Shown piece by piece: positions 1-26,189 of a DNA stretch of 26,189 nt. Made by a program: the position numbers and the translations under genes. This DNA is from Candidatus Dadabacteria bacterium. GTDB taxonomy: Bacteria > Desulfobacterota_D > UBA1144 > Nemesobacterales > JAJCZQ01. A model generated the notes under the pieces. That model searched no databases, had not been told where the DNA came from, and worked only from the letters and a program-made list of their open reading frames with translations. The DNA lies in the NCBI GenBank assembly GCA_030624695.1, contig JAUXJP010000001.1, forward strand, positions 1-26,189, written 5' to 3'. The number at the start of each line of letters is the position of its first letter. Positions within the stretch are counted from its first letter, which is position 1.

Positions 1-1663
1 TGCCCATCTGGGGTAGGGGTGTTGCTGAAGGAACAAGTATAGTGTCTCTCCATTCGGGTACTGGTAGTGCAATACCGATAACATGAGTCAGGAGAAAAGG
101 ATTTACATGAATATGAAACGGGTGGTCGGAAAAAGACCTGTCGTAGACAGTCCACTCCTCCATAGTACCGGCGATCATGTTATCAAATAGAGGTTCGTCA
201 CGATCAAACAGGCCTTCTTTCTGAAAATCGATTAAAGGCATTTCAATATCATCATTAGGTATCCCCGTATCATCTAAATCCCTCATCATAAGCAGGCTGT
301 TAAACTCGGTGCCTCCCCAATACTCAGGATCGTAAAGGTCAAAGTACCAGCCGCATGAAGGCAGCCGATCCTCTGGACTGGACTGAATTCCGCCTTTACC
401 GCAACCTTCAAATACAACATTTCTCTTTATATCAGGTTCGGTTGTCATAAGTGATGCAACACTAGGTAACCTGTCTGCTGCCGGAAGTGGTTCATCGGGG
501 ATGCCCATATCAACTACGGGGCCTTCAACAATGATTGTAGCAAGTGTCACAGGATATGTAACAGCCGGGAAATCAAGCCCGACTCTTGACTCCCTGCTAC
601 CGGGGTCCACCCCGGATATAGATACTGATCTCGGGGTCGAAGGATCGAGGGCTTGCAGGAGGTAAGTACCGGGTTCACCGGCCTTTATCAGGACATCCAC
701 CCTGTTCCCGGCCCCCATAACAACAGCTTCGCCTTCACCCAGTGTAGTAACTTCACTAAGAGTAAGGCCATCCAGAGCAATAATGTTAAGTTCATGTCCC
801 TCAAGAGCAACAGGAAGCGTTAGACCTGATGCCGCGTTTAACATACGCCATCTCTGGACTTCACCTGGTTTCATTCTTAATGTTGGATTTGTAAAACCAT
901 TATTAGTAATAAAAAATTTGCTGTCTTGGTATGTGGACCATAAGCCATCTGTTCCTGCACCCGCAGAACCTGACTGTATAGCAGTAAGGTTAACAAAAGG
1001 TACATTGCCGTCCTGGTCGGTGCGAATCGCCTGGAAACCCATTAATACTTCTTTTGCAGCCTTTACCTCGGGTACGAAATCAATTTCGTTTTCGCAGCCT
1101 TCGATAATAAGAAAGCCTGACATGCCCCCGAAAAACTGGAAGCTGACTGATCCATGTTTATGTGGATGGTACCAGAATGTACCGCATTCATGGTTTTCGG
1201 GAACATTTATCAAAACCTGGTTTTCAGTGCCTGGCTCCATTTTCCTGAAAACATTGTCCGACAAACCATCGGGACTTACTGTAAGACCATGGCTATGGAA
1301 ATTTGTAGTAAACCTGTCATGCGGGAATGCTCCCATTCTGGCCTGAGGCGGATTTTGAGGAAAATTGTTTATCAAGTTAAGGTCAATTGTATCACCCGGG
1401 TTTATTCTTAAAGTAGGGCCGATGAGAGTTCCTTCGTATGTTGGGGTTTTAAGGCTGTGTTTTATTCCGGCAGAGTCTATGATTTCACTATCAGCCAGAA
1501 ATATTTCAATTGTGGATTTTAAGGTTCCGTTTACTGATTTGCGGGATTCCGGTTGGGGAAAATCTACCTTATCATTATCATTTTCACATCCGGTTATAAA
1601 TATAAATGCAAATATAGAAAGAATTACGGTAAAATAGCTGTGTTTTATAATATTTTCTAACAT
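1..1663 (-). CDS. Three-domain multicopper oxidase (laccase/CueO-like), predicted lipoprotein; 3' end lies outside the window
   Basis: Manual translation of the minus strand from ATG at 1663 is open for 554 codons to the window edge. The N-terminus MLENIIKHSYFTVILSIFAFIFITG-C has a lipobox at Cys26. Copper motifs: TNFHSHG (H123/H125), FWYHPH (H166/H168), DHPFHIH (H514/H517/H519). Also YEG..GPTLR..PGD, RWRMLNAAS and WRDTILVP. A purine-rich AAGAGGGTGG lies upstream. The final HCHxxxH motif would lie left of base 1. Confidence 0.95.
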   Translation of the reverse strand, partial: MLENIIKHSYFTVILSIFAFIFITGCENDNDKVDFPQPESRKSVNGTLKSTIEIFLADSEIIDSAGIKHSLKTPTYEGTLIGPTLRINPGDTIDLNLINNFPQNPPQARMGAFPHDRFTTNFHSHGLTVSPDGLSDNVFRKMEPGTENQVLINVPENHECGTFWYHPHKHGSVSFQFFGGMSGFLIIEGCENEIDFVPEVKAAKEVLMGFQAIRTDQDGNVPFVNLTAIQSGSAGAGTDGLWSTYQDSKFFITNNGFTNPTLRMKPGEVQRWRMLNAASGLTLPVALEGHELNIIALDGLTLSEVTTLGEGEAVVMGAGNRVDVLIKAGEPGTYLLQALDPSTPRSVSISGVDPGSRESRVGLDFPAVTYPVTLATIIVEGPVVDMGIPDEPLPAADRLPSVASLMTTEPDIKRNVVFEGCGKGGIQSSPEDRLPSCGWYFDLYDPEYWGGTEFNSLLMMRDLDDTGIPNDDIEMPLIDFQKEGLFDRDEPLFDNMIAGTMEEWTVYDRSFSDHPFHIHVNPFLLTHVIGIALPVPEWRDTILVPSATPLPQMG

Positions 1664-1724
1664 TTATGTCCCACCCTCTTTAAGATATTAAAATTTTATC
1701 ATAACATATTTGAAATTACAGGTT

Positions 1725-1753
1725 TTTACAGTAAATTAAACAACCCTTATAAC
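1725..1753 (+). promoter_or_regulatory. Putative sigma70 promoter for tRNA-His/ychF
   Basis: TTTACA (1725-1730), 17-nt spacer, TATAAC (1748-1753), ending 12 nt before the tRNA 5' end. Confidence 0.6.
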
Positions 1754-1765
1754 TATGAGTTCAAT

Positions 1766-1844
1766 GGTGGGTGTAGCTCAGCCTGGATAGAGCACCTGGT
1801 TGTGGCCCAGGAGGTCGCCGGTTCAAGTCCGGTCATCCACCCCA
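1766..1844 (+). tRNA. tRNA-His (GTG)
   Basis: Cloverleaf with acceptor stem GTGGGTG/CATCCAC, anticodon stem CCTGG/CCAGG with loop TTGTGGC (GTG at 1802-1804), and T-arm GCCGG-TTCAAGT-CCGGT. It has G-1 (1766) opposite discriminator C (1841), the tRNA-His identity element, and encoded CCA at 1842-1844. Confidence 0.97.
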
Positions 1845-1874
1845 TAAAATTTCTAATTAACACAGGACACAATC

Positions 1875-2975
1875 ATGGGATTTAACAGTGGAATAGTAGG
1901 ATTGCCCAATGTTGGCAAATCAACACTTTTTAATGCACTTACTAATGCAGGTGCAGAAGCTGCGAATTTTCCATTTTGTACCATAGATCCAAACGTGGGG
2001 ATGGTTGCGGTCCCTGATGAGAGACTGGATAAACTCAGTTCTTTAGTTTCCCCGCAAAAGACAACGCCGGCTGTTATCGAAGTTGTAGACATTGCCGGGC
2101 TGGTCAAAGGAGCATCAGAAGGAAAGGGCAGGGGTAATGCATTCCTGTCACATATAAGAGAAGTAGACATGATACTTCATGTGGTAAGGTGTTTTGAGAA
2201 TGATGATATTATGCATGTTGAGGGTTCCATTGATGCTGTAAGGGACATCAACATAATTCAGGACGAACTTGTTCTAAGGGACCTTGAAGCAATAGAAAAA
2301 AAAGAGTCTAAACTCACTACACAGGCACGTAGTGGAGACAAGGAAATTGCCGCGGAATTAGAAGTCATAAAAAACCTGAGAGAATTTATTGAAACCGGAA
2401 ACAGTGTTAGAAACTTTTTGGTAGAAGACAAAAACGTTAATATTCTAAAAGAACTTTCCCTTTTAACTTCAAAACCTGTTCTATATGTATGTAATGTAAA
2501 CGAAGATCAAGTGCCGGAGGCTAAAGATAATCCCGAAGTTAAGAAAGTAAGGGATTATGCAGCCAAATTTAACGACAATGTAATAGTGGTATGTGCAAAA
2601 ATAGAATCTGAGATAGCAGAGCTTGATAAAGATGAAAGAGAACTGTTTCTTGAAGAACTTGGACTTGAAAAATCGGGACTGGATCAGTTAATACAGTCTG
2701 CTTATGCCAAACTTGGATTAATAACTTATTTCACTGCAGGGCCAAAGGAAGTAAGGGCATGGACAATAACAAGCGGTACAAAAGCCCCGCAGGCAGCTGG
2801 TAAGATACATACAGATTTTGAAAAAGGTTTTATACGCTCGGAGACCATTGGTTATAATGATTATATTGAATCAGGTACTGAACTTGCCGCGAAAGAAGCC
2901 GGTAAAATGAGGTCCGAAGGCAAGGACTATATAATGAACGATGGTGATGTGGTCCTTTTTAGATTTAATGTCTAA
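1875..2975 (+). CDS. ychF: Ribosome-binding ATPase YchF (Obg family)
   Basis: GIVGLPNVGKSTLFNALT, NFPFCTIDPN, DIAGLVKGASEGKGRGNAFL, and C-terminal TGS region GKIHTDFEKGFI ending FRFNV. Confidence 0.97.
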   Translation: MGFNSGIVGLPNVGKSTLFNALTNAGAEAANFPFCTIDPNVGMVAVPDERLDKLSSLVSPQKTTPAVIEVVDIAGLVKGASEGKGRGNAFLSHIREVDMILHVVRCFENDDIMHVEGSIDAVRDINIIQDELVLRDLEAIEKKESKLTTQARSGDKEIAAELEVIKNLREFIETGNSVRNFLVEDKNVNILKELSLLTSKPVLYVCNVNEDQVPEAKDNPEVKKVRDYAAKFNDNVIVVCAKIESEIAELDKDERELFLEELGLEKSGLDQLIQSAYAKLGLITYFTAGPKEVRAWTITSGTKAPQAAGKIHTDFEKGFIRSETIGYNDYIESGTELAAKEAGKMRSEGKDYIMNDGDVVLFRFNV

Positions 2976-3769
2976 CTTTTTGTATTGATTGGTTCAATGA
3001 GAATATTTCCTGTTTGTTCACTGCTATGAATATTTACATTCACAGAGAATGCGTCCTGAATAATTTCTTTTGTAAATACCTCTTCAGCTTTCCCAAACCC
3101 TTTAATTTCACCTTTATTAATTATTAATATTTTGTCACAGTACCTGGAAGCGGTATTAAGGTCATGAATGGCTGAGATTATGGTCTTCCCTTTTAATGTT
3201 AGTCCCTTTAGTATCTCCATTATCTGAATAGTATGAGATACATCAAGACTGGAAGTTGGTTCATCGAGAAAAATAAATTTAGTCTCCTGGGCAAGAGCCT
3301 TTGCAATGGTGACAAGCTGTTTTTCTCCCATTGAGAGCTGGTTGGCAAATCTTTCTGAAAAATCTTCTATCCCCGCCGCGGTCAGGGCTTCTTCAGCAAT
3401 TTTATAGTCTTCTTCATTTTCAAGATGAAATCTGCTCAAGTGGGGTATTCTTCCAAGCAGTACAGTTTCCAGCACTGTTGTTGGGAAGTCCAGGTTGTTT
3501 TCCTGGGGGACAAATGCAATTTTTTTGTATAACTCCTTTGGTGAATATTTATGAAGATTAAGGTCTTCTATATAGATCTCCCCGGAGTCAGGTTTTAGCA
3601 GTCCAAGGATTAATTTGATCAGAGTGGTTTTACCCGCGCCGTTCGGGCCGATTATGCCCACCAATTCACCCGGGGAAACAGAAAAAGTAATATTGCTAAT
3701 AATATTTCTGGAGTCCCTGGTAAACAAGAGGCCCTTTACTGTGATTGCAGAATTACTCATATAATCCAC
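2972..3769 (-). CDS. Iron-siderophore/heme/cobalamin ABC transporter ATP-binding subunit (FecE/BtuD-like)
   Basis: Walker A GPNGAGKTT, signature variant LSMGE, Walker B IFLDEPT, H-loop AIHDL. The start may instead be ATG at 3760. Confidence 0.92.
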   Translation of the reverse strand: MDYMSNSAITVKGLLFTRDSRNIISNITFSVSPGELVGIIGPNGAGKTTLIKLILGLLKPDSGEIYIEDLNLHKYSPKELYKKIAFVPQENNLDFPTTVLETVLLGRIPHLSRFHLENEEDYKIAEEALTAAGIEDFSERFANQLSMGEKQLVTIAKALAQETKFIFLDEPTSSLDVSHTIQIMEILKGLTLKGKTIISAIHDLNTASRYCDKILIINKGEIKGFGKAEEVFTKEIIQDAFSVNVNIHSSEQTGNILIEPINTKS

Positions 3770-4793
3770 TTATCTTAAACCTGTTTTTTCTCAAGAGGTA
3801 AATAAAAAATGGAACACCAATAAAAGAAGTAATAATACCCAGCCGGATTTCTTCGGGGCTTATGATTGTTCTGGCCAGCAGGTCAGCAAGTGCGAGAAAT
3901 GCACCCCCGGTGATAAAGCTCAACGGGAGAATTATTCTGTTGTCTGACCCAATTACAAGTCTCAAAATGTGAGGGATTATCAGTCCTACGAAGCCAATTA
4001 CACCGCTTACAGAAACGGAAGCACCAACAATGAGTGAGCTGAATAGGAATAACCAGATTTTTGTTTTCCCAACATCTATTCCCAGAGTGGAGGCTGTGTC
4101 CTCACTTATTAATAAAGCATTAAGGTCCCTTCCATAGAACATTAAAACTATGGAGCCCAATATAATCGGTGCCGCTGCAATTTTAACCTGGTGCCATCCG
4201 GTTGTATCCAGCCCGCCCATCAACCAGAATAATATTTCCCTGATTGACCAGACATCCGACATTATCAGAACAAGGGAGATTAGAGACACAAATAGTGATC
4301 CTATAGCGATACCTGTAAGCAGGAGTAAAGTGTTTGGGGTCTCGGATTTAATTGTGGCAACTTTGTAAATTATCAATGCAGTTAAAAGTGTTCCAAGGAA
4401 AGCGAGAAGAGGTAAGAAAAGAACAGATTTATGTGCCAATCCCGTGTAAATGACTATGACAGCAAAGAATGCTCCACCACTGGACCAACCAAGGATGCCA
4501 GGTTCTGCCATGGGGTTTTTAAATATTGACTGCATTACAGCACCGACTATTGAAAGGCCCCCTCCAACAAGTATTGCCAACATAACCCTGGGGAGCCTTA
4601 TGTTTAAAATAATTGTATTTATGTTTTGCCGGGTATCTGAAATACTATCACCAGTTAATAATGATTTAAATATTGAAAAAAGTTCTTTGACTGAAACATC
4701 CACTGTCCCAAGTGATATTGAAATCAGGAATGCCGCAATAAGGAATATGACGGAAATTGTAATACTAATTAGAAGTTTTTGTTTTATTCTCAT
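3753..4793 (-). CDS. FecCD/BtuC-family ABC transporter permease
   Basis: IRLPRV, MQSIFKNPMAEPGILG, A.TLGIDV, GVIGFVGLIIPH and ADLLARTI motifs, with multiple hydrophobic segments. Confidence 0.93.
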   Translation of the reverse strand: MRIKQKLLISITISVIFLIAAFLISISLGTVDVSVKELFSIFKSLLTGDSISDTRQNINTIILNIRLPRVMLAILVGGGLSIVGAVMQSIFKNPMAEPGILGWSSGGAFFAVIVIYTGLAHKSVLFLPLLAFLGTLLTALIIYKVATIKSETPNTLLLLTGIAIGSLFVSLISLVLIMSDVWSIREILFWLMGGLDTTGWHQVKIAAAPIILGSIVLMFYGRDLNALLISEDTASTLGIDVGKTKIWLFLFSSLIVGASVSVSGVIGFVGLIIPHILRLVIGSDNRIILPLSFITGGAFLALADLLARTIISPEEIRLGIITSFIGVPFFIYLLRKNRFKISGLYE

Positions 4794-5670
4794 CTAGCTT
4801 TTTATTGTAATTGTCGATGATTTCTGATAATTCCTGAATGCCTTTGATAATATGATGCGATACAGTTGTTAAATGGCTTGTTTCGATTGTATAAACATTG
4901 CTGTTTGTTATTGCTTTAAGTTGTCCTAAAACTTTATCTGACCTTAGTGTTTCTATAAAATTTTCTTCATCTGGAGAATAACTTCCAATTATTATTATTT
5001 CAGGGTCTGCGTTTAGAATATATTCCCGTGAAATTTTTTTATTTCCATCTATTCCCGCCTTTGCCCCAACATTTACTCCACCAGCCAAAGTTATAAGGTC
5101 ATCAATCGTGGTATTAATACCAGCTGTGAAAAATGATGGGAATAAATAGAGCACTGTAGGGTTATATGATAATTCTCTTTTCTTAAGTTCTTCAATACTT
5201 TTATTCAGACTGTTAATGAGTGAAGTAGCTTTATCTTCTTCACAGACTGCTTTGCCGAGTAATATAATATTTTGATTTATGCTGTCTATGGAATTTAATT
5301 TGGTAAGAAAATGTGTATTTATCCCAGTTTTTGTAATTTGGTCTATAAAAGCATAATCTATGTAGTCCGCAACTATTAGCAAGTCGGGATTTATATCAAT
5401 TATCTGCTCCAGGTTAGGGAGCAGTTTATGTGGTATACCCGATGTTCTTCCATGAATATTAGATAACTTTTTATTGTCTGCGAGGTAGGTAATGCCGATA
5501 ATTTTGTCGTTTTCTACAATATCAAGAAGTATTTCATCTGAAGCAAGGCTTAATGATGCAATCTTTTTCGGGCATACTGTTTTGACATTAGTTTTGTCAG
5601 CTGTATTCTCCTTGCAAGCGTTTGCAAACATGAGTGAAATTAATATCAGTAGTAATATTTTTACTTTCAT
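4765..5670 (-). CDS. Periplasmic substrate-binding lipoprotein (BtuF/FecB-like, Peripla_BP_2 type)
   Basis: Lipoprotein signal LILISLMFANA-C, IASLSLASDEIL, EQIIDINPDLLI, LITLAGG.N and ADPEIII. It overlaps the permease start in an operon. Substrate not determinable. Confidence 0.88.
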   Translation of the reverse strand: MKVKILLLILISLMFANACKENTADKTNVKTVCPKKIASLSLASDEILLDIVENDKIIGITYLADNKKLSNIHGRTSGIPHKLLPNLEQIIDINPDLLIVADYIDYAFIDQITKTGINTHFLTKLNSIDSINQNIILLGKAVCEEDKATSLINSLNKSIEELKKRELSYNPTVLYLFPSFFTAGINTTIDDLITLAGGVNVGAKAGIDGNKKISREYILNADPEIIIIGSYSPDEENFIETLRSDKVLGQLKAITNSNVYTIETSHLTTVSHHIIKGIQELSEIIDNYNKKLDENKTKTSN

Positions 5671-5725
5671 TTTGAATAAATATTTAACTTATGAAATCTT
5701 AATTCTGGTAAACTAATATACTTAA

Positions 5726-6802
5726 ATGTATAAATCAATAATACGACCGGTTCTTGATAAGCTTGATTCTGAAACGTGGCACAATATAGTCCGTGAGGGA
5801 ATGCATATAACCGAAACTTCGGTTGCTTCACTAAAACTGCTGGAATTTTTAGCCTGCAGCGGCAATAGGTTAGTTGATGAAAAATTAAATGTAAACCTTT
5901 CCGGTATCAAACTTGAAAATCCCTTGCTGATAGGTGCCGGATGGGATAAGTCCGGAAGGGCAGTAAAGGCGCTGTACTCCATAGGATTTGCAGGTGTCGA
6001 AATCGGATCTGTCTTGGAATACCCCCAGCCGGGCAATCCACAGCCAAGGCAGTTTATGCTGAATCCCGGTGTCTGCCTTAATTGGCTTGGATTTAATAGC
6101 CCCGGGATGAAGACTGTTGGCTACTATCTAAGCCGATATAAAAATTCAGAAATTCCACTTGGTATCAGCCTCGGAATTAATAAGTATATTGAACCAAAAG
6201 ATGCCCCCTTTGCGAACGCTGTTGTTGCAGAATACCTGGATGATGATGCCTCTTATTTTGCCATAAATGTAAGTTCTCCTAATACTCCCGGGCTAAGAAA
6301 ATTACAGGATAAGGATAACTTAATTGATATAGTTCAGGCTGTTTCTGAAGTTACTGAAAAACCAGTATTTGTAAAAATTGCACCAGACCTTACAAATCAG
6401 GCAGTTGATGATGTAATAAAAGTTGTCATTGATCATGGCCTGGCAGGAATAATTGCCACTAATTCGACAAACAACCCGAGTATCAAAGCAAAGTACGGGA
6501 ATGAATGGGAAAAACAGGATGGTGGTGTAAGCGGAGATGACGGCGATTTCAGAATGATATCCACCATAAAAATAGAACATATATATAAGCAGGTTGGAGA
6601 TAAGATTGATATAATCGGGGTCGGGGGGATAAAAGATACAGAGACTGCGCTTGAAAAGATAAGGGCTGGTGCAAAGGTACTGCAGATTGTTACGGGACTC
6701 AGGTGAGAAGGCCCTTCAATTGCCTATAAAATTAATTACGGTCTTGTGAAGTATATGATGGACGAGGGTGTTAATAATATTTCAGAACTGATAGGTTCCT
6801 AG
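5726..6802 (+). CDS. pyrD: Class 2 (quinone-dependent) dihydroorotate dehydrogenase with an in-frame TGA at 6704-6706; conserved C-terminus continues to TAG at 6800-6802
   Basis: ENPLLIGAGWDK, GFAGVEIGSV, QPGNPQPR, catalytic NVSSPNTPGLR, KIAPDL, GGVSG and IIGVGGI. The ORF track stops at 6706, but the same frame continues EGPSIAYKINYGLVKYMMDEGVNNISELIGS*. It may be a pseudogene, a sequencing error or read-through. Confidence 0.9.
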
Positions 6803-7977
6803 GTCCTGTATTCTGAATTGATTGTAACATATTCATGAGACAGGTCACTGGTAATTACATAGGAACTGGCGTTTCCTTCTTTTAGTTTAATTGTCACAGT
6901 AAATTTTGATTTTTTAAATACCGGTGCAAACTTGGACTCTGCCTGAAACTGGGCACCGCTCTTAATAACCCTTTTATCATCAAAAAACATCTCTACCTTG
7001 TCAGGATTAAACATAACCCCGGCCCTTCCGGCAGCGGCAAGTATACGGCCCCAGTTAGGGTCTTCGCCAAAAAATGCGGTTTTCACAAGCAGGGAATTTC
7101 CGACTGTCCTTGCAATTTTTTCAGCTTCTTTTACTGTCCTTGCACCCTGGACATCAATTTTGACAACTTTTGTGGCTCCTTCACCGTCCTTTACAATTAA
7201 TTCTGCAATTTCGGTATTAAGCTCAGTCAATATTTTCTCAAACCGTGAGTAGTGGCTGCTTTTTAAAGTTATTTCATTGTTGTCGAGTACACCATTTGAA
7301 AGCATAATGACGGAATCATTTGTAGAGGTGTCTCCGTCGACAATAATTTTATTAAATGAATTGTCAACAGAATTAACCAGTGCCTTCTTAAGTGTAGTCT
7401 TATTAATATTAATATCAGTAATTATAAAGCAGAGCATGGTTGCCATGTTTGGGCATATCATACCGGCGCCTTTTCCAATCGCAGCAATGGTTCCCTCTTT
7501 TTTCCCAATCTTTATTTTCCTGAAAGCAAATTTTGGAAACTTGTCAGTTGTCATTATTGCTTTAGCTACTTCTTCAACACCACCCGGGCCAAGTTTGGAT
7601 ATAAGGTTTGGAATAGCTCTTCTTATCCTGGATACAGGTAATGGGCCGCCTATTAATCCGGTGGATGATGGAATTATTAAATTTTCTTCTATACCAAGTG
7701 AAGCTGAAATATCTTTGGTTGTCTGAACTGCATTCTGATAACCACTTGTTCCTGTAAATGCATTAGCAATGCCGCTGTTAATAACAATAGCCTGGCATAA
7801 ACCCAGTTTGATTCGTTCCTGCCCAAGAATTACGGGTGCGGCTTTAACTACGTTGGTTGTATATACAGCAGCAGCTTTTGCAGGGACATCGGAAAATATC
7901 AGAGCGAGGTCTTTTTTCCCGTTTTTTTTCACTCCCGATGAAACACTGCTTAGCTGAAAACCTGGTATTGAGATCAT
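6799..7977 (-). CDS. argJ: Ornithine acetyltransferase / N-acetylglutamate synthase ArgJ
   Basis: AAAVYTTN, INSGIANAFTG, SSTGLIG, AIMTTD, KGAGMICPNMATML (autocleavage), DGDTSTND, KDGEGATK, GEDPNWGRI, and the end YVTINSEYRT. Confidence 0.97.
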   Translation of the reverse strand: MISIPGFQLSSVSSGVKKNGKKDLALIFSDVPAKAAAVYTTNVVKAAPVILGQERIKLGLCQAIVINSGIANAFTGTSGYQNAVQTTKDISASLGIEENLIIPSSTGLIGGPLPVSRIRRAIPNLISKLGPGGVEEVAKAIMTTDKFPKFAFRKIKIGKKEGTIAAIGKGAGMICPNMATMLCFIITDININKTTLKKALVNSVDNSFNKIIVDGDTSTNDSVIMLSNGVLDNNEITLKSSHYSRFEKILTELNTEIAELIVKDGEGATKVVKIDVQGARTVKEAEKIARTVGNSLLVKTAFFGEDPNWGRILAAAGRAGVMFNPDKVEMFFDDKRVIKSGAQFQAESKFAPVFKKSKFTVTIKLKEGNASSYVITSDLSHEYVTINSEYRT

Positions 7978-8663
7978 AGTTTCAATTCCTCTAGAAATTT
8001 CGATGATTTAAATTCTGTTTCCGTCTGAATTTCAAGATATTTTGTTAGTGCTTTAATGTTATCTGATACTTTGCCCAGAAAAATATCCATATATTCTTCA
8101 TTTTTAATAATATCTAAATGAAATTTGTGGAATTTCTCTCCTTTCTTATTTTCTGATAGGCCATATACATTACCATTTGTAATATCGAATTTCACTTCTT
8201 TTGAATTAATTTCTTCGAAATTTGGCTGTATCCCATTTATCCTGAGTAAAGTTAGCTGATAATTTAGAAGGGTGGGTAAAATGTTTTCTTTTTTATCAAT
8301 CTGATCAAATATATTTATTGTTGCATCAAATAATTCTTCACTCTTTTCATTTTCATATGTAAAAAGGTCAACATGCTCAAGTACAAAACTGCCAAATGCA
8401 AAAGTTTCGAGGCTCTCGGTTATTGAGGGAAAAGGTTTTATAAGGCTTACATCATTTACAACATTAAATTTGTTTTCATTTAAAGTGATGTCGAGCTTTA
8501 GGTGGATAAAAGGTTCGAGCCTTCCGCCAAATCTTTTTTTGCTTTTTTTAGCCTGCCTTGCTATTCCTTTAACTTTGCCAATCTCTCTTGTAAACAAAGT
8601 TACAAGATAGTCGGCTTCTCCGTAAACGGATTTTTTTATTACAATTGAATTAAGATTTTCCAT
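7974..8663 (-). CDS. recO: DNA repair protein RecO
   Basis: YGEADYLVTLFTREIGKVKGIARQAKKSKKRFGGRLEPF OB-fold N-terminus. No Cys4 Zn finger in the C-terminal half. ATGA overlap with argJ. Confidence 0.9.
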   Translation of the reverse strand: MENLNSIVIKKSVYGEADYLVTLFTREIGKVKGIARQAKKSKKRFGGRLEPFIHLKLDITLNENKFNVVNDVSLIKPFPSITESLETFAFGSFVLEHVDLFTYENEKSEELFDATINIFDQIDKKENILPTLLNYQLTLLRINGIQPNFEEINSKEVKFDITNGNVYGLSENKKGEKFHKFHLDIIKNEEYMDIFLGKVSDNIKALTKYLEIQTETEFKSSKFLEELKL

Positions 8664-8677
8664 ATTATGAAGTCTGA

Positions 8678-10030
8678 TTATAAAATAAGCATTGCTATAA
8701 GAAGATAGAAAAGGGATCCAAAAATATCATTAAACATCGTCAGAAAAGGACCGGAAGACGCAGCAGGGTCAAACTTAAGCTTTTGTAATATTATAGGAGC
8801 AGCAACCCCTATAAATGATGTTGCCAGAGTAGCAGAGAGCATAGCAAGAAATACAGCGAGGCCGAGTTTTAATACCTGAGGTTCGTTATAACTTATAAGA
8901 ATACCGATAATGGCTGATAAAATACCGCAGAGTAAACCCAGGGCGAGTCCAACCTTCATTTCTGATGCAATTAGTATTAAGATTTGTTTTGTTTTTATTG
9001 TCCCCATCCCAAGACTTCTTACAATGATGGTTGTTGTCTGTAGCCCGACATTCCCGCCGGTTGCCATAATAGCCGGCATAAATGCCGCGAGAATTACAAC
9101 TTTCTCGAGAGTTGCTGAAAATACTTTTATAATAATTAACGCGATCAGAAGTTCCCCTACAAGTGTCAATAGGAGCCAGGGGCTCCTCACTTTTATTCTC
9201 TCATAGGTCGGTGTGTATATTGGGTGAAGGTGTTCTTTTAGACCGGCATACTGATAAATATCTTCCTCTGCTTCTTCGCTTATAACGTCAATTACATCAT
9301 CAGCGGTGATTCTACCAAGTAATATTCCTTGATCACTTATTACCGGCAGAGTTACAAGGTCGTATTTTTTAAAAATATTTGCTACCTCTTCCTGGTCTAC
9401 GTAAGGCGTAACGGATATTTCCAATTCTTCCATAATCGAATGGGCAGATGAGCTGGGATTTGCAATAATAAGTTTTTGAAGTGGTATGAATCCAAGAAGT
9501 TTGTTTTTGCTGTCAGTTACGTAAATCCCATGAAATTCTTCAACATCATCTGCAATAAGCCTGATCCAGTTTATAGCGTCCCTTACGTTTGTATCATTTA
9601 TAACTTTTACAAGCTCTGCCTGCATAATACCGCCAGCCGAGTCTTCAGGATAAAGCAATAGTGGTTCTACATCTTTTGCTTCTTCCGGGTCCATCTTGGA
9701 TAGTACGGTTTCTGCTGTATCTTCGGGGAGTTCACCTATGAGGTCAGCGGCATCATCGGATTCCATTTCATCAGCGATATCGGCAATCTTGTCATCATCA
9801 AGTTCGGTAATAATTTCTTCACGCTGATCTACATCAAGTTCAAAATATACTTCTGATGCTGTTTCCGGATCTAGTGAATCGAGTAAGTAAGACTGTTTGT
9901 CGGGATTAATATTCTGTATAATTGAAGCGATATCTGAAGGATGTACTTCGGCTAAGGCGGTTCTAATTGCATCGCTGTTTTTAGCTTCAATGTAGCCGTT
10001 AATTACCTGTGTAATATCCTGAATTTCCAT
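8678..10030 (-). CDS. mgtE: Magnesium transporter MgtE
   Basis: Acidic N-domain (HPSDIA, MESDDAAD), CBS pair (YPEDSAGGIM, KYDLVTLPV, GRITADD), TM region with R.PWL, GGNVG.Q and PAASSGPFLTMFND. The ORF could start at 10060; 10030 is preferred because a promoter-like element abuts 10060. Confidence 0.95.
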   Translation of the reverse strand: MEIQDITQVINGYIEAKNSDAIRTALAEVHPSDIASIIQNINPDKQSYLLDSLDPETASEVYFELDVDQREEIITELDDDKIADIADEMESDDAADLIGELPEDTAETVLSKMDPEEAKDVEPLLLYPEDSAGGIMQAELVKVINDTNVRDAINWIRLIADDVEEFHGIYVTDSKNKLLGFIPLQKLIIANPSSSAHSIMEELEISVTPYVDQEEVANIFKKYDLVTLPVISDQGILLGRITADDVIDVISEEAEEDIYQYAGLKEHLHPIYTPTYERIKVRSPWLLLTLVGELLIALIIIKVFSATLEKVVILAAFMPAIMATGGNVGLQTTTIIVRSLGMGTIKTKQILILIASEMKVGLALGLLCGILSAIIGILISYNEPQVLKLGLAVFLAMLSATLATSFIGVAAPIILQKLKFDPAASSGPFLTMFNDIFGSLFYLLIAMLIL

Positions 10031-10060
10031 AATATTTGCCCGCGTAAAATTTAAACCCAT

Positions 10061-10088
10061 ATTCTATGCGAATAGGTATAAATGTAAA
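10061..10088 (-). promoter_or_regulatory. Putative sigma70 promoter for mgtE-recO-argJ
   Basis: Minus strand TTTACA, 16-nt spacer, TAGAAT in the divergent intergenic region. Confidence 0.4.
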
Positions 10089-10113
10089 GCTGTATTAAAA
10101 GAATTTTTAAACA

Positions 10114-10122
10114 TGGTAAAAT
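10114..10122 (+). promoter_or_regulatory. Putative extended -10 promoter for the mqn cluster
   Basis: TG-G-TAAAAT, 15 nt upstream of the ATG at 10138. Confidence 0.4.
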
Positions 10123-10137
10123 CCATATCTTATTGTT

Positions 10138-10980
10138 ATGGGCAAATTAAACATTTACGGAAATTTTATAAAAATTGAACATACCCTGTTCTCTTTTCCA
10201 ATAGTTCTTGCTGGTTCATTCCTTGCTGCCGGTGGTATGCCCCCTATTAATTTGCTGATACTTATTCTCGTAGCGGCAGCAGGGGCAAGAACATGTGCAA
10301 TGGGGTTAAACAGATTGATAGACAGGGGTATTGATTCCGCTAATCCAAGGACCAGGGACAGGGAGTTGCCCTCCGGAAAAATTGAGCTTCGGGAAGCCTA
10401 TTTAATAACTGGATTAGGTCTCGGCCTTTATTTTGCCAGCTGTTACCTGATTTGCAGCCTGGTCTTTTATTTATCCCCAATTCCATTACTGGTTTTTATA
10501 ATCTATCCTTACCTCAAAAGGATTACCCCGTTTTGCCATTTCGGTGTGGGGCTTGCCCTAGCATTTGCCCCTCTTGGCGGATGGCTTGCCGTAACATGTT
10601 CTTTTGAGAATATAGTACCGGCAATTTTACTTGCACTTTTTACACTTTTCTGGGTTTCGGGTTTTGATATTATTTATGCCACCCTTGATGAGGGATCTGA
10701 TCTAAAAAACAGGATATATTCCATGGTTTCTGTTTATGGAAGAGCAAGGGCACTTATGGTCTCGGCAATCTGCCATATTATTTCCTTTCTGGCGGTTGTA
10801 ATATTTTACTTTCTGGAATTCAGATCTGTTATCTCGGGATTAGTACTTCTTATTATCGGAGGACTACTTTATTTGGAGCATAAAAAATCATCGGATATAG
10901 ACCTGGCCTTCTTCAAAATAAACATCCTGGTAGGGGGCTCAATCTTCCTTTTCATTATTTGTGGGATATACTTTAAGTAA
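10138..10980 (+). CDS. mqnP: UbiA-family prenyltransferase, futalosine pathway (MqnP-like)
   Basis: IKIEHTLFS.P, ARTCAMGLNRLID..ID..NPRT..RELP.G, YPYLKR, WVSGFDIIYA.LD. Clustered with UbiX/UbiD-like genes and mqnE. Confidence 0.9.
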   Translation: MGKLNIYGNFIKIEHTLFSFPIVLAGSFLAAGGMPPINLLILILVAAAGARTCAMGLNRLIDRGIDSANPRTRDRELPSGKIELREAYLITGLGLGLYFASCYLICSLVFYLSPIPLLVFIIYPYLKRITPFCHFGVGLALAFAPLGGWLAVTCSFENIVPAILLALFTLFWVSGFDIIYATLDEGSDLKNRIYSMVSVYGRARALMVSAICHIISFLAVVIFYFLEFRSVISGLVLLIIGGLLYLEHKKSSDIDLAFFKINILVGGSIFLFIICGIYFK

Positions 10981-10982
10981 CT

Positions 10983-11534
10983 ATGAGAACTATCGTGGGA
11001 ATAACCGGTGCCTCAGGTGTTGCATATGGAGTCGATTTTTTACGTCGCTGCCCCGATGATAAATATCTTGTTGCCAGCAAGTGGGGCAAGCATGTACTAA
11101 ATGAAGAACTTGGCCTGCAAGTGGATGAAATGAGGCCATGGGTGAATGAAATTTACAGTGATTCTAATCTCGCGTCCCCTTTTTCTTCCGGAAGTAACCA
11201 CTTTGATTCTCTTGTAATTGTACCTTGTTCAATTTCAACCCTGGCAAAAATAGCAAACGGTATTGCAGACACACTTATCACAAGGATTGCACAGGTCGCA
11301 CTCAAAGAAAAAAGACGTATTGTTATTGCCCTCAGGGAAACACCACTTAGTTCTATTGCACTTGAGAATGCATTAAAACTTTCAAGGGAAGGGGCTATTA
11401 TTATGCCTATCAGCCCACCACATTACCTGAAGGCAAATACCGTGAATGACCTTGTCCGTGGATACGGGGATAAACTGCTGAATATTATTGGTGTGGAAAC
11501 TGCCAATGGCTGGAAGAGTGAGGAACTTGATTAA
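10983..11534 (+). CDS. ubiX: Flavin prenyltransferase UbiX family (MqnM-like)
   Basis: GITGASG, SSGS, VPCS.STLAKIA.G, ALKEKR and RETPL. Confidence 0.93.
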   Translation: MRTIVGITGASGVAYGVDFLRRCPDDKYLVASKWGKHVLNEELGLQVDEMRPWVNEIYSDSNLASPFSSGSNHFDSLVIVPCSISTLAKIANGIADTLITRIAQVALKEKRRIVIALRETPLSSIALENALKLSREGAIIMPISPPHYLKANTVNDLVRGYGDKLLNIIGVETANGWKSEELD

Positions 11535-11560
11535 CAAACTTCTCTGTTTTCAGATATAAT
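11531..11560 (+). promoter_or_regulatory. Putative internal promoter for the 81-aa ORF
   Basis: TTAACA (11531-11536), 18-nt spacer, perfect TATAAT (11555-11560). Shine-Dalgarno AGGAG at 11598-11602. Confidence 0.5.
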
Positions 11561-11608
11561 GTGCCAAATAAGATTATGTTTTAAATAACATCTTAGCAGG
11601 AGCAAAAA

Positions 11609-11854
11609 ATGCCGAAAGACAATGATTATCTACACATAGGTAAAACCCAGGGAATGAAAAATCATGATCATGATATGATTCATGAATTAAGTCAGAGGGT
11701 TGATTCTTTATGGAGATATGATCAGTATATCGCCAATGCTGCGGGCAATAAATCGCTTGAAAATTTATGGACAAAACTAAAAAAGCAGGAAAGAGCAAAT
11801 ATTACGGCTTTAAAAAGAATGATAAGTGAACATGTAAAAAAGAAGTGTTTCTGA
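11609..11854 (+). CDS. Small hypothetical protein, predicted two-helix hairpin (half ferritin-like)
   Basis: Good SD and ATG; 81 aa with amphipathic helices HDMIHELSQRVDSLWRYDQYIANA and LENLWTKLKKQERANITALKRMI. Function unknown. Confidence 0.8.
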   Translation: MPKDNDYLHIGKTQGMKNHDHDMIHELSQRVDSLWRYDQYIANAAGNKSLENLWTKLKKQERANITALKRMISEHVKKKCF

Positions 11855-11942
11855 TTATTTAAATCTTGTTTTAAAATTTAATTCCTATAGTTTTTAATAC
11901 TTTGCATATCTATTCAAAAAAACTATTTTCATATTCAATAAT

Positions 11943-13703
11943 ATGAGTTTGCCAAAATTTTATAATTTAAACGATTACATAGATTATCTGGAAAAGCGTG
12001 GTGAAGTTAAAAGAATTACAACCGAGGTTGATCCTGATTTAGAAATAACTGAAGTTGCCAACAGGGTAGTAGAAGATAACGGGCCTGTTCTGATTTTTGA
12101 GAATGTAAAAGGGGCTGATTTTCCTATGGCAATAAACCTTTTTGGTACTGAGGAAAGGGTTGAGCTTGCCCTCGGCAGAAAACCCAGAGAGGTTGGTGAA
12201 GAGCTTGTAGAAATATTTCAAAAATTAAATCCCCCTTCATTAAAGTCATTATATTCTGTTTTCTCAAAAGCCTATGGACTTGTAAACCTTAGAACAAAAA
12301 AAGTTTCTTCCGGTATTGTTCAGCAAAACGAATTTGAACCTGATCTTTCAAGATTGCCAATAATAAAATGCTGGCCAAAAGACGGTGGAAAATTTATAAC
12401 CCTTGGACTTGTCCTTACACAAGACCCCCTGACAAACAGAAGAAACCTCGGCATTTACCGTATGCAGGTATATGACAAGAATACAACCGGTATGCACTGG
12501 CATCCTCATAAAGGCGGAGCTGCACATTATCATGAAGCCGGAAAACTAAACAGGGACCTCGAAGTGGCTGTAATACTCGGGGGAGACCCCAAAATGATAT
12601 TCAGCGCAATTGCCCCACTTCCTGATGGAATGGATGAACTTGCCTTCGCCAGTTACCTGCGTGGAAAACCAATTCCCATGGTAAAAGGTAAGACAATATC
12701 ACAGTCAGTACCAGCAAATGCTGATTTTATATTAGAGGGGTTTGTTCCGCAGAATGTGCTTAGAGAAGAAGGCCCGTTCGGCGATCATTTTGGACACTAT
12801 TCAATGGAAGCAGACTTTCCCATTTTTAAACTGAATACTATTACACATAAAAACAATCCTATTTTCCCGGCAACAATAGTAGGTAAACCTCCCAAAGAAG
12901 ATGTATTCCTGGGTATGGCTGCGGGAGAGATGTTTTCCCCATTAATAAAAATTATTCAGCCTGAGGTCATTGATATGTGGGCTTACTACGAAGCGGGTTT
13001 TCATAATCTGCTAGCGGTATCTGTAGACGAGAGATACCCTAAAAACGGTATAAAGATAATGCTTGCCTTATGGGGGACCGGACAGCTTCTTCTGACAAAA
13101 TGCATGATTACAGTATCAAGTGATATAGATCCAAGGGACTTTAATTCGGTATTAAACGAGGTCGGAGAAAATTTTGATCCCCGCGAAGACTTTCTCCTTA
13201 TCCCCTGGGCACCACTGGATACGCTAGATTTTACAAGTGGTAAATTAAATGTGGGCAGTAAAATGGGAATAAATGCTTTAAGAAAACCAGATAATCAAAG
13301 AAAAACCTATGCAAAGAAAGTTCCCGATCCGAGAGCAAAGCATAAAGAGATAATTGATTTCAGACTTCTGAATGGCGGTTTTCTCGTGTTACAGTCAAAA
13401 AGTGACCCAAAGAAACTAATAAAAAAAATGTTTAAGACCCCGGGATACAAGAATGTAAGGATCCTTGTGGTTGTAAGTGCAGATATTGATCTGCATAATG
13501 ACACGGACCTTATTTGGGGTATATTTACAAGATTTGACCCCTATCTTGATGTTGTCTTTGAGAAAACAGAGTTAAGAGGATCGGCAGTTCTTTACGATGG
13601 CCGCATGGGGATAGATGCCACGGCAAAAAAATGGTATCCTGACGTTATAGAAATGTCAGATGATATAAAAAACAAGGTGAGTAAGAAATGGACCAAATAT
13701 TAA
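11943..13703 (+). CDS. ubiD: UbiD-family decarboxylase, futalosine pathway (MqnL-like), long form with duplicated C-terminal domain
   Basis: EVDPDLEITE, NLFGT, LPIIKCWPKDGGKFIT, RNLGIYRMQ, EGPFGDHFGHY, TIVGKPPKED; 586 aa. Confidence 0.93.
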   Translation: MSLPKFYNLNDYIDYLEKRGEVKRITTEVDPDLEITEVANRVVEDNGPVLIFENVKGADFPMAINLFGTEERVELALGRKPREVGEELVEIFQKLNPPSLKSLYSVFSKAYGLVNLRTKKVSSGIVQQNEFEPDLSRLPIIKCWPKDGGKFITLGLVLTQDPLTNRRNLGIYRMQVYDKNTTGMHWHPHKGGAAHYHEAGKLNRDLEVAVILGGDPKMIFSAIAPLPDGMDELAFASYLRGKPIPMVKGKTISQSVPANADFILEGFVPQNVLREEGPFGDHFGHYSMEADFPIFKLNTITHKNNPIFPATIVGKPPKEDVFLGMAAGEMFSPLIKIIQPEVIDMWAYYEAGFHNLLAVSVDERYPKNGIKIMLALWGTGQLLLTKCMITVSSDIDPRDFNSVLNEVGENFDPREDFLLIPWAPLDTLDFTSGKLNVGSKMGINALRKPDNQRKTYAKKVPDPRAKHKEIIDFRLLNGGFLVLQSKSDPKKLIKKMFKTPGYKNVRILVVVSADIDLHNDTDLIWGIFTRFDPYLDVVFEKTELRGSAVLYDGRMGIDATAKKWYPDVIEMSDDIKNKVSKKWTKY

Positions 13704-14794
13704 AAAATATAGAAACAATCTGCACTGATAAGGACTTACTTCCTATCCTGGATAAAGTAGTCAATGAACAACGCCTTTCCTTTGAAGACGGCCTTACTAT
13801 AATGGCAACTCCTGACCTTCATTCCGTGGGCATGATGGCTGACTATGTTAAGAGAAAAAAGAGCGGGGACAAAGTTTATTTTGTTGTAAACAGGCATATT
13901 AACCCGTCAAATATTTGTGCTATTTCCTGTAAATTCTGTGCATTCGGTACGACTAAGAAATCGGCCAATGCATATGAACTCTCACATGAGCAGATGCTTT
14001 CAATGATAAGTGATGAAATAAAGGAAGTACATATTGTAGGCGGTCTTCATCCTGACTGGGATTTCAAGGAATACCTGGATATCGTAAGGATGATTAAAAA
14101 GAACTACCCGGATACTCATGTAAAGGCATTTACCGCTGTTGAAATAGACTGGTTTACAGAGATAGCCAAACTTTCAATCGAGGATGTGCTACTTACACTT
14201 AAAGATGCAGGAGTAGATGCGCTTACCGGCGGGGGTGCAGAGATTCTTCACCCTGATGTCAGAAAAAAAATATGTGCGCCTAAAACAGTTGCAACACGCT
14301 GGGAAGAGATTCACAGGATAGCCCACAGGCTTGGGATCCCGACAAATGCAACAATTCTTTATGGCCATGTGGAAGAACCGTTTCACGTAGTTGACCATAT
14401 GGAAAGACTAAGAAATATAGAAGATGATTCGCCGGGATTTTTTGCTTTTATCCCTGTATTATTCCAACCTGAAAATACAGGCCTTAAAAATATAAAACCA
14501 TTTCCCGCTTCCTATGATATGAAGCTACATGCACTTGCCAGGCTTTACCTCGATAATTTCCCGCACATCAAGGCCTACTGGATTACTCTTGGTGAAAAAG
14601 CTGCCCAGGTTGCGCTTCATTACGGTGCAAGTGATGCAGATGGCACTATTATTAAAGAAAAAATTATTCATGATGCAGGCGCCTCTTCGGATATTGGCCA
14701 CAGCAGGGACTTTATGGTCAACATGATTAAGAATTCGGGTTATACACCTGTCGAAAGAGACGCCCTATATAATGAAGTGCAGGTTTTTAATTAA
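13688..14794 (+). CDS. mqnE: Aminofutalosine synthase MqnE (radical SAM)
   Basis: NRHINPSNICAISCKFCAF (CxxxCxxC), HVKAFTAVEI, GGGAEI, NAT.LYGHVE, ARLYLDNFPHIKAYW and ERDALYN. HxKAFTAVEI and IKAYW favour MqnE over MqnC/CofH. Confidence 0.9.
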   Translation: MDQILKNIETICTDKDLLPILDKVVNEQRLSFEDGLTIMATPDLHSVGMMADYVKRKKSGDKVYFVVNRHINPSNICAISCKFCAFGTTKKSANAYELSHEQMLSMISDEIKEVHIVGGLHPDWDFKEYLDIVRMIKKNYPDTHVKAFTAVEIDWFTEIAKLSIEDVLLTLKDAGVDALTGGGAEILHPDVRKKICAPKTVATRWEEIHRIAHRLGIPTNATILYGHVEEPFHVVDHMERLRNIEDDSPGFFAFIPVLFQPENTGLKNIKPFPASYDMKLHALARLYLDNFPHIKAYWITLGEKAAQVALHYGASDADGTIIKEKIIHDAGASSDIGHSRDFMVNMIKNSGYTPVERDALYNEVQVFN

Positions 14795-14845
14795 TATATT
14801 TTCAATCTGTGCCCACTCAAATTATTCACCACAAAAACTAAAATT

Positions 14846-15024
14846 ATGAAAGCCAGAAAAATTGTATTAATTCCCGGGGATGGAATAGGCCCTGAAATCT
14901 GCGAAGCGACAAAGAACGTATTGTCTGCAGTATGGGTGAAACTACACAAGACCTTGATGGAAACCTCAATACCCCCGATTTCGTGAGGGTACTGGTCCAG
15001 CATATACTTAAAATAAAATTCTGA
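14846..15024 (+). pseudogene. Internally deleted remnant of an isocitrate/isopropylmalate dehydrogenase-family gene
   Basis: ATG 14846 gives MKARKIVLIPGDGIGPEICEATKNVLSAV, the family N-terminal signature, with a stop at 14984-14986. A different frame from 14935 reads GETTQDLDGNLNTPDFVRVLVQHILKIKF* (stop 15022-15024), resembling the family C-terminal T.DLGG...T.EF motif. Confidence 0.8.
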
Positions 15025-15039
15025 CCCTTCGTTTTTAAT

Positions 15040-15393
15040 CTATAGGAAATTATAAATTAAATTAAAATAATATTTCAAATTGGGAGAAGATTCCAGTATT
15101 CTCATTTTGGATGACATTAAATTGATATCAGGGAATAGAAAATCATTGTAGCCCTCGGCTACCTGTTTAAAATCCTCCAGCTCAAGCAAAGGTGGTTCAT
15201 GTATTTTCAGGGGCCTTACATTCTTTTCAGCACCTGTAATTCTTATGCCGTCTCCTTCTACTCTGGCAAGGAACCATCTATCGACAGTGGGTTCGGGAAG
15301 TTCTATTCCATCGCCAACTTTATCTAAAATTATTTTCCATTCGTCTTCTTTAGATTCGCTGAAATCTAGTTTTCTATCTTTTAATACCGGCAT
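15040..15393 (-). CDS. Hypothetical protein (117 aa)
   Basis: Strong SD AAGGAG (15401-15406) before ATG at 15393 and a perfect TATAAT (15429-15434, minus strand). Globular-looking composition. The ORF track's longer start is at 15411. Confidence 0.75.
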   Translation of the reverse strand: MPVLKDRKLDFSESKEDEWKIILDKVGDGIELPEPTVDRWFLARVEGDGIRITGAEKNVRPLKIHEPPLLELEDFKQVAEGYNDFLFPDINLMSSKMRILESSPNLKYYFNLIYNFL

Positions 15394-15459
15394 CTTTATA
15401 CTCCTTATCACATTTAATTGAAAGGGTTATTATACATAATAAAATAAAAATTATTTATT

Positions 15460-18204
15460 TTAATTTAAATGCTTTTTCAAATATTGGGCTGTATGGGAAT
15501 TTTTTGATTTAAGTATCTCCAAAGGAGTTCCCTCGGCAACTATATTGCCTCCGTTTTCACCCCCATCGGGGCCAAGGTCGATAATATAATCTGCTGATTT
15601 AATCACATCAAGGTTGTGTTCAATAACTATCAGGGTGTTTCCATTGTCTACAAGCTTGTTTAGCACATATAGGAGTTTATTTATATCCTCACTGTGCAGG
15701 CCTACGGTAGGTTCGTCCAGTATGTAAAGTACACCGCTTGCTGTTTTGCGTGATAGTTCCCTTGCGATCTTTATTCTCTGGGCTTCACCCCCGGAAAGTG
15801 TAAGTGCAGATTGACCAAGCCTTAGATAGCCAAGGCCTACGTCCTGCAGGATTTTTAACATCCTTACTATCTTATGATGTTCGAAAAAAAATATTACCGC
15901 ATTATCTACAGTAAGGTTTAATATTTCGTCAATGTTTTTACCATTATACTTATAGCCAAGTATATCTTTCTTAAATCTTTTACCGTTGCATTCCTCACAA
16001 GTAACGATTACATCTGCAAGAAAAAGCATTTCTATCTTTTGTCTACCCTCACCCTGGCAGCTCTCACAGCGTCCGTTTTTAACATTAAAAGAAAAGTGTG
16101 AAGGAGTAAATCCTTTTAGTTTTGCCCGCATGGGAGAGGAAATAACTTTTCTTATTTCATCATATACTTTTATATAGGTTACGGGATTTGATCTTCCCGA
16201 CCTTCCAATAGGAGACTGATCAATGAGAATAATGTCCGATATAAAGTTGTCGCCTTTTATCTTATCTACCTTACCGGGTTTTTCCTTTTCACTTCTAAAT
16301 TTTCTAATCAGGTTTTTGTAAATTACATCGTTTACGAGTGAACTCTTTCCTGATCCGGATACACCTGTGACGCACGTAAATTTACCAATTGGTATAGAAG
16401 CATCGATGTTCTTTAGATTGTTTTCTTTTGCCCCTGATATGGTTAGATACTTACTTTTTCCATTTCTTAATCCTTTGTTTTGTTCTATATATTTTTCACC
16501 GGAAAGATATTGCCTGGTATAAGAATCTGTTTTAGATCTGATAAAATTTTTGACCCGGCCAATATATACTATTTCCCCTCCGTGTTCTCCTGCTTCAGGC
16601 CCGAGTTCTATAATATTGTCGGCAGCCATTACCATATCGTGATCATGTTCTACAACAAGGATTGTATTGTTACGGGATTTGAGTTCAAAAATAATTGATA
16701 TCAACTGGTTTATATCTTTTGGGTGAAGCCCTATAGAAGGTTCATCAAGTACGTAAAGTGTTTCAGTAAGTTTGGAACCCAGTTGGCAAGCGAGGTTGAC
16801 TCTTTGGCTTTCACCACCAGACAGTGTCCTGGAGAGCCTGGATAAAGTAAGGTAGCCAAGCCCCACTTTTATAAGGAATTCGGACCTGGAAAGTATTTCA
16901 TTTATAATATCTTCAGATATAGATTTGTCATATTCCGAGAGGTCCAGATTCATGAAAAAATCATAAAACCTGTATATGGTTATTTCAGAAAGTTCATGGA
17001 TATTTTTATTGTTTACCCTTATGAATAAGGACTGTTCTTTTAATCTGCTTCCATTACAAGATTCACATTTAACTGAGGACCTGTATCTGCTCAGGAAAAC
17101 CCTTACATGCATTTTGTAACTTTTTTTTTCAAGACGCTTGAAAAAACCGTTAACGCCCTTGTAGTTATTTTTACCATTAAATACAAGTTCTTTTTGTTTA
17201 TTGGTTAATTGACAGAATTTTTTGGAAGTATCAATGCTGTTTTCTTCCGCAAACTCTATAAGCCGCCTCATGTGTATTTTATAAGAAGGCTTGGTAAATG
17301 GTTCAATTGCTCCATTTTTTATGCTGAGTTCGGGATTTGGAATAACAAGTTCAGGGTCAATCTCCAGATTGTTTCCGAAACCATTACATTCGGGGCAGGC
17401 ACCCTGGGGACTGTTAAATGATAAAGATGCAGGTGTTGGTTTTACAAACTTAAAATTACAGTCTGTGCATTCAAAACCGTCTGTATAGTTGTAAATCTTG
17501 CCCTCTACAATGGTTACAAATAAACTATTTGATTCCTTAAAGGCAATTTCCAAAGCTTCAATCAACCTTGACCTGGAATCTGTATCAAGTAAGACCCTGT
17601 CAATAATTAGCTGGGCATTTACCGGAAATGAATCAATATCCTCAAGTTCAATGTAATCTGAATCCGCATAAGCCCTGCTAAAACCCTTTGCAAGATAGTT
17701 TGCCGGACTGAAACCTTCTTTTACCGGTACAGAGATTATACATTTTTTTCCGTTTTCGTTTTTATATGTTTTTTCTGCAATAATATCCGGTGTGTATTTT
17801 ACTATTTCTTTGCTGCATCCGGGGCAAAAGATCTTTCCTATTTTTGAAAATAGTACCCTCAGGTAGTCGTTAATTTCTGTTGTTGTCCCGACTGTGGAAC
17901 GGGAGTTTCTTATAGTGTTTTTACTTTCTATAGCTATTGCAGTTGGAAGGCCTTTAATATCGTCTACGTCCGGGCGGTCTACACGTTCAAGGAACTGTCT
18001 TGCATATGTTGAAAGACATTCAATGTACCGCCTTAGCCCCTCGGAGTAGACTGTGTCGAGTGCGAGTGATGATTTGCCCGAACCGCTAAGCCCGGTAACC
18101 ACGGTATATTCACCTCTTGGTATTTTTACATCAATATCCTTTAGGTTGTTTTCCCTTGCTCCGCTGACCTCTATGTATTCCTTTTTAATTGTTTTCGATG
18201 TCAT
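15460..18204 (-). CDS. uvrA: Excinuclease ABC subunit A (UvrA family, divergent copy)
   Basis: Two ABC ATPase modules (GARENNLK/TGLSGSGKSS and GAKENNLK/TGVSGSGKSS), LSGGESQR and LSGGEAQR, LDEPS/LDEPT, and Zn-binding CxxC pairs. Confidence 0.95.
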   Translation of the reverse strand: MTSKTIKKEYIEVSGARENNLKDIDVKIPRGEYTVVTGLSGSGKSSLALDTVYSEGLRRYIECLSTYARQFLERVDRPDVDDIKGLPTAIAIESKNTIRNSRSTVGTTTEINDYLRVLFSKIGKIFCPGCSKEIVKYTPDIIAEKTYKNENGKKCIISVPVKEGFSPANYLAKGFSRAYADSDYIELEDIDSFPVNAQLIIDRVLLDTDSRSRLIEALEIAFKESNSLFVTIVEGKIYNYTDGFECTDCNFKFVKPTPASLSFNSPQGACPECNGFGNNLEIDPELVIPNPELSIKNGAIEPFTKPSYKIHMRRLIEFAEENSIDTSKKFCQLTNKQKELVFNGKNNYKGVNGFFKRLEKKSYKMHVRVFLSRYRSSVKCESCNGSRLKEQSLFIRVNNKNIHELSEITIYRFYDFFMNLDLSEYDKSISEDIINEILSRSEFLIKVGLGYLTLSRLSRTLSGGESQRVNLACQLGSKLTETLYVLDEPSIGLHPKDINQLISIIFELKSRNNTILVVEHDHDMVMAADNIIELGPEAGEHGGEIVYIGRVKNFIRSKTDSYTRQYLSGEKYIEQNKGLRNGKSKYLTISGAKENNLKNIDASIPIGKFTCVTGVSGSGKSSLVNDVIYKNLIRKFRSEKEKPGKVDKIKGDNFISDIILIDQSPIGRSGRSNPVTYIKVYDEIRKVISSPMRAKLKGFTPSHFSFNVKNGRCESCQGEGRQKIEMLFLADVIVTCEECNGKRFKKDILGYKYNGKNIDEILNLTVDNAVIFFFEHHKIVRMLKILQDVGLGYLRLGQSALTLSGGEAQRIKIARELSRKTASGVLYILDEPTVGLHSEDINKLLYVLNKLVDNGNTLIVIEHNLDVIKSADYIIDLGPDGGENGGNIVAEGTPLEILKSKNSHTAQYLKKHLN

Positions 18205-18911
18205 GTCAGTTTGAAGAGTCCTGATAATTCTAAAAGATTACTAACCTGTATCACTTTAATTCCTTCATAATTAATTCCGTCTTTATGGTTTATCCAGATT
18301 GTATCTATTCCTGCATTCCTAGCACCCAAAATGTCGGCCCCATATAAATCGCCGATATGCAGTATATCCTTTGTATCAATGCCGAGCTTCTCTGATGCAA
18401 GTAAAAAAATATCTTTATCAGGTTTAATTATGTTTACATTTGTCGAATCGATTATTAGTTCAAAATATTTTGCGATCCCGAGTTGTTCACACTTCTCTGT
18501 TGTTTTTCCATCATTATTGGAAATCACTGCCAGTTTGAACCCGGATTTACTCAGATCTTTCAGGAGTTCTTCTGCACCGGGCAGGAGTTGTCTTTTATAT
18601 CCTGATTTAGCCATTTTACGGTTTATATGATTCCAGGCTTCCTCAGTTTCCATATTTATACCAAGTTCACGTAAAATAATTGAAATTATTTTTTTTTGAT
18701 AAATGGCAGATGAAATTATCTGATCATCAAAATACTCTTTGTAAATAATATAATCTGCATACTGAAATGCCCTGAAATACTGCTTTTCGGTAAACTCAAA
18801 ACTTATCTCACAAAGGGCTATTCTTATCCTGTCCGGGTATGTTGGAACTGTGGAAGCAATGGTATCTCCAAAATCGAAAAAGATTGCTTTTTTATTTTTA
18901 ATATCGATCAT
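18201..18911 (-). CDS. HAD-superfamily hydrolase, subfamily IA
   Basis: Motif I FFDFGDT, motif II ISNND, KP, and motif IV HIGD.YGADILGA. ATGA overlap with uvrA. Confidence 0.9.
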   Translation of the reverse strand: MIDIKNKKAIFFDFGDTIASTVPTYPDRIRIALCEISFEFTEKQYFRAFQYADYIIYKEYFDDQIISSAIYQKKIISIILRELGINMETEEAWNHINRKMAKSGYKRQLLPGAEELLKDLSKSGFKLAVISNNDGKTTEKCEQLGIAKYFELIIDSTNVNIIKPDKDIFLLASEKLGIDTKDILHIGDLYGADILGARNAGIDTIWINHKDGINYEGIKVIQVSNLLELSGLFKLT

Positions 18912-18976
18912 TGCAGTATGAAAATATTAATGATTGTAATGAATAGTCAAAATCTTTGTTCCTAAAGCCCGATTTC

Positions 18977-19005
18977 TTGCTAACAAGGATAAATTAAGAT
19001 ACCAT
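18977..19005 (+). promoter_or_regulatory. Putative sigma70 promoter for the glyA operon
   Basis: TTGCTA, 17-nt spacer, TACCAT. SD GGAGG at 19020-19024. Confidence 0.5.
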
Positions 19006-19031
19006 TTCCTTCACATTTCGGAGGTAAAAAT

Positions 19032-20279
19032 ATGTCTGAATTAGAAAAAATTGATCCTGAAATCGCCAGTGTAATTAAATCTGAAATAGAAAGACAGGAA
19101 TGGAAACTGGAACTTATTGCATCTGAGAACTATGTGAGTGATGCCGTGATGGAGGCTTTGGGTTCTGTTCTTACAAATAAGTATGCAGAAGGGTTACCTG
19201 GAAAAAGATATTACGGTGGTTGTGAATATGTTGATATTGCTGAAGACCTTGCAAGGGAAAGGGCAATAAAACTTTTTGGAGCGGATGCAGTTAATGTACA
19301 GCCTCATTCCGGGGCACAGGCAAACATGGCAGTATTTTTTGCCGCGGTAAAACCCGGCGATACCGTACTTGGAATGAACCTTGCCCATGGCGGCCACCTT
19401 ACACATGGAAGCAGTGTGAATTTCTCAGGACGATTATACAATATTGTCCCCTACGGTGTTACTGAAGACACAAATTTAATTGATTATGATGAAGTTAGAA
19501 AAATCGCCGTTGAAAATAATCCGAAACTTATTATTGTTGGTTGGAGTGCTTACCCAAGGGATATTGATTTTAAGAAATTCAGAGATATTGCCGATGAATG
19601 CGGAGCACTTCTGATGGCTGATATAGCACATCCTGCGGGCCTTGTTATTGCAGGCCTTTATTCCGACCCTATACCACACTGTGATTTTGTAACTACAACA
19701 ACACATAAAACACTCCGCGGCCCAAGAGGTGGTATGGTAATGATGAAGGAAGAACATGCAAAAGTAATTAACAGTAGGGTATTCCCGGGCACACAGGGCG
19801 GCCCATTAATGCATGTAATTGCTGCAAAGGCCGTAGCTTTCCAGGAAGCTTTACAGCCTGGATTCATCGATTACCAGAAGCAGATAGTAAAAAACGCAAA
19901 AAGAATGGGCGATAAATTAATGCAAAGCGGATTTAAACTGGTATCAGGCGGTACTGATACCCATCTTGTACTAGTTGATTTAAGAGATACAGATATTACG
20001 GGCCATATTGCAGAAGAATCACTGGATAAAGCAGGTATAACAGTAAATAAGAATGCCGTACCATTTGACCCACGGCCCCCGGCAGTAGCAAGCGGCATCA
20101 GGATCGGCACACCGGCAATTACCACTAGGGGAATGAAAGAAGATGAGATGGATACTGTTGCAGGCTGGATAACTGAAGCTTTTGAGAACCATGATAATGA
20201 TGCAGTACTTAGCAGGATTAAAAATGAAGTGAAAGATCTTTGCACCAATTTCCCAGTCTATGGGCACAAGTTGGTATAA
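19032..20279 (+). CDS. glyA: Serine hydroxymethyltransferase
   Basis: [40 protein letters not shown], and PLP-lysine [14 protein letters not shown]. Confidence 0.99.
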
Positions 20280-20353
20280 AACCTGTTATCATTGAATTGA
20301 TGTAAATATTTTATTTTCAAAAATTCTTCAAATTGGCGGGGTAAAAAACAGCT

Positions 20354-20815
20354 ATGAAATGTCCCTTTTGCAGTTTTTTAGACAGTAAGGTTGTCGATTC
20401 AAGGAACGGTAAAGACGGTACTTCTATCAGAAGGCGCCGTGAATGCCTTAAATGCAATCGCCGTTTTACTACATATGAAAGAATCGAAGAAATAAACCTT
20501 GTTATTGTAAAAAAGGACGGCCGTAGAGAGGGCTTTGACAGGTCCAAAATAATAGATGGCCTTGAAAAGGCTTGTGAAAAGAGGCCTATAAGTGTTGAGC
20601 TTATTGAGAACCTCGTATCGGACCTGGAACGCGAACTCCAGGAAACAGGCGAAAGAGAAGTTAACAGCAATGTAATAGGCGAGATACTGATAAGTAAACT
20701 CTATGAGATTGATGAAGTTGCTTATGTAAGATTTGCTTCGGTTTACAGGTCATTTAAAGATGTAAACCAGTTTATGGATGAATTGAAGGAACTTTTAAAG
20801 GAGAAGGACGAGTAA
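20354..20815 (+). CDS. nrdR: Transcriptional repressor NrdR
   Basis: [34 protein letters not shown] cone VKKDGRRE.F, and [10 protein letters not shown]. Confidence 0.98.
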
Positions 20816-20833
20816 CTGCTTTTGTATTGAATA

Positions 20834-21595
20834 ATGCTTATAGATACCCACGCACACCTTGTTTCACTTGAAGACCCTGATGAAGCTGTTCAAAGGGCAA
20901 CTGATAATGGTATTATAAAAATTATCTCAATGGCTACCGGGCTGGATTCCTGCTACACAACATTAGAGATTGCAAAGAAATATGAACAGGTATATGCTGC
21001 AGTTGGCATTCACCCTCACTCAGCATCAAGTTATACAGCTGAAGTTATAAATGAAATTGAGAGTCTTACAAGTGAAGACAAGGTAGTTGCAGTTGGTGAG
21101 ACAGGGCTTGATTACCATTATATGAATTCACCTAAAGAGATTCAGATTGAATCCTTTAGCGCACACGTGGATATGGCTACCAGATTAAAACTGCCTTTTG
21201 TTGTCCATGTAAGGGATGCTGATGATGACATGATTGAAATTCTTTCAACTGCAAATTTAAATGAAAATCCTGGTGTTATTCATTGCTTCTCCGGCAACTG
21301 GGAAACGGCACAAAAATATCTTGATCTTGGATTCTTTATTTCCTTTTCCGGTATAGTGACCTTCAACAGGGCTGAGGAACTAAGAGAAGCTGCTAAGAAT
21401 GTACCTTTTGACAGGATATTGATTGAAACGGATTCCCCGTATCTTGCACCCGTGCCTCACAGGGGAAAACCAAACGAGCCAGCTAATGTAAAGTATATAG
21501 CAGAGGTAGTTGCAAAGGTCAGGGATGTCGATATACTAACGCTTGAAAACCAGCTTCTTGAAAATACCAAAACACTTTTTTCTAATATTAATTAG
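20834..21595 (+). CDS. TatD-family DNase (YcfH-like)
   Basis: IDTHAH, VGIHPH, VGETGLDY, HVR, HCFSG and ETDSPYLAP. Confidence 0.95.
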   Translation: MLIDTHAHLVSLEDPDEAVQRATDNGIIKIISMATGLDSCYTTLEIAKKYEQVYAAVGIHPHSASSYTAEVINEIESLTSEDKVVAVGETGLDYHYMNSPKEIQIESFSAHVDMATRLKLPFVVHVRDADDDMIEILSTANLNENPGVIHCFSGNWETAQKYLDLGFFISFSGIVTFNRAEELREAAKNVPFDRILIETDSPYLAPVPHRGKPNEPANVKYIAEVVAKVRDVDILTLENQLLENTKTLFSNIN

Positions 21596-21609
21596 CATAT
21601 AATCATACT

Positions 21610-22557
21610 ATGGCCACAAAACCTTTAATAGGAATTACAATGGGTGATCCCAACGGGATCGGTCCGGAAATAATTGCTAAAGCTGTGCAAAGCAGCGAAG
21701 TTCTCAACATCTGCGAACCGGTAATCTATGCTTCACGTTCGGTATTAAGGAAAGCTGAACTTGCTTTCGGATTAACTATAGATTGTAAAATTGAAGATAA
21801 AGGGAATTTTAATGATCTTGAAGTAAATGCAGGTTCTATTGATAAAGAAGCCGGTGAAGCAAGTCTGTTTTTTATTGAAGAAGCTGTAAAAGATGCACTG
21901 GATAAAAAAATTGGTGCAGTTGTTACAGCCCCTATAAGTAAGGAATCTACGCATCTCTCAGGTTCCGTTTACCCGGGTCATACGGAAATGCTTAGAGACC
22001 TTACCGGTGCTGAAAATGTTGTAATGCTCTTTGAAGGTGGTCCATTCAAAGTAGCTCTCGCAACGATACACTGTGCATTGTCAGAGGTGCCAAATTTAAT
22101 TACAAAAGAAAAAATCCTGACCACTTTATCAGTATGTGATAAAGACCTTAGAGAAAAATACGGAATTGATAACCCCAGAATATCCGTCTGCGGTTTAAAC
22201 CCTCATGCCGGGGAAGCCGGAGCATTCGGCGACGAGGAAATCAATGAAATTATTCCTGCCGTAAAAGATGCTGTTAGCAATGGTATAAATGCTACCGGAC
22301 CATTGCCGGCAGATACTCTTTTTTACAGGGCCAACAGGGGGGAATGGGATTTGGTCTTAGCTATGTATCACGACCAGGGGTTAATACCGTTTAAGATGCT
22401 CGCATTTGATACGGGAGTAAATGTAACCCTCGGCCTGCCAATAGTCCGCACTTCACCTGATCACGGCACTGCTTTTGATATTGCCTGGAAGGGTACAGCA
22501 AAGCCTACTAGTATAATTGAAGCAATAAAGGCAGCAGTAAGGTTGATAAGGCAATAA
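21610..22557 (+). CDS. pdxA: 4-hydroxythreonine-4-phosphate dehydrogenase PdxA family
   Basis: TMGDPNGIGPE, PGHTE, GLNPHAGE, MYHDQG and RTSPDHGTA. Confidence 0.95.
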   Translation: MATKPLIGITMGDPNGIGPEIIAKAVQSSEVLNICEPVIYASRSVLRKAELAFGLTIDCKIEDKGNFNDLEVNAGSIDKEAGEASLFFIEEAVKDALDKKIGAVVTAPISKESTHLSGSVYPGHTEMLRDLTGAENVVMLFEGGPFKVALATIHCALSEVPNLITKEKILTTLSVCDKDLREKYGIDNPRISVCGLNPHAGEAGAFGDEEINEIIPAVKDAVSNGINATGPLPADTLFYRANRGEWDLVLAMYHDQGLIPFKMLAFDTGVNVTLGLPIVRTSPDHGTAFDIAWKGTAKPTSIIEAIKAAVRLIRQ

Positions 22558-22579
22558 TAAAATCCCTTTAACTCAGGTA

Positions 22580-23329
22580 TTAATTGTATGTTTCTGCAAT
22601 ATCGTAAAATAAAGGCAGGATTTCGCCTGATTTACCCTGGAGAGATATATTGTAAATTGCAGAATTTGGCGTCTCTTCAAGGTTTATTTCTATTACCTGT
22701 TTGCCTGACTGTTTTGCAAGAAGTCCCATAGACGCAGCAGGTTCTACAATCCCCGATGTCCCTATAATTAGCATCAAATCGGATTCTTCTATTGAGAGTA
22801 GAGCCTGGTCGATCATGTGCATTGGTATTATTTCTTCAAACCATACTACGTTGGGTCTGGTAATTTCTCCGCATTTATTACATTTGGGCGGGATTTCCGG
22901 TAATGGAACCTCGTAATTTTTATTTACCGTATCACATTTCTCACACCTTATTTCCCAGATATTGCCGTGCAGTTCCATAAGATTAATACTTCCTGCAATC
23001 TCATGAAGGCCGTCAATATTCTGTGTAATTAGTGTGAATTTTTCTTTTTGTCTTTCTATTTCTGCAAGTGCGTAGTGCCCCTGGTTTGGATTGGCCTTAT
23101 TGATAATTCTTCTTCTCCAGTCGTACCATTCCCATACAAGTCCCGGGTCTTTTTTAAATGCATGTGGTGAGGCTATGTCCTGGGGCCTGATGTTGTTCCA
23201 CATACCATCATTGTCCCTGAATGTGGGAATACCGCTTTCAGCAGAAATGCCTGCACCCGTCAGTACAGTTATCTTTGACGAGGTGTCAATTATCTGCTTT
23301 GCAGCCAGTATTTTTTCGTCTTGCCCCAT
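22580..23329 (-). CDS. cobB: NAD-dependent protein deacylase, class III sirtuin (CobB/Sir2)
   Basis: GAGISAESGIPTFR, TQNIDGLH, HG, CEKC...CNKC, RPNVVWF and GTSG.VEPAA. ATG 23329 is preferred; the ORF track starts at 23362. Confidence 0.95.
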   Translation of the reverse strand: MGQDEKILAAKQIIDTSSKITVLTGAGISAESGIPTFRDNDGMWNNIRPQDIASPHAFKKDPGLVWEWYDWRRRIINKANPNQGHYALAEIERQKEKFTLITQNIDGLHEIAGSINLMELHGNIWEIRCEKCDTVNKNYEVPLPEIPPKCNKCGEITRPNVVWFEEIIPMHMIDQALLSIEESDLMLIIGTSGIVEPAASMGLLAKQSGKQVIEINLEETPNSAIYNISLQGKSGEILPLFYDIAETYN

Positions 23330-23410
23330 GTAATAAAAGTAAAGCAATTTTTGGTTTATCAAAATGAAATTTTTACTAAATAAAAAAATAAATTTTGTTA
23401 TTTGCTTTTC

Positions 23411-23438
23411 TTGACAATTAATTCTTCATACTTAATCT
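23411..23438 (+). promoter_or_regulatory. Putative sigma70 promoter for nuoABCD
   Basis: Perfect TTGACA (23411-23416), 16-nt spacer, TAATCT (23433-23438). Confidence 0.45.
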
Positions 23439-23446
23439 TATAAGCT

Positions 23447-23803
23447 GTGTTGTCAGATTATTTACCGATTTTATTATTATTATTGTTCGCAATTTTCCTT
23501 GCCTCGTCACTGTTAACAATTTCTTTCCTGCTCGGCCCAAAAAGGCCCAAAGCAAGTAAATTGTCACCGTATGAGTCCGGGATTGTACCGGTCGGAGATG
23601 CAAGGGAAAAGTTTTCTATGAAGTATTATTTAATAGGAGCACTGTTTATCCTGTTTGATGTTGAAACTGCGTTTTTGTTTGTCTGGGCAGTTGTTTTTAA
23701 AGAGCTTGGGCTTTTTGCCTTTATAGAGATAGCTGTGTTCCTGATAGTGATACTTTGCGGATATTTTTATGTACTTAGAAAAGGAGTCCTCGAATGGGAA
23801 TAA
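23447..23803 (+). CDS. nuoA: NADH-quinone oxidoreductase subunit A
   Basis: Three TM helices, [23 protein letters not shown], and the end KGVLEWE. GTG start (or TTG at 23450). Confidence 0.96.
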
Positions 23804-24279
23804 ATGCAGCTCCCACAGCAGGTGGTGAAGGTTTTCTGACTACCACTGTAAACTCTGTTGCAAACTGGGGCAGAAAAAACAGCCTCTGGCCAATGCCATT
23901 TGGTACAGCTTGTTGTGCTATTGAAATGATGGGAGCGTTAGCTTCAAGGTTCGACCTATCAAGGTTTGGAGCAGAAGTTGCCAGGTTTTCGCCAAGGCAG
24001 GCCGACCTTATGATTGTCTCCGGGACTATTACTTACAAGATGGCTTCTGTATGCAGAAAAATATATGAACAGATGCCGGAGCCTAAATGGGTTATAGCAA
24101 TGGGATCCTGCACATGCGGTGGTGGCCCGTTTGACAGTTATGCAGTTGTGCAGGGTATTGATGAATTTTTGCCAGTCGATGTTTATATAGGAGGCTGTCC
24201 TCCAAGGCCTGAAGCACTTATTGATGCCGTAATTAAAATACAGAAAAAGATTGATATTGAAGGTGCACCGATTGTATGA
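23794..24279 (+). CDS. nuoB: NADH-quinone oxidoreductase subunit B
   Basis: [40 protein letters not shown] and [14 protein letters not shown]. Confidence 0.97.
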
Positions 24280-24788
24280 GCAATTTTTCTCTTGAGCAGT
24301 TAAACGGCAGACTGGAAAGTTACATCAAATCATCTTCAGAGTTCAGGGGAGAAACCACTTATTTTGTAGCTCCTGCTAAAATTGTTGAAATATTAAAAAT
24401 ACTTAAAGAAGAATTTGGGTTTACTTACCTTGTTGATTTAACTGCAGTAGATTTTCTGGGAATTAAAACTCCCCGGTTTGAAATTGTATATTATCTTCAC
24501 AGGTTTGGAGAAGAGTATGATGAGAATATCAGGGTAAGAATAAAAGCACAGATAACTGAAGAAAATGCTGCGATAGATTCTGTAACCTCTATATGGATAG
24601 GTGCTGACTGGCTTGAAAGAGAGGTCTTCGATATGTTTGGAATTGTTTTTAAAGGGCATCCGGATTTAAGACGAATTCTAATGCCGGAAGATTATGACGA
24701 ATACCCGCTGAGAAAAGACTTTGATGTACGAAACCGTGAACCTTCAAAAAAATCATTTCAAAAGGCGCTGCGTGAAGGTGGTTATTAA
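24276..24788 (+). CDS. nuoC: NADH-quinone oxidoreductase subunit C
   Basis: [39 protein letters not shown] and YPLRKDF. Confidence 0.97.
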
Positions 24789-26008
24789 TGGAAAGAGTTG
24801 AATTTGTAGAAGAACAAAGCAGCGACTCCAATCTAAGAAAAGAGTCAATGATCCTGAATATGGGCCCACAGCATCCCTCTACACACGGTGTTCTAAGGAT
24901 AGTCCTTTACCTTGATGGTGAAATAGTACAGGAAGCTGTTCCTTACATTGGATACCTTCACAGAGGTATTGAAAAACTGTGTGAAAATATTACTTATCAG
25001 CAATGCCTGCCTTATACCGACAGGATGGACTATCTCGCTTCTATTTGTAACAACATAGGTTTTATTCTCTCTGTTGAAAAACTCCTCGGCATCGAAGACG
25101 AAATACCTGATAGGGCAAAAGTAGCCGAAGTAATATTATTTGAACTTGGAAGAATAGAATCACATCTCGTGGGCATTGGGACCAACGCGATGGACCTGGG
25201 TGCGATGAGTGCATTTCTTTTCTGCTTCAAGGAGAGGGAAAGGGTATATGACATACTTGAGATAGTCTGTGGTGCAAGGCTTACAACCTCTTATCCAAGG
25301 GTTGGCGGACTTCCTGACGAACTCCCTGATAATTTTGAAGAAGCTATAAGAAATTTTTTAAAAATATTCCCAAAAACACTTGATGAAGTAGATAAACTTC
25401 TCACAAGAAACAGAATTTTTATTGAAAGGACAAAGGGTGTAGCAAAAATAAGCGCGGAAGAGGCAATCAACTTTGGCCTGACAGGGCCTAATCTAAGGGG
25501 TAGCGGCGTTCCCTTTGACCTTAGAAAATCAAACCCTTACCTGAATTATGACCATTATGATTTTGAAATTCCTGTTGCAACAGACGGTGATGCCTATTCA
25601 AGATTCCTATGCAGGTTCGAGGAGATGAGGCAAAGCCTGAAAATAATAGAACAGGCAATTGACAACCTTCCGGACGGCCCTTACATAGCAGATTTACCAG
25701 ACATAGTGCTTCCAGAAAAGCAGAAGGTTTATACACAGATGGAATCACTAATCAGGCATTTTGTGATAGTTTACAACGGGTTTAATACCCCTCCCGGAGA
25801 GATATATCACGGTGTTGAAAATCCCAAAGGAGAGCTTGGATATTACATTGTTAGCGATGGAACCGGTAAACCCTACAGGATACACGTCCGCGGCCCGTCT
25901 TTTGTAAACATGCAGGCACTACCAATGATGTCAAAAGGCAAACTTGTAGCCGACGTTATTGCCGCAATCGGAAGCATAGACATCGTACTTGGGGAAGTTG
26001 ATAGGTAG
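24788..26008 (+). CDS. nuoD: NADH-quinone oxidoreductase subunit D
   Basis: LNMGPQHPSTHGVLR, GYLHRG.EK, DRMDY, ENPKGELG, and the end VLGEVDR. Confidence 0.98.
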   Translation: MERVEFVEEQSSDSNLRKESMILNMGPQHPSTHGVLRIVLYLDGEIVQEAVPYIGYLHRGIEKLCENITYQQCLPYTDRMDYLASICNNIGFILSVEKLLGIEDEIPDRAKVAEVILFELGRIESHLVGIGTNAMDLGAMSAFLFCFKERERVYDILEIVCGARLTTSYPRVGGLPDELPDNFEEAIRNFLKIFPKTLDEVDKLLTRNRIFIERTKGVAKISAEEAINFGLTGPNLRGSGVPFDLRKSNPYLNYDHYDFEIPVATDGDAYSRFLCRFEEMRQSLKIIEQAIDNLPDGPYIADLPDIVLPEKQKVYTQMESLIRHFVIVYNGFNTPPGEIYHGVENPKGELGYYIVSDGTGKPYRIHVRGPSFVNMQALPMMSKGKLVADVIAAIGSIDIVLGEVDR

Positions 26009-26124
26009 AGCTATGGCAGAAAAAAACTAATGCTAAGGAACTTTATTCAAATCTTTATTTAGGAATTAAATCCCACATTCCGCAGTTCAAAAAAACTACT
26101 AAATAAGATATATTAGTATTAGTA

Positions 26125-26189
26125 TTATTTTCTATTTAGGTAATCTATCCCAACCCTCTCGGTCCAAAACACTAACTTAAAAAGCAACA
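26125..26189 (-). CDS. Possible 3' end of a convergent gene entering from the right edge
   Basis: One minus-strand frame is open from the edge: ...LLFKLVFWTERVGIDYLNRK* (TAA at 26125-26127). Too short to identify. Confidence 0.25.
   Translation of the reverse strand, partial: LLFKLVFWTERVGIDYLNRK

Follow-up and report, generated by a model that had tools for sequence, protein, structure and literature searches.

The pyrD gene of an uncultured Candidatus Dadabacteria bacterium is interrupted by an in-frame UGA that results from a single G-to-T substitution, private to one metagenome-assembled genome (MAG) and accompanied in that MAG by three other nonsense codons in genes that are otherwise conserved. 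The UGA in pyrD is most likely not a special decoding signal, and UGA is an ordinary stop codon in this genome. The feature itself is ordinary, a lone point change that is probably an error, with no new decoding phenomenon behind it. As the source of the substitution in pyrD and of the other three stops, we lean, at somewhat better than even chances, towards oxidative damage of the 8-oxoguanine (8-oxoG) type or a consensus error at low coverage. The window, meaning the whole stretch of DNA that was analyzed, comprises 26,189 nucleotides (positions 1 to 26,189, forward strand, of contig JAUXJP010000001.1, assembly GCA_030624695.1), and coordinates given without a contig name refer to it.

The reading frame of pyrD (5726..6802, + strand), encoding a class 2 (quinone-dependent) dihydroorotate dehydrogenase (DHODH), starts with ATG at 5726, reaches TGA at 6704-6706 (codon 327), and continues to TAG at 6800-6802. 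The full frame has 358 codons plus the TAG, giving a read-through product of 358 amino acids and a truncated product of 326. In the 31-codon tail after the stop (6707..6799), the closing part of a short helix is followed by the last helix of the barrel (332-347) and by a turn at the C-terminus (352-355). The convergent argJ gene (6799..7977, - strand; ArgJ NF003802, 476.8 bits) overlaps the end of pyrD, with the CTAG at 6799-6802 common to the two stop codons, and the same overlap is found in the related metagenome contigs L021 and L022. An earlier sequence-only reading of this DNA had placed an in-frame UGA in pyrD 31 codons from the C-terminus, had taken the peptide downstream of it to be real protein sequence, and had pointed to the CTAG overlap with the argJ stop. 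The first and last of these hold as described, and the second is borne out by the profile and structure alignments that follow.

The Pfam DHO_dh domain (PF01180) spans residues 54-344, across the stop (4.2e-68, 230 bits), and the NCBIfam model for quinone DHODHs, TIGR01036, covers residues 5-358 at 267.8 bits (cut-off 200), with NF003652 scoring 288.4 bits (cut-off 267). Alignment to solved class 2 DHODH structures reaches the last residue (E 4.5e-56 to 4xq6), the tail pairing with the C-termini of solved DHODHs. The active-site motif NVSSPNTPGLR, at residues 181-191, is invariant in 28 homologues. In class 2 DHODHs, the serine of the N-x-S-S-P-N-T motif is the catalytic base, a role filled by cysteine in class 1 enzymes, and PyrD has the serine in this motif. 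In the structural model of an intact homologue of 99% identity (mean pLDDT 90.1), helices 2-11, 15-29, and 33-44 lie ahead of the barrel, consistent with the N-terminal extension that forms the quinone site, and the C-terminal end consists of the last barrel strand (318-321), a short helix (324-328), the final barrel helix (332-347), and a turn (352-355). A class 2 enzyme would be expected to have an uninterrupted frame through the last barrel helix, and in the window the frame breaks off before it. Judging from the model, the stop at codon 327 would spare only three residues at the start of the short helix and remove the final barrel helix and the C-terminal turn, and the truncated PyrD would probably be inactive or unstable.

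Comparison with relatives identifies the ancestral codon. A single G>T at 6704 turns GGA (Gly327) into TGA, an origin that had been among those named from the sequence alone: three metagenome contigs from three other samples (L021, L022, and L023; 97.7-99.35% identical to the window) have G at this base and read GGA. Over the 221 nt from 6590 to 6810 these contigs equal the window at every base except 6704, and 0 of the 93 nt after the stop differ. Over 14.9 kb, L021 and the window share 99.35% identity, with 97 natural differences; the count of 54 synonymous against 36 non-synonymous differences reflects purifying selection in the lineage. L124 and other relatives of at least 56% identity have a GGN glycine codon at position 327, and an intact 358-aa pyrD orthologue, its frame open and without a stop, was found in 38 of the 40 relatives searched. 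Across 28 homologues, as the sequence-only reading had proposed to align them, the residue at codon 327 is glycine in 25, serine in 3, and never cysteine. Homologues carry the NCBI names Thermodesulfobacteriota or Dadabacteria.

Protein records agree with this picture. The truncated 326-aa protein is on record from the window's contig only, all full-length forms among the 15 members listed of a 31-member 90% protein cluster have Gly327, and the intact protein P0127 (99% identical) is encoded on five contigs from JGI, ENA, and Logan samples. From these comparisons, the change at 6704 is private and either very recent or not biological at all. We considered whether broken copies of pyrD elsewhere might represent repeated loss of the gene and rejected this, as the lesions are unrelated: among other assemblies of the same species cluster, L023 has a 23-nt deletion in pyrD (L023:1630-1700), and L124 (GCA_003359175.1) has two single-base insertions (L124:3865-4090), one of them adjoining a G6 run.

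We then took a census of internal stop codons in the MAG. From G002, a complete 1.99-Mb relative genome of the same family, 1586 ORFs were searched against the window's assembly (G000; 1.38 Mb in 265 contigs with a median length of 4.2 kb, 83% complete), where 966 of them matched and about 273,000 codons were aligned. The census extends to those genes that have an orthologue in G002, which make up about two thirds of the coding sequence, and leaves aside shadow ORFs, stops at alignment ends, and 5' over-extensions. Four internal stops remained, one TGA, one TAG, and two TAA, each of them within a real gene. Besides the TGA in pyrD (contig C1, the window, at 6704; ancestral GGA), these are a TAG at codon 102 of the RNase Y gene rny (C57:5445-5447, - strand; TIGR03319, 684 bits), where the 99.2%-identical contig L129 has the ancestral GAG; a TAA in an amino-acid ABC permease gene (C34:651-653, + strand), where all relatives of 96-97% identity have Glu and parsimony gives GAA; and a TAA in an SRPBCC-like gene that is also frameshifted (C69:5532-5534, - strand), where G001 and G003 have the ancestral GAA. 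The stops are not specific to TGA.

What the four stops share is the substitution: in 4/4, with the permease's ancestral codon deduced from the amino acid alone, the change is G>T at codon position 1. From the genome's codon usage, G>T is expected to account for 0.24 of stop-creating single changes if all changes are equally frequent and 0.18 if transitions are four times as frequent, and the probability of 4/4 by chance is about 0.001-0.003, a figure that rests on four events. The synonymous differences that set the window apart from L021 (n=54), as a sample of natural variation, consist of 34 transitions, 11 GC<>TA changes, and 9 AT<>TA changes. Since this spectrum is dominated by transitions, the four stops do not resemble a draw from the ordinary variation of the lineage. 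The stops imply a G>T rate of roughly 1.6e-4 per G:C site, at which less than one extra private G>T change is expected in 15 kb, against the 97 natural differences there. That pyrD shares its MAG with three more nonsense codons made by G>T goes beyond the sequence-only reading, and it points to one G>T-specific process that acted across the assembly, with a cause that lies in the assembly or the cell and not in pyrD.

Several other candidate stops were discarded. Those on contigs C216, C189, C185, C241, C122, C9, C140, and C76 lie in shadow ORFs, in low-complexity frames, or upstream of the true start. One TAA inside prfB was rejected as a fifth nonsense codon, as it arises when frame 0 is read ahead of the +1 frameshift site in that gene. 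The reverse baseline, with ORFs of G000 searched against G002, is rough only, returning mostly antisense shadow ORFs from short contigs and one or two real-looking cases. In G002, in-frame TAG codons are present on contig C1 at 624819 and 1914804; the corresponding residues in G000 are Leu, in a TPR-like protein, and Tyr. There is a low background of internal stops even in this closed genome.

Some of the contigs involved have peculiarities of their own. For contig C34, a search of the sister genome G001 gave no orthologue, and among named relatives its permease is closest to Desulfobacterales or Deltaproteobacteria MAGs. C34 may belong to a different organism that was binned together with this one (a binning contaminant), in which case a library-level cause would be favored, if anything. 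The SRPBCC-like gene (C69:5227-5675, - strand) has a frameshift near 5376-5379 in addition to its TAA and is possibly a true pseudogene. On contig C19 (4826-4893, - strand), a G-run has one G too many (ATGGGGTGAAAAAA; the relative reads M-G-E-K-I-E), which throws a gene out of frame. The tRNA clusters Lys(UUU)-Glu(UUC), Val(UAC)-Asp(GUC), and Thr(GGU) were each detected twice by ARAGORN, on different contigs of G000, which suggests strain redundancy in the bin (reported contamination 3.5%).

If the stops are errors, G>T changes would have entered during sequencing or assembly, by way of 8-oxoG-type damage or a low-coverage consensus. A private G>T at 6704 would have converted the GGA codon of Gly327 to TGA in an otherwise intact class 2 pyrD, and the organism itself would make a normal 358-aa PyrD. 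We infer such an artefact, and not a mutation in a living cell, because real stops would amount to four simultaneous knock-outs, among them the sole pyrD and RNase Y, none of which is seen in other assemblies, in a lineage under purifying selection. The fragmentation of the MAG into 265 contigs of 4.2 kb median length is compatible with low coverage or a damaged template. C>A/G>T artefacts that stem from 8-oxoG produced when libraries are sheared have been documented (PMC3616734), at a low percentage of reads and a low allele fraction. As the published artefacts are of low fraction, such a change would enter a consensus only if coverage was very low or a single template was damaged. Artefacts of this type show G>T in reads of one orientation and C>A in those of the other.

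The same base change could also have happened in the organism. A real nonsense mutation that arose very recently in the cell or population sampled is a serious possibility, though we rate it below an even chance. The change from GGA to TGA would cut off 32 residues including the last barrel helix, would probably leave PyrD dead or unstable and the cell auxotrophic for pyrimidines, a defect possibly softened by rare near-cognate read-through, and the G>T bias would reflect a weak defense against 8-oxoG in the lineage. The T at 6704 is present in the deposited sequence, but the allele is private to this one assembly and the tail behind it shows no further change. The G>T signature of 8-oxoguanine arises in living cells as well, and the genomes offer a reason why it might do so here. 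Equivalogs of MutY and Fpg (MutM) were not found in G000, G001, G002, G003, G005, or G009, and the absence extends to relatives that are 99% complete (the complete G002 and G005 included). The MutY model matched only HhH-GPD proteins, about 225 aa long, which score about 79 bits in relatives and 33 bits in G000. Going by these searches, the lineage may lack the usual 8-oxoG repair pair, and natural rates of G:C>T:A change would then be raised. Even so, transitions prevail among the natural synonymous differences and are absent from the four stops.

Gene decay of an undoubted kind lies near pyrD, and this too would agree with a real mutation. A remnant of an isocitrate/isopropylmalate dehydrogenase gene, after the radical-SAM gene, is found both in the window (14846-15024) and in L021 (18506-18950) and is real decay common to the lineage. 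It is further deleted in the window's genome, where 2 nt (14931-14932) stand against 268 nt in L021 (18591-18858). The combination of frameshift and stop in the SRPBCC-like gene is likewise often seen in true pseudogenes, and in-frame TAG codons occur in the complete genome G002 as well. For pyrD the argument from decay meets the cost of losing the gene: it is the sole DHO_dh match in G000, pyrB and pyrE are intact, and upp, for uracil salvage, was not found in this genome, which is 83% complete. RNase Y is struck in the same genome as pyrD. The boldest version of this explanation holds that all four stops are real, in a streamlined lineage without recognizable MutY or Fpg that suffers oxidative bursts of G>T change, with fresh knock-outs of pyrD and RNase Y survived through cross-fed pyrimidines or leaky read-through of UGA that yields a little full-length PyrD; we consider it unlikely.

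Explanations in which the UGA is translated by design fare much worse. One would have this single UGA recoded, by a near-cognate tRNA (for Trp, or for Gly as in code 25) or as selenocysteine, to yield full-length PyrD, and we consider this very improbable. The intact tail after the UGA counts in its favor, as does the leakiness of UGA, which is the leakiest stop codon in bacteria, and the Tyr found at the aligned position in distant class 2 enzymes suggests that Trp might be tolerated there. But no relative keeps the stop (0/38 other genomes), nor does any full-length cluster member listed, and the homologues have Gly, or Ser in 3/28, and never the Cys that would suggest a selenoprotein (Cys or Sec in 0/28). 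Selenocysteine machinery was sought, as the sequence-only reading had advised, in G000 at its 83% completeness: ARAGORN found 30 tRNAs and among them no tRNA-Sec or tRNA with a UCA anticodon, selA had no match, and the best match to the selB model reached 189 bits (cut-off 242) over the GTPase part only. That reading had also seen only weak hairpins after the UGA and no SECIS element. The folding results concur: the 81 nt around the UGA have a minimum free energy of -13.3 kcal/mol, whereas shuffled sequences average -15.0 (z +0.66), 147 of 200 shuffled sequences were at least as stable, no SECIS-like hairpin emerged, and Rfam gave no match in the region. As the 93 nt downstream are identical in the contigs that read GGA, no recoding signal has evolved there. 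The other three stops in the MAG, moreover, are TAG and TAA.

The three alternatives put forward in the sequence-only reading have thus fared unequally. Error and recent mutation are both live, whereas read-through fails, as no relative keeps the stop; the accumulation of substitutions in the tail, which the reading had held would speak against read-through, was not seen. Overall, programmed read-through or recoding of the pyrD UGA has at most a slim chance.

An alternative genetic code with UGA as a sense codon (table 4 or 25) is refuted by the RF2 frameshift site and by stop codon usage, and we give it practically no chance, even though the UGA replaces a Gly codon, as its code 25 meaning would have it. 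The prfB gene for RF2 is present in G000 (526 bits, above cut-off) with the canonical +1 frameshift site CTT-TGA-C (C215:5485-5491, - strand), which functions only with UGA as a stop. Of 539 conserved genes that align with a relative as far as the C-terminus, 334 end in TAA, 117 in TAG, and 88 in TGA, and within the window TGA ends recO (7974-8663), an 81-aa ORF, and the ORFs at 18201-18911 and 23794-24279. The pyrD codon is the only in-frame TGA in the approximately 273,000 aligned conserved codons, and the tRNAs for the amino acids in question are tRNA-Trp(CCA) and tRNA-Gly(CCC, UCC). Loss of RF2, disuse of TGA, numerous in-frame TGA codons, and a UCA tRNA, the marks of an altered code, were none of them seen in G000, and the statement in the sequence-only reading that UGA is a genuine stop elsewhere, with no genome-wide recoding, is upheld.

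The value of this case lies mainly in quality control. This in-frame UGA should not be read as a sign that the uncultured lineage recodes UGA, uses selenocysteine, or is auxotrophic for pyrimidines, and a metabolic reconstruction in which pyrD or rny counts as lost from this MAG would probably be wrong. The census offers a cheap test for other MAGs: a few internal stops that all belong to one substitution class and are all private, as with G>T here, indicate a process of the assembly or the cell, and not gene-specific biology.

Among known systems, pyrD most resembles the class 2 enzymes of M. tuberculosis (4xq6), human (1d3g), and E. coli (1f76), sharing with them the full-length alignment, a TIGR01036 score above cut-off, the active-site motif, and the N-terminal helices. 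It differs in the TGA at codon 327, which occurs in the window's assembly only; close relatives have Gly, and the M. tuberculosis enzyme has Tyr at the aligned position. With UGA recoding systems, namely bacterial selenoproteins and code 25 (UGA as Gly, used by Gracilibacteria and SR1), it has in common an in-frame UGA where homologues have Gly, but lacks their defining machinery or conservation. Like ordinary nonsense-mutation pseudogenes, it is an otherwise conserved gene with a premature stop made by a single base, though without secondary decay, unshared with related genomes, and alongside three stops of the same type. Compared with the 8-oxoG artefact of library shearing, which appears at low allele fraction, the change here stands in the consensus, and the likeness lies in the substitution class of all four stops in the MAG (Costello et al., 2013; PMC3616734).

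Follow-up and report, generated by a model that had tools for sequence, protein, structure and literature searches.

What remains at 14846-15024, immediately downstream of a mqnE-like gene in a Dadabacteria genome, is a 179-base segment that a sequence-only reading had described as the head-to-tail stump of an isocitrate/isopropylmalate dehydrogenase gene. The locus raises the questions of which gene stood here, whether its loss is a genuine allele, how it came about and what it would mean for the organism. Here, we conclude with high confidence that the segment is a pseudogene of a third Iso_dh paralog, closest to NAD-dependent isocitrate dehydrogenase (NAD-IDH), from which 856 bp are missing, and that this genuine allele segregates in a natural population beside an intact allele and a 590-bp deletion allele.

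Anatomy and neighbourhood of the remnant

The window, that is, the whole stretch of DNA analysed (26,189 nucleotides), is the entire contig C1 of a 1.38-Mb MAG (265 contigs, 83% complete). Features of the locus are given below; L072 and L034 are contigs of the same species that carry the intact gene and the 590-bp deletion, respectively.

13688..14794, + strand: mqnE-like radical-SAM gene, 368 aa (Pfam Radical_SAM and CofH_C), upstream neighbour of the remnant and synteny anchor
14791..15003, - strand: antisense ORF across the remnant, 70 aa, with counterparts of 73 and 86 aa opposite the longer and the intact alleles
14795..14845, + strand: spacer from mqnE to the start codon of the remnant, 51 bp, as long as its counterpart in the intact allele
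14846..14932, + strand: N-terminal remnant, codons 1-29, with the IPGDGIGPE nucleotide-binding motif (Pfam Iso_dh profile positions 1-29; aligned to L072 3501-3587 with 3 differences in 87 bp)
14846..14986, + strand: 46-aa chimeric ORF from ATG 14846, made of 28 native residues, V29 and a 17-residue out-of-frame tail (WVKLHKTLMETSIPPIS)
14931..14933, + strand: deletion junction, from three-row alignments against L034 and L072
14932..15024, + strand: 30-aa ORF from ATG 14932 in a different frame, reading MGETTQDLDGNLNTPDFVRVLVQHILKIKF
14933..15024, + strand: C-terminal remnant, comprising the two 3' nucleotides of codon 315, followed by codons 316-344 and the native TGA stop (aligned to L072 4444-4535 with 3 differences in 92 bp)
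15040..15411, - strand: conserved, convergent 123-aa ORF, downstream synteny anchor, 15 bp past the stop of the remnant as in the intact allele
15460..18204, - strand: uvrA, 914 aa, downstream synteny anchor (Pfam UvrA domains on the L034 and L072 copies)

The remnant keeps 58 of the 344 codons of an Iso_dh-family gene, and both of its termini align to intact 344-aa genes, one in the same-genus genome G001 and one on L072, which bears out the large internal deletion proposed from the sequence. The first 28 residues of the 46-aa ORF are MKARKIVLIPGDGIGPEICEATKNVLSA; codon 29 has changed from Ala to Val through C>T at 14931, and 28 of the first 29 residues are the same as in the intact same-species allele. 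The C-terminal piece reads GETTQDLDGNLNTPDF... and carries the Iso_dh C-terminal T-x-D-L-G-G...T-x-E/D-F helix out of frame with the start; translated from ATG 14932, it begins MGETTQDLDGNLNTPDF and ends ...KIKF at stop 15024. In the old frame two of its three changes are non-synonymous (A>V and S>F), and 27 of 29 residues match L072.

With regard to family membership, Pfam PF00180 (Iso_dh) matched the 46-aa peptide over profile positions 1-29 of 348 (E 1.8e-5) at 24.6 bits, under the 27-bit gathering cut-off, so that a whole-domain match (>27 bits, about 340 residues) was not reached by the N-terminal peptide; the 30-aa C-terminal peptide alone, too short to score, had no Pfam match. The intact G001 protein matched window positions 14846-14947 with its residues 1-34 (76% identity, E 1.4e-10) and positions 14920-15018 with its residues 311-343 (79% identity, E 3.9e-10), the latter in agreement with the earlier assignment of the second-frame peptide to the C-termini of the family. 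Judged by these matches and by the alignment to L072, the Iso_dh likeness of both pieces is beyond chance.

The flanking genes define the locus well. The final intact gene in a ubiA-ubiX-81aa-ubiD-mqnE row is mqnE, whose protein is identical on 6 other contigs and 94% identical in G001. Downstream, the 123-aa ORF has counterparts in G001, L034 and L072 (117-123 aa among relatives); no Pfam or NCBIfam match was found for it, and an exact look-up of its sequence was also empty. A promoter/terminator scan of 14600-15500 revealed nothing particular to the remnant. It should be noted that eleven L034-specific SNPs are packed in 92 bp (window 15093-15184) at the 3' (C-terminal) end of this minus-strand ORF, which could be either a patch of recombination or a hypervariable terminus of the 123-aa protein.

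Three alleles and the origin of the deletion

Contigs with a MqnE identical to that of the window, namely L034 (JGI 3300023284) and at least three further assemblies, bear a larger Iso_dh stump, which in L034 and three other assemblies was annotated as two ORFs, an Iso_dh fragment of 108 or 112 aa and, behind it, one of 47 aa; on a fourth, short contig the 112-aa call stands alone with the same 512-bp spacing. A search with the longer Iso_dh fragment returned full-length proteins 96-97% identical to it, one of them on contig L072 (ENA ERZ23498479), which belongs to the same species and has the exact architecture of the window: mqnE (ending at 3449), a 51-bp spacer with 2 differences from the window, the 344-aa gene (starting at 3501), 15 bp, the convergent small ORF and uvrA. 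In G001, an intact 344-aa Iso_dh gene (L025:2244-3275) likewise lies between mqnE and a convergent small ORF plus uvrA. The intact orthologue sought directly after mqnE in relatives was thus present within the species (L072), and at the same site within the genus (G001). A 281-aa sulfotransferase-family ORF (Pfam Sulfotransfer_3 and Sulfotransfer_1; L025:1376-2221) is also located between mqnE and the intact gene of G001 and is absent from the species of the window.

G001 (about 81% DNA identity) is too diverged for placing breakpoints, and L034 and L072 were used as references instead. Between the window and L072, DNA identity was 98.5% in the 2990 bp before the deletion and 98.7% in the 3272 bp after it, with a single gap of 856 bp that corresponds to L072 3588-4443, or nucleotides 88-943 of the 1035-bp gene (codons 30 to 315). 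Since 856 mod 3 = 1, the frames of the two remnant halves differ. The missing middle of the gene was sought elsewhere in the bin and not found, only the leuB and icd paralogs giving matches. The earlier estimate that about 85% of the gene had been removed in one deletion is therefore close in extent (83% lost, as a single gap against L072), and the nested 590-bp deletion in the same species makes two events about as probable as one.

The latter is the lesion of L034, which in comparison with L072 lacks 590 bp (L072 3797-4386, codons 99-296), wholly inside the 856-bp gap of the window. AAGA, within GG(T/G)AAGA, is present at both breakpoints in the parental sequence, and one copy is left. On its sequence, this loss is a textbook microhomology deletion. 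Relative to L034, the window is without a further 266 bp across the 590-bp junction (L034 5246-5511), and 590 + 266 = 856. Thus, as judged from assembled sequences, one uncultured species harbours the intact allele together with those lacking 590 bp and 856 bp.

The junction of the window itself is different. The left parent is perfect through 14930 (...TCTGCAG) and the right parent is perfect from 14933 (TGGGTGAAAC...), whereas the TA between them (14931-14932) represents the left parent's CA after C>T or else 2 nt of filler; rooted on G001, the C>T at the junction is derived in the lineage of the window. The junction is therefore either blunt with an adjacent C>T or carries 2 nt of filler. 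Microhomology had been suspected at GGGTGAAA, a suggestion that failed against the two parental references: in the intact allele this string is wholly C-terminal (codons L315-G-E-T), and the N-terminal side continues differently, as GCAGCAGGTGCCAAG. No clean microhomology was found at this junction in the alignments to L034 and L072, the breakpoints having no bases in common; the closest shared words are TATTG, 8 nt upstream and in register, and GGTG, out of register, neither of which reproduces the observed product. Compared with microhomology-mediated deletion (slipped-strand or alt-EJ-like), the sister 590-bp allele, with AAGA at both breakpoints, is a good likeness, whereas the junction of the window is not. 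An IS or mobile-element cause was rejected, no foreign sequence being present at the junction, as was an intron, intein or programmed frameshift, since coding sequence is missing and not interrupted.

Could the junction have been created by an assembler that collapsed a full-length gene? The genome is a fragmented MAG with strain heterogeneity, which would be the setting for such an error. However, exact look-ups of the 46-aa product and of the antisense 70-aa ORF led to contigs L070 (JGI 3300040963) and L071 (JGI 3300023223), respectively, in each of which the ORF was called as a gene and the junction is identical to that of the window. Over 3.3 kb, L070 and the window are separated by 30 SNPs and one 37-bp indel; L071 has 10 SNPs against the window in 1.1 kb. 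Because three separate assemblies, from different samples and from strains about 1% apart, share the junction, it should be regarded as a real allele; moreover, no repeat able to mislead a graph assembler was found at the breakpoints, and at least four more data sets yielded assemblies of a different deletion allele. We therefore consider an artefact extremely improbable, and the 856-bp lesion is genuine as judged from assembled contigs of diverged haplotypes. An intact copy may exist in the same sample on a contig that was not binned, the bin being 83% complete, which would mean polymorphism and not error. With regard to the 37-bp indel, L070 is without 37 bp inside the ubiD-like gene (window 13442-13478; L070:1633/1634), giving ORFs of 531 and 32 aa. 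With it, the operon of that strain carries two frame-shifting deletions; the ubiD of the window (586 aa) is intact.

The number of deletion events behind the 856-bp gap is something we infer, and a single event and two nested events appear about evenly balanced. One explanation, to which we give an even chance, is a single 856-bp deletion from the intact gene, independent of the 590-bp allele, in which case the gene would have been inactivated at least twice in the species. The substitution pattern points in this direction: the stump of the window has 6 differences in 179 bp from the intact allele, all on the branch of the window, and that of L034 has 3 in 445 bp (Fisher p 0.019), and the two share none of the 8 variable sites in 14795-15039, compared with 58 of 110 over the whole 6.3 kb. 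In addition, the intact parent fully explains the junction sequence. On the other hand, the gap of the window exactly encloses the 590-bp gap, and when the neighbouring mqnE is rooted with G001, 9 derived sites are common to the window and L034 (other pairings 1 and 1), so that the two deletion haplotypes are sisters there, which would fit a shared first lesion.

The latter observations are what one would expect if the 590-bp microhomology deletion had killed the gene and a 266-bp deletion across its junction had later trimmed the lineage of the window, an explanation that we place somewhat short of an even chance. The two lengths add up to that of the gap, the outer sequence is the same, and the mqnE haplotype places the window with L034. 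Progressive erosion is also the usual course of dead bacterial genes, which are under deletion bias. However, the two stumps are unequal in substitution density and without common derived sites, and the first junction would have been erased in the window, leaving no direct trace.

The excess of substitutions around the stump deserves attention. Window-lineage substitutions amount to 6 in the 179 bp of the stump and 29 in 6262 bp overall (binomial p 1.5e-4); 11 of the 29 fall in 14767-15068, and L070 and L071 share every such substitution inside the aligned stretch 14780-15060. From its pattern, this excess could come from prolonged neutral decay, from import of a recombined tract or from error-prone repair at the deletion alike. 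The earlier view that the event was recent can be maintained at the scale of the species only, given the identical junction on haplotypes about 1% apart and the 6 lineage-specific substitutions of the stump.

Identity and distribution of the lost paralog

To which branch of the family the lost gene belonged can be judged from its intact orthologues. For that of G001, the best NCBIfam models were those of NAD-IDH, PRK08997 (421.5 bits, cut-off 510) and TIGR00175 (381.6 bits, cut-off 432.4), with the LEU3_arch and AksF (homoisocitrate) models close behind; it scored under every equivalog cut-off in NCBIfam and is thus a family-level member only. The nearest solved structures to the L072 allele were PDB 6lky ('putative isocitrate dehydrogenase, NAD-dependent'; E 7e-101) and human IDH3 alpha (PDB 5gre; E 3.6e-96). 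Relatives bear the JGI name 'isocitrate dehydrogenase (NAD+)', and homologues labelled Dadabacteria were found at about 74% identity. The likenesses to NAD-IDH suggest that the intact gene may encode an NAD-dependent isocitrate dehydrogenase. Compared with the small homodimeric/mitochondrial-type NAD-IDH (about 335-345 aa), the 344-aa L072 protein aligns end to end, whereas the G001 orthologue is under the equivalog cut-offs, and the copy of the window has its 58 codons and no catalytic core. We found no literature on structure 6LKY or on isocitrate dehydrogenase in Dadabacteria.

The sequence-only reading had offered either the loss of a TCA, Leu or Lys pathway enzyme or that of a redundant paralog. 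A search for other icd and leuB copies showed that leuB (498 bits, cut-off 353) and one NADP-icd (665 bits, cut-off 567), the latter beside acnA in an acnA-icd-mdh row, are intact in the genome, and the lost gene is therefore a third paralog. No other copy of the lost paralog was found in the bin, the best matches being leuB (34% identical) and icd (42-52% identical). An apparent second icd, a fragment beside mdh on contig C96, was rejected as the same locus as that on C58, the contig ends overlapping by 351 bp at 98% identity. These ends (G000 C58:1-400 and C96:7850-8268; L002 and L003) represent one acnA-icd-mdh locus broken by strain heterogeneity; the overlap indicates that the MAG combines strains differing by about 2% and has one NADP-icd and not two.

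Among 40 relatives, every genome in families f1 and f8 has an orthologue (51-78% identity), as do the majority in f2 and some in f4 and f7. Matches did not exceed about 40% identity in the sampled genomes of f3, f5 and f6, among them the smallest of the panel (1.2-1.6 Mb), and in some of f2, f4 and f7. Within the same panel, adjacency to mqnE was confined to the genus of the window and, in convergent orientation, to G002. No conserved gene context was observed for the orthologues in other families, their neighbours (SurE, VTT, TonB and NuoE/F) being uninformative. Genome streamlining in marine Dadabacteria is the subject of a published paper (PMC8115339).

Fate of the stump and meaning of the loss

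Loss of codons 30 to 315 would remove the whole substrate, metal and dimer core of the enzyme and shift the frame; within these codons we presume the Iso_dh Arg triad, the Tyr/Lys pair and the Asp metal ligands to lie. No enzyme could be made, because the core is removed and the frame is shifted, and at most a 46-aa chimeric peptide would be translated, from the tail of the mqnE operon.

Whether the stump has been retained because one of its products (46 aa, 30 aa or the antisense 70 aa) functions as a small protein was also considered. The native start and the operon context are kept, and ORFs were called as genes in two JGI annotations. However, the 46-aa ORF ends in sequence read out of frame, other products (108/112 and 47 aa) come from the 590-bp allele, two of the three C-terminal changes are non-synonymous, substitution density is raised and not lowered, and there is no family match. 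A function of this kind is very improbable, and the 46-aa chimeric ORF is most likely a non-functional by-product (the sequence-only reading had likewise judged a functional peptide less likely), a conclusion to which the absence of the catalytic core also contributes. Similarly, the 70-aa antisense ORF is most likely spurious, a compositional artefact: opposite the Gly/Pro-rich N-terminal motif, the complementary strand is open by chance. In annotation, the two ORFs called as genes here (46 and 70 aa) should be marked as pseudogene.

The 856-bp allele segregates in a natural population alongside the intact allele and a second null allele (590 bp, AAGA). The lost paralog appears to be dispensable: its loss is probably tolerated, because leuB and NADP-icd are kept and several related families lack the paralog. 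A stronger possibility, which we consider unlikely, is that loss of the NAD-IDH-like gene was selected for and not just tolerated. On that view the species would have acquired two null alleles independently, and the 856-bp one would have reached haplotypes that differ by about 1%, perhaps carried by a recombination tract of about 300 bp (11 clustered SNPs, 14767-15068). If true, it would mirror the repeated losses in related families with smaller genomes.

In comparison with internal-deletion pseudogenes of bacteria, the locus is similar in its frame-shifting loss, the intact orthologue in close kin and the raised substitution density of the stump, and it shares with reductive evolution the small genome and the fact that related families have lost this gene repeatedly. 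It is unlike reductive evolution in that three allelic states are found within one species at about 98.6% identity, the loss being not yet fixed. This is ordinary pseudogenisation, and its sole distinction is the coexistence of three allelic states in one uncultured species. For metabolic reconstruction, the strain of the window would have the NADP-type isocitrate dehydrogenase only, whereas sister strains would have two. The locus provides a well-anchored case of still-polymorphic gene loss, in which public assemblies allow recovery of the ancestral allele, of the two breakpoints and of another null allele; no concept is changed by it, and it could aid the population-genomic study of genome reduction in this clade.
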